From Octopus vulgaris (taxonomy: Eukaryota): a DNA stretch of 64,000 bases. The position numbers and the translations under genes are program-made. The stretch is taken from positions 13,702,001-13,766,000 of the forward strand of contig OX597839.1 of the NCBI GenBank assembly GCA_951406725.2, in the 5' to 3' direction. The notes below the pieces were generated by a model. The model had not been told where the DNA came from, did not search any database, and saw only the letters and a program-made list of their open reading frames with translations. Shown piece after piece: positions 1 to 64,000 of the stretch. Within the stretch, counting starts at the first letter, position 1, and each line of letters starts with the position of its first letter.

Positions 1-106
1 TTGTATATTAAATTTTTTTTATACATCATATAACTTATATCATATATTAGCGCTTTCTCCCATTCTAGTGGGGTTTTCAAATTAAACTAAGTTCCTCTGA
101 AAAATT

Positions 107-485
107 TTTGACCATTTTATAGTGTTATTGAGTGTGTAGTGGCGGGGAGGGATATAAGACAGTACAAGAGGGTGATGAATGGGGAGAAAGTGAGAGAGAG
201 AAAGAGAGAGAGCATGTGTGTGTGTGTTTTTGTATCTGGAAGTTGTGTTAAAGAAAAAGAGGGGAAGGGAGAAAAGGTAGAGAGGGAAGAAGAAAAAATT
301 GTTTTGCTGGTTTCTTTTGTAGTTGGTCAGGATGTTTACTCCAAGGTGGGGGGTCTAAGATCTTGGGGAAAAGAATTTGACCATTTTATAGTGTCATTGA
401 GTGTGTAGTGGCAGGGAGGGATATAAGATAGTACAAGAGGGTGATGAATGGGGAGAAAGTGAGAGAGAGCATGTGTGTGTGTGTG
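107..485. repeat. Direct duplication of ~115 bp (107-226 and 376-485)
   Basis: 'tttgaccattttatagtg..tgagtgtgtagtggc.gggagggatataaga.agtacaagagggtgatgaatggggagaaagtgagagagag' occurs twice ~270 bp apart. Confidence 0.85.
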
Positions 486-521
486 CGCGCGTGTGTATGT
501 ATGTGTGTATATATATATATA

Positions 522-819
522 CTAGCAGTAATATCCGGCGTTGCTCGGGTTTGTAAGGGAAATAACTATATAAGCATTTTTAGAGAGTTATAGCCAAAAA
601 ATAGCCAAAAAAATGCATTAAAAATGGAAAAAAAATGATGGTAAATTATTTTTTAAATCGTAGACTCATCGTAGATGCGCGCTAATACCCAGAAGGGCTC
701 GATATGAATCACGATTATAAGAAACCCAGTTTTGGTTAAACTGCACCGCAAAATGTGAGAGTAGTTAGGAATCTAAATCGTAGGAGACAGACACACAACT
801 TCACTTTTATGTATAAAGA
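522..819 (-). mobile_element. Non-autonomous Helitron
   Basis: On the minus strand it starts TC(TTTATAC) and ends CTAG with a subterminal GC hairpin (cccgagcaacgccgg). It lies between A and T in (TA)n. Its 3' end is shared with copies at 3579, 17075 and 59261. Confidence 0.8.
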
Positions 820-833
820 TATATATATATATA

Positions 834-876
<43 letters not shown>

Positions 877-1126
877 GATTGTATGTATGTATGTATTACA
901 TAGTCTTTAAAGAAAACAGATCTACATGAAATTGAAAACCACAATGGCTCAGTTTATATTTTCTGACAAGTCAATAACAAATATAAACCATTAGGAAACA
1001 AACTCTGCACTCACTTTCTTCATGTTAGCTATCTCTATCTGTTTATTTATCTCACCTGTCTACCAGCCTACCTACCTACCTATCTGTCTCTCTATCAATC
1101 TCTCTCTCTCTCTCTCATTACACATA

Positions 1127-1344
1127 CAAGCAGGTGCTGAAAAGTTCCTGGCTTTAAGACTATCCCAAAAGGCCTGGCTCGAGGCCCAAACTCCTGAGTT
1201 CTTTTACAGGGCTTAGAAAAACTGAAGGACCACTGCAATAAGTGTGTGAATCCAAGACGGGAATATGTTGAATAAAATCATAATTAACTGATCCTCTTGT
1301 AATTTCCCTTTTGCCCAAAGCCAGGAAATTTTCAGCATCCCTCA
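1127..1344 (+). mobile_element. Mariner-derived MITE
   Basis: TIRs 'gtgctgaaaagttcctggcttt' / 'aaagccaggaaattttcagcatccctc'. The interior retains degenerate mariner C-terminal codons (KLKDHCNKCVN..REYVE*). Homologous copies at 6053 and 8672. Confidence 0.8.
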
Positions 1345-1508
1345 TGTGTGGGCGTGTGTGTATGTGTGGGCATGTGTGTATGTGTATATATGTGTGTGAG
1401 AGCGGGTGTGTGTATATATGTATGTGTGTGTGTTTATACATAATTAAGGACAAATTATTATTTTTATAAAAATTTTATCCTTAAGCATGGTTGCAGTCAA
1501 ACGACTGA

Positions 1509-1545
<37 letters not shown>

Positions 1546-1546
1546 G

Positions 1547-1712
1547 GGTAAAGACCCCCTTCAGTCATGAATGACCATGGAATTGCTCCTAGAAAGTTCC
1601 CCTCTGAGGCACAAGTCCAGGTAAGGTTGTTTTATGAAAGACCAGCAGATGCCCATACATACCAGCCTCCCCTCTCTACACCCCTAATGTTATCCAAATG
1701 TAAAGCAAAGAC
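1547..1712 (-). mobile_element. SINE family D, 3' part
   Basis: Reverse complement of the 3' half of the full copy at 36572-36903. Confidence 0.75.
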
Positions 1713-1727
1713 AAATAAAGGATAATG

Positions 1728-1851
1728 GCGCTTCAGCACCACTGGAGAAAGTGTTCAGCCATCGAGGGGGACTATGTTGAAAAATAAATCATCACAAGTC
1801 TTGTACCATGTTTTGTGTTTTTGAGGCTCAATACTTTTCATACACCCCTCG
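1728..1851 (+). mobile_element. Mariner transposon 3' end remnant
   Basis: Translates LQHHWRKCSAIEGDYVEK*, a typical mariner C-terminus, followed by TIR-like 'tacttttcatacacccctcg'. Confidence 0.7.
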
Positions 1852-1853
1852 TG

Positions 1854-1907
<54 letters not shown>

Positions 1908-1908
<1 letters not shown>

Positions 1909-2181
1909 CGAGGTCTTTGCCAGTGCTGCTGGACTGGCTCCTGTGCAGGTGGCATGTAAAAAACACCATTTGGGCATGGCCATTGCCAGTACTACCTGAC
2001 AGGCCCTTGTGCCGGTGGTACGTAAAAGCAACCACTACATTCTCAGAGTGGTTGGTGTTAGGAAGGGCATCTCCGCCAGATCAATTGGAGCCTGGTGCAG
2101 CCATCTGGTTCGCCAGTCCTCAGTCAAATCGTCCAACCCATCCTAACATGGAAAGCAGACATTAAACGATGATGATGATGA
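1908..2181 (+). mobile_element. SINE-like family B with (GAT)n tail
   Basis: Contains 'gttaggaagggcatc..' and 'catggaaagc.gac.ttaaacgatgatgat'. Many copies in the window. Confidence 0.8.
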
Positions 2182-2325
2182 TACATACACGGATATATAT
2201 ATACATACATAATACATATATGTATATATATAATAATAATAATTTGAGGGAATATTATTCCTAACTTACAGGGAAAAATTCAATTTAGAAATACTAAATC
2301 AAATTTCACAAAATATATATATATA

Positions 2326-2544
2326 TTAGAAAAAAAAAACATTTTTTTATCAATTCAAAATGAAAAATTAATTTACACCATTTAGAAAATTACATATAAT
2401 AGAAATATTAAATATATTAAATATAATTATTATATTATATTATTATAATATAAATAATACATTTAATATTTCTATTATATGTAATTTTCTAGATGGTGTA
2501 ATTTAATTTTTCATTTTGAATTGATAAAAAGTGTTTTTCTCTAA
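2326..2544. repeat. Fold-back inverted repeat, ~90-bp arms
   Basis: 'ttttatcaattcaaaatgaaaaattaa.ttacaccat.tagaaaattacatataatagaaatattaaat' is followed by its reverse complement. Flanked by (TA)n. Confidence 0.85.
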
Positions 2545-2645
2545 TTTATATATATATATAGTAATGCAATATGAAAAATATGTTTTGGCGTTCAGACGAG
2601 TGTACTGGCATGGATGTGACAACATTTGAAATTTTGTCTAGGTAT

Positions 2646-2716
2646 ATGCAGCTGATGAAGACAAATCAAATCTACGTTGTCAAACGTATTTGAAGTGTCT
2701 AAAACCAGTCCTGCAT
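2646..2716 (+). ncRNA. Degenerate type-I hammerhead ribozyme motif (G12A)
   Basis: Stem I atgcag/ctgcat; CUGAUGA; long stem II agaca..tgtct with inner tacgtt/aacgta; AAAA in place of GAAA; A-ccag-U then C. Confidence 0.65.
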
Positions 2717-2908
2717 TATCTATTTCTAGGTTTTTCATTTTTCAGATGTTCTTCCTAGAGGTAAGACAAATTTTTTTTTATGTTTGTTGCACACACACGT
2801 CTTTGCTAGTATATACGCAGTGAAGCTATACAATAGCGTCGTATTTATTACGATCGTTATTTTCCAGTAAATATCAGTACTTCGTTGTACCATTTATTTA
2901 CTTTTATA

Positions 2909-2950
<42 letters not shown>

Positions 2951-3234
2951 CATACATACATATATGTATAAACAAAACAGGAAGCTGGGAAGCAGCAAAA
3001 GATTTTCTGGTATTGTTTATTATTGGAACAGTGAATAAATAACATCAAGATATTTTCCCCAACTTCCTGTTTTGTTATATAATATTTCTGCAAACAACAT
3101 TCCAAGAACCTTGAACTCTAATATGTACTTCAAATAAATAAAACTACAGTAACTGCATACTGTATCAAAAAAATGGAATAAATAGATGTGCTTCAAGAGG
3201 ACAGAGCTCTGATTTCTACAATATCTACATAATA

Positions 3235-3267
<33 letters not shown>

Positions 3268-3270
<3 letters not shown>

Positions 3271-3492
3271 TCTTTACTACCCACAAGGGGCTAAACATAG
3301 AGGGGACAAACAAGGACAAAGGGATTAAGTCGATTACATCGACCCCAGTGTGAAACTGGTACTTTATTTATCGACCCCAAAAGTATGAAAGGCAAAGTCG
3401 ACCTCAGCGGAATTTGAAATCAGATCGTAACGTCCGACGAAATACTGCTAAGCATTTCGCCCAGTGCGCTAACGTTTCTGCCAGCTTACCAC
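3268..3492 (-). mobile_element. SINE family C, Tx1-type tail
   Basis: Matches the family-C consensus (B-box-like ttcaaattcc). Ends 'ccccttgtgggtagtaaagaaat' into (TA)n. Confidence 0.85.
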
Positions 3493-3507
3493 CTTAGAAT
3501 ATTTTTT

Positions 3508-3578
<71 letters not shown>

Positions 3579-3579
<1 letters not shown>

Positions 3580-3884
3580 TAGCAGTATCGCCCGGCATTG
3601 CTTGGGTTTGTTTCGACCTTTTAGAATTGGAATTTTTGAAAAGTAAAAATTTTGCATTGTGTAGCTTGTTGTTCTCTTTAAGTGAACATTTTTCTTGTTC
3701 AAAATACACCAAAAAATGGCGACACAGCAGTCAAAAAATTGTAAAAATTAGGGATTTTCATAGAAAAAAAGCACCTTTTTGATGTAAATAATTTTTGGTG
3801 TTAACATGGTCTGATTTGAATTTTTTCTTCTACGGAAGAAAGAGCAAGCCTTCTTCTATCATACTCTCAATTTTGGTCAACTTG
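3579..3884 (-). mobile_element. Helitron 3' portion (different subfamily)
   Basis: Same CTAG plus hairpin terminus ('ctagcagtatcgcccggcattgcttgggtttg') with a different internal sequence. Confidence 0.7.
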
Positions 3885-4231
3885 AAATGAAGTGTTTTGC
3901 TCAAGAACATAATGCATTGCCCAGTCCAGGAATTGAAACCACAATCTAGAAGTCATGAGTGCAACATCCTAACCATTAGCTGAGTGGACTGGAGCAACAT
4001 GAAATGAAGTGTCTTGCTCAAGAACACAATGCATTGCCCAGTCCAAGAATTGAAACCACAACCCAGTGATCGTAAGTGCAACACCATAACTATTAAGCCA
4101 GATACATCTGTATCTATGTCTCTATCTATCTATCTATCTATCTATCTATTTTTATCCATCTATTTATCTATCTACCTCTATATGTATGTATGTGTGTATG
4201 TATGTATGTATGAATCTCTCTATATATATAT

Positions 4232-4556
4232 GCGCTGGAGTGGCTGTGTGGTAAGTAGCTTGCTTACCAACCACATGGTTCTGTGTTCAGTCCCACTACG
4301 TGGCACCTTGGGCAAGTGTCTCCTACTATAGCCTTGGGCCGACCAATGCCTTGTGAGTGGATTTGGTAGACGGAAACTGAAAGAAGCCCGTCGTATATAT
4401 GTATATATATATGTGTGTGTGTGTTTGTGTCCCCAACCGATAGAATAAGTACTAGGCTTACAAAGAATAAGTCCTGGGGTTGATTTGCTCGACTAAAGGC
4501 GGTGTTCCAGCATGGCCACAGTCAAATGACTGAAACAAGTAAAAGACTAAAAGAGT
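4232..4556 (+). mobile_element. SINE family A (internally deleted)
   Basis: tRNA-like head 'ggagtggctgtgtggtaag..gttcagtccc', core 'caccttgggcaagtgtc', CR1-like tail. Confidence 0.85.
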
Positions 4557-4921
4557 ATACAAATAAATCCTATCTATTTGTTCACCTGTTGTCTATCTGT
4601 CTACCATCTTCCATGTCTAATTACTTATTCATCTTGCTCCCTCCCTGTTAATCTTATCATCTTTCATATCTTTTGTACACCATAAACAATTATCCACCAT
4701 AACTGCCTTATCTCCATCTATCCATCCATCTGTCCATCCATATATACATGTGTGTGTGTATATGTGCATGTGCGTGTTTGTGTGTGTGTGTATCTTGCAA
4801 TATTGATCTAATTAGTTGTTTGTGAACTTGCTAACGAAATACCTTCTAACTTGCCTGCTTGTCTCTCTAACTACAATTTCATGTCTGTCTTCCTCTCTGC
4901 ATAACTGTCTATCTATCTATG

Positions 4922-4960
<39 letters not shown>

Positions 4961-5097
4961 TTCTCTGTCTCTCTATCTACCTATCTATTTCTCTGTCTCT
5001 ATCTACCTATCTATTTCTCTATTTGTCTGTCTATCTACCTATCTATTTGTCTGTCTGTCTGTCTATCTATTTCTCCGTCTATCTACCTATCTATTTC

Positions 5098-5133
<36 letters not shown>

Positions 5134-5244
5134 GCTATCTATCTCAATTACTGGAAAAATACATAGGGATATCTTCTGCAAGAAAATATAACAGTAAAGG
5201 AGGAGCTAGTTACACTTCATGTGTGGAATAGAATAACTTTGTTG

Positions 5245-5493
5245 CCGGTGGCACGTAAAAAGCACCATACTATCGTGGCCGTTTGCCAGCCTCGTCTGGC
5301 ACCTGTGCGAGTGGCACGTAAAAAGCACCCACTACACTCACGGAGTGGTTGGCGTTAGGAAGGGCAACCAGCCGTAGAAACATTGCCAGATCAGACTGGG
5401 CCTGGTGCAGCCTTCTGGCTTCCCAGACCCCAGTTGAACCACCCAACCCATGCTAGCATGGAAAGCGGATGCTAAACGATGATGATGATGATG
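5245..5493 (+). mobile_element. SINE-like family B
   Basis: Tandem 'ggcacgtaaaaagcacc' modules, family body, (GAT)n tail. Confidence 0.8.
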
Positions 5494-5618
5494 ATATAAT
5501 ATATAAATTAGAGAAAAACCACTATTATGCAATTCTAACAATGTCAAAAACCAAATCATAAACAAAAAATAAAAAATATTTTTTTAAAACATATAACTAG
5601 ATCCCAAAAATGAATATA

Positions 5619-5789
5619 GGCGCAGGAGTGGCTGTGTGGTAAGTAGCTTGCTTACCAACCACATGGTTCCGGGTTCAGTCCCACTGCGTGGCATCTTGGG
5701 CAAGTGTCTTCTGCTATAGCCCCGGGCCGACCAATGCCTTGTGAGTGGATTTGGTAGACGGAAACTGAAAGAAGCCTGTCGTATATATG

Positions 5790-5822
<33 letters not shown>

Positions 5823-6026
5823 GTTTGTGTGTCTGTGTTTGTCCCCCTAGCATTGCCTAACAACCGATGCTGGTGTGTTTACGTCCCCGTAACTTAGCGG
5901 TTTGGCAAAAGAGACCGATAGAATAAGTACTGGGCTTACAAAGAATAAGTCCCAGGGTCGATTTGCTCGACTAAAGGCGGTGCTCCAGCATGGCTGCAGT
6001 CAAATGACTGAAACAATTAAAAGAGT
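5619..6026 (+). mobile_element. SINE family A, full length
   Basis: A-box 'tggctgtgtggt', B-box 'gggttcagtccc', CORE-like 'cttgggcaagtg', internal (TA)(TG) tract, tail 'ggcggtgctccagcatggctgcagtcaaatgactgaaac'. Confidence 0.9.
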
Positions 6027-6052
6027 AAAAAAAAAAAAAGAGTATATGTATT

Positions 6053-6258
6053 TGAGGGGTGCAGAAAAGTTCCTGGCTTTAAGGGTGTCGCAGAAGGCCT
6101 GGTTGGAAGCCCATCTTCCAAGTTCTTTTATAGTGCACAGAAAAACTGAAGGACCATTATAAGTGTGTGAATCTAAGAGGAGAATATGTTGAATAAAATC
6201 ATAATTAACTGATCCTCCTGTATTTTCTTTCAGACAGGAACTTTTCAGCACCACCTCA
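6053..6258 (+). mobile_element. Mariner-derived MITE
   Basis: Same TIRs and interior as 1127-1344. Confidence 0.8.
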
Positions 6259-6329
6259 TGTAAGAGTGCATGTGTGGATTTTCTTTTTTTTTCTCCCTCT
6301 AACCAAGCCTCCAAATATATATATATATG

Positions 6330-6530
6330 TGTGACCGCGTGTTTATTGGCGAATTTTTCCCTCCGTCTTCCCTTCCTTGGATCTTTCCTTTTCCTATGTT
6401 TCTGACGAAGAGCTCCACATGAAACATTAAATCCTCCTTCTTTCCTTCCTTTCCTGAACGTCCAAGAACACTATACTTGTTCCACGTCCTCGCGTTGTTG
6501 TGTTTTCTCTTTGTGTTTTCATGTTTGGAT

Positions 6531-6535
<5 letters not shown>
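6330..6535 (+). mobile_element. Penelope-like terminal cassette with degenerate hammerhead
   Basis: Flanked by (TA)n on both sides. Contains 'gttt-ctgacga-agagctccacat-gaaacattaaa' at ~6398-6431. A deleted copy lies at 61295-61445 (-). Confidence 0.6.
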
Positions 6536-6602
<67 letters not shown>

Positions 6603-6613
6603 AAATGTATATA

Positions 6614-6653
<40 letters not shown>

Positions 6654-6656
<3 letters not shown>

Positions 6657-7006
6657 ATAAAACGGTAAGATAACAAAAGAAAGAAAGAGACCTCAATATT
6701 ATGTAAATAGAGGAAATTTATCTATACAATATGTTACATTACTCGGTAGTCAAGATAAAACTCTGAGTTTTTATATATTTTTATATATTTTTATGTATTT
6801 TTATATAATTTTTATGACGAAAAATGCGAGCGATGTATAAGTACGCAGGCAAAGCAGAGTTATAACAGAGTAATTTCCCTTCGTTTTTAACGGTATTTTT
6901 TCATAACGTTTTCAAATAGCCAGATAACCGAAGAGATGGTGTTGTGGATTTCCACTTCGGCATCTGAAACTCAGAGTTTTATCTTGACTACCGAGTAATG
7001 TAACAT

Positions 7007-7013
<7 letters not shown>
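6654..7013. mobile_element. Penelope-like 3' terminus with inverted (fold-back) arrangement
   Basis: 6654-6770 is collinear with 9860-9980. 6771-7013 is the reverse complement of ~9935-10175. There is a 47-bp inverted repeat at 6724-6770 / 6967-7013. Confidence 0.8.
6922..6984 (+). ncRNA. Type-I hammerhead-like motif, CCGAAGA core
   Basis: Stem I agataa/ttatct; CCGAAGA; stem II gatg..catc with inner gtgga/tccac; GAAA; stem III act-cag-agt; GUU. Confidence 0.65.
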
Positions 7014-7047
<34 letters not shown>

Positions 7048-7083
7048 CTCTGAGCGAGGTATAAACAGTAGCTGTACGACATC

Positions 7084-7299
7084 ATGAAGAATATTTGCCA
7101 CTTAAATGTGGTTAACCTTTAAGGGTGGATGCTACTGTAGCTTGTAGCCCCAGGAGGACACCTCCTCTAGCTGGCTATTGACACACTAGGGCACAGATTG
7201 TGTGTCAATAGCCAGCTGGAGGAGGTGTCCTGTGGCTACAAGCTACATTAACATCCACCCTTAAGGGTTAGCCACATTTAAGAGGAAAATATACTTCAT
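7084..7299. repeat. Fold-back inverted repeat, ~100-bp arms
   Basis: 'cttaaatgtggttaacctttaagggtggatg..gtagcttgtagcc..aggacacctcctctagctggctattgacacac' and its reverse complement around a ~12-nt loop. Confidence 0.85.
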
Positions 7300-7637
7300 A
7301 TCATCATCATCATCATTGTTGTTTAATGTCCGCTTTCCATGCTAGCATGGGTTGGACGATTTTGACTGAGGGCTGGCGAACCAGATGGCTGCACCAGGCT
7401 CCAATCTTGATCTGGCAGAGTTTCTACAGCTGGATGCCCTTCCTAATGCCAACAACTCTGAGAGTGTAGTGGGTGCTTTTTACATGCCACCGGCACGGAG
7501 GCCAGTGAGGCGGTACTGGCAACGACCTCGCTTGAATCTTTTTACACATGCCACCATCACAGGTGCCAGTAAGGCGACGTTGGTAACGATCACACTCGAA
7601 TGGTGCCCTTTTACGTGCCACTGGCATCGAAGCCAGT
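7300..7637 (-). mobile_element. SINE-like family B
   Basis: Reverse complement of family B, with (CAT)n on the + strand. Confidence 0.8.
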
Positions 7638-7642
7638 TAGAA

Positions 7643-7677
<35 letters not shown>

Positions 7678-7827
7678 GACACATGCAAATATATACATAA
7701 TTATACACAAGAATCAAGTTTCAACAGCAAAACACCAGAGGAGGCATTTTATACTCAGACAATTTATGGAAATTTAAACAACATATTTAATAAAATAAAT
7801 TTATATTGTTTTACATGTAAAATAAGT

Positions 7828-8078
7828 TTATGTCTCTTCATATGCAATTTCGTTGATGATTGCATCAGAACCTTCATCATCATCATCAACATCATGAAGG
7901 CATTGCTCCATCATGACCTTGGCCATGATTGCTAAAGCATACATAAAATAACAATGAAGAACGACTGGAAATGTGTCTGGAAGATCTGTTATGACTAGTG
8001 GATGATTAATGATTATGTAAATTATAAGTTGTTTGAGTGGGGGATGAGTGAGAAGGTCTTTTCTGCGATGGACATAAA
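7828..8078 (-). CDS. Candidate terminal coding exon of an unidentified host gene (SOCS/BC-box-like segment plus acidic tail)
   Basis: Strong acceptor 'ttcattcttttattcctttcag'. Non-repetitive open frame YVHRRKDLLTHPPLKQLIIYIIINHPLVITDLPDTFPVVLHCYF..DVDDDDEG..EET*. ATTAAA lies ~40 nt downstream. No upstream exon identified. Confidence 0.4.
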
Positions 8079-8299
8079 CTGAAAGGAATAAAAGAATGAA
8101 ACCAGAGGAAGAATAGAACACACGCAAACGCATATTGGATTTCTTGTTTTGTCAGCTCTAGATGCAGACATGGCTGTGTGGTTAAGAAGCCTGCTTTGGG
8201 TTCAGTCCATGTGCACAGCACCTTGAGCAAGTATCTTCTACAAGATTGATGCCTTATGAGTGAATTTGGTAGACAGAAGGTGTATGGAAGCCTAACTCA

Positions 8300-8334
<35 letters not shown>

Positions 8335-8671
8335 TGAGATTGTTTGAAGTGGTGTACAAATTTTTACATATTAAGGAAAAGGAGGTCATCAGAATTTTGG
8401 ATAATTACCAGTGCTTTCATCTCATTTGTTTCTGAGACTCATCAGATAGGATGTTTTACAGAAAACTAATGCCTTTTATAGAAATCTGAAAGTGAATGTT
8501 CTTTCGTTTTATATATATATATATATATATATATAGGTGTATCTATGCATGTGTACATATATGTGCGTATTAATGTGTGTGCATGCATGTGGTGAATTTT
8601 TGGAGGCTTGGTTAGAGGGAGAAAAAAAAAGAAACCCCCCCCACACACATGTATATATATATATATATATA

Positions 8672-8883
8672 CAAGGGTGTGCTGAAAAGTTCATGGCTTT
8701 GGGTAAAAGAAAATACACGAGTATCAATTAATTATGATTTTATGTAACATATTCCCCTCTCAGATTCACACACTTATAATGGTCCTTCAGTTTTTCTAAG
8801 CACTATAAAAGAACTTGGAAGATGGGCTTCCAACCAGGCCTTCTGCGACACCCTTAAAGCCAGGAACTTTTCTGCATCCTTCA
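8672..8883 (-). mobile_element. Mariner-derived MITE
   Basis: Reverse complement of the 6053 copy, with TA at the left end. Confidence 0.8.
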
Positions 8884-9370
8884 AATACATTTATATATAT
8901 ATATCATGCGATTGATCAGGCTATCTGATGTTGTTACACATCGCTGGTCACAGTGCATTTTTACATCGTTTTAGCCTTAATGTCGGTTTTCCATATGGCA
9001 CGCGCTGGATGATTTGATGAACTAGTGGACATCGTCAAAGCCCTGATGACTGTTTTGGCATGACTTCTATGACTTGATGCCCTTCCTAACACCTATCACT
9101 TTTCAGAATGTACTGGGTGCTTTTTCTGTGACACCAGCACTCGTGAAGTCACTGAGTAACTAGCAAGACAAGACCCCTCACCTGGACGGGATGCGGTTGT
9201 ATAGAGGGAGGCTATCTAATGCCAGACGTCGAGAGATTAAAGTATGGCAGAGGTACCAGCACAGGTGTCTTCTACTATAATCACCAGGTTAACCAAAGGT
9301 TTGTGAGTGAATTTGGTAGAAAGAAATTGAAAGAAGCCCATCATATATGTATGTCCTTTTCTCTGTTTCC

Positions 9371-9407
9371 TGTTTCTGAAGAAGAGCTTTGCTTGAAACA
9401 TAAAACA
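9371..9407 (+). ncRNA. Minimal hammerhead-like motif
   Basis: tgttt-CTGAAGA-a-gagc ttt gctt-GAAA-cat-a-aaaca. Confidence 0.55.
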
Positions 9408-9701
9408 CCCTTGCTTTCCTTCCCTGAGCATCTTTTAATACTTTGCATGTATCACGTCATCATGCTGTTGATTTTTTTTCATTTTTTTTTATTAATTATA
9501 TATATAAATATTAAGCCGATCACATGGAGGAAACTCGTTCGTCTCCATTTTGGATGAAAACACCATTCCTCCATGTGACTGGCTTGAAAAATTGTTAAGA
9601 TATTAAGATATTTTCTTAACATGAAACCAATGGTAGTCTTAATACACAAATAAACAATTTTTTCCCACCAATGCAGTGCTGAGCACTCATTCTCATTGTT
9701 C

Positions 9702-9743
<42 letters not shown>

Positions 9744-9962
9744 ACTGGGCCTGATGAAGCCTTTTGGCTTCACAGACTCCAGTAGAACCGTCCAATCCAT
9801 GCTAGCATGGAAAACGGACGCTAAATGATGATGATGATGATATATATATATATATATATATTGGTAAAACGGTAAGATAACAAAAGAAGGAAAGAGACCT
9901 CAATATTATGTAAATAGAGGAAATTTATCTATACAATAATATGTTACATTACTCAATAGTCA

Positions 9963-10025
9963 AGATAAAACTCTGAGTTTCAGATGCCAAAGTGGAAATC
10001 CACAACACCATCTCTTCGGTTATCT
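9963..10025 (-). ncRNA. Type-I hammerhead-like motif, CCGAAGA core
   Basis: Same motif as 6922-6984, on the sense strand of the Penelope ORF. Confidence 0.65.
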
Positions 10026-10208
10026 GGCTATTTGAAAACGCTATGAAAAAATACCGTTATATAAAGGGAAATTACTGTGTTATAACTCTGCTTGCCTGCG
10101 TACTTATACATCACTTGCATTTTTCGTCATAAAAATTATATAAAAATACATAAAAAAATATATAAAAATATATAAAATCTTCTTGGGACGTAACATAGAA
10201 AGCATGTT

Positions 10209-10499
10209 CTATCTGTTTTCTTTAGGGGACCAAAAACGTAACAGAAATTTAGTCACATATGGGCATGATCCGAAAAGTTCTGTCCTTGTGTTTAGACATG
10301 TAGTAGGGTCTAAGCTGCTTTTCCAGATAAGCTATCTCTCCATGTCGCATAGACCGCACCTTCCGCTGCCATTGGTATAGGGCTTACATCTGGCCAAAAT
10401 CTTCCATTGTATGTTATAATCGACACCTTTATCTCTTAAAGACCAAATATGATTAGATAATTGTGTCGCTTTTCTTTTGTTCCAGTGCCTAAAGCTCAT
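10209..10499 (-). pseudogene. Penelope GIY-YIG endonuclease C-terminal fragment
   Basis: ATQLSNHIWSLRDKGVDYNIQWKILARCKPYTNGSGRCGLCDMER*LIWKSSLDPTTCLNTRTELFGSCPY matches the PLE pattern T.LS..IW.L....I.W.IL....PY......C.LC..E...LN.R.EL...C. One in-frame stop. Confidence 0.85.
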
Positions 10500-10920
10500 A
10501 TATATATATGCATATGTATGTGTATTTTTGTTTTTCAAACCACCACTTGACAACTGCTGTTGGTTTCTTTACATCCCTGTAACTTAGCGGTTCACCAAAA
10601 GAGACTGAGAAAATAAGTATCTGGCTGAAACAAGTAGAAGATGAAAGCTAGAGACAATTGGCATATTTGTTAACATTTTATCTATTATCCTTAGCTAATT
10701 ATATATTTCAATTATATTTTAGTTAATTATATATTTTAATCCCTATCTTTTTTTAATTATATATATTTAAATCTTATCATTATCATACAATTATTTCTGT
10801 TAACAAAATGTTTAAATTATGCAGTTATTACTTTAAAACTAAAATAGGAAATATTCTGGACAATTCAGTTGTGTGTGAGTATATGCCATTGTTTGGAGAT
10901 GGCATGATTGTTGTAAATAA

Positions 10921-11340
10921 GGATCTTTTCGGTTTGAACGGCAGTTTTTTAAAATAATTTCCACGTAACTAAACACTTTTAAACTTCGTATACTGGTAGA
11001 ATGTGTTTATAAAACATCTTTTTCTCTTGACTTTACTGAGAAAATTCCACAATTTGTAAGATATTTGTTGGTTTTTCTTCTTCAATTTCTGCAATTTCAA
11101 CCAATCAATGACGTCTATTGAGGTGAAAAACATTCTGTGCCGTATGAATATGTCCCTCGTTTAAGAAACAGATTGGGTTTATTTACATTTGTGAGGAAAA
11201 AAAGATACCCTTCCCCCCACCCCTTAACCCTAACCCTAAAACAGATTGAAATGCAATAGATCGATTCTAGGGTCATAATTATGGGTGACAATTTCATATG
11301 ACGCCGCTAGAAAAAACTGCCGTTGAAACCGAAAAGATCC
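10921..11340 (-). mobile_element. ~420-bp MITE with 30-bp TIRs and internal telomeric repeats
   Basis: TIR 'ggatcttttcggtttgaacggcagtttttt' / 'aaaaaactgccgttgaaaccgaaaagatcc'; internal ccctaa repeats. Confidence 0.9.
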
Positions 11341-11844
11341 CACACAATTGTTTAACAAAAGGTTTGCAGAAAAGCCGGGTAACAAATCGAACTGACATTC
11401 ATCGAATTTGTCGATTAGAAAGTGCAACGGCGAAGACTAATGAAACATTCCAATGTTTCTCCATTTGAGTTTCTCGGAATTTACGTATACAGTCACATGT
11501 GTGTGTATGTATGTAGATATATGGCACATACATGCATAAAAAGTAATAAAACACACGCATGTATTAAAATGACATATACACACACACACACTTAACAGAC
11601 GAATGCAAATAATATATCCACATATGCACGTGTACATACATATATACATGCATAGATACATATATGCGCGCACACACACATACATACACAGAGGTGCATT
11701 ATATACACACAAAAAAACTGGAAATATCTTAAACAAAAAGGACCTGTCTGCTTCAATTCTGCTAACTTAAAATAAATCTCAAAGACAAATATATACATTC
11801 ATACAAATAATATATAGGTATATGCAGATAAGCACATCCGTATG

Positions 11845-12350
<506 letters not shown>

Positions 12351-12357
12351 ATAGACC

Positions 12358-13832
12358 TATAGACCTATCTCTCTGACCTCACACATCAGCAAGGTCATGG
12401 AACAAATAGTCAGAAGGAAGCTGATCACCTTCCTTGAAGAGAATGACTTGCTGCCCGACACCCAACATGGTTTCCGACCAGGGAGAAGCTGTTTAACTCA
12501 GCTCCTACAACACTATGACTGGGTGCTGAAACGGCTGCTCAACCACTCAAATGTGGAAGTGATATATCTCGACTTTGCAAAGGCCTTTGATAAAGTCGAT
12601 CATGGAATGATATGTCACAAACTGCGTGATCTCAACATAGTTGGAAAACTGGGAGAATGGCTTCATGACTTTCTGAAAGATAGAAGTCAGGTGGTAGTGG
12701 CCAATGGGGCCACTTCCATTAACACGCAAATAGTGAGCGGTGTTCCGCAGGGCACTGTTCTGGGACCACTACTGTTCATAATGGCCCTCTCAGACATGCC
12801 CTCAGCCACGCAGAGAGCCACGATCACAAGTTATGCAGATGATACAAAAGTTTCACAGGCAATACAGAACCCTGAGGACACTAAACACCTGCAATGTGAG
12901 CTGGACGAAATATACAAGTGGGCTGAAAAGAATAGCATGCAGTTCAATGCTGGAAAGTTTCAAGCTTTATACTATCAGCATGCAAAACTGAATGCAATAC
13001 CCAATGAATACACTGGACCCGGAGGTATTGCAATCCCAGAGGCACAATCAGTGCGTGACCTGGGTATTCACATGAGTGATGACGCGACCTTTCATGTACA
13101 TGTTGCTAAACTGACAATGAAATGTAGACGGCTGGCTGGATGGATTCTTAGAACCTTTAGAACAAGAGAACAAGAAACCATGATGGTCCTCTGGAAGACA
13201 CTTGTCCTAAGCCACTTTGACTATTGCTCTCAGCTATGGTCACCATCCAGTGTCAAGTTGATCACAGAACTTGAGGCGATCCAACGAAGCTACACGAAGA
13301 AGATAGCCTCTATGCAGAATGTAAGCTACTGGGAAAGACTCAAGAGATTAAAATTATATTCCCTGGAGCGTAGGCGGGAAAGATATGCCATAATATACAT
13401 CTGGAAGATCCTGGAGGGAAGTGTCCTGAACTTTGGCATCGAGAGTTACGCAAATGCCAGAACTGGGCGCCACTGCGTGGTGCCTAGGACTCCAAACCTG
13501 CCATCAAGATGTAGGACAAGATTCTGTGATAGCGTGGGCTTCCGAGGCCCACAGCTCTTCAATATCCTCCCGAAGAACCTGAGAGACCTGCATGGGGTGG
13601 ATACAGATGTCTTTAAAATGAAGCTGGATCTCTTCCTGTCAGGTGTCCCAGATGAACCAACTTCACGGCAGGAGGGGCAGATGAGGGCAGCTGCATCGAA
13701 CTCTCTCATGCACCAAATAGCAGTTGCTAGAAAGCCCCCATGAAGTGAAACCAAGTAGCAACACCAAATGGCAGTGCCCCAGCATGGTCACAGCTCATAA
13801 GCTGAAACTAGAATCAATCAATCAAAAAATCA

Positions 13833-13835
<3 letters not shown>
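12358..13835 (+). mobile_element. 5'-truncated CR1-clade LINE
   Basis: Begins at [13 protein letters not shown], short 3' UTR with stem-loop, (AATC)-like tail. Confidence 0.9.
12397..13743 (+). CDS. LINE ORF2 reverse transcriptase domain and C-terminus (open, N-terminally truncated)
   Basis: QHGFRPGRSC, YLDFAKAFDKV, GVPQGTVLGPLLF, YADD, RDLG, and CR1-type 'YWERLKRLKLYSLERRRER'. Confidence 0.92.
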   Translation: MEQIVRRKLITFLEENDLLPDTQHGFRPGRSCLTQLLQHYDWVLKRLLNHSNVEVIYLDFAKAFDKVDHGMICHKLRDLNIVGKLGEWLHDFLKDRSQVVVANGATSINTQIVSGVPQGTVLGPLLFIMALSDMPSATQRATITSYADDTKVSQAIQNPEDTKHLQCELDEIYKWAEKNSMQFNAGKFQALYYQHAKLNAIPNEYTGPGGIAIPEAQSVRDLGIHMSDDATFHVHVAKLTMKCRRLAGWILRTFRTREQETMMVLWKTLVLSHFDYCSQLWSPSSVKLITELEAIQRSYTKKIASMQNVSYWERLKRLKLYSLERRRERYAIIYIWKILEGSVLNFGIESYANARTGRHCVVPRTPNLPSRCRTRFCDSVGFRGPQLFNILPKNLRDLHGVDTDVFKMKLDLFLSGVPDEPTSRQEGQMRAAASNSLMHQIAVARKPP

Positions 13836-13871
<36 letters not shown>

Positions 13872-13938
13872 AATTTATATATATATTTATATATATATAT
13901 ATATATAATATAAATTTATATATATATATATAATATAA

Positions 13939-14184
13939 ATTTCTTTACTGCCCACAAGGGGCTAAACACAGAGGGGACAAACAAAGACAGACAGACGGAT
14001 TAAGTCGATTATATCGACCCCAGTGCGTAACTGGTACTTATTTAATCGACCACGAAAGGATGAAAGGCAAAGTCGCCCTCGGCGGAATTTGAACTCGGAA
14101 CGTAGCGGCAGACGAAATACCTATTTCTTTACTACCCACAAGAGCGGACAAACAAGGACAGACAAACGGATTAAGTCGATTATA
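13939..14184 (-). mobile_element. SINE family C, two Tx1-tailed units in tandem
   Basis: Junction 'aaagaaat-aggtatttcgtctgccgctacg' on the minus strand. Confidence 0.85.
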
Positions 14185-14438
14185 TATAATATATATATAC
14201 ACACACACAAAGAATAGGGAAAGAGACAAAAAAGAGATAGATAGATAGATGGATACAGAGAGAGAGAGAGGGGGATGAAATACAGAGACAGAGAGAGAGA
14301 GAAAGAGAGGATGAAAGACAGAGAGAGAGAGACAAAGAGAGGAAGAAATACAGAGATACAGAGAGAGAGAGAAAAACGAATGACAAAACTAGATGATCAC
14401 GTAATGAAAAAAAAAGTCCAGTCCGGCATAGTTTCGGT

Positions 14439-15303
14439 TGTAGTAGCACAGATTTCCGTCGATTTCCGTAAAAAACTTTTATTTTTTTACATAAGTAATG
14501 AGAGCGAAAGAGACTAAGAGGAAGCGATTTTACGACGAGAAGGTTTCACTTTGAAGTCGGCCTGTGTGTGTTTGATGGGGTGTGGGAGACAGACAGTATG
14601 TTGTGTAAGTGAAGTGCTTCTGTTAGTGTGTGCGAAGAGACAGACATACATATACACATACACCGAGTACATACATACATACATACACACACACACATAC
14701 ATAGATACATACACACACACACATACACACATACATACACACACACATACTTACACACACACACACACACACATACATGCAGACATACATATACACATAC
14801 ATCGAGTAAAAAATTACACTGAATCGACCATACATACATACACACATACATACATACACATACACACATACATAGATACATACACACACACACATACATG
14901 CAGACATACATATACACATACACCGAGTAAAAAATTACGATGAATCGGCCATACATACATACATACACACACACATACTTACACACACACACATACATAG
15001 ATACATGCATACATACATATACACATACATGCATACATACATATACACATACACCGAGTAAAAAATCAGTTATCTCTCTCTTTCACACATTACTCTCTCT
15101 GTCTCTTCGCACACACTAACAGAAGCACTTCACTTACACAACATACTGTCTGTCTCCCACACCCCATCAAACACACACAGGCCGATTTCAAAGTGAAACC
15201 TTCTCGTCATAAAATCGCTTCCTCTTAGTCTCTTTCGCTCTCATTACTTATGTAAAAAAATAAAAGTTTTTTACGGAAATCGACGGAAATCTGCGCTACG
15301 ACA
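14439..15303. repeat. Inverted repeat with ~205-bp near-identical arms (14439-14643 / 15099-15303) around a tandem spacer
   Basis: The arms are reverse complements with few mismatches. The spacer holds ~3 units of ~125-135 bp marked by 'catatacacatacaccgagtaaaaaat'. Confidence 0.9.
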
Positions 15304-15720
15304 TGCGAAACTTCGCCAAAAGTCCTTACTTCAGTGTCAGCGTGTTTCAACTCCTCTTCTCATTACAATGTGTCGTTCTCGCTTCCATTCCTGACTGTCG
15401 TCTCTTGACACCAGACATAGCGATAATGTTGTTGTTGTTGTTAGTGAAAGACACTGATGTTAGGTCTCACCTTTTCTCTCCCTCTCTCCTCTCTTTCTTC
15501 CTAACTCCTCTCTTTCTCTCATACATCTGTGTTTCTGTCGATATTCACTTAACTCTCTCTACCTCTCTTTCCTCCCCTTCACTCTCATATATCTTTATTT
15601 CTGTCTATATTCACTATAACCCTCCTCCTCCTCGTTCTCCCCCCAATACTTCTATCTCTTACCCACTGATTAGTCTTCTCTCTCTCTCCCTCTCCTATAC
15701 ACTCTGATGAATTCTCTCTC

Positions 15721-16146
15721 GGATCTTTTCGGTTTGAACGGCAGTTTTTTCTTGCGGTGTCATGTGAAATTGTCACCAATAATTGTGACCCTAGTATCGA
15801 TCTCTTGCATTTCAATCTATTTTAGGGTTAGGGTTAGAGTTAGGGTGAGGGGAAGGGTATCTTTTTTTTTCTTCACAAATGTAAATAAATCCAATCTGTT
15901 TCTTAAACGAGGGACATATTCATACGGCACAGAATGTTTTCACCTCAATAGACGTCATTGATTGGTTGAAATTGCAGAAATTGAAGGAAAAAAAACAACA
16001 AATATCTTACAAACTATAGAATTTTCTCAATAAAGGCAAGAGAAAAAGATGTTTTATAAACACATTCTACCAGTATACGAAGTTTAAAAGTGTTTAGTTA
16101 CGTGGAAATTATTTTTAAAAAACTGCCTTTCAAACCGAAAAGATCC
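15721..16146 (+). mobile_element. Telomeric-repeat MITE
   Basis: Same TIRs; 'ttagggttagggttagagttagggtgaggg'. Confidence 0.9.
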
Positions 16147-16592
16147 TTTTATTTTACTAACCCCGAAAGGATGAAAGAAAAGGTCATCTTTCGCGGAATT
16201 CAAACTTAGCACAGTCGGAGGGAATGCCGCCAAGCGTATTGCCCAACATGCTAACGATTCTGACAGCCCAGGTCAAGTTACAAAAAGTAAAATTATATTA
16301 AACCGAATTATTACTGAGCACTTTTTGTAGACTCCATATTTATTACGCTTTTTCAAGAAAAGTGGACACAGTGACTTTGGAGTTTCAGCTTGCTAGCCTT
16401 CACCGGACAGTCCGATTAACGTTCCGAGTTCAATTTCTGCCGAGGCCGATTTTTCATATTTTCGGAATCGAGGAAATAAGTGCCAGTTGAGCACCGGGGT
16501 CAATTACATCGATTAATTCCTTTCTGGCAGCCCGATGAAGGCTGTCAGGAAGCCAAAATTTCAGAGTCACTATCATCCACTCTTGAGAAAAT

Positions 16593-16632
<40 letters not shown>

Positions 16633-16633
<1 letters not shown>

Positions 16634-16858
16634 TTTATTTAAAGCAGCGGAAAATTCAACAAAACCTGTTACTCTGAGTTTCACGTTCCTGTTCGTCGGA
16701 CAGTTTTTTCTAGCAAAAACTGTCCGACGAACGGGAACGTGAAACTCAGAGTAACAGGTTTTGTTGAATTTTCCGCTGCTTTAAATAAAGCATATTACTC
16801 TACCACTGGTATTTGAGTACTCTTTTTCCACCTAGTTTTACATTTATGTGTTTACTCC

Positions 16859-16860
<2 letters not shown>
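16633..16860 (+). mobile_element. Penelope-like fold-back cassette
   Basis: 76-bp inverted arms (16633-16708 / 16715-16790), then a 70-bp tail also found at 23516-23605 (-). Flanked by (TA)n. Confidence 0.75.
16716..16762 (+). ncRNA. Type-I hammerhead motif, CCGACGA core (mirror copy on - strand at ~16661-16708)
   Basis: ctgt-CCGACGA-acg ggaa cgt-GAAA-ctcagag-TA-acag. All three stems pair; GUA triplet. Confidence 0.75.
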
Positions 16861-16898
<38 letters not shown>

Positions 16899-16992
16899 CC
16901 GAATCGCTAAGTTACGAGGACGTAGCGAATTGCAAGTTCCAAGTTAGTTGAAGGATAAACAAATAATAATAGATTGCAATCCATCTGCTGTT

Positions 16993-17040
<48 letters not shown>

Positions 17041-17074
17041 TGTGTGTGTGTATGAGTATGTATATATATATATA

Positions 17075-17453
17075 CTAGCAGTATCGCCCGGCGTTGCTCA
17101 GGTTTGTAAGGGAAATAACTATAAAGCATTTTTAGAGAGTTATAGCCAAAAAATAGCAAAAAAATGGGAAAAAAATGATGGTAAATTTTTTTTTGATAGT
17201 TAAAAAAGGTGGAGTTGCGTCCCCTACACAGTTTGTGGTTTGTGTTCCTGATTCTCGACCCCATGTCGAATTTATCGATTTTTTTCAGAACTGGGGGAAC
17301 TTTTCAAAATTTTCGCTGCGTTAGTTTTGAATTATGACATTGTGTGAGTCAAGTTTCATCAGAATCGGTTGAAAGCCGTGGTCAGGGTGAGGGTACAAGC
17401 AAACAGACACACAGAAACACGCACAGACAAACTGCCGTTTATATAGAGAGAGA
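17075..17453 (-). mobile_element. Non-autonomous Helitron
   Basis: TC..CTAG termini and hairpin. Near-identical to 59261-59636. Confidence 0.85.
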
Positions 17454-17480
17454 TGTATGTATATATATATATATATATGC

Positions 17481-17524
<44 letters not shown>

Positions 17525-17527
17525 ATA

Positions 17528-18505
17528 CCACTACTGTTCATAATGGCCCTCTCAGACATGCCCTCAGCCACGCAGAGAGCCACGATCACAAGTTATGCAG
17601 ATGATACAAAAGTTTCACAGGCAATACAGAACCCTGAAGACACTAAGCACCTGCAATTTGAGCTGGACAAAATATACAAGTGGGCTAAAAAGAATAGCAT
17701 GCAGTTCAATGCTGAAAAGTTTCAAGCTTTATACTATCAGCATGCAAAACTAAATGCAATACCCAATAAATACACTGGATCTGGAGGAATTGCAATACCA
17801 GAGGCACAATCAGTGCGAGACCTGGGTATTTATATGAGTGATGATGCAACCTTTCATGTGCATGTTGCTAAATTGGCAATGAAATGTAGGCGGCTGACCG
17901 GATGGATTCTTAGAACCTTTAGAACAAGAGACCAGGAAACCATGATGGTCCTCTGGAGGACACTTGTCCTAAGCCACTTTGACTATTGCTCTCAGCTATG
18001 GTCACCATCCAGTGTCAAGTTAATCACAGAACTTGCAGCGATCCAACGAAGCTACACAAAGAAGATAGCCTCCATGCAGCATATAAGCTATTGGGAAAGA
18101 CTCAAGAGATTGAGACTCTATTCCTTAGAGCGTAGGCGAGAAAGATATGCCATAATATACATCTGGAAGATCCTAGAAGGACTTGTCCCAAACTTTGGCA
18201 TCGAGAGTTACACAAATGCCAGAACTGGGTGCCACTGCATAGTGCCAAGGACTCCAAATTTGCCATCAAGATGTAGGACAAGATACTGTGATAGCCTGGG
18301 CTTCCGAGGCCCACAGCTCTTCAATATCCTCCCGAAGAACCTAAGAGACCTGCATGGGGTGGATGCAGATGTCTTTAAAATGAAACTAGATCTCTTCTTG
18401 TCAGGTGTCCCAGATGAACCAACTTCACGGCAGGAGGTGCAGATGAGGGCAGCTGCATCAAACTCTCTCATGCACCAGATGGCATTTGCTAAAAAGCATT
18501 CGTGA
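17528..18505 (+). pseudogene. Truncated LINE RT fragment (PLLF..YADD..C-terminus), frame open
   Basis: Highly similar to the 12397 ORF. The N-terminus given in the ORF track is microsatellite. Confidence 0.88.
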
Positions 18506-18590
18506 AGTAAAATCATGTAGCAACACCAAATGGCAGTGCCCCAGCATGGCCACAGCATGTGAGCTGAAACTAAATAAAAAAAAAATAAAT
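17528..18590 (+). mobile_element. Second 5'-truncated CR1-clade LINE
   Basis: Collinear with ~12766-13810; same 3' UTR. Confidence 0.9.
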
Positions 18591-19812
<1,222 letters not shown>

Positions 19813-19913
19813 ATGGGTGCATAAATAGTTCAAATTTACAGAAAAAGTCGAAGATAGGTGGGGAACAACAAACAGATGTATTAGTTTAGCACTCGGGAAG
19901 AATGGAAAATGTG

Positions 19914-19947
19914 TTTGACGTTTCGAGGCTACGCTCTTCGACAGAAA
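19914..19947 (-). ncRNA. Minimal hammerhead-like motif, CUGUCGA core, within a PLE-like cassette (~19815-20040)
   Basis: Minus strand ttt-CTGTCGA-a-gagc gtag cctc-GAAA-cgt-c-aaa. Flanks are homologous to the cassettes at 54430 and 61519. Confidence 0.6.
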
Positions 19948-20523
19948 GGATTCAGAGGGGGAAAGAGACTGAGACAGAAAAAAAATGTGTAGGGATTAAC
20001 GGTTCAACATGATGTAATGGCCGGAAGAAAGTGGCAGGCATACATACATATATATACACACACATGCATACATACATATACATACACATACATACATGCA
20101 TGCATATACACACACACATGCACACATACATTCATACACACACACACATATACATACACACATACATGCATACATTCATACAAACACACACACATACATA
20201 CATACATACATACATACATACATACATACATACATACACTCACACATACAAACATACATACATACATACATACATACATGGTGTAGACCATTGGTATAAT
20301 TTATTGAAATAAATAACCGAAAATTTTCAAGGAGGACATCTTCGCGTAGGAATTATAGTTTAGTTTTAGGCTTCTAATATTTTATGATAACTGGTTCTGT
20401 CACAACGATATGTTGTTAGGTCCTAGCCTGGCAGATATCAGAATTTTCCAATACTATAGGAAATACACGCAAACAAGATTTCGAGTTTCCCGCGTATTTA
20501 ATGAAATTTTCCATTGCAATCCA

Positions 20524-20556
<33 letters not shown>

Positions 20557-20939
20557 ACCTCGACCACACACATCTGTATACACATATACAGACCTCCTAC
20601 CTTAAGTACACATGCATAGAACTTCCTCCCTCGACCATGCGTACAAACATTAAGAATGCGTATTGAGACATGTATGTACGCATATATACACGCTACTATA
20701 TATATGTATGCATGTGTATGTGTGTGTGTACGTTTAAATGTTAGTATTATGTATATGTTTGCGCGGGGAATCTGCCGTGTATAAGAATGTGTAGGGTCTC
20801 TCTCTTTCATTCTATTTGTATAAACACACAGAACATATCCGCACAGACTCATACAATAACACGCACAAATATGTTTACAAACATTACATGTGCTGCACAC
20901 ACATACACAAACATTACGGTACACGTGTTGCACACATAC

Positions 20940-21250
20940 ACACACTAGCCTAGACACAGAAATACACACGCATATAGGAATACACACACACACACACTAG
21001 CCTAGACGTCTCACACATGCACAGAAATACATACGCATATAGGAATACACACACATACACACACACACACACACTAGCCCAGACGTGTCACACATGCACA
21101 GAAATACACACGCATATAGGAATACAGACACACAGTAGCCTAGACGTGTCACACATGCACAGACACAGAAATACACACACTGTCTTAGACGTGCTGCATA
21201 GACAAGACACACATACACTACTCTAGATGTGTTACATACACACAAATGCA
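20940..21250. repeat. Degenerate minisatellite, ~50-75-bp units
   Basis: Recurrent 'ctagcctagacgtgtcacacatgcacagaaatacacacgcatataggaatacac'. Confidence 0.8.
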
Positions 21251-21595
21251 GAGATAGGCTAACACATACAGATGACGGACTACACTGACACATACATACA
21301 TACACGCATGTATGTACGCACGTAGACACAATACGGCGGTCGGACGGAAGTGAAACCTCTAAGTCTGGCAGCAGCTCCCTTCCTTTGTATTTGTGTAATG
21401 GTGAGGTCTGTCTGTCTGTGGTGTCTTCCTCCTACCCCGTCATCACGGCACATGCTGTTGCATTGAGAAACACAGATACTCATGCACGCACGCACGCAGG
21501 CACACACACACAAAGACAGGTATAAGTAGATAGATAGACAGACAGACAGGTAGGTAAGTAGGTAGATAGATATAGATAGACATAGATAGATAGAA

Positions 21596-21646
<51 letters not shown>

Positions 21647-22099
21647 TAGATAGATAGACAGATAGACAGCTAGACAGGCAGATAAGATATAGGTAGACAG
21701 ACATAGGTCGATAGATAGATAGATAGGTCGATAGATAGATAGATAGACAGACAGACAGGCAGATAGATAGATATAGGTAGACAGACATAGGTAGATAGAT
21801 AGATAGATAATTAGACAGATTGGAAGAGAGCGGACAAAGATCCGACAGCTGTGAAAGACTAAGACAAATGTGTGTGTCTATGAATCTGTATCTACGTTTG
21901 TATGTATATAAATATATGTATGAATATCTATGTTACACACACACGCACATATATATGCATGTGCTTATGTATGCCTCATGTACGTTCTTTATATATGTAT
22001 GCATGTGTAGTTGAGTTGAGATAGATAATAAGCTTCCGTTTATGAACGAAATGAAAGGGAAAATATGCCAACCATACGGACCTCACATCACAGAGGACA

Positions 22100-22430
22100 C
22101 CAGAAAGAGAGGGTTTACGTCAACAAACTGGAGACCCTGGTGCAACAGGAGGAGAACATTAATAGAAAAATCAGAGAAGTGTGGTTTGAAACTCTTGAGG
22201 GTGTTATGGTACAAGTTTTGGAAAGAGCACACGTGTGCAAAGCTGAAAATGGCTGCCATTTAAGTGATGCCATTTTTTATATGTGATGTAATGGTGTTGC
22301 AAAAGTTGACTTGTGCATATTAATTTCCATTATGTCCTTTATATTGTATCAAAATTTTATGCATTTATCTGTAAAGTTAAGGAAGTTATTAAAAATTGAA
22401 ACCCACCGGTGACTTTTGGGACACCCTGTA
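22100..22430 (+). mobile_element. Tc1/mariner-superfamily transposase C-terminal remnant plus right TIR
   Basis: KERVYVNKLETLVQQEENINRKIREV..ETLEGVM..VLERAHVCKAENGCHLSDAIF. Ends 'ttttgggacaccctg|ta'. Confidence 0.8.
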
Positions 22431-22471
22431 TTAGTCAACAATAAGGAGTACAGTTGGACAGTTATTTTTTA

Positions 22472-22577
22472 ATCACTACACACGTTTCCATACAACATAA
22501 ATCCACATAAATACAGGAATTTGATTATGTAACAGTTTACTTGTATAATGTAATCCAGTCGTATTTCTTCAGGTGAT
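22472..22577 (-). ncRNA. Type-I hammerhead motif with extended stem II
   Basis: Minus strand atcac-CTGAAGA-aatacgac..gttgtatg-GAAA-cgtgtg-TA-gtgat. Confidence 0.7.
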
Positions 22578-22584
22578 ATTAAAT

Positions 22585-22747
22585 TGCCATTTTTCATATG
22601 TGATACGGTGGTGTTGCACAATTTGACTTGTGCATATTAATTTCCATTATGTCCTTTGTATTGTATCAAAATTTCATGCATTTATCTGTAAAGTTAAGGA
22701 AGTTATTCAAAATTGAAACCCATCAGTGACTTTTGGGACACCCTGTA
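22585..22747 (+). repeat. Direct duplicate of the Tc1/mariner 3' end (22268-22430)
   Basis: ~163 bp, few mismatches, again ends 'ggacaccctgta'. Confidence 0.9.
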
Positions 22748-22887
22748 TATGGATATACATATAATGAAGTTCATGATATATACTTCTTATTTCCTTGTCT
22801 TTCTTAATACTGCCCTGTACTCAACTGATGCGTTGTACTGAAGTACATCTATATTGAGTTCTAACATCAGGTCATTAGTATCGTTTT

Positions 22888-23085
22888 CATCATCATCACC
22901 ACCACCACCACCATCAATTAACCTCCGCTTTCCATGCTGGCAAGGGTTGACAGCTTGACAGGAATTGGCAAGACCAGGGGCCCAGCAGATTCCATAATCT
23001 GCTTTGGCTTGGTTTCTTTCTATAGCTGGATGCCCTTCCTAATGCCAACCACTTTACAGAGTGTACTGGGTGCTTTTTACATAAC
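22888..23085 (-). mobile_element. SINE-like family B, diverged
   Basis: 'ccgctttccatgctggca..ggatgcccttcctaatgccaacc'. Confidence 0.75.
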
Positions 23086-23942
23086 CCTACCACCCACACC
23101 AATGTTTTTTATGTGGCATCTTTTCACTTGGAACCCTATTTGTTTTCTGTATTTTTTCCCCAAAATATGTTTGGCGTGTGATTTGAGCATATATATATAT
23201 ATATATGGCCTGCTCGCTTAGCCAGCGGGGTGGCGTCATTTGAAGGCTAAAACAATGCGAAGAGCATTGTGACCAGCGATGTGTAGCAACATCTGATAGC
23301 CTGGTCGGTCATGTGATCATGTGATATATATATATATATATATGTGTGTGTGTACATAAAAAAAAATATATGTATGTATATATATATTGGCATTTTGCTG
23401 AGATTTTTCTTCAGAACACACTCTTCATGGTAATGGCGATTTGACGTCTATGTTTAGCATATTAGGTGTCTACTTTAGTGGTCATTCCTCTTAATTTTGT
23501 ATATATATATATATACCGGAGTAAACACATAAACGTGAAACAAGGTGGAAAAAAAGAGTACTCAAATACCAGAGGTAGAGTAATATGCTTTATTTAAATA
23601 AAGCATATATATATATATAAGTATATGTATATATATTTATACACACACACACATATATGTATGTATATAATGGTAACTTGATACACAAATACCTGTCAAG
23701 TTTCTTTGATGTTTGAGAAACCTGTCTGTGTATGAAAGACTTGGTGATAAACAATGGGTCACGTATTACTGCCCTTGATCTCTATTGTCAAATAGATGTA
23801 CAAAGGTGGCTTGGTAAATATGCTTAGACTAAGCTTAGGTTGTTTGAAATTAAAATTATGGGGCACCATATTTTAAAGTACTCTGATCTGACACATATAT
23901 TCAAATATATGTATATCTATCTGTCTGTCTGCCTGTCTCTCC

Positions 23943-23997
<55 letters not shown>

Positions 23998-25605
23998 CAT
24001 ATATATATATATGTATGTGTATATATATATGTATATATATATGTATGTGTATATATATACTATATATATGTGTATATATATATATCAATCTATATCTGTT
24101 TGTCTATCTATCTGTGTCTGTCTGTCTATCTATCTATCTCTCCCTCTATCTATCTACCTATTTGTTTGTCTATCTCCCTCTCTCTTTCTCTCTCTTCTTT
24201 CCCCTCTCTTTTTTCCTCTCTCTCTCTCTCTCCCACTTCTCACACTGTGGCTAGGTAACCATGTACCTCCTCCAGAGCAAGGCATGTGTTTCTGCCTCTC
24301 GGTATATATATATACTCTTATATATAATTGCTGTGTTTTTACTGAGATCTCCCTTTTTAGTAGAAGAAATAGCTATAACTCTTTGACTGCTATTTCTAAA
24401 TTCGGTCTGTGGTAAGGCAATTCGTTGCTAAACCCTTTATTGCTTAGTATAAATATATATATATATTTATATATATATATAAATATATATATATTTATAT
24501 ATATATATATTTATATATATATATAAATATATATATATTTATATATAAATATATATATATTTACTCTTTTACTTGTTTCAGTCATTTGACTGTGGCCATG
24601 CTGGAGCACCACCTTTTTTAGTTGAGAAAATCGACCCCAGGACTTATTCTTTGTAAGCCTAGTACTTATTCTATAAAAATATGAATGTAGATATAGATAC
24701 ATATGTGTGTGTGTATATGTAGACATGTGTGTGTGTGTGTGCATGCGCATGTACATGTGTGTATACATATTCACCCAATATATCATCATCATCATCATCA
24801 AAATTATCATTATTATTATCATTACTTTACAGGTTTCACTCAAAGTGTAATTATGTAGTCATGAAGATAGTGTGCAGTAACAGAATCCTATGGAAGTCAT
24901 TTGTTCTGATCAAATTCCAACCAACTTCCTCAAGAAAAGCTGTAAAGAAACAGCCTGTAGTTTGTTGGAATCCATTTCACACGTACTTGTATTTACATCT
25001 AATAAATTACCAACATTTGATTTCTCAGCATTATCAATATAGTAACAAACAACTACAATGTTATCTGTTGAGAAACAAACTTGTTTGGCTGCCTGCCAAG
25101 CGATAGTACCCCAGACCTTCTATTTTTGTGTAGACATGGAATTATCAAATGGACATAATACTGTTGTTCAAAAGCTCTCTAAATAGGAAATTCCTAAAAT
25201 TTTTATCATTTCAAATCAAACTTATTTTTCATCACACATCAATGCAGCCATCAATACTCAGACTTGACCTGTTTCTGTTACATTCTAATTGAGGATCAAG
25301 GACTGTCTTTCTCAAAGTGGGCTCCCTAAAAAAATTCTTTTTATATAAAGTTTCCTTTTTATATAAAATTTAAAAAACAAAATTATTTAATAAAAACATG
25401 CTATTCATCATTTCAAAGTAATGCTATTACATAAATGCAGTGCTCCAGCATGGCCACAGTCAAATGACTGAAACAAGTAAAGAGTAATATATATCATCAT
25501 CATCATCATCATCATTGTTTAGTGTCCGTTTTCCATGCTAGCATGGGTTGGACTATATATATATATATATATATATAATATATTATATAATATATATATA
25601 ATATA

Positions 25606-25808
25606 TAAAACCACTGGGAATGAGGGACCCTTGGTGTCAGGGCCCGCATTAAAACCACTGGGAGTGAGGGACCCTTGGTATCAGGGCCCGCATTAAAACC
25701 ACCGGGAGTGAGGGACTCTTGGTGTCAGGGCCCGCATTAAAACCACCGGGAGTGAGGGATCCTTGGTGTCAGGGCCCACATTAAAACCACTGGGAGTGAG
25801 GGACCCTT
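25606..25808. repeat. 44-bp tandem repeat, ~4.6 copies
   Basis: Unit 'taaaaccactgggagtgagggacccttggtgtcagggcccgcat'; the ccac anchor recurs at 25611, 25655, 25699, 25743 and 25787. Confidence 0.95.
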
Positions 25809-26103
25809 ACTTGTTATTACAGCACACTTCTAGAAGGACACTTTGATGTAAAACTGTGGTTTTTAAATACAGGTCAATACTAGTCATCTTGCTTCGGCCT
25901 GTCACTTGCTACTAATTCATACTTGGTATTAATCATACACAGAAAATGATACTCAGGTCATACAAGCATTTATCACTATAATACAATGACACAGAAAGTC
26001 TCTTTATGGTGACCTCGTTTGTCATTCTATTTACTGAAAGTCCTCTGGTGATTTAAGAGTGGCGATGTGTGTTGACCTAATCAGTGGGAAGAATACATAT
26101 TTC

Positions 26104-26524
26104 GGATCTTTTCGGTTTGAACGGCAGTTTTTTCTAGCGGTGTCATATGAAATTGTCACCCATAATTATTACCCTAGTATCGATCTATTGCATTTCAATC
26201 TGTTTTAGGGTTAGGGTTAGGGGTGGGGGGAAGGGTATCTTTTTTTCTTCACAAATGTAAATAAACCCAATCTGTTTCTTAAACGAGGGACATTTTCATA
26301 CGGCACAGAATGCTTTTTTTTACCTCAATAGACGTCACTGATTGGTTGAAATTGCAGTAATTGAAGAAAATAAACAACAAATATCTTACAAACTATAGAA
26401 TTTTCTCAATAAAGCCAAGAGAAAAAGATGTTTTATAAACACATTCTACCTGTATACGAAGTTTAAAAGTGTTTAGTTACATGGAAATTATTCTAAAAAA
26501 CTGCTGATCAAACCGAAAAGATCC
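26104..26524 (+). mobile_element. Telomeric-repeat MITE
   Basis: Same TIRs and interior as 15721. Confidence 0.9.
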
Positions 26525-27172
26525 CAGTAAGATACAACTCTCATCTGCCAGCTATGCTTCAAAACCTGCAGATCTGCAACAAGAGTGAATGATCATCTGA
26601 GAGGTCATGGATGGAAAGTCAGAAATGCTATTGGCACTGAGGAAGTACAAGGTGACAGCAATCAGCTATGACAATGGAGCAGTCACCACATACATACATA
26701 GATACATACGTGCATATATGAGCATGTCTAAATATGCAAGTATATGCATGAGAGTATATGCATGAGAGTACGTACATAAAGTACATGCATAAAGTATACA
26801 TAAAGTACATACATAAAGCAAAACATACAAAGCTGCTCATACTCTTTTTTTACTCTTTACCCTCTTACTTGTTTCAGTCATTTGACTGTGGCCATGCTGG
26901 AGCACCGCCTTTAGTCGAGCAAATCGACTCCAGGACTTATTCTTTGTAAGCCCTGTACTTATTCTATCGGTCTCTTTTACCGAATAAAATAAACTTGCAG
27001 AGTGGAAGTTTCAACGTCTTCCTTCAGTTTCCTTACACCATTGATGAGGCAGTTTCTGACAAGAAATTTCACTTTCATATAAAACAACTATATTTTGTAG
27101 TCATTATCCGTAATCTACTCCCAAAACACTTCAGCTCTACTTTGCATCGCTTGCATGTTCTATGATCTTTAA

Positions 27173-27560
27173 CATGTTTGTTACTGTATTTATTTTAAGA
27201 TGCTCTGTGTTTCTTTCAATTACTTTAAATATAACAAAGAATTTAGTAAAATAACTTAGTTATCATTCAGCTAGTGTTAGGAACATAAATTGTGACTAAG
27301 GTTTGGTGGAAGATTTTAATTCAAAACTTATGAAAACAAGACATTTGTTACCATATTTGTGTTGAGATGCTCTGTGTTTCTTTCAATTACTTTTAAATAT
27401 AACAAAGAATTTAGTAAAATAACTTAGTTATCATTCAGCTCGTGTTAGGAACATAAATTGTGACTAAGGTTTGGTGGAAGATTTTAATTCAAATCTTATG
27501 AAAACAAGACATTTGTACTCAGAGCCAGAGCCGGTTTCAGCCAGGTTGTTAATGAAAGGG
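27173..27560. mobile_element. piggyBac-like MITE with internal tandem duplication (~167 bp)
   Basis: Right end 'gaaaggg|ttaa', degenerate left end after ttaa at 27169. 27199-27348 is repeated at 27366-27516. Confidence 0.6.
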
Positions 27561-28459
27561 TTAAAGTGTAACAACATCCACAATAACCAGAACTTCAATT
27601 TCATTTTCTGTTCCTAGGTTAATCGGAAACATAGATCGCTGTGCTACTCAGGAAGGAATTACAACTGTGTTTCGTGGTCTGCTACCACAACAGCTCCTTT
27701 ATAGGATCCATTTAGCTCAAGACATCATCAGGAGGAACCATGTCCGGTTTCGGCCCCTACTCCTCTACCGTTTTGACGTTGCAGGGCCCCTCCTTTCGGA
27801 GGTGTCTTCAACTCTGGTGTTGGGTGCATGTCTTCTTTCTTATTCTTTCTTCTGTTCCCTGGCCTCTTCGATGTATCGTCAGCGAGTGTCAGCCGGTGAC
27901 TGACTGACTTGTCAAAATTCTCAAAATATGTTGCCCATGCTTGGCTGGGGGTTTAGAGATGGGATTTCGGACAAACATTTAAGGTTAGATTTACCGTGTG
28001 GGGTTAGAATTTACAGAAAGCATTTAGGTTTTTCGTGTGCCATAAAGTGAAAGGCTGTTGTTGATGTACTGAAATCTCTTTACACACATACATGACTCAT
28101 GTGCCAATTCAACACGTGAATAAATAAAGTGAAAAGTGAACCAGGGTGCCTATTATTTAATTTGAAAAATATTTTTATGTGAAACCATAATTTGAGGTGG
28201 TCACGATAAAATGCATTCAATAGATGCAAATATATTTGTATGTTTACATTATTACTCATACTGACCTAGATGCACGATGTATTTAGAAGTGAATATTATG
28301 TAACAACTATATATATATATATATAAAACTACATGTTAACAAAATTTATTTGTAAGTGTATTGAATACAATAGTTATAGAATATATATACGGTGGTTCTC
28401 TGCTCGTAATGCAGAATTTGAGCACCTCTTGTACTTAGTCATGCATTTGGCACCTGAGA

Positions 28460-28793
28460 CTCACCCCACTTCGGTCATGACTGACCGTGGGATTGCACCT
28501 AGAAAGTTAACCTCTCAGGCACAAGTCTGGGCAAGGTTGTTTCTGGAAGACCAGCAGTCACCCATGTATACCTGTCTCCCCTCTCCACGCCACAAGTGTT
28601 ATCCAAGGGAAAGGCAACAGCAGGTACAGCTAGGCACCTGTGATGTCGCAACTCATTTCTACCGCTGAGTGAACTGGAGCAACGTGAAATAAAGTGTCTT
28701 GCTCAAGAACACAACACGCAGCCCAGTCCAGGATTCAAACTCACAACCTCAAGATCGTAAGCTCAACGCTCTAACCACTGAGCCATGCACCTT
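28460..28793 (-). mobile_element. SINE family D, full length
   Basis: tRNA-like head on the minus strand 'tggctcagtggttagagcgttgagcttacgatc..gtttgaatcctgg'; homologous to 36572. Confidence 0.85.
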
Positions 28794-28942
28794 CACTATT
28801 TGACACCAACAACATATAAATAACAACACAAAATCAGCTCTTTACAAATCATTTGTCTTACCATCCCCAGTGTATTCTTCTGAAACATAGACATGTTATG
28901 AAAGACATTTCAAATTACAGAATATATATATATATATATATA

Positions 28943-29228
28943 TCACGTGATCACGTGACCGACCAGACCATCAGATGTTGTTACACACTGCTGGTCACAA
29001 TGCATTCGCATTGTTTTAACCTTCGAATGACGCCACCCAGCTGGCTAAGCGAGCAGGCCAACAGAAGAAAGAGTGGTGAAAGAGTACAGCAGGGATCACC
29101 ACCCCCTGCTGGAGCCTCGTGGAGCTTTTTTTAGGTGTTTTTGCTCAATAAACACTCACAATGCCCGGTCTGGGAATCGATCTTACGACCGCGAGTCTGC
29201 TGCCCTAACCACTGGGCCATTGTGCCTC

Positions 29229-29230
<2 letters not shown>
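28943..29230 (-). mobile_element. SINE family E
   Basis: Head 'ggaggcacaatggcccagtggttagggcagc' shared with 31157; tail shared with 23205-23325 and 8905-8980. Confidence 0.8.
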
Positions 29231-29259
<29 letters not shown>

Positions 29260-29288
29260 CAAAATAAGCAACAGGTAATCAAGAGGTG

Positions 29289-29376
29289 ATGCAGTATGAC
29301 TGTTTCAAGTGGCTCCATTTAATTGAACAATGCAATCATTACATCAATTTAAATGCAGGGCTATCCTCAGCTGCAT
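29289..29376 (-). ncRNA. Degenerate type-I hammerhead motif
   Basis: Minus strand atgcag-CTGAGGA-(catttaaattga..tcaattaaatg)-GAAA-cagtca-TA-ctgcat. Confidence 0.6.
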
Positions 29377-29729
29377 AAATAAATAGAATTTTTAATCAGT
29401 TGGACACAGTAATATAATTTTACTCAAATTCCCTAACAGTGCAAGAAGAGGGGAAAATGTCCATGTACCTATCATCATGGGTTTACCGACAAATTTACAC
29501 AGAAGCTTAGCAATATCAAGTTTTGCAAAGAAAGTGCAAAAGCAACTGATGCAGATTCTTCAAATCCAAATCCGAACTATATATATATATAACCCGTGGC
29601 CTATGCCAGGAGCATAACCAGCCCGTTTATGCGTAGCTTTTCCTTCTTTGGTCACTAAACTTTGCTTGTGAAGACCTTTTGAGGCAAGTGAAATCAAAAT
29701 CAAAATCAAATCAAAATCAAAATCTTTTC

Positions 29730-30276
29730 GATGACTGGCATCCATGCTAGCGGGGTGCAAAGAGCACCATACGAGTGTGATTGTTGACAGAGCGGCTATT
29801 CGAGTATGATCATTACCAGCGTCGCCTTACTGGCACTTATGCCTGTGCTAGTAGGGTGCCAAGAACACCATCCGAGCATGATTGTTGCCAGAGCAGCCAA
29901 CTGGCTTCCGTACCTGTGGCACATAAAAGGGCACTATTCGAGCGTGATCGTTACCAACGTCACTTCACTGGCACCTGTGTCGGTGGCATTTGTAAAAAGA
30001 TTCGAGCGAGGTCATTGCCAGTAACGCCTGACTGGCCCCCGTGCAGGTGGCACGTAAAAAGCACCCACTACACTCACGGAGTGGTTGGTGTTAGGAAGGG
30101 CATCCAGCTGTAGAAACTCTGCCAGATCAAGACTGGAGCCTGGTGCAGCCATTTGGCAAAAGAGACCGAAAGAATAAGTACTAGGCTTACAAAGAATAAG
30201 TCCTGGGGGTCGATTTGTTTGGCTAAAAGGTGTTGCTCCTGCATGGCTGCTGTCAAAATGACTAAAACAAATAAAA

Positions 30277-30280
<4 letters not shown>
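29730..30280 (+). mobile_element. Family-B element with internal tandem modules, fused to a family-A tail
   Basis: Repeated 'cgagcgtgatcgttaccagc..ggcac' modules, then B body, then a switch at ~30152 to the A tail. Confidence 0.75.
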
Positions 30281-30323
<43 letters not shown>

Positions 30324-31156
30324 TATATATACGCATGTGTGTGTGTGTGTGTGTGTATATACGTATATGCACACACACACACACACACATACATAGGCAT
30401 ACATATATTAATTATTGTTAATATAAGTAATTCAAGAGTTGAGGGTTTGATAAGTGCTTTGGCACAAATCTCAAAGCCCTCGAGTCACTTATGTGGCTTT
30501 ATAGCTAATAAATCACATACGTATACACACACACACACACATACATACACATACAAATACATGTTTGTGTGTGTGTGTGTGTGTGTAGATATATGTAAAC
30601 AAAATTTTATAATTATGTCAACTTAAAGGCATCAATACGTCGTGTATGTGTGGGTGTGTGATTGACAATATATGTGTGTGTGTGTGTGCATCATGTATAT
30701 ATATATATATATATATATGGTGTGTTATGTATTACACATATGTGTTAGTATGTGTATGTGTTGGTGTTTACAAAAGCTGACTATGTTTATCCAACACAAC
30801 TGTCACTGTTATGACAGCAATGAGGAGTCCACGAATGAAATTATGTATCACTGGAACGCAGTAGATTCTGTGTCCATAAAGTACACGACATGTATTCTCT
30901 CTCTCTTTCTCTTTCTCTCTCTGTACCCCATTTTTGAGATGCCCTTTATATTTGGTCCTTTACTTGTTTCAGTCATTAGACTGCGACCATGTTGAGGCAC
31001 TGTCTTGGAGGGTTTTAGTCAAACAAATTGCTCCTAGTAGTTGTTTCCTTTTCAAGCCTGGTACTTCTCTTCCTCCTCCTCCTCATCATCATCACCACCA
31101 CCACCACCACCACCACCATCATCGTCATCACCATCACCATCAACATCAGTAGCAGT

Positions 31157-31535
31157 GGAGGCGCAATGGCCAAAGGGTTAGGGCAGCGAACTCGCGGTCG
31201 GAGGATCGCGATTTCGATTCCCAGACCGGGTGTTGTGTGTGTTTATTGAGCGAAAACACCTAAAGTTCCACGAGGCTCTGGCAGGGAGTGACGGTGACCC
31301 CTGTTGTACTCTTTCACTCCAACTTTCTCTCAGTCTTTCTTCCTGTTTCTTGTCCCTGACTTCCTACGCAACCGCTGAGCCTGGATGCGCATTCATCCAT
31401 CCGTCGATGCTCTCGGTGTCGGAGGTTGACCTGCTTTCTCTTCTGTGGGTCTTACGAATAGCAAAGGACCACGTTTCGGACTTCTCCCATCTTGCGAGCT
31501 CTGGAACGAAGACCGTTCGCTCAACAGCAACAGCA
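31157..31535 (+). mobile_element. SINE family E head with alternative body/tail
   Basis: A/B-box-like head 'tggccaaagggtt..tttcgattccc'; ends in (CAA/CAG)n. Confidence 0.65.
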
Positions 31536-32344
31536 TCCTTGTTCAGCATCCACTCTCCATGTTGGCATGGGTTGGACGGTTTGACATGGAGCTGACTAGC
31601 AGAGAGTTGTCCAGACTGCAGCTGTTTATTATTATTTCTTTACTGCCCACAAGGGGCCAAACAAGGACAGACAAACGGATTTCCCTTTCACATAGTAAGA
31701 AGCTCTCTGTCTTCATTATTTGTAGTTTTATTTCTGAGACACGATGCTACAAGTAAACTAAAATGCTCTTCACACATAGAAATCAGTCTTTAATACTAAT
31801 GACCTCATTATTACAAACACTGTACTGAAGTGTCCTCAACAAGTGGCCACAACACCTCAGCATATGTAATCCACACTTGATATTTAATATCTTACATTAA
31901 CAACTGTCTGGTGTTATTTGAAGACTGTGTTGTTTCCTTTAAAACATATTTTTTAAATGTCTTAGCTATTTGTAATGGGTGGATGACAACAAAAACATAG
32001 TCGTGGTGTACCACCTTGGTGGCTGATTGTGGCTACATAAAATATCCTAGCCAAAGGTTCCAGGTTCAGTCCCACTGCATGGCACCTTGGGCTAGTATTT
32101 TCTAAGATGCCTCAGGTTAACCAAAGCCTTGTGAATGGATTTGGAAAATGGAAATTGAAAGAAGCCCATCATAAATATGCATGTGTGCATGTGTGTTTGT
32201 TTATGCCTGTTTGTCCCCCACTACCACTCAACAACTTGTGTTGGTGTGTTTATGTCCCTGTAACTTAGCAGTTCAGCAAAAGAAACTAATACAAGTACCG
32301 GGCTTAAAATGATAATAATCACTGAGATTGATTCATTTGTTTAT

Positions 32345-32975
32345 CTTTTACTTGTTTCAGTCATTAGACCGTGGCCATGCTGGGGCACCACCTTGAAGAA
32401 TTTTTAGTTGAATGAATTGACCCCAGTACTTATTTTTTGTCAAGTCGGATATGTTTTCTAGTGGGCTCTTTTGCTAAGCCGCTAAGTTATAGGGATGTAA
32501 ACACACCATCCCAGGTAGTAAAGCAGTGGGGGGAGGGGACAAACATAGTCACAAAGACACACACACATACATAAACAACAGGCTTCTTTCAGTTTCCATT
32601 TACCAAATCCACTCACAAGGCTTTGGTCAACCTGAGGCTACTGAACAAACTTGCCCAAGTGGATGACAACAAAAACATAGTGTTGGTGAACCACCTTGGT
32701 GGCTGATTGTGGTTACATAAAATATCCTAGCCAAAGGTTCCAGGTTCAGTCCTACTGTATAGCACCTTGCGTTTTCTAAGATGCTTCAGATTAACCAATG
32801 CCTTGTGAGATGATTTGGAGGATGAAAACTGAAAGAAGCCCATCATAAATATGCATGCTTTTGGGGTCAATAAAATAAGTACCAGTTGAACACTTGGGTT
32901 GATATAACATGGTGGGACTGAACCCAGAACCATGTGGTTGGGAAGCAAGCTTCTTACCACACAGCTTAGCCTGCA
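32345..32975 (-). mobile_element. SINE family A interrupted by locally templated inserts
   Basis: The reverse SINE breaks at 'cttgcccaag' (32659) and resumes at 'gtgggactgaaccc' (~32912). Confidence 0.75.
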
Positions 32976-33142
32976 TCCGATCAAAATATAAACGACTATA
33001 AAGCTGATCCTAACGAAGATATAACTGAAATCTTTGATTTGCATAATATGGTAAATTTATGGTTTCATTTTTTTATTTCAATGCTGTTACAGAATTGTAT
33101 TAACATTTTCTTATATAAAAACACTTCAAAATATCTTTCAAT

Positions 33143-33713
33143 GAGCAAGCTGGCAGACTCATTAGCATACCTGGCAAAAGTACCTAATAGCATCTCATCC
33201 ACCTCGACGTTCTGAGTTCAAATTGTGTTCAGGTCAACTTTACCTTTTATGCTTTTGGGGTCAATAAAATAAGTACCAGTCGAACACTGGGGTTGATATA
33301 ATTGACTTAATCCGTTTGTCTGTCCTTGTTTGTCCCCTCTGTGTTTAGCCCCTTGTGGGTAGTAAAGAAATAGGTATTTTGTCTGCCGCCATGTACTGAG
33401 TTCAAATTCTGCCGAGGTCGACTTTACCTTTCAGGGTCGATAAATTAAGTACCAGTTACGCACTGGGGTTGATATAATCGACTTAATCCGTTGGTCTGTC
33501 CTTGTTTGTCCCCTCTGTGTTTAGCCCCTTGTGGATAATAAAGAAATAGGTATCTTGTCAGTCTTTACGTTCTGAGTTCAAATTCCACCGATGTCAGCTT
33601 TGCCTTTCATCCTTTCAGGGTCGATAAATTAAGTACCAGTTGCATACTGGGGTCAATCTAATCAACTGCCATCCTGCAAAAAAAATCTCAGGTCTTGTGC
33701 CTAGAGTAGATAA
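33143..33713 (+). mobile_element. SINE family C trimer (tail1-tail1-tail2)
   Basis: Two 'aaagaaat-aggtat' junctions at ~33371 and ~33547. Confidence 0.85.
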
Positions 33714-34124
33714 GTATAATAATAAGGGTTTCAAATTTTGCCACGAGGACAGCCATTCTGGAGAGAGGGGATAAGCCAATTTCATCTATATATATATACA
33801 TAGCCAAATGGATTGACCCTGAAGATGTTGCACCAAAAACTGTGCTAGGTTGCACCTGCAACTGCCTATAATTTGTGATGTGGAGACATGCACAGGTCAT
33901 AAAGACCATAATCATATGCTGTATAAAATTGTAAAATAAGCGGAAATACATTTTGAGGATGAACAAGTCTCCATGTTCTATTATTGCTAATAAACACACA
34001 CACACACAAACATACCTATATATGCACCCACACATAGGCATGCATGTGTTTGTGTGTGTTTGTGTATATCTATCTATCTATCTGTCTGTCTGTCTATCTA
34101 TTTGTGTGTATATATATATATATG

Positions 34125-34166
<42 letters not shown>

Positions 34167-34561
34167 TATTAATACTTACATTCTTACATATAATTTTATG
34201 CAAAATATGTCTGTATACACACACAAATTTATTACAGGAAGTAAAAAAGCATCACGAGAGGGAGAGAAAGAGAGAGACAGAGATGGGGAAGAGAGTGATG
34301 AGTTAATCTTACAGGTTGAATGAGACTTCACAGGTGACAATGGATCAGAGGATTATGACAAGAAAATAATACGTTTTAGGCAGAGCCTATCTAAATGATG
34401 ACATCAGGCCATAATGCATGATGTGTATGTGTATATGTGCATGTGTGAAGGATGCAGATACATATGTGTGTATGTGTGTGTGCGTATGTATGTGTGAACA
34501 CTCACTTATTCTCACACACACACACACTATTACTGAAATGAGTTATTTTCAACAAGTATAT

Positions 34562-35180
34562 GCGCAGGAGTGGCTGTGTGGCATGAAGCTTGCTTACCGA
34601 CCACATGGTTCCGGGTTCAGTCCCACTGCATGGCACCTTGGGCAAGTGTCTTCTACTCTAGCCTCGGGCTGACCAAAGCCTTGTGAGTGGATTTGGTAGA
34701 CGAAGACTGGCACGTAAAAAGCACCATCCGATCATGGCTGTTGCCAGCCTTGCCTGGCCTCCGTGCCAGTGGCACGTAAAAAGCACCCACTACACTCATG
34801 GAGTGGTTGATGTTAGGAAGGGCATCCAGCCGTAGAAACACTGCCAGATCAGACTGGGCCTGGTGCAGCCTTCTGGCTTCACAGACCCCAGTTGAACCGC
34901 CCAACCCAAGCTAGCATGGAAAGCGGACGTTAAACGATGATGATGATGATGATGATGATATGGGTGTGTATATGTTTGTGTGTCTGTGTTTGTCCCCCCA
35001 ACATCGCTTGACAACCGATGCTGGTGTGTTTACGTCCCTGTAACTTAGCGGTTTGGCAAAAGAGACCAATAGAATAAGTATTAGGCTTACAAAGAATCAG
35101 TCCTGGGGTCGATTTGCTCAATCAACTAAAGGCGGTGCTCCAGCATGGCCACAGTCAAATGACTGAAACAAGTAAAAAGA
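34562..35180 (+). mobile_element. SINE family A with a family-B segment (34708-34958) in the middle
   Basis: A head to 34703, B body with (GAT)n, then the A 3' half. Confidence 0.8.
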
Positions 35181-35803
35181 GTATTTAGCCATGATTAATA
35201 TAGCATGTTGTGTTTTGTGAGCTTCAGAAATTTTTCTGAATATTTTGTCTGAATAAAATGTATTTTTTCCTTAAGAGTATGAAGAATAAAAGAAGATTAT
35301 TTCCTACTCTACCATAAATTCTTAGCATATTATTTAGATTTTATATATAAAAAATAATGGGCAGAAATAATTTTAGATTAGTATTATTAAAATTGCACAA
35401 TAATATTTTATGACCATTATGTAAGTTTTTATTTATTTTATTTGCTTATTTTTATCTTTATTATATTTTAAAATTATTGACACTCCTGCTTACAAACATA
35501 TTCAGTTCAGTCTATTGTAGGACTAACAATCCTTACATGTGATTTTGTCTAATTTTGTGAAATATTTCCCTGATGAGATTCATACTCATAAATATGAATT
35601 TTTTATGAATTCATTATTGGTTACGAATCAGAGCAATTTATAGGATTACTATTTGTATTTCTATTCATATTATACTATATTATTATTCATATTATATTAC
35701 ATTATAAGTGTAATATAATATTATATTAATAAATTATATTTAAAATATGTCAATTGTTAAATTATAAGGTACCAAAAGTGAATGACTCTCCCCAGTCACA
35801 ACA

Positions 35804-35850
<47 letters not shown>

Positions 35851-36097
35851 ATGAAGGGTTTAGTTGACTGGTGATCTAAATGTGTAAGGGCTATAATTGG
35901 TCATCCATTAGGTTGTAAGGGCTATAATTGGTCATCCATTAGGTTCCAAATTCACAGCTGAGGCTGGAGCTAGGGATCCATTGTAGGCTTCCGAGTTGGA
36001 GGAAAAAGGACAACAAAAACCAAGGCAAGACAAGTATCTGAAGTACTTTAGAATACTTAATTAGGGTAAGGTGAATTTCAGGTAATTAATTATTGGA

Positions 36098-36175
36098 TGT
36101 CTGACAGCTGTTTCTGGGATATCGCAAGTGAAAGGTTAGCATCTCCATACACTGGGTATTCCGTCATCAGAGACA
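36098..36175 (-). ncRNA. Canonical-core type-I hammerhead motif
   Basis: Minus strand tgtct-CTGATGA-cggaatac..gatatccca-GAAA-cagctg-TC-agaca; palindromic ACAGCUGU stem III; GUC triplet. Confidence 0.75.
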
Positions 36176-36289
36176 AGTTGAGTGTGTATGAAAGTTCTAG
36201 ATAGGGAATTCACAGTTTATAAAGGAACAAATAGTAGATAGAAGAAAATGTATATATAAATATGTGCATGTGTGTGTGTATAAATCTGT

Positions 36290-36359
<70 letters not shown>

Positions 36360-36571
36360 CCCCTGGTTTAAAAAATATTAAGTACTGGTATCAATTTGTT
36401 CAACTAAAATTCTTCAAGGCAGTGCCCCAGTATGGCCACAGTCTAATGACTGAAACAAGTAAAAGATGTATTTGTCTCTCCCAAGATACAACAACAACAC
36501 ACACACACAAAGAAAGATATATACATATACATACATAACATACATACATATATGTGTGTGTGTGTGTACAT

Positions 36572-36903
36572 GCATAGCTCAGTGGTTAGAGTGTAGGGCT
36601 CACAATCATGAGGTTGCAAGTTTGATTCCCAGACCAGGCTGTGTGTTGTGTCCTTGAGCAAGAAACTTTATTTCACGTTGCTCCAGTCACTCAGCGGTAG
36701 AAATGAGTTCCGACATCACTTGTGCCAAGCTGTATCAGCCTTCGCCTTTCCCTTGGATAACATCAGTGGTGCAGAGAGGGGAGGCTGATATGCATGGGTG
36801 ACTGCTGGTCTTCCATAAACAACCCTGCCCAGACTTGTACCTTGGAGGGGAACTTTCTAGGTGCAATCCCATGGTCATTCATGACCAAAGGGGGTCTTTA
36901 CCC
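36572..36903 (+). mobile_element. SINE family D, full length
   Basis: A-box 'tagctcagtggtt', B-box 'gtttgattccc', core 'tgtgtccttgagcaag'. Confidence 0.85.
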
Positions 36904-36941
36904 ATTATATGTATGAATGTATGTATAGATAAATGTGTGTT

Positions 36942-36972
<31 letters not shown>

Positions 36973-37037
36973 GTATGTATATATAGCTATATATGTGTTC
37001 ATATATATGTTTATATATATATATATATATATATAGT

Positions 37038-37233
37038 GTTGTGTCAGGGGAGAGTCATTTTCTTTTTGTGCCTTATTATTTAACACACCCACCGGTAAAA
37101 TTTCCACTTTTTTTCTTATTTTTATTTTCCTAAAATTTTCCGTTACGTCTTGCAACCTTTTCAATAGTTTTGACTCTTATTTTAGGAAATAAGAAAAAAA
37201 GTGGAAATTTTACCGACTCTCCCCAGACACAAC
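37038..37233. repeat. Fold-back element
   Basis: 'gttgtgtcaggggagagtc'/'gactctccccagacacaac' and 'cggtaaaatttccactttttttcttattt'/'aaataagaaaaaaagtggaaattttaccg'. Same terminus at ~35783-35803. Confidence 0.8.
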
Positions 37234-37717
37234 AGAATATGCTTCAACACACGAACTCATATAAAGAATGTTGCAAACCAAATCCAAAAACAAAATATAT
37301 ATATATATATATACATGTGTGTTTATATATATGTGTGTGTGTGTGTGTATGTATATATGTATGTATGTGTATATGTGTTTGTATTGCCTCCTCACTGCTT
37401 TACATCTAGAACTGGTTTGTTTACATTCCTCTAAGTTAGCAGTTAGGCAAAATGCTGATAGAAAAAGTACGAGATATTAAAAAGTTTATAAATATTGCAC
37501 TTGATTTATTTGACTGGACCCTTCAAGGCTGTGTCCCATTATGGCTGCAATCCAATGACTGAAGCAAGCAAACAGTAAAAAGTTTTTTAAAAAAACAAAC
37601 AAAAATTAAGGTTTGATTTGAATGAGATTTGGCTGCTATTTCTAGCATGTTGAGCTTGTGCGGTGGTGAAGCAAGATGCTTGTTTTGTTTTTTTTTGTTT
37701 TTCTCTTCTCTTATATA

Positions 37718-38216
37718 GGCGCAGTGGCTGTATGGTAAGCAGCTTGTTTCCCAACCACATGGTTCCGGGTTCAGTCCCACTGTGTGGCACCTCAGGCAAG
37801 TGTCTTCTACTATAGCCTCAGGTTGACCAAAGCCTTGTGAGAGGATTTGGTTGACGGAAACTGAAAGAAGCCTGTCGTATATAATCTTTAAATGTGTCTG
37901 TGTTTTTGTCCTTTACCCACTAGCGTAGCTAGAGTGTGTACTGCCCGGGGGTGAAGGCCTTCTGTTTGCCACCCCCGGACCCCACAAAAAACACATACTG
38001 CCTAAAGCAATAGCTTACAACAGGATGAAAAGTTCCAACCCTTTAAAAGTGCCCATACCACCGCCTGATAACCAGTATTGGTGTGTTTATGTCCCTATAA
38101 CCTAGCAGTTCGGCAAAAGAGACTAATAGAACGAGTACTAGTCATAAAAAATAAAAGTACTGGGTCCAATTCATTTGACTAAAATCTCTTGAAGACGGTC
38201 ACTCGGCATGGCCATA
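37718..38216 (+). mobile_element. SINE family A with inserted hAT-like fragment
   Basis: A head 37718-37880, foreign 'cactagcgtagctagag..gcccgggg' at ~37918, A tail from ~38070. Confidence 0.7.
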
Positions 38217-39550
38217 ATAAAAGAAGATACGACTTAGAGGAGAAAAGACACTATCAACAGGGCCTTCAAGGCAGGGCGACGAGAGGGAGGATGTTATCCT
38301 TAGACTTCGTCCCGGATGCTTGTAGCAGAATGGACCCTGTCAAAAGCACTCAAGGACCAAATAGAGATGCTGAACCAAGCTAGAGCAGATTAAGCTGGGA
38401 GTTGTTTTATAGAGAGAGACTACAATGAAATGGATGTACAGAGGGAGAAAGAGAGGGGTAGATAGAGGGAGAGAGGGAGAAGGAAAGAGGCAGAAGAGAA
38501 GTGAAAGAAAGAGAGAGGGAGGGAGCGAGAGGCGGAGTAAAGAGGTAGAGGATGAGAGAGATGAGGATTGTTATAGAGAGATGCAGAAGAAGGTGAAGGA
38601 CTGTTTGTGTTTTGTGTTGTGATGTAATTTTACGAAACTTTTGTGAGAATTGTTGAGGAAAACATCGGTTAAACAAAATAGCCTACAGGTGGCCATGACG
38701 GGTCGCCGGGTGAATGAAAGTAAAAAGTGTGCACTGGCTGGAGAGATGTGAAAGGCTGAGTGGATAGAAGTGGGCGCTGAGACAGGCGTGGATCTGAGAG
38801 AGAGACAAACGTGTACCATTGGAAGGACACCGGGTTGACAGAAAGGAAACAAAAGTTGGATATAGATAGGGTGGACAAAGGTAGACAGACACAGATTGGA
38901 CATTGCATGGACAGAAGTGGACACCGGATAGTTAGAAGTGGATACTAGGTTGGACAGAAGTGAACACATACACACACACACGCACATACATACGCGCGTA
39001 CACACACATACTCACACCCAAAGAATGTCACCGTTTGAAATATAAATACAAATATATAGTTATTATTTATAAATAACAGTTATTCACTGGATACCGAAGT
39101 AACAGTAATAACAGTGCATACGAGGGACTGGTGGTGGTAGTGGTGGTGATGGTGTAAGAGGTGGTAGGGTGACAGTGGCGGCGGTGGTGGAAGTAGTAGT
39201 GGTAACGGTGATAGAGGTGATGGCGGCGGTAGAGGCTGTGGTGTTGGTAGGGGTGGTGATGGTAGTAACTGTACTGTTATAATGATGGTGGCGGTGATTG
39301 GGCTGTGATGATGGTCCTGTGGTGGTGCGTATAGTTTAATAGTGGTGTTGACAGTGGTGGCATTGGTAGTGCTGTTGGTTATGATCTAGTGGTGTGTTGG
39401 TGGCGGTGTTGTCGTAGCGTTGGCAACGTTACGGTAGCGGTGGTTGTAGTGCTGTGGTGTTTGTCGGTGGCGGTGATGTTGCTGATATTGTTGGAGTTGT
39501 CGTTTAAATCTTTAATCAGTACCCAGCGAGTAGTCTCATAATCAGAGACC

Positions 39551-39708
39551 GGCAATCTTTCGGTATTAGTCTATGACGTCATGAGTAAGTGTGTGACATT
39601 CTGCTTCATCTGCTCGATAAGCTGAACAGTCACACTCGTACACACACATACATACACACACACACTGACTCATGACTGACGTCATATACAAATAGCGAAA
39701 GATTGGCC
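39551..39708. mobile_element. Small palindromic MITE-like element with two CRE palindromes
   Basis: ~45-bp imperfect inverted arms; TGACGTCA at 39574 and 39677; TGACTCA at 39666. Confidence 0.65.
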
Positions 39709-40354
39709 TCAGGAGACTTCCAGCAAAAAGTACCATGCTGTATTTTTTGGCAGGTATAGTGTACCTTAAACTACATTAGACAAAGTGACATTTTATAAGA
39801 CAGTAGGTGGCAAGAGGGAAAAGGAGATTTGACTGCTACTTTTAGCATGTCGACTGACTACGTTAAGACCTCCTCGTTGCCTTGTGTGGATTTCGTAATT
39901 GTTGATGGTGGTAGCGATGTTGTTGATATTGTTGTTGTTACTGATGTTGTTAAATGCTGATGTAACTGTTGGTGATTCAAGTCCCAGGGTTGTCCAGATC
40001 GAGCAGACCTATGGTCAAAAATCATAAATCATTCTAGCCGCGACCACCCCAGCTTTGGCTGCTATTTCTAGCAGATTAAGTGACCGCAGAGAGACTGCCT
40101 GCCTCGTTGACTATGGACGTTGCTGATGTTGCTGTTGGTGGTGATGTTGATTGTTGATATTGTTGATTGTTTATATTGATAATGCTGATGTTGGGTATGA
40201 CGGCTGATGCCGATGCGGTTAGAAATAATTATCAAATACGAAGTACATGCAATCATTCTGCCCTCACAATTTTTACAAAGCAAACAGAATAAATTAAAGA
40301 AAAGAAAAAAAATCTAAAATACAACCAAGTTTGTTTACCGTGTTGTAATATCAG

Positions 40355-40533
40355 CTTAAGTAATCACAGCTCTTAGTGGAGGTCGTCCTGGTAAGGGAGA
40401 GCTTAGGTAACCAGAATAAACGGAGGATGTCCAAGTCGGGGAGAGCTTAGGTAAGCACGAATTTAGCGGAGCTCGTCCAGGAGAGAGGGAGCTTAGGTAA
40501 CCACAATTAACGGAGGTCGTCCTGGTTAGGGGG
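40355..40533. repeat. Diverged ~45-bp tandem repeat, 4 copies
   Basis: Recurrent 'gcttaggtaa..cggagg.cgtcc.gg..agggaga'. Confidence 0.8.
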
Positions 40534-41565
40534 AACAAAATAAACCACAACTTGACAATACTTTTCTTACAATCAACTCTGAATATTGAATGGAGAATTT
40601 GCAGCATTCTGATTGGTTGAAACTCACACTCCTCCTGGCTTCTCCCTTCTTATCCGTCCTCTCTCATATCATTCTTCTCTCTTTCTTTTTCTCACTCTCT
40701 CTCTGTCTCTCGCCCCCTCATTCCACCTTACTCAACATACGGCCTCTTTTACTTTCTCTCATTTTTCTTTCTCGTTTCATTCGCTTTACTCAGCATGCTA
40801 TCTCCTTTTCTTATTTTCCCTCTCTCTGTAACCCTTTCTATCTACTTCACACTATCTATTTCCAACTCTCTCCTTCTCCCCTCATTCCACTTCACTCAGA
40901 ATAGACCTCTTCTTTATAGATGTCTCCCCTATTTTCCTTCTTTTTCTCATTCCCCTTCAGTCGGCATCGCCTTTCCTTCTTCCCCTCTCTGCCTGTCTTT
41001 CTTTCTATCTACACAACCCCCTCCACTTCTCACTGTCTGTCTGTCTGTCTCTCTCTTTCTTTCTCTCTCCCTTTCTCTCTCTCTCTCTCCCTTTCTCTCT
41101 CTCTCTTTATATATATATATATATATATTCTGTTTCTGAGTCTCTTTCTCCTTCACTCCTACACATTAACCTTCCACACATCTCTATTTTTAATCTCCAT
41201 CACACTCACACTCTTCCTCTCTCTCCCTACTACATACTCAGTCTCTTTCTCTCTAACCTTCCTCCTCTCTATAACTACGTCAATACCACACACATTTCCC
41301 CCTCCTTTTAAATCTCACACCGCCCCTCTCTTACTTCTACTCATTGTTCTTTTTCCCCATTTTAAGTTCTTCTGTCTGTATGTCTCTCTCTCTCTGTCTC
41401 TGTCTCTCTCTCTCTCTCTCTCTTTCATCCCACTCCTCATTCTCCTTCACATCTGATCGACAGACATAAGGAGAAAGACAGCTTGAGACAGGGTGATACA
41501 GAAAGACACACAAATAGAAAGATAGATAGACAGATAACTAGATAGATGAACAGATCGATAGATGA

Positions 41566-42305
41566 ATTGGTTTCAAATCTCTGGTACAAGACCAGCTATG
41601 TCAGGAAAGTGGGTAAATCGATTGAATCGATCCCAATGTTCAACTGGTACGTATTTTATCGCACCCGAAAGGGCAAAAGGCAAAATCGACCGCGGCGGAA
41701 TTTGAACTCAGAACATAGCGGCAGACGAAATACCTATTTCTTTATTGCCCACAAGGGGCTAAACACAGAGAGGACAAACAAGGACAGACAAACGGATTAA
41801 GTCGATTATATCGACCCCGAAGGGATGAAAGGCAAAGTGGACCTCGGCGGAATTTGAACTCAGAACGTAGCGGCAGACGAAATTTCTTTACTACCCACAA
41901 GGGGCTAAACACAGAGAGGACAAACGGATTAAGTCGATTATATCGACCCTAGTGCGTAACTGGTACTTATTTAATCGACCCTGAAAGGATGTAAGGCAAA
42001 GTCGACCTTGGCGGAATTTGAACTCAGAACATAACGACAGACGAAATACCGCTAAGCATTTCGCCCGGCGTGCTAACGTTTCTACCAGCTCGACCCGCTT
42101 CAGACTAAATATAATGGTTTGAAATTTTAGCACAAGACCTGTGATTTTGAGGGAGTGGGGTCAGTCGATTAGATCAACTCCAGTGTACGTCCGAAAAGAT
42201 GAATGGCAAAGAGGACCTCGGCGGAGTATGAACTCAAAATGTAGACAGACGAAATGCAACTAAGCATTTTGCCCGGCGTGCTAACGATCCTGCCAGCTCG
42301 CCGCC
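41566..42305 (-). mobile_element. SINE family C array (4 units)
   Basis: Minus-strand order: tail2 unit, then head-tail1, tail1, tail2. Confidence 0.85.
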
Positions 42306-42359
42306 TTAAAACAATAGATATAGTGAAAGATAAATAGTAGACATTACACAAACACATAG

Positions 42360-42424
<65 letters not shown>

Positions 42425-42512
42425 TATATAACATACAGACACACAAACATATACATATATATATACGTAGCATACGCATATTTATACATACATATAGGTA
42501 CATACATTTATA

Positions 42513-42548
<36 letters not shown>

Positions 42549-42969
42549 AACATACAAACTATCTGTCCATCTATCCATCCATTCATCCATACATACATCC
42601 TTTTATTTGTTTTCTCGCTTTCTTTTGCTGTGGCCATGCTAGGATACCATCTTCAAGCTTTTAGTTGATCATATCAACTCCGGTACTGATTACTGTCAAA
42701 TATTCGATCTATCGATCTGCTTTTACCTAACCGCTGGAAATTAAAAGGACGCAACAAAGCAGCAACACCGGTCTACCGGTCTAAAAACCGGTGTAGCATA
42801 TGTAGTAAACCTCAACACGCACGCACATGTAATGTCACAGGTAATATTATCAAACGGTTATTGTTATCAAAATTAATGGAGATAACTTTATTTATCGTCT
42901 GTTTAATGTTATCAGGCCTGATATTACTATCTAAAGATTCCATTCCAAAGCGATCATAATAAACGGTTT

Positions 42970-43003
<34 letters not shown>

Positions 43004-43388
43004 ATATGTGTGTATATATATATATATGTATGTATTTATGTGTGTATATATACATATGTGTATATATATATGTCCAATAAAATCATAAATTAACTAATCT
43101 CTGTATTTTCTTTCACCCAAAACCAGAAACTTTTCATAGGGGTTATGAAAGTAACCCACTATGGGATATCAGTTATCCAATATACTGCTGGTGAAGTACC
43201 CAAATACTAAATACATAAATGCTTTTAATTACAATGCAATTAATTCATTTATTGTATTGAATGCGTGAAGGTTAAAAATATTTTACCATAAATTCACAAT
43301 ACAAATAAGAAAATGGAGAAACAAATTCATTTCGATCATCAACTTAAGGATATTACATTTTCACATTATTTATTAATTATACAAATGG

Positions 43389-43504
<116 letters not shown>

Positions 43505-44212
43505 GTTTGTGTGTGTGTAGATAGAGATACATAAAAAGAAATGTTGAAATAAGTTAGAGATCGATAAATGGATAATAAATGAAAATTCTGTTTGCCTGTG
43601 TATATGCATTGTGTATATCCACGCACACACACACACAGAACGAGAGATGTTATGTATGAGATTATGAGATGGATAGACGGCAGACAGGCAGACAGACAAA
43701 TTGACAAAGAAAAAAGCTAAAAATAAGTTGGAAGTTATTTTCTTTCTTTTTACTAGCGAAATTGTGTTCCATATGTAATTCACCAGCCCACAATAATAGT
43801 ACAGTATCAGCCAAGACGCAGATTACTGAACAGTTGTAGAAAATACTCAATATCGTACGTGTGAATGTGGTCACTTCATCATGTGTATACACACACACAC
43901 ACACAACCGCGCGCGCGAACAACATCAAAGCAGTTTTATTATTATTCTGTACATAAGAACAACCTGCTGCCTGCTGTCATTTTTAACTGACACATACGTA
44001 CATATACACACGTACACGCATGCATGCAAGTATACACACACATGCATACATACATACATACACACATGCATACATACATATACACTGCTACATCTGTTTC
44101 TGTGTGCGTGTGCGTGCACACATATGCATATGTATATACATATATATGTAAGTATGTACATATACGTGAGTATATATGCATATATATTTTATTTATATTC
44201 ATATACATACAT

Positions 44213-44259
<47 letters not shown>

Positions 44260-44759
44260 GCTTCTGCAAATATAAATATATACACCGTCCTACACACCAG
44301 ATGACATCGAATTTTTACTCCTACACACATTCTATATACATACATACATACATACATACATTTACAAGCAGACCAAAATACGGCATACCTACACGTGTAT
44401 GCCACCACCGATTGTATTTCCTCATAACTTCCAGAAAAATGGATATTTCCTTTATGAAATTTTCCACAAATACGCTTCAGATGATGTGGATTCCGATCAT
44501 ATCGGAATTTGTTGCAAAAATGGTTTCGAAAGGTGGGGTGAAGCATTTCGGAAAATCACTCGAGTTGACTTTGTTACGTCATGTTTTTCCCAAAAATGTT
44601 AAACAAATATTTCATTAAAAAAAGATATTTTTTAATGAAATTTTCTACAGTTATACTTCATAGGTAGATTCTGATTATGTCCGAGGAAAGGGAAAGGAGT
44701 TTCGGTGTTTCCTTATAACTCGGTGTTTCCTTATAATTTCGGAATGTCAATTTGATAGT

Positions 44760-44910
44760 GAACACCCGTTCACTATCCAGGAGAACCCAGAGGTGCCTCA
44801 ACCTCAACGCATGTCTGCGCATCATTAACCAAGGCATCCCTAAACCTCCCTTTAAAGGCTTTTGACAGCAGACAGAGCGTTTCACAAGTGGCGACCTGCC
44901 CTTCCACAAA
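44760..44910 (-). pseudogene. Tx1-clade ORF2 fragment
   Basis: WKGRSPLVKRSVCCQKPLKGGLGMPWLMMRRHALRLRHLW; paralogous to 46497-46625. Confidence 0.8.
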
Positions 44911-45096
44911 AATTTTCAATGAATACTTTTCAGATACCTTTCAAAAAATACCTTTCCGACATAATCGTGTATATTACGATTGTATCAGAATTCAATATGA
45001 AAAAAAAAAAAAAGAAAAGAAAGAAAAACAGCTTGGTTCGTACCCATACATACCGACACACATCACAAAAGGAATTTGGAGATTTCGGAAAAATTC

Positions 45097-45472
45097 TTTT
45101 CTTTTCTGCTCTAGGTATAAGGCCCGAAATTTGGGGGGAGTGAGCCAGTCGATTACATCGACCCCAGTGCGTAACTGGTACTTATATAATCGACCCCGAA
45201 AGGATGAAAGGCAAAGTTGACCTCGGCGGAATTTGAACTCAGAACGTAGCGTCAGACGAAACACCGCTAAGCATTTTGCGCGGCGTACTAACGTTTCTTA
45301 TTTCTTTATTCCCCACAAGGAGCTAAACATAGAGGGGACAGACAAAGCAATTAAGTTGATTATATCGACCCCAGTGCGTAACTGGTACTTAATTTATCGA
45401 CTCCGAAAGGATGAAAGGCAAAGTCGACCTCGGTGGAATTTGAACTCAGAACGTAACGGCAGACGAAATACC
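45097..45472 (-). mobile_element. SINE family C, 3' portion (tail1 unit plus tail2 unit) of the copy interrupted by Tx1
   Basis: Starts at the TSD 'ggtatttcgtctgccgttac' immediately after the LINE 3' end. Confidence 0.85.
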
Positions 45473-45709
45473 AATTTCATTATTGCCCACCGGGGGCCAA
45501 ACATAGAAATGGACAGAACAGCTGATGGAATCAGTGATGCGATATGATTTTACATATAATGTGACTTTAAAAATTTACATACAATATATAAAAAATCGAA
45601 TGGAATTAACAATACAAAGACAATACAAATGAAGCGATGATCAGGCCACGCTCCGACCCCACAAGCCCCGATCTACTGCTGGTACCTTTTTTTTCTTTTT
45701 TTTTCCGGT

Positions 45710-46628
45710 CTATTCACACGGTTTCTTGCACGAACAACACTCGTGCAACATGCTTCCATCTCTTTCGGAACTATACTCCGACAGACACCTCTTCTCCAGC
45801 CACAGCTTCCTTTTCAAATGGAAAGAAAAAAAATGATCGTAAATTGTGACCAGAGATAAAGTTGCCTGTCTTAATTCCTTTTATCCTAATCTTCCATACT
45901 GCCTCTTTCGCTATTGCTACAACCGTGAGAAAACAATTCTTACCTTCGTTCGTTAAAACTCCTGGTGGGTCAATTTTTATAATTGACTCAGTCGACAGCT
46001 GTACTCTTCCTTCGCCGGACAACAGGTGTTCAGCATAAGCCCACATTTCAGTTATCTCCGGACACTGAACAATAGCGTGAGGGACGGTTTCCCTGCCCCC
46101 CCCCCCCGCATCTTGGACAGGTCAGCGACTGACGTTTACCATGTCTTGCGAGCTTATCCCAAATGGGCAAGGAATCTCTGTAGCATTGCCAGATTAAGGA
46201 CTTTTGGAAGTTGTCCAACGTTCTCAACCCGAATGTACAGTGAAACAGGCTGTCCAGTTGAATAAATCCGAGACCTAGAGTCGACCACAGGCCATCGTCG
46301 CATTCAGACTCTACCAATCCACTATATAAAATCCGCGTGGAACCCCCCACCGCTGGCGTTGCCCGAGCGCCGGAATAGCAAGAGGGCCTTACGGCACTCT
46401 TTATATCACTCACTCGACCTCGGTCTACGAGAACACTAGGCTTCCAGTTCGCAAAAACTTTTGAACTCGGGGAACATTTGTCTGGCTAGCGGAGACCACA
46501 CCCGTTCACTCTCCAGGAGAATCCAGAGGTGCCTCAACCTCAAAGCATGTCTGCGCATCATTAACCAAGGCATCCGTAAACCTCTCTTTAAAGGGTTTTG
46601 ACAGCAGACAGAGCGCTTCACAAAAAGC
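45710..46628 (-). pseudogene. Tx1 ORF2 C-terminal remnant with CCHC (zf-RVT-like) motif
   Basis: LDNFQKSLIWQCYRDSLPIWDKLARHG..TCPRC (frameshift) ETVPHAIVQCPEITEMWAYAEHLLS..AIAKEAVWKIR; stops and frameshifts. Confidence 0.8.
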
Positions 46629-46770
46629 GAAAGAGCTGTCTCTCCAACCTGATCAACCACGAATCCGGACAGGGCACGACGGTCAGGCGGTAGGTAATGA
46701 CCGATGCGATAAACACATTTCAGGGATAGCCACCACCAAGACCAGGTCTTGACTATTGCAGCCACCCTGC

Positions 46771-47457
46771 TCAATACCTCTGTCCAGTTCTTCTCTGCTG
46801 GAGGTTAATACTATCTTCCCTGTTTGCCAGGACCGCCGCCATCAAGCACATAGGGTTTACTCCGGGTGGATTTCTAGGTATTCTCACTTTTGATGTTCTC
46901 ATTCCCATGTAAATTGAGATTAACAGAGTGTCTTCCGACTCTAAAGATTTTATAGAGTGTTTTTGTGCCGTTTCTGCATTCTTGAACCTCACCACGATGG
47001 TTCCAAGCTTCTTCCCTCTGGCTAGATATGTAATGTCCTGCCAGATGGGTTTTAGACATTTTTCAATTTTTTGTTCACATATTTTATCAATTTTACGTGC
47101 TTTTAAGCAAAATGTTTTAAAAATAATAAATTTCTTTTTTTCCTCCGTTAATTCTTCTGGTATTTCCACTTTTACCATTCCATCTCGTTCTTTTATCATA
47201 TCTTTATATTTTAAATATTCTTTTATGTCGGTTGACAGCTGCCGCGTTCCACCACCAGCCGCTGACGCAAAACTTTTGCTTTCTTCATTTTGGATGGTCC
47301 TTTTTTCTGTCTTCCTATTGGTGTTCGTAACTCTTGGTAATGTTGGAAATTCGCTTTCCGACACATCAGAAACGTCAAAAATTAAGCTTTCTATTTTCTT
47401 GGCTTCTCTTTCAATTAATGCTTCGTCTCCCGACGAAGAACACGAACTTTTCGGCAT
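46771..47457 (-). CDS. Tx1-like ORF1 (228 aa, probably C-terminally damaged)
   Basis: Complex non-repetitive ORF with SFASAA and an RRM-like 'GTIVVRF..IYMGMRTSKVRI..PPGV' region, upstream of the ORF2 remnant on the same strand. Confidence 0.7.
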   Translation of the reverse strand: MPKSSCSSSGDEALIEREAKKIESLIFDVSDVSESEFPTLPRVTNTNRKTEKRTIQNEESKSFASAAGGGTRQLSTDIKEYLKYKDMIKERDGMVKVEIPEELTEEKKKFIIFKTFCLKARKIDKICEQKIEKCLKPIWQDITYLARGKKLGTIVVRFKNAETAQKHSIKSLESEDTLLISIYMGMRTSKVRIPRNPPGVNPMCLMAAVLANREDSINLQQRRTGQRY

Positions 47458-47618
47458 CTTGCCGGCAATTAATATTTTCCCCCACAGGGAAAAACCACAG
47501 ATAGCTTTCGAAAGAAAACTATACTACAATTTTTTCAACAATAAGTCCAACAATAGGCACAACAAGAAATATAACAGTTAATAGAAACTTATGAACACAC
47601 TCCAACAATAAATTTTCA

Positions 47619-47686
47619 GTAACAGACGTACGATATACCACAATGCATTTCGCTCGGCGTGCTAACGTTTCTGTCAACTCGCTGCC
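47619..47686 (-). mobile_element. SINE family C 5' head, upstream of the Tx1 insertion
   Basis: Minus strand 'ggcagcgagttgacagaaacgttagcacgccgagcgaaatgcattgtggtatatcgtacgtctgttac'. Confidence 0.85.
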
Positions 47687-47804
47687 TTGATTTCGGAAAA
47701 AAATTCTAATGCATGTCAGTATATGTGCGAGCCCGCAATTTTTTTTTTTTTTTTCATGCCAAATTCCGATATAACTGTAGTGTATGACATCTGAAAGGCA
47801 TTTG

Positions 47805-47946
47805 GGATCTTTTCGGTTTGAACGGCAGTTTTTTCTAGCGGTGTCATATGAAATTGTCACCCATAATTTTGACCCTAGTATCGATCTATTGCATTTCAAT
47901 CTGTTTTAGGGTTAGGGTTAGGGTCAGGGGTGGGGGGAAGGGCATC
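47805..47946 (+). mobile_element. Telomeric-repeat MITE, truncated
   Basis: Left TIR through the ttaggg tract only. Confidence 0.85.
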
Positions 47947-49239
47947 TCCCAGCCTCGGCTAAAGAAACATTTTTCATCAACGAATTCCAATATAATTGGT
48001 ATCTGCATTATCTGAAGTATATTTGTGAAAAATTTTCATTAAAAAATATATATTTTTCTGGAAGTTATCAAGGAACATAGTTGGAGTGGGGGCACACATG
48101 TGTAGGTATGCCAAAAATACATTGGGCTGGTCGCGGCTGGAATGTCTTTGAGGTAGGTCTGCTTCAGAGTACATCGGTCACGCTGAGACAAGAAGGGACC
48201 CGTTACTAGTGACTATTTGGAGGTCCTCTTCTTAAATAATAAAAAAAAAGGCGCAGGAGTGGCTGTGTGGCTAAACACAGAGGACAAACAAGGACAGACA
48301 AACAGATTAAGTGACTGGTACTTATTTAAGACGGATTAGTGACTGGTACTTATTTAATCGACCCCGAAAGGATGAAAGGCAACTTGTGTCGAAGTGATCA
48401 CAGAGCAATGCGAGACGAAGTGCTTTGCTCAAGAATGGGAAAAAAACAAACAAAAAACAAAACGAACGAAATTATCTGACAACTCAATATTTACAACGAA
48501 GTAAAGAACGAACAGCAGCCTTAACGTGAGGCGTATTTAAACCGTACTCTGTGGGTCCTATATGCTGGAAAATAGCGTTTTGTAGCGATAATTCAAATGA
48601 TGTCTGCACTGTTGAAATGCGAACTGACGAACTTTTGGCTGGAAGATCGACCTGCTATCAACTGTAACACGTGTTATATTTACATCAGCTGATGCCGAAT
48701 AATCGATACTTACGTCCTACACATATGTACGCATGATTATACAGTCAAATGCAGACACAAATATCGGTGACGAATTAGAGCACCGGACGAACTTCCATGC
48801 CGTATTAATCCTAGCTATCTTACGGTCGGGGTTCAAATGACTCCCAAGGACAACTTTACTTTTTATCTTTCGACGAGAGTTGATAAAGAGCCAGTTTAGA
48901 GTGGTGAACTCGCTGAATCGTTAGAGCATCAGGCGGGCAGGTCTTTCACTGATTCGGATCTCAACACGCAGCCCGGTCCGGGATTCGAACTCACAACCTC
49001 ACGATCGTAAGCTCGACGCTCTAACCACTGAGCCATGCGCCTTCACTTTATATATATCTATATATATATATATGTGTGTGTGTGTATGTGTGTGAGTGTG
49101 TGTGTGTGTGTGTGTTTATTTATTTATACACAGTATATGTATGTATACATATATCATTTAAAGAACGGTGTATTATATGGAAGCTTACTGTTATTTATAG
49201 AAACCTCAAAATAATGCAGACTTGCAGACATAAGTTTGT

Positions 49240-49445
49240 AGGACACTGTTGGTGACCAAATAATAATGAAATCGTACGTCAGCTATTATTACGCGAAAAC
49301 ACAGAGGCAGACCTTGTCGGCCATATGTGCAGCAGATATTTGGGGAAATAAGTCTTTAAAAAATAACAGTTGCAGAGATAGTAGAAGACAAGGAAGCATA
49401 AATAAATATGGCCAATGGAGTCCGAACGCGCTCGATATGGCATGA
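49240..49445 (+). pseudogene. Degraded RTE-clade LINE C-terminus
   Basis: GHCW*PNNNEIVRQLLL..KHRGRPCRPYVQQI..VEDKEA*INMANGVRTRS resembles RTE 'GHCWR..E..LLLW..RGRP..Y..Q..M.DR..W'. Confidence 0.55.
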
Positions 49446-49522
49446 AAGTGCTAGTATAAGAACTGGTTAAATATTTATCAGTTGGACAGAGGACTCAGGG
49501 TCCTTGGTCATTATTATGTATC

Positions 49523-49690
49523 CAGGGCCGGCTCAAGGTATCGGCAACGCGGGCAGTCCCCCAGGGCGCCGTGTGCTTTTTAAATCTACATTTTCACTTT
49601 TTCTACTTGTGGAAGTTTTAGAAAATTATACTTGTAAGGGTGCCGAAGTTCAGCTTGCCTGGGGCGCCAGCAACCCTTGGGCCGGCCTTG
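49523..49690. mobile_element. hAT-type MITE
   Basis: TIR cagggccggc/gccggccttg; 8-bp TSD tatgtatc/tatgcatc. Confidence 0.8.
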
Positions 49691-49705
49691 TATGCATCGT
49701 ATTTA

Positions 49706-50318
49706 AGGCCTCGAATTGGCAAAATCGTTAGCACGCCTGGTAAAATGCTTAGCAATTTTCAAATTCCGCCAAGGTCGACTTTGCCATTTATCCTTTCGGG
49801 ATTGATAAAATATACGTGCCATATTAGCACTGGGGCCGATGTAATCGACTGGTCCCTTCCCAGTATTACTGCCCTCGTGCCAAAATTTGAAACCAATATT
49901 TACTAATATTAAGGCGGCGAGTTGGGAGAATGGTTAACACGCCGGGCAAAATGCTTAGCGGCAATTCGTCCGTATTAACGTTTTTTAGTTCAATTTCTGA
50001 CGAGGTTGATTCTCTCTTTTATACTGTCGGGGTCGGTAAAGTATATACCAGTTGAGCACTGGGGTCGATGTAATCGACTTACCCACTTAATAGAAATTGC
50101 TGGCCTTGTGCCCAAATTTGAACCAATACTTACAAATATCAAGGCGGCAAACTGGCAGAATCGTTATCACGTCGGGAAAAATACTTAGCGACATTTCGTT
50201 CGTATTTACGTTCTAAGTTCAATTTCTGCCGAGGTTGATTTTGTCTTTTTTCCTCTCAGGGTCGATAAAATATATACCAGCTGAGCACTGTAATCGACTA
50301 ACCCCTTTCCCAGAAATT
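49706..50318 (+). mobile_element. Three head-to-tail SINE C (tail2) units
   Basis: Heads at ~49706, 49912 and 50142; tails 'gtgccaaaatttgaaaccaat'. Confidence 0.8.
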
Positions 50319-50895
50319 GTATTATGTATATATGTATGTATTATGTATGCATGCATATATGTATGTGTGTATATGTATGGATTCTTGTGTGTATGTATGC
50401 ATGCATGCATGCATGTATGTATGTATGCGTGCAAGTATGTATGTATGTATGTATGTATGTATGCATGCATGCATGCATGCATGTATGTGTGTATGTATGT
50501 ATATATGTATGTGTGTATGCATGCATGCATGTATGTATGTATGTGTGTATGTATACATGCTTGTGTGTATGTGTGTATGTATGTGTGTATGTATGCGTGC
50601 GTATATGTGTGTATATATATTTGTATGTATGTATCTATGTACGTGAATGTACGTCTATGTGGATAGATATACGTATATGTCTGTGTGCACTTATGCAAGC
50701 ATGTATGCGTATGTGCCTACTTGTATGTGTATGTCACACACAAAGTACTTTTGTATGTGACAAAAGTATTACACACATGTAACACTTAAATGCCACTTAG
50801 GCAACACTAATGAAGCACTAATGTAGCACTAATGTAGCGCTAAACTTACTAATGCATGTGTACATAGCGAGTGTGTGGGTGGTTATGATAAGTAC

Positions 50896-50941
<46 letters not shown>

Positions 50942-51225
50942 ATACACACACACATATACATATGTTTATATAATATGTGTGTGTGGGTGTGTGTGTATGT
51001 TTGTGTGTTTGTATGTGATACACCGCAATATATTGTCAACGAGTCGTTAGCCAAGTGTGAAATTCGCTTTTTACACTTGACTGCGTCTTTCTGACTCGCT
51101 ACAATACGCGCGCGCGCACTCACACACAAGCACTCACACACAAGCACACACACAACTCCCTGGCACGCACACACCCATATACACATAAACATACACATGC
51201 GCATATATGTACCTGACTATATATG

Positions 51226-51270
<45 letters not shown>

Positions 51271-51512
51271 TCCATCTATATGGAATACATACATATTCTG
51301 TCAAATATTCTGTATGTGTATAAGTAGTTATTTCTACAGGGTTTCATCACATGTCCATCTATATACACATATATACATATACATACATGCATACATATAT
51401 ATATATATAAAATTATGTAAATCTACGCATTTCCGAGAGTGGTCTTTTTTCTATCAAACTCAATACAAAATTTTGGTGATGCTTTTCATATATATAAACG
51501 TTTCAATTTTGA

Positions 51513-51603
51513 AACTCTGACGACGCTATAAAGTGATACACAAGCACTCAACTGTAAGTGCATTGTGTCTTATAGCAGAAACCGCTGAAAGCCGATGAAG
51601 TTC
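51513..51603 (+). ncRNA. Degenerate type-I hammerhead motif
   Basis: aact-CTGACGA-cgctataa..ttatagca-GAAA-ccgctgaaagccgatg-aagtt; the cleavage triplet is not canonical. Confidence 0.55.
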
Positions 51604-51641
51604 ATTACATAATTTCTTGTTCTCTTGCCATTTGTATAATA

Positions 51642-51900
51642 CTAGCAGCTAAGCCCGGTTTCACCCGGTCTGTTTCGATGATTAGCTGTGATTAGGCATA
51701 ATCTATAACAGCGTCTCTCGACCTTATCATTTCGAGTGCCCTGTTTCGATTGGAGCCTCCAGCTGTATGAAAATTTCCTGACTCCCTTCCCATCAGAAAA
51801 CAGCTTCAGGAGTTGTGAAGAACCAATTTGTACGTTGTCTGTTTCCGAGAGTTATTCTATTGGACCTCTGTCTAATCATTAAAACATTGATTTAATTATG
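51642..51900 (-). mobile_element. Helitron 3' end (other family; extent uncertain)
   Basis: 'a|ctagcagctaagcccggtttcacccggtc', i.e. CTAG terminus plus hairpin on the minus strand. Confidence 0.55.
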
Positions 51901-52727
51901 AACATAGAAAGAAATTATACATTAATCCCTATTTTTGTAAGCAGTTGTGTCCGTAAAAATTTTATTTGCAGAGAGCAGAAATTGAAAGAAGATATATGAA
52001 ATGAACGTGTGTGCGTACTTTTACGATAATTCATTTATGGAAAAGATTATGTTAAATTTTTGAAATGTAAATATGTGAATGAAAATTAAATTCAGACCTC
52101 TACATGGTAACTAGACCTGGTAAAAATAGCATAAAAATCTCCTTCAAAGCACCCTACTGTCTTAATCCGACAATTCTGCGTATTATGTAGTTTGAATGAG
52201 AAAATGAGAAACTGTAACAAAAGATTAAGATTATTAACCCCACAAAGAGGGGAAAGAAGAGAGACAGCATAGCAACAATTTTCGCTAGCGAAAATTGTTG
52301 CTAGCGAAATGGTATATGCCATTAAAACAACGGCTCAGTAAAAGGTAACCGATAGAATAAGTACCAGGCTTACAAAGAATAAGTCCTGGTGTCGATTTCT
52401 TCGACTAAAAGGCGGTGCTCCAGCATGCCCGGAATCAAATTGACTGAGGCAAGCAATAAGAATAAACAAGAAAGCTAAGTAGCCTAAGAAGGAAGAACAA
52501 GATGTCCAGTTTTGCAATGAGGTGGGCGTCATTATGGAATTCGGTTCTCCTAAAAAGATGTCTAAGCAAAGACTCCCAGCTGTTGGATGACCGTTCATTT
52601 GTCTGAGTTTTATTAGTCCTTTGACAAGGTTTGTGTTTCGTCTTGCAGGGTGTCCAACGAAAACCATCTTCTTTAGTAAAAAGGCTTGGTAGGGTTGCCG
52701 ATTTAGTTGCCGGTGGACTGATAATTT

Positions 52728-52853
52728 CATTATCATCATCATCATAGTTCGACCGTGGTCGAGACAATGGAATTTACTATGCTACGCCAGACTTCACGGT
52801 CCATCATAGCATTACGGAGGTCCTGTTGCTGGATGCCTGTATCCCTGGATTAT
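52728..52853 (-). mobile_element. RTE-clade LINE 3' end with (GAT)n tail
   Basis: Minus strand SRDTGIQQQDLRNAMMDREVWRSIVNSIVSTTVEL* then tgatgatgat. Confidence 0.75.
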
Positions 52854-53159
52854 TTCATACGCGCACACACACACACACACACACACAAAGAGAGAGAGAG
52901 AAATGGAGATAGAGAGAGAGAAATGGAGATAGAGAGAGAGAAAGACAGAGAGAGAAAGAGAGAGAGAGAGACTTTGTTTCTCGTCTTGTAGAGTGTCCAA
53001 CGAAAAACACCTACTTCAGGGCTAGTCGGCGACAGACCGACTATTTCACACACACACACATACAAACCCGCATGCATACTTACACGAACATATATACGCA
53101 GAAGCACACACACACACACACACGCATCTTATACTGAAGCCGAATGCAATTCTTCTACC

Positions 53160-53221
<62 letters not shown>

Positions 53222-53460
53222 CACTAATCAGATGGTAATTCTTCGAAGGTCACCGATAAAACAGAACATTTGATGCTTTCCCCGCAAAATTAACAGCTCT
53301 AACCTCACTCCTCCAGATTCCCGAAGCCATAAATCTCAACGACACCATTATACAGCATAATAACCATCTCACAATCAACATAATTAACAACACGGGGATA
53401 ATGAGTGGTTGAAGACGATGAAGCGCCATTGAGAATCTGTTATATTACTTAGAATAATAA

Positions 53461-54304
53461 GGCGGCGAGCTGGCAGAAACGTTAGCACGCCGGGCGAAAT
53501 GCTTAGCAGTATTTCGTCTGCCGCTACGTTCTGAGTTCAAATTCCGCCGAGGTTGATTTTGCCTTTCATCCTTTCGGGGTCAATTAAATAAGTACCAGTT
53601 ACGCACTGGGGTCGATATAATCGACTTAATCCGTTTGTCTGTCTTTGTTTGCCCTCTCTGTGTTTAGCTATTTGTGGGTAGTAAAGAAATAGGTATTTCG
53701 TCTGTCTTTACGTTCTGAGTTCAAATTTCGCTAAGGTCGATTTTGCTTTTCATCCTTTCAGGGTAGATAAATTAAGTACCAGTTGTGTACTGGAGTCGAT
53801 CTGATCGATTGACCCTCTCCCGCAAAATTTCGGACCTTGTGCCTAGTGTAGAAAGCAATATATAATAGCACACTCAAGGCGGCGAGCTGGCAGAAACGTT
53901 AGCACGCCGGGCGAAATGCTTAGCGGTATTTCGTCTGCCGCTACGTTCCGAGTTCAAATTCCGCCGAGGTCAACTTTGCCTTTCATCCTATCGGGGTCGT
54001 TAAATTAAGTACCAGTAACGCACTGGGGTCGATATAATCGATTTAATCCGTTTGTCTGTCCTTGTTTGTTCTCTCTGTGTTTAACCCCTTGTGGGCAATG
54101 AAGAAATAAGAAACGTTAGTACGCCGGGCGAAATGCTTAGCAGTATTTCGACTGTCTTTACGTTCAGAGTTCAAATTCCGCCGAGGTTGATTTTATCTTT
54201 CATCCTTTCGGGGTCGATAAATTAAGTACCAGTTGCGTACTGGGGTCGATCTAATCGATTGGCCCCTTCTCCCAAAATTTCGGGCCTGTGTCTAGAATAG
54301 AAAA
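53461..54304 (+). mobile_element. SINE family C array: two (tail1+tail2) dimers
   Basis: Heads at 53461 and 53878; rejoin points 'aaagaaat-aggtatttcg' (~53691) and 'aagaaat-aagaaacgttag' (~54108). Confidence 0.9.
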
Positions 54305-54380
54305 GTACAAACGCACAAACAATGTCATATATATATATATATATATATATATCTTGTCCCAGTTTGTATTTTTTTACTTT

Positions 54381-54429
<49 letters not shown>

Positions 54430-54432
<3 letters not shown>

Positions 54433-54878
54433 TTGGGAGAATTTACGAAAAAAAAAACAAAAGACGAAGAGGTAGGTAGTGTACAAAACAAACAGATGTA
54501 TTAGTATAACGCTCAGGAATAGAAAAAGTCTTTTATGTTTCGAGCCTACGCTCTTCTACAGAAAGGGACACAGAAAAAATAAGGAGTGAAAAAAATGTGT
54601 GTAGTGACAAACGATCTATCATGGCGACTGCCAGACAGAAGGATCACACACGAGAGGGAAGAAGTAGGGGAGATAACAAAGTAAAGATGACCCCCCAACA
54701 CGAAGGTTCGTGCGTGTATAAGAGAGTATGTATGTGCGTGTGAAAGAGGGCTGGTGGTCTGGACCAGTGCGTGTATGTGTAGGTGTGAAAATGTGGGGAT
54801 GGGAATTGGGCAGTGCTGGTGTGTGGGTGGTGTGTTGTGATGTTGTTCGGAGGTTGGGGAGGCGAGAGTGGGGAAAGC
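54430..54878 (-). mobile_element. Penelope-like 3' terminal region
   Basis: C/A-rich UTR, hammerhead motif, terminus into (TA)n; homologous to the 19815 and 61519 cassettes. Confidence 0.65.
54530..54565 (-). ncRNA. Minimal hammerhead-like motif, CUGUAGA core
   Basis: cttt-CTGTAGA-a-gagc gtag gctc-GAAA-cat-a-aaag. Confidence 0.6.
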
Positions 54879-54892
54879 AATACATACATACA

Positions 54893-54997
<105 letters not shown>

Positions 54998-55503
54998 ATA
55001 CGCGCGTGGCATAGTGCTTAAGGCATAACACTCACGATCGTTATATAATGGGTTCGATCCCCGGACCGGGTGGCAGATTGTTTTTGTTGAAAAAAACCCC
55101 TCCATTTCACGTGGTTCCAGTCCACTCACCTATAAAAAAAAAGTGTCTTCTACTATTGCCTCGGGCTGACCAAAGCCTTGTGAGTAAATTTAGTAGATGG
55201 AAACTGAAAGAAGCCCGTCATGTATGTATACATATGTATTGTATAGATATGTATGTGTGTGCGTGTGTGTGTGTGTGTGTGCCTTTGAGTCTGTGTTTGT
55301 CCTCCACCACCGCTTGATAATCGGCGTTGGGGTGTTTATCTTAGCGGTTCGGCAAAAGAGATCGACAGATTAAATATTAGGCTGAAAAAAATTACTGGGG
55401 TTGATTCATTCGACGGAAAATTCTTGAAAGCGGTGCTCTAGCATGGCCACAGTCTAATGGCCAAAACATGTAAAAGATAAAAGATAAACGAAATATTTAC
55501 ACA

Positions 55504-55542
<39 letters not shown>

Positions 55543-55880
55543 TATAGCCAAATGGAGACAATCCCCTGTTGTTGACATAGAGTAACGAAGTTCTTTCTTC
55601 CTCCATTTTCTAGAGTGGCTACTTGCTACAGAGGTCATTTGCTAACACGTTTTAGGGTCTGATGATACGCTGTAGAGTTAAGCGATTTATGGACTTGAAT
55701 CATAGGGTAATCCCTATAGATCGGCCTTATCTATCGTTACACACACACACACATATATATCTATACACACACACACATACACATACACACACAATGTTCA
55801 CATATGTTGGTGGCAGCCATTGAGTAAAGACACGCTAACTCAAGATTTTGCCTGTTCTTCGTTCAGGTCATATACTTTTC

Positions 55881-56325
55881 GGATCTTTTCGGTTTGAACG
55901 GCAGTTTTTTCTAGCGGTGTCATACGAAATTGTCACCCATAATTATGACCCCAGTATCGATCTATTGCATTTCAATCTGTTTTAGGGTTAGGGTTAGAGT
56001 TAGGGTTAGGGGTGGGGGGAAGGGTATCTTTTTTTCTCCACAAATGTAAATAAACCCAATCTGTTTCTTAAACGAGGGACATATTCATACAGCACAGAAT
56101 GTTGTTTTTTTTACCTCAATTGACGTCATTGATTGGTTGAAATTGCAGAAATTGAAGAAAAAAAACAACAAAAATCTTACAAACCATAGAATTTTCTCAA
56201 GCCAAGAGAAAGAGAAAGCCAAGAGAAAAAGATGTTTTATAAACACATTCTACCAGTATACGAAGTTTAAAGTTTTTTAGTTACCTAGAAATTATGTTAA
56301 AAACTGCCGTTCAAACCGAAAAGAT
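55881..56325 (+). mobile_element. Telomeric-repeat MITE
   Basis: Same TIRs; 5 TTAGGG-like units. Confidence 0.9.
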
Positions 56326-56722
56326 ACTTTTCTTCTTACACCGAAAATCTTAACAAAAGAAGAGCTATAGTTCCATGTGGTAGTCCTCACCGAAATTCAC
56401 TGACCTAACCCGCCTCACTGCCCCTTACTGTCCAACACCAGCCCCCACTGCTACCAACACCGCTACAAAAACACTAGGCAGGTAATAAAATTTACAACAG
56501 GACAACATGACAGCACTTGTCACTTATTATTGCACTCGAGGAGATACTTCAAGACGTTGGTAAGAGGAAAACACCTCGTCCTTGTTCACAAAAATGTTTC
56601 TTTAACCTGGACACGAGGACATAAATTACGTTGTATAAGTAGGGCAGAAGTGTATGTAGGGGGCGTACGTTCTGGTATGCTAGGTGAGCGCTGTCCACCC
56701 AGTAAAGCCAGAATATTTTCAG

Positions 56723-56792
<70 letters not shown>

Positions 56793-56796
56793 GAAA

Positions 56797-56854
<58 letters not shown>
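56723..56854. repeat. (TAA)n microsatellite
   Basis: Directly visible. Confidence 0.95.
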
Positions 56855-56855
<1 letters not shown>

Positions 56856-57336
56856 GTCCTGATGCAGTACCAGGCAGTGGCTCTCATGGATTCTGATCTT
56901 AACTGATTGGAAGTGTTATCATGTACATTGTTTTGTCTTGGTATAAAAGATGGGCTACAGCAAATATTCTGCTCAATACCACATATTTGCATGTCAGTTG
57001 TTTGACCTTAACTAGTTGAGCATGTCCCTTAGTGGCTGACGATATGTGCATCTTTGATCATGAGCAGAAGTAGTTGGGAAGCATCATAACCATGTGGTTT
57101 GAATAATTCACCTCTGGAAACATGGGTGTTTCGTTCAACATCCATAAAAAATCCTTATTCAGGGACTTTTTGAGCGGGATGGGCTACTCGACCAGAAGAA
57201 AATTCTAACTGGGCCCCACCTGCAAGGTCATGCGCTGTTTATCTTGATATGAGATCCCCATGTAGCGTACATATGGTTGTGATGCATGTACCTGGTGTAC
57301 CCTTATCAGACAAATATGCACAACAAATATATAAAC

Positions 57337-57394
<58 letters not shown>

Positions 57395-57545
57395 ACAATG
57401 ATACATTGACACGCGCATGCGTGCAATCATAGTAGATCAGACATAATGGTTACGGGGCAGAGGAAAAAAAATAAACACACTAGTTGAAATTAGTTGCTGA
57501 GAAAGAAAATCTATACCCGATTGATAAGAAATCCTCTACTTAGAC

Positions 57546-57675
57546 CAGTTATGGGCAAACTGCGGCCCGCGGGACTTTCTGAATGGCATACCTCACGGAA
57601 AACTACCGTAATTTTTTTACGTAGTGCAGCCCGCCTGATGATGAACCATGTATCGTGCGGCCCGCTCCTCAAAAA
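57546..57675. mobile_element. hAT-like MITE fragment
   Basis: 'cagttatgggcaaactgcggcccgcggg' terminus with repeated gcggcccgc subterminal motifs. Confidence 0.55.
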
Positions 57676-57860
57676 TGGACTATAGGTTTAGATTTCTACC
57701 AGTAATTATCGAGGTATTCGGCTACGTGACTAACTGCCTGAACAGCAATTCTGAGAATCTGAGTTTAACAGAACGAGAAAGAAGACACCTAATGAAGAGA
57801 CTACAGCTAAAAGCTATCAGAGGCATTGTCCAACTATGCTAAGCATTCAAAGTCTAGCAT
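57676..57860 (+). pseudogene. C-terminal remnant of an RLE-type (R4/Dong-like) non-LTR element
   Basis: DYRFRFLPVIIEVFGYVTNCL..LMKRLQLKAIRGIVQLC*AF resembles 'IPIIIGALG.V...L..LQ..AI.GT..I.K.F'. Confidence 0.55.
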
Positions 57861-58159
57861 GAGATAAGTGCATATATACTGTATATACACACGCATAAGC
57901 ATGCAAACATATTTTTGTGCACATACCTCAGTGGAAATATACGGTTTCATATTTACAATAGCAATCTACTTGTACTCACGTATGCGTACACATGTACATA
58001 TATTTATTCATACAATCTTAGTTAGTTACGTGTACATACGCACACGTGTTCAAGCATACATGCATACATACGTACGTACATACATACATACGTACATACG
58101 TACATACATACATACATACATACATACATACATACATACATACATACATACATACATAC

Positions 58160-58657
58160 ATGGTGGCTGCCCCCTCGTTATCGAGTATGGCCATTGCACG
58201 AAGCTTAATCAATGTTGTTATCGTGCAATGCCTGTGCAAAAGATTTTTTTTAAAGAGAGGAAAGACTGTGCATTGAGTTAATCCCACTCACTAAGCAACA
58301 GCGGCCATAATCCGCAAAGAAGAACAAGTCAACATCATCGGTAACCACTGAGCCGCAGGTTTTATGCCGGAGTTATCCCAGTTACATGAGTTACCTTCTC
58401 CTAGAAGGATGCCCTAACAAAGGCTAGGAGTCCTTCACTCCCAATGGTTTAACCGCGCGATCGGGTATTCAGTCCGATTATTTCTATGTCTCCACGCATG
58501 ATACAGTCTTAAGACATTTATTAGATGGCCGTTGACTCTCAAGAGTTCCTCCGCCCTTTGACGGGTTTTGTTTTTCATCCCGCAGGGTGTCCAATAAACA
58601 CCCTCCTCACCAAGCAAGCTTGGTGGGGTTGCCGGTTTAGTCGCCGACAACCCGATC
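58160..58657 (-). mobile_element. Non-autonomous RTE-like element (structured 5' UTR plus (TATG)n tail)
   Basis: 'gggcatccttctaggagaaggtaactc' RTE-UTR-like motif; multi-hairpin 5' end; diverged copies at 52535-52718 and 52972-53040. Confidence 0.55.
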
Positions 58658-58717
58658 GTACATACATACATACATACATACATACATACATACATACATA
58701 CATACATACATACATAC

Positions 58718-59075
58718 ATCCAAAGGTACGGATTAATTTTGCTGACTTCCGTTACCTACATTGGCGCTATCGATGAGAGGCTGTATACCTTGGAGACCTG
58801 CTGTGGATGGTGGGTACGGACCGGCTCGAGAGCTACGGATTGTTACGGACCCGGATTTTTCAGGGTCGCCGAGAGCGCACCGGACGCCGCCCGAAACGCG
58901 GTTCTCTACAGGCACCATGTCCGTATCTCCGGACGAGCCGATTCCACGGACGCAGTCCTTTACGAAGAAGAGAGAACTCTTCCCGGGGCTCCAGGCAACG
59001 TCTCCGGGCTCACCTGCCTCGCCCGGCAGCCGGCTTCGACGACGAACGCGCTGCCAGGGCGGGCACTCTGGAGTT
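58718..59075 (-). pseudogene. Dispersed 28S rRNA fragment
   Basis: The + strand matches antisense LSU motifs 'tgctgacttcc.ttacctacatt', 'agaggctgt..accttggagacctgctg.ggat', 'caccggacgccgcc', 'aaga..agagaactct.cccgggg'. No other rDNA context. Confidence 0.92.
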
Positions 59076-59260
59076 TCAGCCGCCGGACGGGCACTCTGGA
59101 GCACCGCTATGTGGTAAGAAGCTTGTAATTTGGAGTACATATTGTAATATTCGTAGGGATTTCTTGTTCTTGGGTTGCAGGGAGATACCTTCGAGATAAG
59201 ATGTTATAAACTTCTTGTTATGCAATATCATGCATGCTTTATTCACGATATATATATATA

Positions 59261-59636
59261 CTAGCAGTATCGCCCGGCGTTGCTCAGGTTTGTAAGGGAA
59301 ATAACTATAAAGCATTTTTAGAGAGTTATAGCAAAAAAATGGAAAAAAAATGATGGTAAATTTTTTTTGAGAGTTAAAAAAGGTGGAGTTGCGTCCCCTA
59401 GACGGTCTGTGGTTTGGGTTTCTGATTCTCGACCCCATGTCGAATTTATCGATTTTTTCAGAACTGGGGGAACTTTTCAAAATTTTCGCTGCGTTAGTTT
59501 TGAATTATGACATTGGGCTATGTGTGTGTCAAGTTTCATCAGAATCGGTTGAAAGCCGTGGTCAGAGTGAGGGTACGAGAAAACAGACACACAGAAAACG
59601 CACAGACAAACTGCCGTTTATATATATATATATAGA
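59261..59636 (-). mobile_element. Non-autonomous Helitron
   Basis: TC..CTAG termini and hairpin; sister of 17075-17453. Confidence 0.85.
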
Positions 59637-59647
59637 TAGATAGATAA

Positions 59648-59705
<58 letters not shown>

Positions 59706-59729
59706 TGATAGATAGATAGATAGATAGGC

Positions 59730-59760
<31 letters not shown>

Positions 59761-60283
59761 TGCACATACATACATCCATGTTTGCATACATATTTACAAA
59801 CGTACGTACGTCTACATACACACGTACATACACACACATACATACGTGCATACACTCGTACATACATACATACACACACACACATACATACATTCACACA
59901 CCCACATAGAATTGACCTCCGCGTGGTAGGTATAAGAACTCAAAAGCTGCTCGGTGTTGCTGGAAATTCCAACAACACGGGAAAAAGTAAACAGGTTATA
60001 TTTCTCATTAAAGGAGGTGTACGACCGTGGCCTTTCATATCTGTGTTAATATCTATGTTAACATTACACAAGACTTTAATTGTAACAAAGAAGCTTACAT
60101 CTCCAACAGAAAAAAGGAAACGTCAACAAGTATTACGCTCACGTTTACGAACACGTAAATATTATTATTATTATGACAGCTAATAAAGTTGAAGTGAGAT
60201 ATGGAATTACTGCTGACAACGATCTCCCAGCATAAAACATTGGAAAATCCTACTCAACAAATTTTTTTTAAAAATAATAATAA

Positions 60284-60530
60284 TTAATTCGTTTATTGGC
60301 CACAAAGGACTAACAAAAATCAATTATAATATTTAGGGACAAAAGCAGGATGAAAGTTACAAAAGGTTTTGTCCGTTTAAAGAAAAATCTGTGTAAAAAA
60401 CAGTGTAACAACGAAAATATTTAACAATGAAAAACTCCCAACAAGGGTGGGGGGCGCTTCGAAAGGTTACTCGTGGAAAAACCTACAAAAGCCACGGGAG
60501 CCTTATCAAAAGGGTGGGTAGAGAGCCTCT
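60284..60530 (-). mobile_element. Possible 3' UTR of another Tx1-like LINE
   Basis: Minus-strand end 'gttagtcctttgtggccaataaacgaatt' resembles the Tx1/SINE-C tail. Confidence 0.4.
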
Positions 60531-61067
60531 TTCTCCTTTTATATTTACCTTCTAATTTTCACAGGTGCATCCTCAGAATTGGTCCGTTCATACTGCACTT
60601 CACAGAGAAAATTCTACGTGAAGGCGTAGATTTAACTTTGTGAGCAAGAAGTTGGATTCGTGATATGTAGCTTAATGTTCTAGCTGCACAGCAACGTGAG
60701 CAGATGGTGTTGGAGGGTTTATGTGTCATGTCATTTAGAAGGTGAACAAAAAGAGACTGTTAAAATGAGTACCAGACAAAAGATATATAACAGGGGTCTA
60801 TTCGGTTGACAACATCTTTCGAAATGTTGTCCCAGCATGTCCACACTTCAACGACTGATACATTTAAAAGAATTAAAGAAGCGAGTGCTTGAAACAAAAG
60901 GACGGAGATCGTAGCGGGAATAAAGCATGCATGATATTGCATAACAAGAAGTTTATAACATCTTATTTCGAAGGTATCTCCCTGCAACCCAAGAACAAGA
61001 AATCCCTACGAATATTACAATATTTACTCCAAATTACACAACATACACTTATTCTCTTGCTTTTTCA

Positions 61068-61275
61068 CCGGTTTCAGTCATTTGACAGCGGCCATGCTGG
61101 AGCACCACCTAGAAGAGTTTTAGTCGAAGAAATCGACCCCAGGACTTATTCTTTGTCAACTTAGTACTTATTTTATCGGTGTGTTTTGCCGAACCGCTGA
61201 ATTAGGGAAACATAAACACACCAGTCTCGGTTGTCAAGCAATAGCGGGGACCACACACAAACACAAAGACACACA
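61068..61275 (-). mobile_element. SINE family A, 3' half
   Basis: 'gtttcagtcatttgacagcggccatgctggagcacc..'. Confidence 0.8.
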
Positions 61276-61563
61276 TACATAAATATGACAGAAAGTTAAT
61301 CCAAACATGAAAACACAAAGAGAAAACACAACAACGCGAGGACATGGAACAAGTATAGTGTTATTGGACGCTCAGGAAAGAAGGAAAGATCCAAAGAAGG
61401 GAAGACGGAGGAAAAAATCGCCAACGGTACACACGCGGTCAAATATGTACATACATACATACATACATACATACATACATACATACATACATACATACAT
61501 ACACATATATATATATATGATTGATCGCTGGCCACTACACATTCTTTATTTTCTCTCCTTGTT

Positions 61564-61602
61564 TCTTTCTGTGGAAGAGCGTAGGGCTCGAAACGTTAAA
61601 GA
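61564..61602 (+). ncRNA. Minimal hammerhead-like motif, CUGUGGA core, in PLE-like cassette ~61519-61675
   Basis: tcttt-CTGTGGA-a-gagc gtagg gctc-GAAA-cgt-t-aaaga. Confidence 0.6.
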
Positions 61603-61690
61603 TTTGTGCACTTGCCGAGAGTTAAACTAATACATCTGTTTATTGTCTACACCACCTGTCTTCGTTTTTTGTTTTGCGCGCGTGTGTGTG

Positions 61691-61741
<51 letters not shown>

Positions 61742-61745
<4 letters not shown>

Positions 61746-61895
61746 CATAAGGGACTAAAGTCATCTGAATATGGCTAGGGACAGGGCAGAGTGGTGGGGT
61801 GTTACTGTTGCATTTAGCCCCAGGCGAACAGTAACACCCCCACCACCCTGCCCTGTCCCTAGCCATATTCAGATGGCTTTAGTCCCTTATGTTAT
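61742..61895. repeat. Near-perfect palindrome, ~68-bp arms, 17-nt loop
   Basis: 'ataacataagggactaaagtcatctgaatatggctagggacagggcag..gtgttactgtt' and its reverse complement. Confidence 0.95.
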
Positions 61896-61972
61896 GGAGC
61901 AGTTACTGTCTATATCTCATTTAGAGTATTATTATTGCTATATATATATATATATATATATATGCATGTATA

Positions 61973-62031
<59 letters not shown>

Positions 62032-62400
62032 TCTCTTATTATAAAAGGCAGATTTTATCTGCCTCCCTTTGTATCTTATAGAAATCTACAATATAGGATT
62101 TCTTCAATTACAATTTACCTAGCATTTTTAAGAGTAGAATGCATCGGGTCGTGCCAGGTCCACTTTTTAAAATTTCAACCCCAATTAAGCAAAATTTAGA
62201 GAAAACTCACATTGTGGTGTATGAGTCAAATGCTTCTCTTAGTGTGGGATACAGCACACGCAAACGTGTGGGATACAGCACACACAGTGTGCAACGAATA
62301 AAGTGAAAGTAATTCACTTTCTGTAGTGAGTGACTCTTTCACTCTACATTCCCACTTCCTCTTTACACACATAGACACGCAAATATATAAATAAAATTGT
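62032..62400 (+). mobile_element. Probable Helitron 5' end
   Basis: 'a|tctcttattataaaaggcaga' has the TC + AT-rich start seen in the other Helitrons; no matching 3' end seen. Confidence 0.4.
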
Positions 62401-62472
62401 AAGCTAACGTGTGTGTGTGCGTGTGTGAGTGTGTGTGTGTGTGTGTGTGCGTGTGTGTGTGTGTGAGGATGC

Positions 62473-62503
<31 letters not shown>

Positions 62504-62524
62504 TGTGCGTGAGTGTGTGACAGG

Positions 62525-63533
62525 AAAGTTTTTTACGACGAATATAAGACCTATATCCAAGTAGCAGAAAGATCGCCCAAAAGTGTATATAGATATTTAA
62601 ATGTATTTATATATTCATCTATACACAGATGTATGTATAATGTGTGTGTATATATTTCCATAGCGGTAACCTTTCACTCCATACAAAGTTTTTTAGGACG
62701 AATATAAGATCTAAAGTATATACAAGTAGCAGAAAGATCGCCCAAAAGTGTATATAGATATTTAAATGTATTTATATATTCATCTATACACAGATGTATG
62801 TATAATGTGTGTGTATATATTTCCATAGCGGTAACCTTTCACTCCATACAAAGTTTTTTAGGACGAATATAAGATCTAAAGTATATACAAGTAGCAGAAA
62901 GATCGCCCAAAAGTGTATATAGATATTTAAATGTATTTATATATTCATCTATACACAGATGTATGTATAATGTGTGTGTATATATTTCCATAGCGGTAAC
63001 CTTTCACTCCATACAAAGTTTTTTAGGACGAATATAAGATCTAAAGTATATACAAGTAGCAGAAAGATTGCCCAAAAGTGTATATAGATATTTAAATGTA
63101 TTTATATATTCATCTATGCACACATGTATGTATAACGTGTGTATATATATTTCCATAGAGGTAACCATTCACTCCATACAGAGTTTTTTAGGACGAAAAT
63201 AAGATCTAAAGTTATCTCTAAGAAAAAGAAAGATCGCCCAAAAGTGTATATAGATATTTAAATGTATTTATATATTCATCTATACACAGATGTATGTATA
63301 ATGTGTGTGTATATATTTCCATAGAGGTAACCTTTCACTCCATACAAAGTTTTTTTTAGGACGAATATAACATCTAAAGTTATCTCTAAGAAAAAGAAAG
63401 ATCGCCTAAAAGTGTATATAGATATTTAAATGTATTTATATATTCATCTATACACACATGTATGTATAATGTGCGTGTATATATTTCCATAGAGGTAACC
63501 ATTCAATCCATACAAAGTTTTTTAGGACGAAAA
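62525..63533. repeat. 165-168-bp tandem array, ~6 copies
   Basis: Anchor 'gatcgcc' at 62571, 62736, 62901, 63066 (variant gattgcc), 63232 and 63400. Confidence 0.97.
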
Positions 63534-63535
63534 TA

Positions 63536-64000
63536 TTTATATATAAAAGAAAGGTTGTGTGTCTGTCTACTCCGATCTAGATTCCTAACTACTCCCACAT
63601 TTTGCAATGCAGTTTAACCAAAACCGGGTATCTTATAGTCGTGATTCATATCAAGCCCTTCTGGGTATTAGCGCGCGTCTACGATGAGTCTATGATTTTA
63701 CAAATAATTTACCATCATTTTTTTTCCATTTTAATGCATATTTTTTAAAATAAAGGGAAGTAACTCTCAAACTTCACACCAATATGCGTGCTCATATGCG
63801 ACGTAACATCACATCAGCAGCATTTCCTCACACCCTCCTTGCACTTGGCGAAGGCAAAATACCAGGGGATGAAAATGGTAATATTGCCTTCGATTCCATT
63901 TGTACCATTGTTAAGACGCCTTCTGATTTCAGATATGCAGTGTTCCCAGATCTACAAGCTAATTATCAGAATATGGATTGGATTGGCAAAAAGGCTATAC
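63536..64000 (+). mobile_element. Helitron 5' end joined to RepHel helicase sequence (runs off the window)
   Basis: 63536-63742 is the reverse complement of ~612-819, followed by helicase codons. Confidence 0.85.
63760..63999 (+). pseudogene. PIF1-family (Helitron RepHel) helicase fragment
   Basis: VTLKLHTNMRAHMRRNITSAAFPHTLLALGEGKIP..AVFPDLQANYQNMDWIGKR matches PIF1 motif IV 'L..NMR..F...LL.IG.G' and the segment before RAIL. Missing from the ORF track because it has no stop. Confidence 0.8.

What the first reader, a model, noticed from the sequence alone, without database searches (positions are those of the whole stretch)
45081..47706. Tx1 LINE inserted inside the SINE that carries its own 3' tail: a self-targeting LINE-SINE pair
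Seen: on the minus strand the order is SINE-C head (47686-47619), a 2.15-kb Tx1-clade LINE, then the rest of SINE C. An imperfect ~20-bp TSD brackets the LINE (gtaacggcagacgaaatacc at 45453-45472, gtaacagacgtacgatatacc at 47619-47639), between the SINE's A and B boxes. The LINE 3' end (ctatgtttggcccccggtgggcaataatgaaat) closely matches SINE-C tail 1 (ctgtgtttagccccttgtgggcaataaagaaat). Known: Tx1-clade elements are often sequence-specific (Tx1L in Tx1D, Keno in U2 snRNA genes, Dewa in tRNA arrays, Mutsu in 5S), and SINEs borrow LINE tails. Inference: this LINE targets a SINE that it also mobilises, so the passenger multiplies the driver's target sites. I do not know of this loop being described.
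Basis: partly seen in the sequence, partly recalled or inferred. Interest (0 to 1): 0.9.

Follow-up and report, generated by a model that had tools for sequence, protein, structure and literature searches.

The report
LINE homing into its passenger SINE
In this octopus-type genome a LINE retrotransposon lineage almost always sits at one exact base inside a very abundant SINE, and a SINE family with a LINE-like tail piles up at that same base tens of thousands of times, so the LINE likely spreads the very repeat it lands in.

Summary
Confirmed genome-wide, with corrections. Of 82 non-redundant LINE 3' ends read, 73 abut SINE position 52 plus SINE body by script, 5 more show the site motif, 2 are unreadable and 2 lie elsewhere; such sites are 6e-5 of positions. 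28 of 30 5' ends follow SINE sequence. Young copies are 99% alike while their host SINEs are 86-89% alike, so insertions were independent. The tail-1 SINE joins the same base at 28,463 exact junctions, and its insertions elsewhere keep the GGTA core (26 of 83; background 0.26%).

Corrections: the '20-bp TSD' is not a duplication, since its left copy is carried by the LINE (8 of 8 exact matches precede a LINE). The window copy is a 5-kb element lacking about 2.9 kb, including endonuclease and RT. The tail does not single out the driver (sister families with other targets match as well). Tail-2 SINEs are hosts too. The LINE tail was not found at the SINE's second site (19).

The shared target and matching ages favour trans-mobilisation by this lineage (inferred, about 0.65). 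It extends the Tx1-Mar/SINEU pattern; no description was found in ten searches, and Repbase was not searchable.

The parts
47689..47707 (-). Left target-site duplication of the outermost host SINE
   Evidence: Matches 45097-45081 apart from the length of a T run
47645..47686 (-). Host SINE head, positions 1 to about 42 (A-box-like segment; box label recalled)
   Evidence: Aligns to full SINE copies at 53459 and 53874
47619..47644 (-).
   Evidence: Variant occurs 8 times in the genome, always before a LINE 5' end; 10 of 30 5' junctions carry it
46805..47618 (-). LINE 5' UTR and N-terminal part of ORF1 (ATG near 47457)
   Evidence: 86% identical to nt 8-792 of full-length L031; open frame
46795..46804 (-). 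Junction of a ~2.9-kb internal deletion removing the rest of ORF1, the endonuclease and the RT
   Evidence: L031 nt 792 joined to nt 3665
45714..46804 (-). Frameshifted C-terminal ORF2 remnant including the zinc-binding region
   Evidence: tblastn to intact ORF2 P0054, aa about 757-1134; zf-RVT in relatives
45473..45713 (-). LINE 3' UTR ending in the conserved stem-loop tail, no poly(A)
   Evidence: 335 candidates in the genome; tail fold and alignment to SINE tail 1
45299..45472 (-). Tail-1 SINE body from position 52 (the target site) to its tail
45098..45298 (-). Second SINE unit from position 19, ending in tail 2; the tail-1 SINE sits in it at site 19
45081..45097 (-). Right target-site duplication of the outermost host SINE

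Best explanation
This is a decayed copy of a LINE lineage that inserts at one base (position 52) of an abundant SINE head, and the same lineage likely also copies the tail-1 SINE, which shares its 3' tail and lands at the same base. Shown: the fixed insertion site, independent insertions, the protein domains in intact relatives, and the shared tail and target. Inferred mechanism: target-primed reverse transcription, with the APE endonuclease nicking just before GGTATTT (CGTATTT for the young subfamily) and the second nick about 10-17 nt downstream. The LINE RNA begins with target-like bases, so its cDNA would anneal to the upstream flank and give a seamless 5' join. SINE RNA would be copied in trans through the shared stem-loop tail with looser choice: about half of insertions go into SINE heads, building arrays, and half go to GGTA/NRTA sites elsewhere, creating new targets. 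The loop is leaky, because tail-2 SINEs, moved by some other driver, supply many targets too.
For: LINE 3' ends: 73 of 82 at site 52 with SINE body by script, plus L024 by eye, plus 4 with the motif then other sequence. 5' ends: 28 of 30 after a SINE head or tail-1 unit. Independence: young LINE 3' ends 98.8% alike, downstream SINE 88.8%; heads 86% versus LINE 99%; different host TSDs around 6 of 10 young composites (by eye); hosts of both tail types. Three subfamilies with this target form one clade (SH-aLRT 99, quick tree) while sisters hit other repeats. Domains: Exo_endo_phos, RVT_1, zf-RVT in ORF2; zf-CCHC in ORF1. SINE: 28,463 exact tail-to-site-52 junctions; 15 of 40 tail-1 ends in random stretches plus window at site 52; off-array ends start GGTA in 26 of 83 (background 0.26%) and NRTA in 52 of 83 (6.4%); real 9-17-bp TSDs begin with that core, including a full SINE inserted at site 52 in L078. 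Ages: A 91%, B 93%, SINE units 89-90%.
Against: Tail identity to the SINE is 0.79-0.82 for the three SINE-targeting subfamilies but 0.78-0.85 for sister families with other targets (last 35 nt). The LINE tail never abuts site 19, which the SINE uses (20 of 190 ends). The SINE's tail variant predicts its site (T-type 64:3, C-type 9:14 for site 52:19, p 4e-8) and its off-array start (p 0.007 and 0.0008), which one enzyme alone does not explain. The young LINE uses C at 52 in 19 of 20 copies, the SINE in 1 of the first 100 listed. 22 of 29 truncated old copies have no head upstream and no TSD. No empty allele and no RNA evidence were obtained.
Confidence: 0.65

Rival explanations
1. The LINE is site-specific, but the SINE is moved by one or more sister Tx1-like families and finds its own head through its RNA: transcripts from arrays read past the tail into GGTATTT or AGAAAC and prime at matching DNA. 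The LINE is then only a co-tenant of the site.
For: The tail is conserved across the whole clade. Tail variant is coupled to site and to off-array start. The LINE tail is absent at site 19. The SINE ends in AAATA, as some sister families do, while the SINE-targeting LINEs end in AAATT. PMC4494074 (discussion) notes that co-transcription with the target can strengthen specificity.
Against: None of the 16 sister copies examined has a GGTA-type target. The SINE's nick falls at the same base as the LINE's. Both LINE off-target sites (L012, L027) also have the NRTA core. Ages of A and B match the SINE burst.
Confidence: 0.25
2. SINE arrays arose mainly by unequal crossover or slippage, and SINE insertion is not targeted.
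For: Adjacent units are slightly more alike than random pairs (92.3% versus 89.5%), and 3 of 33 adjacent pairs are at least 97% identical. Regular long arrays exist (listing). Recombination is the published reading of SINE arrays in bivalves and squamates (PMC11481361, PMC10702118, passages).
Against: 30 of 33 adjacent pairs are below 97%. The first tail-to-site junction cannot arise by crossover. Solitary insertions have TSDs starting with the same core. Arrays mix site-52 and site-19 units and two tails.
Confidence: 0.06
3. LINE plus SINE body form one composite that multiplied as a unit, so there is no targeting.
For: 22 of 29 truncated old copies lack the head upstream. Some 5' target-like bases are carried by the LINE. 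Young copies are mostly followed by one SINE subtype.
Against: Flanking SINE parts are about ten times more diverged than the young LINE. Hosts have different tails. No outer TSD was found around the 22 headless copies. The favoured subtype is itself a family of at least 18,448 copies. Kilobase deletions are common in old copies, while 11 of 11 young copies whose 5' junction was fetched keep the head.
Confidence: 0.04

Closest known systems
Tx1-Mar LINEs and SINEU in crocodilians (Kojima 2015, PMC4494074; parts 1-4 of 5 read)
   Same: A Tx1-clade LINE group and SINEs share a target inside another repeat; two hot spots; tandem SINE insertions; shared target used as the argument for trans-mobilisation; RNA-gene-derived 5' heads on some LINEs.
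   Different: There the target is a third element (Mariner-N4_AMi) and no LINE shares the SINEU-1 3' end. Here the target is the SINE itself, the SINE carries a LINE-type tail, and the scale is tens of thousands of junctions against about 7,700 and 1,600 copies.
Tx1L in Tx1D (Xenopus), Keno in U2 genes, Kibi/Koshi in microsatellites (as cited in PMC4494074; the Tx1L paper itself was not held)
   Same: APE-type LINE with sequence-specific insertion into a multicopy target.
   Different: The targets are a DNA transposon, an RNA gene or simple repeats, none of which the LINE is thought to amplify.
R2 elements in 28S rRNA genes (PMC5035012, passages; 5' homology joining recalled)
   Same: Target-derived sequence at element ends that replaces part of the target; strict first-strand nick with variable second nick.
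   Different: R2 uses a restriction-like endonuclease and a host gene as target.
Octopus tRNA-CORE/OR-type SINEs (OR2 named in PMC4758252 and PMC5804259, passages; Ohshima and Okada 1994 not seen)
   Same: Abundant SINEs of octopus genomes; resemblance to this SINE is recalled, not tested.
   Different: No reference sequence was available; no target preference is mentioned in the passages seen or in PMC13282606.

Membership tests
Tx1 clade (L1 group) LINE | ORF2 with N-terminal APE endonuclease, RT and C-terminal zinc-binding region | tested here: met
   Pfam PF03372, PF00078, PF13966 above cut-off in relative L169; best solved-structure sequence match is human L1 ORF2. The window copy itself has lost endonuclease and RT.
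Tx1 clade (L1 group) LINE | ORF1 with CCHC zinc knuckle (feature recalled) | tested here: met
   zf-CCHC above cut-off in L161 and L165; the motif is also visible in L031 and L032.
Tx1 clade (L1 group) LINE | RT phylogeny places it with reference Tx1 families rather than L1 | tested here: inconclusive
   The quick tree held no curated Tx1L, Keno or L1 reference. Nearest named relative is an Argonauta protein; the two 'Transposon TX1'-named coral proteins fall in another branch. Whole-protein score is higher to one of them (323 bits) than to human L1 ORF2 (220 bits).
Target-specific non-LTR element (criterion in PMC4494074: over 20% of flanks of one type) | Independent copies at one position of one repeat | tested here: met
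   At least 73 of 82 3' ends and 28 of 30 5' ends; independence.
Target-specific non-LTR element | Endonuclease cleaves the target in vitro | not testable with these tools
   Needs a cleavage assay.
LINE-SINE partner pair | Shared 3' tail | tested here: met
   About 45-50 nt shared, above all 1000 shuffles; but equally shared with sister families.
LINE-SINE partner pair | Tail identifies this LINE family uniquely | tested here: not met
   0.79-0.82 for the SINE-targeting subfamilies versus 0.78-0.85 for the others.
LINE-SINE partner pair | Shared target signature and overlapping activity period | tested here: met
   met for subfamilies A and B and site 52, not for subfamily C or site 19.
tRNA-derived SINE | tRNA-like head with A and B boxes | tested here: inconclusive
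   Box-like motifs seen by eye (labels recalled); ARAGORN found no tRNA in the window and Rfam gave no tRNA match on two full copies.
Octopus OR2 / CORE-SINE | Sequence match to the published consensus | not testable with these tools

The most novel reading that the evidence does not exclude
A self-feeding LINE-SINE system with a target race: the LINE lineage amplified the SINE that is its own landing pad, the SINE filled those sites with arrays of itself, a SINE subfamily with an altered site (at least 18,448 copies) escaped self-insertion, and the youngest LINE subfamily, still with open 1134-aa ORF2 frames, shifted its specificity to that free variant.
Probability: 0.35. Interest if true: 0.82.

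Novelty: new variant of a known kind. Interest (0 to 1): 0.63.

Why it matters
Known target-specific LINEs use targets they do not make. A LINE whose passenger is also its target has a supply of harmless sites that grows with its own activity. That would help explain why SINEs expanded so far in octopus genomes, and it shows that SINE tandem arrays can be built by targeted insertion, not only by recombination. The same genome holds closely related intact families (RT about 78% identical) with different targets, and two subfamilies that differ by one or two target bases. This is a natural series for mapping how APE endonucleases change specificity, and for separating enzyme from RNA contributions to site choice. 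It also warns that automated consensus libraries will fuse these SINE units and LINE ends.

Tried and rejected
Empty-site test: contigs of four public runs laid on young insertion L251. Joints skipping the LINE were many but short-sided and explained by ordinary SINE copies, so no verdict; depth was not used as copy number. No RNA holder was listed, which says nothing on expression.

A true 20-bp TSD: rejected. Target being a real tRNA gene: none of the 82 ends read is followed by one by alignment to the SINE; ARAGORN was run on the window only. A hairpin at the target: the 71-nt head folds no better than shuffles (z -0.53). 3' read-through of ~20 SINE bases by the young LINE, suggested: largely explained by a real SINE subfamily with that site and by the truncated copy L162, though 4 of 20 tail-2-like hosts remain. 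Pfam on the window's own ORF pieces found nothing significant. Whole-window repeat finding was swamped by microsatellites. The careful tree did not finish; only the quick tree is cited. Searches of earlier findings by place and by sequence were empty. One search timed out and was rerun; the last block failed and was rerun.

Full report
OBSERVATION. On the minus strand the window holds a SINE head (from 47686), a 2146-nt LINE piece (47618-45473), a SINE body from position 52 ending in tail 1 (45472-45299), and a second SINE unit from position 19 ending in tail 2 (45298-about 45098). Positions refer to the full natural copy at window 53874-54108. A 17-19-bp duplication brackets the whole composite and belongs to the outermost host SINE. 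The likely order is: tail-2 SINE first, tail-1 SINE into its site 19, LINE into site 52 (inferred). The genome is 2.8 Gb in 227 contigs. The nearest named RT relative is from Argonauta, so I call it octopus-type.

THE LINE. Relatives are about 5.0 kb (L031) to 5.35 kb. The window copy joins nt 792 to nt 3665 of L031 and so lacks the end of ORF1, the endonuclease and the RT. Relatives have a zf-CCHC ORF1 and an Exo_endo_phos / RVT_1 / zf-RVT ORF2; three young copies have open 1134-aa frames. This is L1-group architecture. The Tx1 label fits but was not proven by phylogeny: the quick tree had no curated references.

TARGETING BY THE LINE. I read 3' flanks from three searches in which the flank was not part of the query: 30 loci of 335 candidates, 30 of 68 exact tail matches and 30 of 355 candidates for an older subfamily. 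After dropping 5 overlaps, 2 local duplicates and 1 SINE with a LINE-like tail, 82 remain. By script 73 abut position 52 followed by SINE body. L024 does so by eye. L019, L021 and L116 have the site motif and then the 5' end of another LINE subfamily; L236 has the motif and then other DNA. L017 lost the junction but resumes in the SINE, and L248 runs into a gap. Only L012 and L027 are elsewhere, both with their own TSD and an NRTA core. Such sites are 48 of 797,280 strand positions in 40 random stretches. Of 30 5' ends (109 candidates), 18 follow a head, 10 follow a tail-1 unit plus the site, and 2 do neither. These samples favour the best-preserved copies.

INDEPENDENCE. Three subfamilies share the site: A (91% pairwise), B (the window's, 93%) and C (99%). 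They form one clade (SH-aLRT 99, quick tree). In C the last 250 nt of LINE are 98.8% alike but the next SINE bases 88.8% (21 copies), and heads 86% (10 copies). Six of ten full composites show different host TSDs by eye. Hosts are of both tail types: A 8 tail 1 and 20 tail-2-like of 30; B 13 and 10 of 30; C 14 and 4 of 20; random intact sites 25 and 18 of 49. So the LINE entered pre-existing SINEs and, for A and B, without preferring the family that carries its tail. One loose end: 22 of 29 truncated copies from the older sets have neither a head upstream nor a TSD. Later deletions are the likely cause, since 6 of 7 old copies with both ends have internal deletions and 11 of 11 young copies with a fetched 5' junction keep the head (one more lay outside the stretch).

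THE TSD. The window's left copy is not a duplication of its right copy. The variant occurs 8 times in the genome, always directly before a LINE 5' end, behind heads of different subtypes. The LINE therefore carries target-like bases at its 5' end that replace the left flank. True duplications are about 10-16 bp.

THE SINE. Tail 1 has 54,946 exact matches; a slightly shorter tail joined to site 52 has 28,463 (the patterns differ, so this is not a strict ratio). In random stretches plus the window, 15 of 40 tail-1 ends are at site 52, 4 at site 19 and 21 elsewhere. Over all loci held, the 83 ends outside arrays start with GGTA in 26 cases (background 0.26%) and NRTA in 52 (6.4%); without (TA)n starts, 45 of 76. 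TSDs of 9-17 bp begin with that core, so it is target sequence. Adjacent array units average 92% identity, with 3 of 33 at 97% or more, against 89.5% for unrelated units. Recombination explains some long arrays, not the pattern.

IS THIS LINE THE DRIVER? The tail is LINE-derived at clade level, but sister families with intact ORF2 share it and insert elsewhere: into ORF1 or the 3' UTR of other copies of the clade, into two unidentified repeats, or at varied sites (targets assigned by eye from 16 copies). Tail identity to the SINE is 0.78-0.85 for all ten groups, so the tail alone does not name the partner. The shared nick site, the shared core and the age match of A and B with the SINE do point to this lineage. 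Three results do not fit one enzyme alone. The LINE tail is never found at site 19. The SINE tail variant predicts the site (64:3 versus 9:14, p 4e-8). And subfamily C uses a C-at-52 site in 19 of 20 copies, while the SINE does so in 1 of the first 100 listed junctions, although that variant has 18,448 exact copies against 22,823 for the usual one. All 30 such SINEs read end in tail 1, and 13 of them sit at site 52 or 19 themselves. So the youngest LINE targets the tail-sharing SINE most cleanly but is too young to have driven the burst. RNA read-through guiding the SINE is the main rival or complement.

MECHANISM. Shown: site, independence, domains, shared tail and core. Inferred from established non-LTR biology: target-primed reverse transcription, endonuclease-set first nick, homology-assisted 5' join, trans-mobilisation through the tail stem-loop. 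Probability about 0.95 for LINE specificity and 0.65 for the whole.

COMPARISON AND NOVELTY. Kojima 2015 (PMC4494074, parts 1-4 of 5 read) describes Tx1-Mar and SINEU sharing a Mariner target, and cites Tx1L in Tx1D. There the target is a third element. Ten full-text searches returned no paper describing a LINE that targets its own SINE, or target specificity in octopus repeats. PMC13282606 (parts 1-2 of 3 read, supplement searched) lists 13 recently active L1-Tx1 families and a joint SINE and LINE expansion, with no word on targets. Passages only were seen of PMC4758252, PMC8967140, PMC5035012, PMC11481361, PMC5804259 and PMC10702118. Not seen: Repbase and Dfam entries, Ohshima and Okada 1994, Kojima and Fujiwara 2004, Christensen 2000, Albertin 2015; any could hold a partial description. 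Unchecked notes of this scan report LINEs at fixed SINE sites in other genomes from two or three copies, so SINE targeting may recur; they are leads, not support.

VERDICT. A new variant of target-specific Tx1-like systems. The driver-passenger loop is probable but leaky and untested. Interest 0.63.

Noticed in passing
window 44762-44912 (minus): Isolated ~150-nt ORF2 fragment of the same LINE family (98% to L031, 94% to window 46498-46623), about 190 nt downstream of the composite.
   Followed up: no
window 53459-54310, 33140-33714, 41579-42307, 13939-14185: Further SINE-in-SINE arrays with tail-1 units joined at site 52 or site 19.
   Followed up: yes
L201-L219; G000 C22, C27, C30, C58 rows: Radiation of very young sister families (RT about 78% identical) with many open 1130-1134-aa ORF2 frames, head-to-tail arrays with ~5.28-kb period, and different targets, including ORF1 of other copies of the clade (L207, L208, L210, L211, L217) and two unidentified repeats.
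   Followed up: partly
L019/L045, L021/L041, L116: A further LINE subfamily (5' part about 66% identical) begins right after 13 nt of the same target, giving LINE-in-front-of-LINE tandems.
   Followed up: partly
L159-L170, L215, L216: The young subfamily has a different 5' UTR and ORF1 (about 65% identity) on an ORF2 92% identical to the window's subfamily, suggesting a 5' module swap. Its endonuclease reads GDSN where sisters read GDFN or GDLN.
   Followed up: partly
L171-L200: SINE subfamily with an altered site 52 (18,448 exact copies); all 30 read end in tail 1.
   Followed up: partly
L010 (about 2128) and L107: Tail-1 SINE inserted at other GGTA-starting sites of SINEs, one on the antisense strand with a 13-bp TSD.
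   Followed up: no
window 62552-63680: Tandem repeat with 165-bp period, first copies 97-100% identical.
   Followed up: no
window 14425-14644 and 15098-15317: 220-nt inverted repeat pair, 96% complementary, 453 nt apart (MITE-like).
   Followed up: no

Follow-up and report, generated by a model that had tools for sequence, protein, structure and literature searches.

SINE copies that carry one particular tail, here called tail-1, are repeatedly joined to the interior of other copies of the same SINE family in a 64,000-nucleotide window of the Octopus vulgaris genome (the window being the whole stretch of DNA analysed). Eight of the eleven SINE tail-1 ends found there lead into SINE sequence with no new head between, five of them at one and the same nucleotide, and the 3′ end of an L1/Tx1-group LINE is joined to that nucleotide as well. 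On balance we favour the view that these arrays grew by LINE-directed, site-preferring self-insertion with homology-joined 5′ ends, together with the re-copying of read-through multimers.

The SINE family and its tail-1 junctions

The window consists of animal DNA rich in repeats, with a GC content of about 36%, and a single SINE family occupies approximately 5,000 of its bases (7.8%, both strands). We number the SINE from the first G of its head (window 53461 or 53878). Head and body are common to all copies up to approximately position 168, after which one of three tails follows, known here as tail-1 (to 231), tail 2a, and tail 2b; no partner LINE was found for tails 2a and 2b. Positions 10–21 are A-box-like and positions 74–85 B-box-like, judged by eye against the box consensus. 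ARAGORN predicted no tRNA gene, and Rfam returned neither a tRNA nor an snRNA match. The copies are dispersed and at least once flanked by a target duplication, which is a feature of tRNA-derived SINEs; the duplication is clear at one of nine elements examined, ambiguous at one, and not evident at seven. Octopus SINEs named OK, OR1, and OR2 were reportedly described as tRNA-derived by Ohshima and Okada in 1994, and the family in this window may be one of them. A stop of four T is absent from the consensus units. Among the arrays, B and E have no such run and one to three occur in each of C, D, H, and I, and single copies also carry them. In the predicted fold of the head RNA (two heads) positions 48 and 15 lie at the edges of hairpin loops (z −2.4, −2.9), and the fold of tail-1 RNA gave nothing significant (z −0.2, 0.2, −1.7). 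A short inverted repeat is found at positions 151–165, just ahead of the divergence of the tails, and near it lie the truncation of array B, the switch within array C, and the start of an inverted tail-2b fragment; it is a possible hot spot for template switching. Degraded partial copies are found at 48265–48382, 16149–16267, 16416–16523, and 32854–32907, the first of these with an internal rearrangement followed by a partial tail-1.

Scanning the window with a 21-nt tail motif gave 12 matches where 0.02 were expected, that is, the eleven SINE tails and one LINE 3′ end. Tail-1 passes into position 48 at five junctions (14122, 33372, 33548, 41735, and 53691), into position 53 at 41882 (6 nt short), and into position 15 at two junctions (45299 and 54108). 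The remaining three tail-1 ends are off-site, at 3267 and 13938 running into TA repeats and at 31633 into unique sequence. All eight junctions listed by the original prediction, which was made from the sequence before this analysis, are present within 1 nt of the coordinate it gave, and its claim that tail-1 is followed by SINE interior and not by a new head thus describes eight tails of eleven, the three off-site ends having gone unmentioned. Under a uniform null over 168 positions, at least five of eight junctions fell on one position in none of 200,000 simulations, and P is approximately 1e-9 for eight of eleven ends falling in same-strand SINE sequence; both nulls presume independent events, which the copying of composites would violate. 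The two sites, 48 and 15, have in common the motif TRGC/RGWAW, a likeness noticed post hoc. Enrichment of TRGCRGWAW was considered as an independent test and rejected, since most of its 25 matches (8.3 expected) are already accounted for, nine being the SINE sites themselves, two antisense SINE, and seven lying in satellite.

The SINE stretch was also matched in sequencing runs of five organisms, and four runs were mapped onto one tail-1 unit (53868–54108). The joint between tail and position 15 recurs in three of the organisms, which we call A, C, and D. It occurs in 5 contigs of organism A, in 11 of organism C, and in 1,381 and 720 RNA reads of organism D at a mean tail-end depth of 3,852 and 2,663, reads that may derive from few loci and whose counts are not copy numbers. 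In contigs of A and C, moreover, positions 62–63 are immediately followed by a new head (3 and 4 contigs at 62, with two letters between in C). This is the 5′ junction expected of a full-length insert with a 15–16-bp duplication from position 48; for eight of the nine head-rejoining rows among the joints listed, the intervening sequence is unknown and the rows may be alignment breaks. The exact position-48 joint is absent among the 15 joints listed out of 470, a variant with two other letters being found in organism C. Reference bias is a possible cause of this absence, as 3 of the last 13 bases of the reference tail are not those of most position-48 tails. RNA reads map to the two strands in equal numbers, and thus no SINE-specific transcript is shown. 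Organism D carries in addition a SINE variant in its RNA (joint 53905 to 53950; 495 and 268 reads) in which 44 nt of the head-body region are replaced by 10 other letters, and the contigs listed for A and C do not have this variant. Searches of viral contigs (1 and 0 hits), metagenomes (49), and prokaryote genomes (0) yielded no genuine further copy, all 50 viral and metagenome loci being rejected as chance matches of the motif alone, and word shares of 0.05–0.15 in insect and invertebrate metatranscriptomes were not counted as evidence.

Organization of the arrays and the LINE at position 48

Two of the arrays lie on the forward strand between 53459 and 54305. Here a unit with head, body, and tail-1 (53459–53691) is followed by a headless unit that starts at position 48 and ends in tail 2a (53692–53855), together forming array H. 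After an AT-rich spacer of 20 nt (53856–53875) array I begins with another complete tail-1 unit (53876–54108), which served as reference for read mapping, and continues with a unit from position 15 that again ends in tail 2a (54109–54305). Array C, also on the forward strand, consists of a first unit with an old 2b-like head and body and an undiverged tail-1 (33139–33372), a second unit from position 48 with tail-1 (33373–33548), and an end unit from position 48 with tail 2a (33549–33712). On the reverse strand, array D starts with a tail-1-type head, body, and a tail-1 with a deletion of 14–15 nt (41882–42097), continues from position 53 with a unit that has an internal deletion and tail-1 (41735–41881), and is closed by an end unit from position 48 that is tail-1-type to approximately position 96, then of the old 2b type with tail 2b (41566–41734). 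Array B (13938–14187, reverse strand) is headless. It begins directly after a TA run with a 5′-truncated tail-1 piece from approximately position 156 (14122–14187), passes into a unit from position 48 with tail-1 (13938–14121), and ends in a TA run; it is a truncated dimer copy or the result of a later deletion. Two further tail-1 elements on the reverse strand are not at a SINE site, namely a monomer flanked by TA runs (3267–3495) and a tail-1-only fragment in unique sequence (31633–31681). Closure of the arrays by a second kind of tail, which the original prediction had put at four of five, is seen at that frequency if 53461–54305 is counted as one array and in five of six if six arrays are counted; its single "tail 2" turned out to be two tails, 2a and 2b.

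Another type of clustering, in which tail 2, an AT-rich spacer of 13–20 nt, and a complete head follow one another, occurs four times (within 49704–50320 on the forward strand, from 42113–42307 to 42097 on the reverse strand, and from 53855 to 53876 on the forward strand). In the trimer at 49.7–50.3 kb the two spacers are alike and the difference between units 2 and 3 is 15%, compared with 23–31% for other 2b pairs, which suggests a local duplication. An inverted tail-2b fragment from approximately position 154 (33724–33785, reverse strand) lies directly after array C, and the 2b character of the first unit of that array ends near the same position. Two 5′-truncated copies of another RT-encoding LINE lie between TA runs at 12355–13830 and 17447–18570 on the forward strand, the former being oriented opposite to array B, whose TA run it adjoins. 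The window further contains a 165-bp tandem repeat (62525–63535; 6.1 copies, 94% matches, three copies identical), a direct duplication of 168 bp (27177–27516; 95%), and a 44-bp minisatellite of 4.6 copies (25606–25808).

Array E, on the reverse strand, holds the LINE. Between the left (47689–47707) and right (45081–45097) copies of an outer duplication of 17–19 bp, 13 bp of it exact, there follow a host head of positions 1–57 (47630–47688), the internally deleted LINE (45473–47629, with its 5′ boundary known to about ±10 nt), a body from position 48 with tail-1 (45299–45472), and an end unit from position 15 with a tail-1-type body and tail 2a (45101–45298). As a control for the outer duplication, 26 of 4,984 random 30-mer pairs score as high, and nine elements were examined. 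The LINE 3′ end at 45473 is joined to position 48, the main site, as had been claimed, and positions 48–57 are found on both sides of it as an inner duplication of approximately 10 bp (9 of 10 bases alike). The outer duplication thus places the LINE within what had been a single SINE insertion, and no other observation supports so directly the view that integration really occurs at position 48, although only one copy shows it. Divergence is greater in the head preceding the LINE (7/47) than in the body following it (4/121), so that more than one order of events is possible for this array. Tail-1 is homologous to the last 47 nt or so of the LINE (alignment score 50, compared with at most 26 in 300 shuffles).

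In this LINE the start of ORF1 (47457–46801; first 221 residues) is fused to the part of ORF2 that follows the RT (46798–45726), with frameshifts. The ORF2 remnant, which has lost endonuclease and RT, aligns to residues 734–1103 of a full-length relative, P0085, at 40–53%. The best solved relative of P0085 is human L1 ORF2 (E 1e-50; R2 4e-22), and its relatives carry PF03372, PF00078, and PF13966 (endonuclease, RT, and zf-RVT), so that the L1-group character of ORF2 is established for the window LINE through P0085. ORF1 is 86% identical to O. vulgaris protein P0001, in which inspection reveals a CX2CX4HX4C motif (the CCHC knuckle of ORF1) that is deleted in the window copy. Pfam searches gave no hit for P0001 and nothing significant for four pieces of the LINE, and a search for longer homologues with the last ORF2 piece returned nothing. 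These comparisons of protein sequence, which cover membership of the L1 group, assign the LINE to that group, and the more specific Tx1 label that it had been given is likely; the homologue searches brought up no named Tx1 reference. Public databases list P0001 as a host gene, "EPM2A-interacting 1-like," which is probably a mis-annotation. A second fragment of the same LINE family (44721–44954, reverse strand; 94% over 126 nt) lies approximately 150 nt beyond array E and has no ends from which a target site could be judged.

Models for the formation of the arrays

The units of these arrays are heterogeneous. There are two sites, two to three units per array, and at least three types of end unit (2a, 2b, and tail-1); inner units carry different deletions, and end units are 13–25% apart except where they are tail-1-type. 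A single ancestral composite amplified whole, as in an Alu-like dimeric family, which the original prediction had itself raised as the case of equal unit ages and shared mutations, is rejected on these grounds. Inner bodies differ by 2–7% from the tail-1 consensus and end units by 8–18% from leave-one-out class consensuses, the latter built from 3–4 copies only; in array D the inner units differ from the tail-1 consensus at 9/121 and 2/84 positions and the end unit at 18/121. The expectation that inner units are younger than outer ones is borne out in direction and is not significant where it can be tested, that is, in private differences within the three arrays with 2a bodies (17/324 inner and 26/348 end, p = 0.27).

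Plain nesting predicts a host head, a duplication, and a second head upstream of the insert, and since a second head is found at none of the eight window junctions it is not supported as stated. Two arrays are moreover mosaic, with heads or body segments that do not match the end unit. In array C the first unit is old and 2b-like (13/45, 14/49, and 9/46 mismatches; 26/121), yet its tail has 0/63. In array D the end unit is tail-1-type over positions 48–96 (2/49) and old beyond (16/72; p = 0.008, with the breakpoint picked post hoc), and its head is tail-1-type, the other head type being found in the first unit of array C and in all four headed 2b monomers. All four tail-2a units in the window are headless and each comes after a tail-1, and the two end units joined at position 15 have a change at position 26 in common. 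The missing second heads, headless array B, the mosaics, the headless 2a units, and the shared change thus call for homology-guided joining, read-through copying, or later conversion, and copying or recombination, not assembly in place, seems to account for some of the chains. Of the proposal that Tx1 inserts tail-1 copies into existing SINE copies (there named SINE-C), the part that stands is the derivation of tail-1 from the LINE 3′ end and the location of the LINE, at position 48 of a SINE that is itself bracketed by a duplication; the building of nested multimers in its simple form is not supported.

The explanation we lean towards combines these observations with three steps that we infer, namely an endonuclease preference, homology-joined 5′ ends, and read-through copying. 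The endonuclease of an L1/Tx1-group LINE would prefer the SINE head, mainly between positions 47 and 48 and also between 14 and 15. One SINE subfamily would have gained the LINE 3′ end as its tail-1, so that the LINE proteins could copy its RNA into those sites. Because the sequence upstream of the cut is identical to the 5′ part of the SINE RNA, the cDNA may anneal there and make a seamless 5′ join, and the product would be one head, then body and tail-1 any number of times, then the remainder and tail of the host. With no four-T stop in the consensus units, transcripts of an array may run through the junction. Such read-through RNAs would pair with the target and be copied as multimers, by which junctions would spread and mosaics arise. 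Some arrays, namely B and E with no four-T run, could be read through, and the runs in single copies mean that this does not hold for all. In the case of R2, the accessible text of one study states that read-through target sequence raises the accuracy of insertion (PMC6795142), and the discussion of another, on crocodilian SINEU and Tx1-Mar elements, holds that co-transcription strengthens targeting (PMC4494074, as far as accessible). In favor of this explanation we count the tail homology, the single nucleotide used by the LINE and five tails, the duplications of array E, the diversity of end units, the position-15 joints in organisms A, C, and D, the new heads at 62–63 in A and C, and the motif shared by the sites. 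Counted against it are the three off-site tails, the exact position-48 joint missing from those listed, the single copy from which the site preference of the LINE is read, and also the missing second heads, the age comparison (p = 0.27), the tail-2a units always following tail-1, as a dimer family would, and the shared change at position 26.

The last four of these would be natural if the junctions arose once or a few times, for instance when the LINE first landed in a SINE, and dimers and trimers then spread as whole transcripts, with gene conversion making the mosaics and descent fixing the positions. Array B, headless between TA runs, fits this as well, as does the outer duplication of array E, which equally fits a copied dimer. 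We regard such descent from a few composite masters as rather unlikely, since tail-1-type, 2a, and 2b units and the LINE are all joined at position 48 and several masters would have to share one nucleotide, since the LINE, whose sequence contains at least 12 runs of four or more T, could not have been transcribed within a Pol III RNA and is flanked by a duplication of its own, and since new-head joints at 62–63 are found in two other organisms.

It is improbable, in our judgment, that each array was written in a single insertion, in which SINE RNAs that were cleaved or terminated at positions 48 and 15 were copied to their 5′ ends and the reverse transcriptase then jumped to the 3′ end of a tail-1 RNA. 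Jumping of this kind accounts for the one head, the seamless joins, and the headless array B; the predicted loop edges at 48 and 15 speak for it, and template switching has been proposed for SINEU 5′ extensions in the accessible part of PMC4494074. It leaves the 10-bp duplication around the LINE unexplained, and divergence within one array is very unequal, as in the first unit of array C with its unchanged tail and the end unit of array D. Very improbable is the duplication of the 48–231 segment in place by unequal crossing-over or slippage, as in the SINE-derived satellites described in reptiles (PMC10702118, in the part available), for which the head-to-tail order and the TRF call of 33244–33667 as a 176-bp tandem can be cited, because neighboring inner units are no closer (21% in C, 10% in D) than units across arrays (5–12%), inner units carry different deletions, and local duplication can neither create the junction nor put a LINE there. 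A SINE-derived satellite was rejected on the same pairwise matrix, in which neighbors are not more alike than units elsewhere.

Known systems and significance

The nearest precedent is the crocodilian SINEU/Tx1-Mar system; the arrays described here work alike and are not a member of it. In that system too, a SINE and a Tx1 LINE share a target inside another repeat (Kojima, 2015; PMC4494074), there are two preferred target sites and tandems explained by sequential insertion, and the hitch-hiking of composites is likewise the rival explanation, all according to the accessible text of PMC4494074. The same text gives as the target of SINEU a Mariner DNA transposon, with tandems that sandwich a duplication and with U1/U2-derived heads, and reports no shared SINE-LINE tail for SINEU-1, whereas in the octopus arrays the target is the head of the SINE itself, SINE and LINE have a tail in common, and the joins are seamless; the junction flanks are the SINE itself, none of the eight junctions sandwiches a duplication, and no snRNA match was found. 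Tx1 of Xenopus in Tx1D and Keno in U2 genes are likewise Tx1-clade elements with a fixed site in multicopy sequence, and the summary of them in PMC4494074 names no non-autonomous partner that doubles as target. R2 in 28S rDNA belongs to another clade and has rDNA as its target; flanking target sequence in its RNA pairs with the target and improves accuracy (PMC6795142, in part), and by analogy read-through may play such a role in the octopus arrays. SINE multimers as such are common (PMC8466645, in the part accessible). B1/B2 of rodents, Dip multimers of jerboa (PMC8466645), and SINE-derived satellites (PMC10702118) likewise form SINE chains that raise the question of insertion or composite copying, but in the accessible parts of these papers the chains consist of complete units in head-to-tail order or of partial repeats that have been homogenised, and not of units joined through a LINE tail at fixed positions within the head.

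A literature search, mostly of open-access papers, found no description of these arrays, nor of any SINE that targets its own head; Repbase, the 1994 octopus SINE consensuses, and the O. vulgaris repeat library were outside its scope, and the library may bear on novelty. The arrays are not mentioned in the accessible parts of PMC13282606, including text of its supplement, and there is nothing on them in those of PMC4758252, PMC4824008, and PMC5786205. In the 2026 annotation of O. vulgaris, recent insertions include 893 "unclassified SINE" families, and SINEs make up 11.6% of the genome (PMC13282606, in part), and some of these families may be linked to the arrays described here.

More tentatively, the elements may form a closed loop, in which the SINE family would be cargo, target, and guide of a Tx1-type LINE and would grow by self-nesting at two fixed sites across several octopus species, each insertion rebuilding a promoter from the A box of the host and the B box of the insert and making a read-through RNA complementary to the next target. 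If this is true, the SINE would have members of its own family as a safe place to land, which would add a new class of target for Tx1-type elements and provide a natural example of seamless retrotransposition guided by RNA. Whether SINE multimers are built by insertion or copied as composites, a question left open for rodents in the accessible part of PMC8466645, would then have an answer testable within a single genome, and mosaics of this kind would inflate the counts of SINE families and distort their ages.
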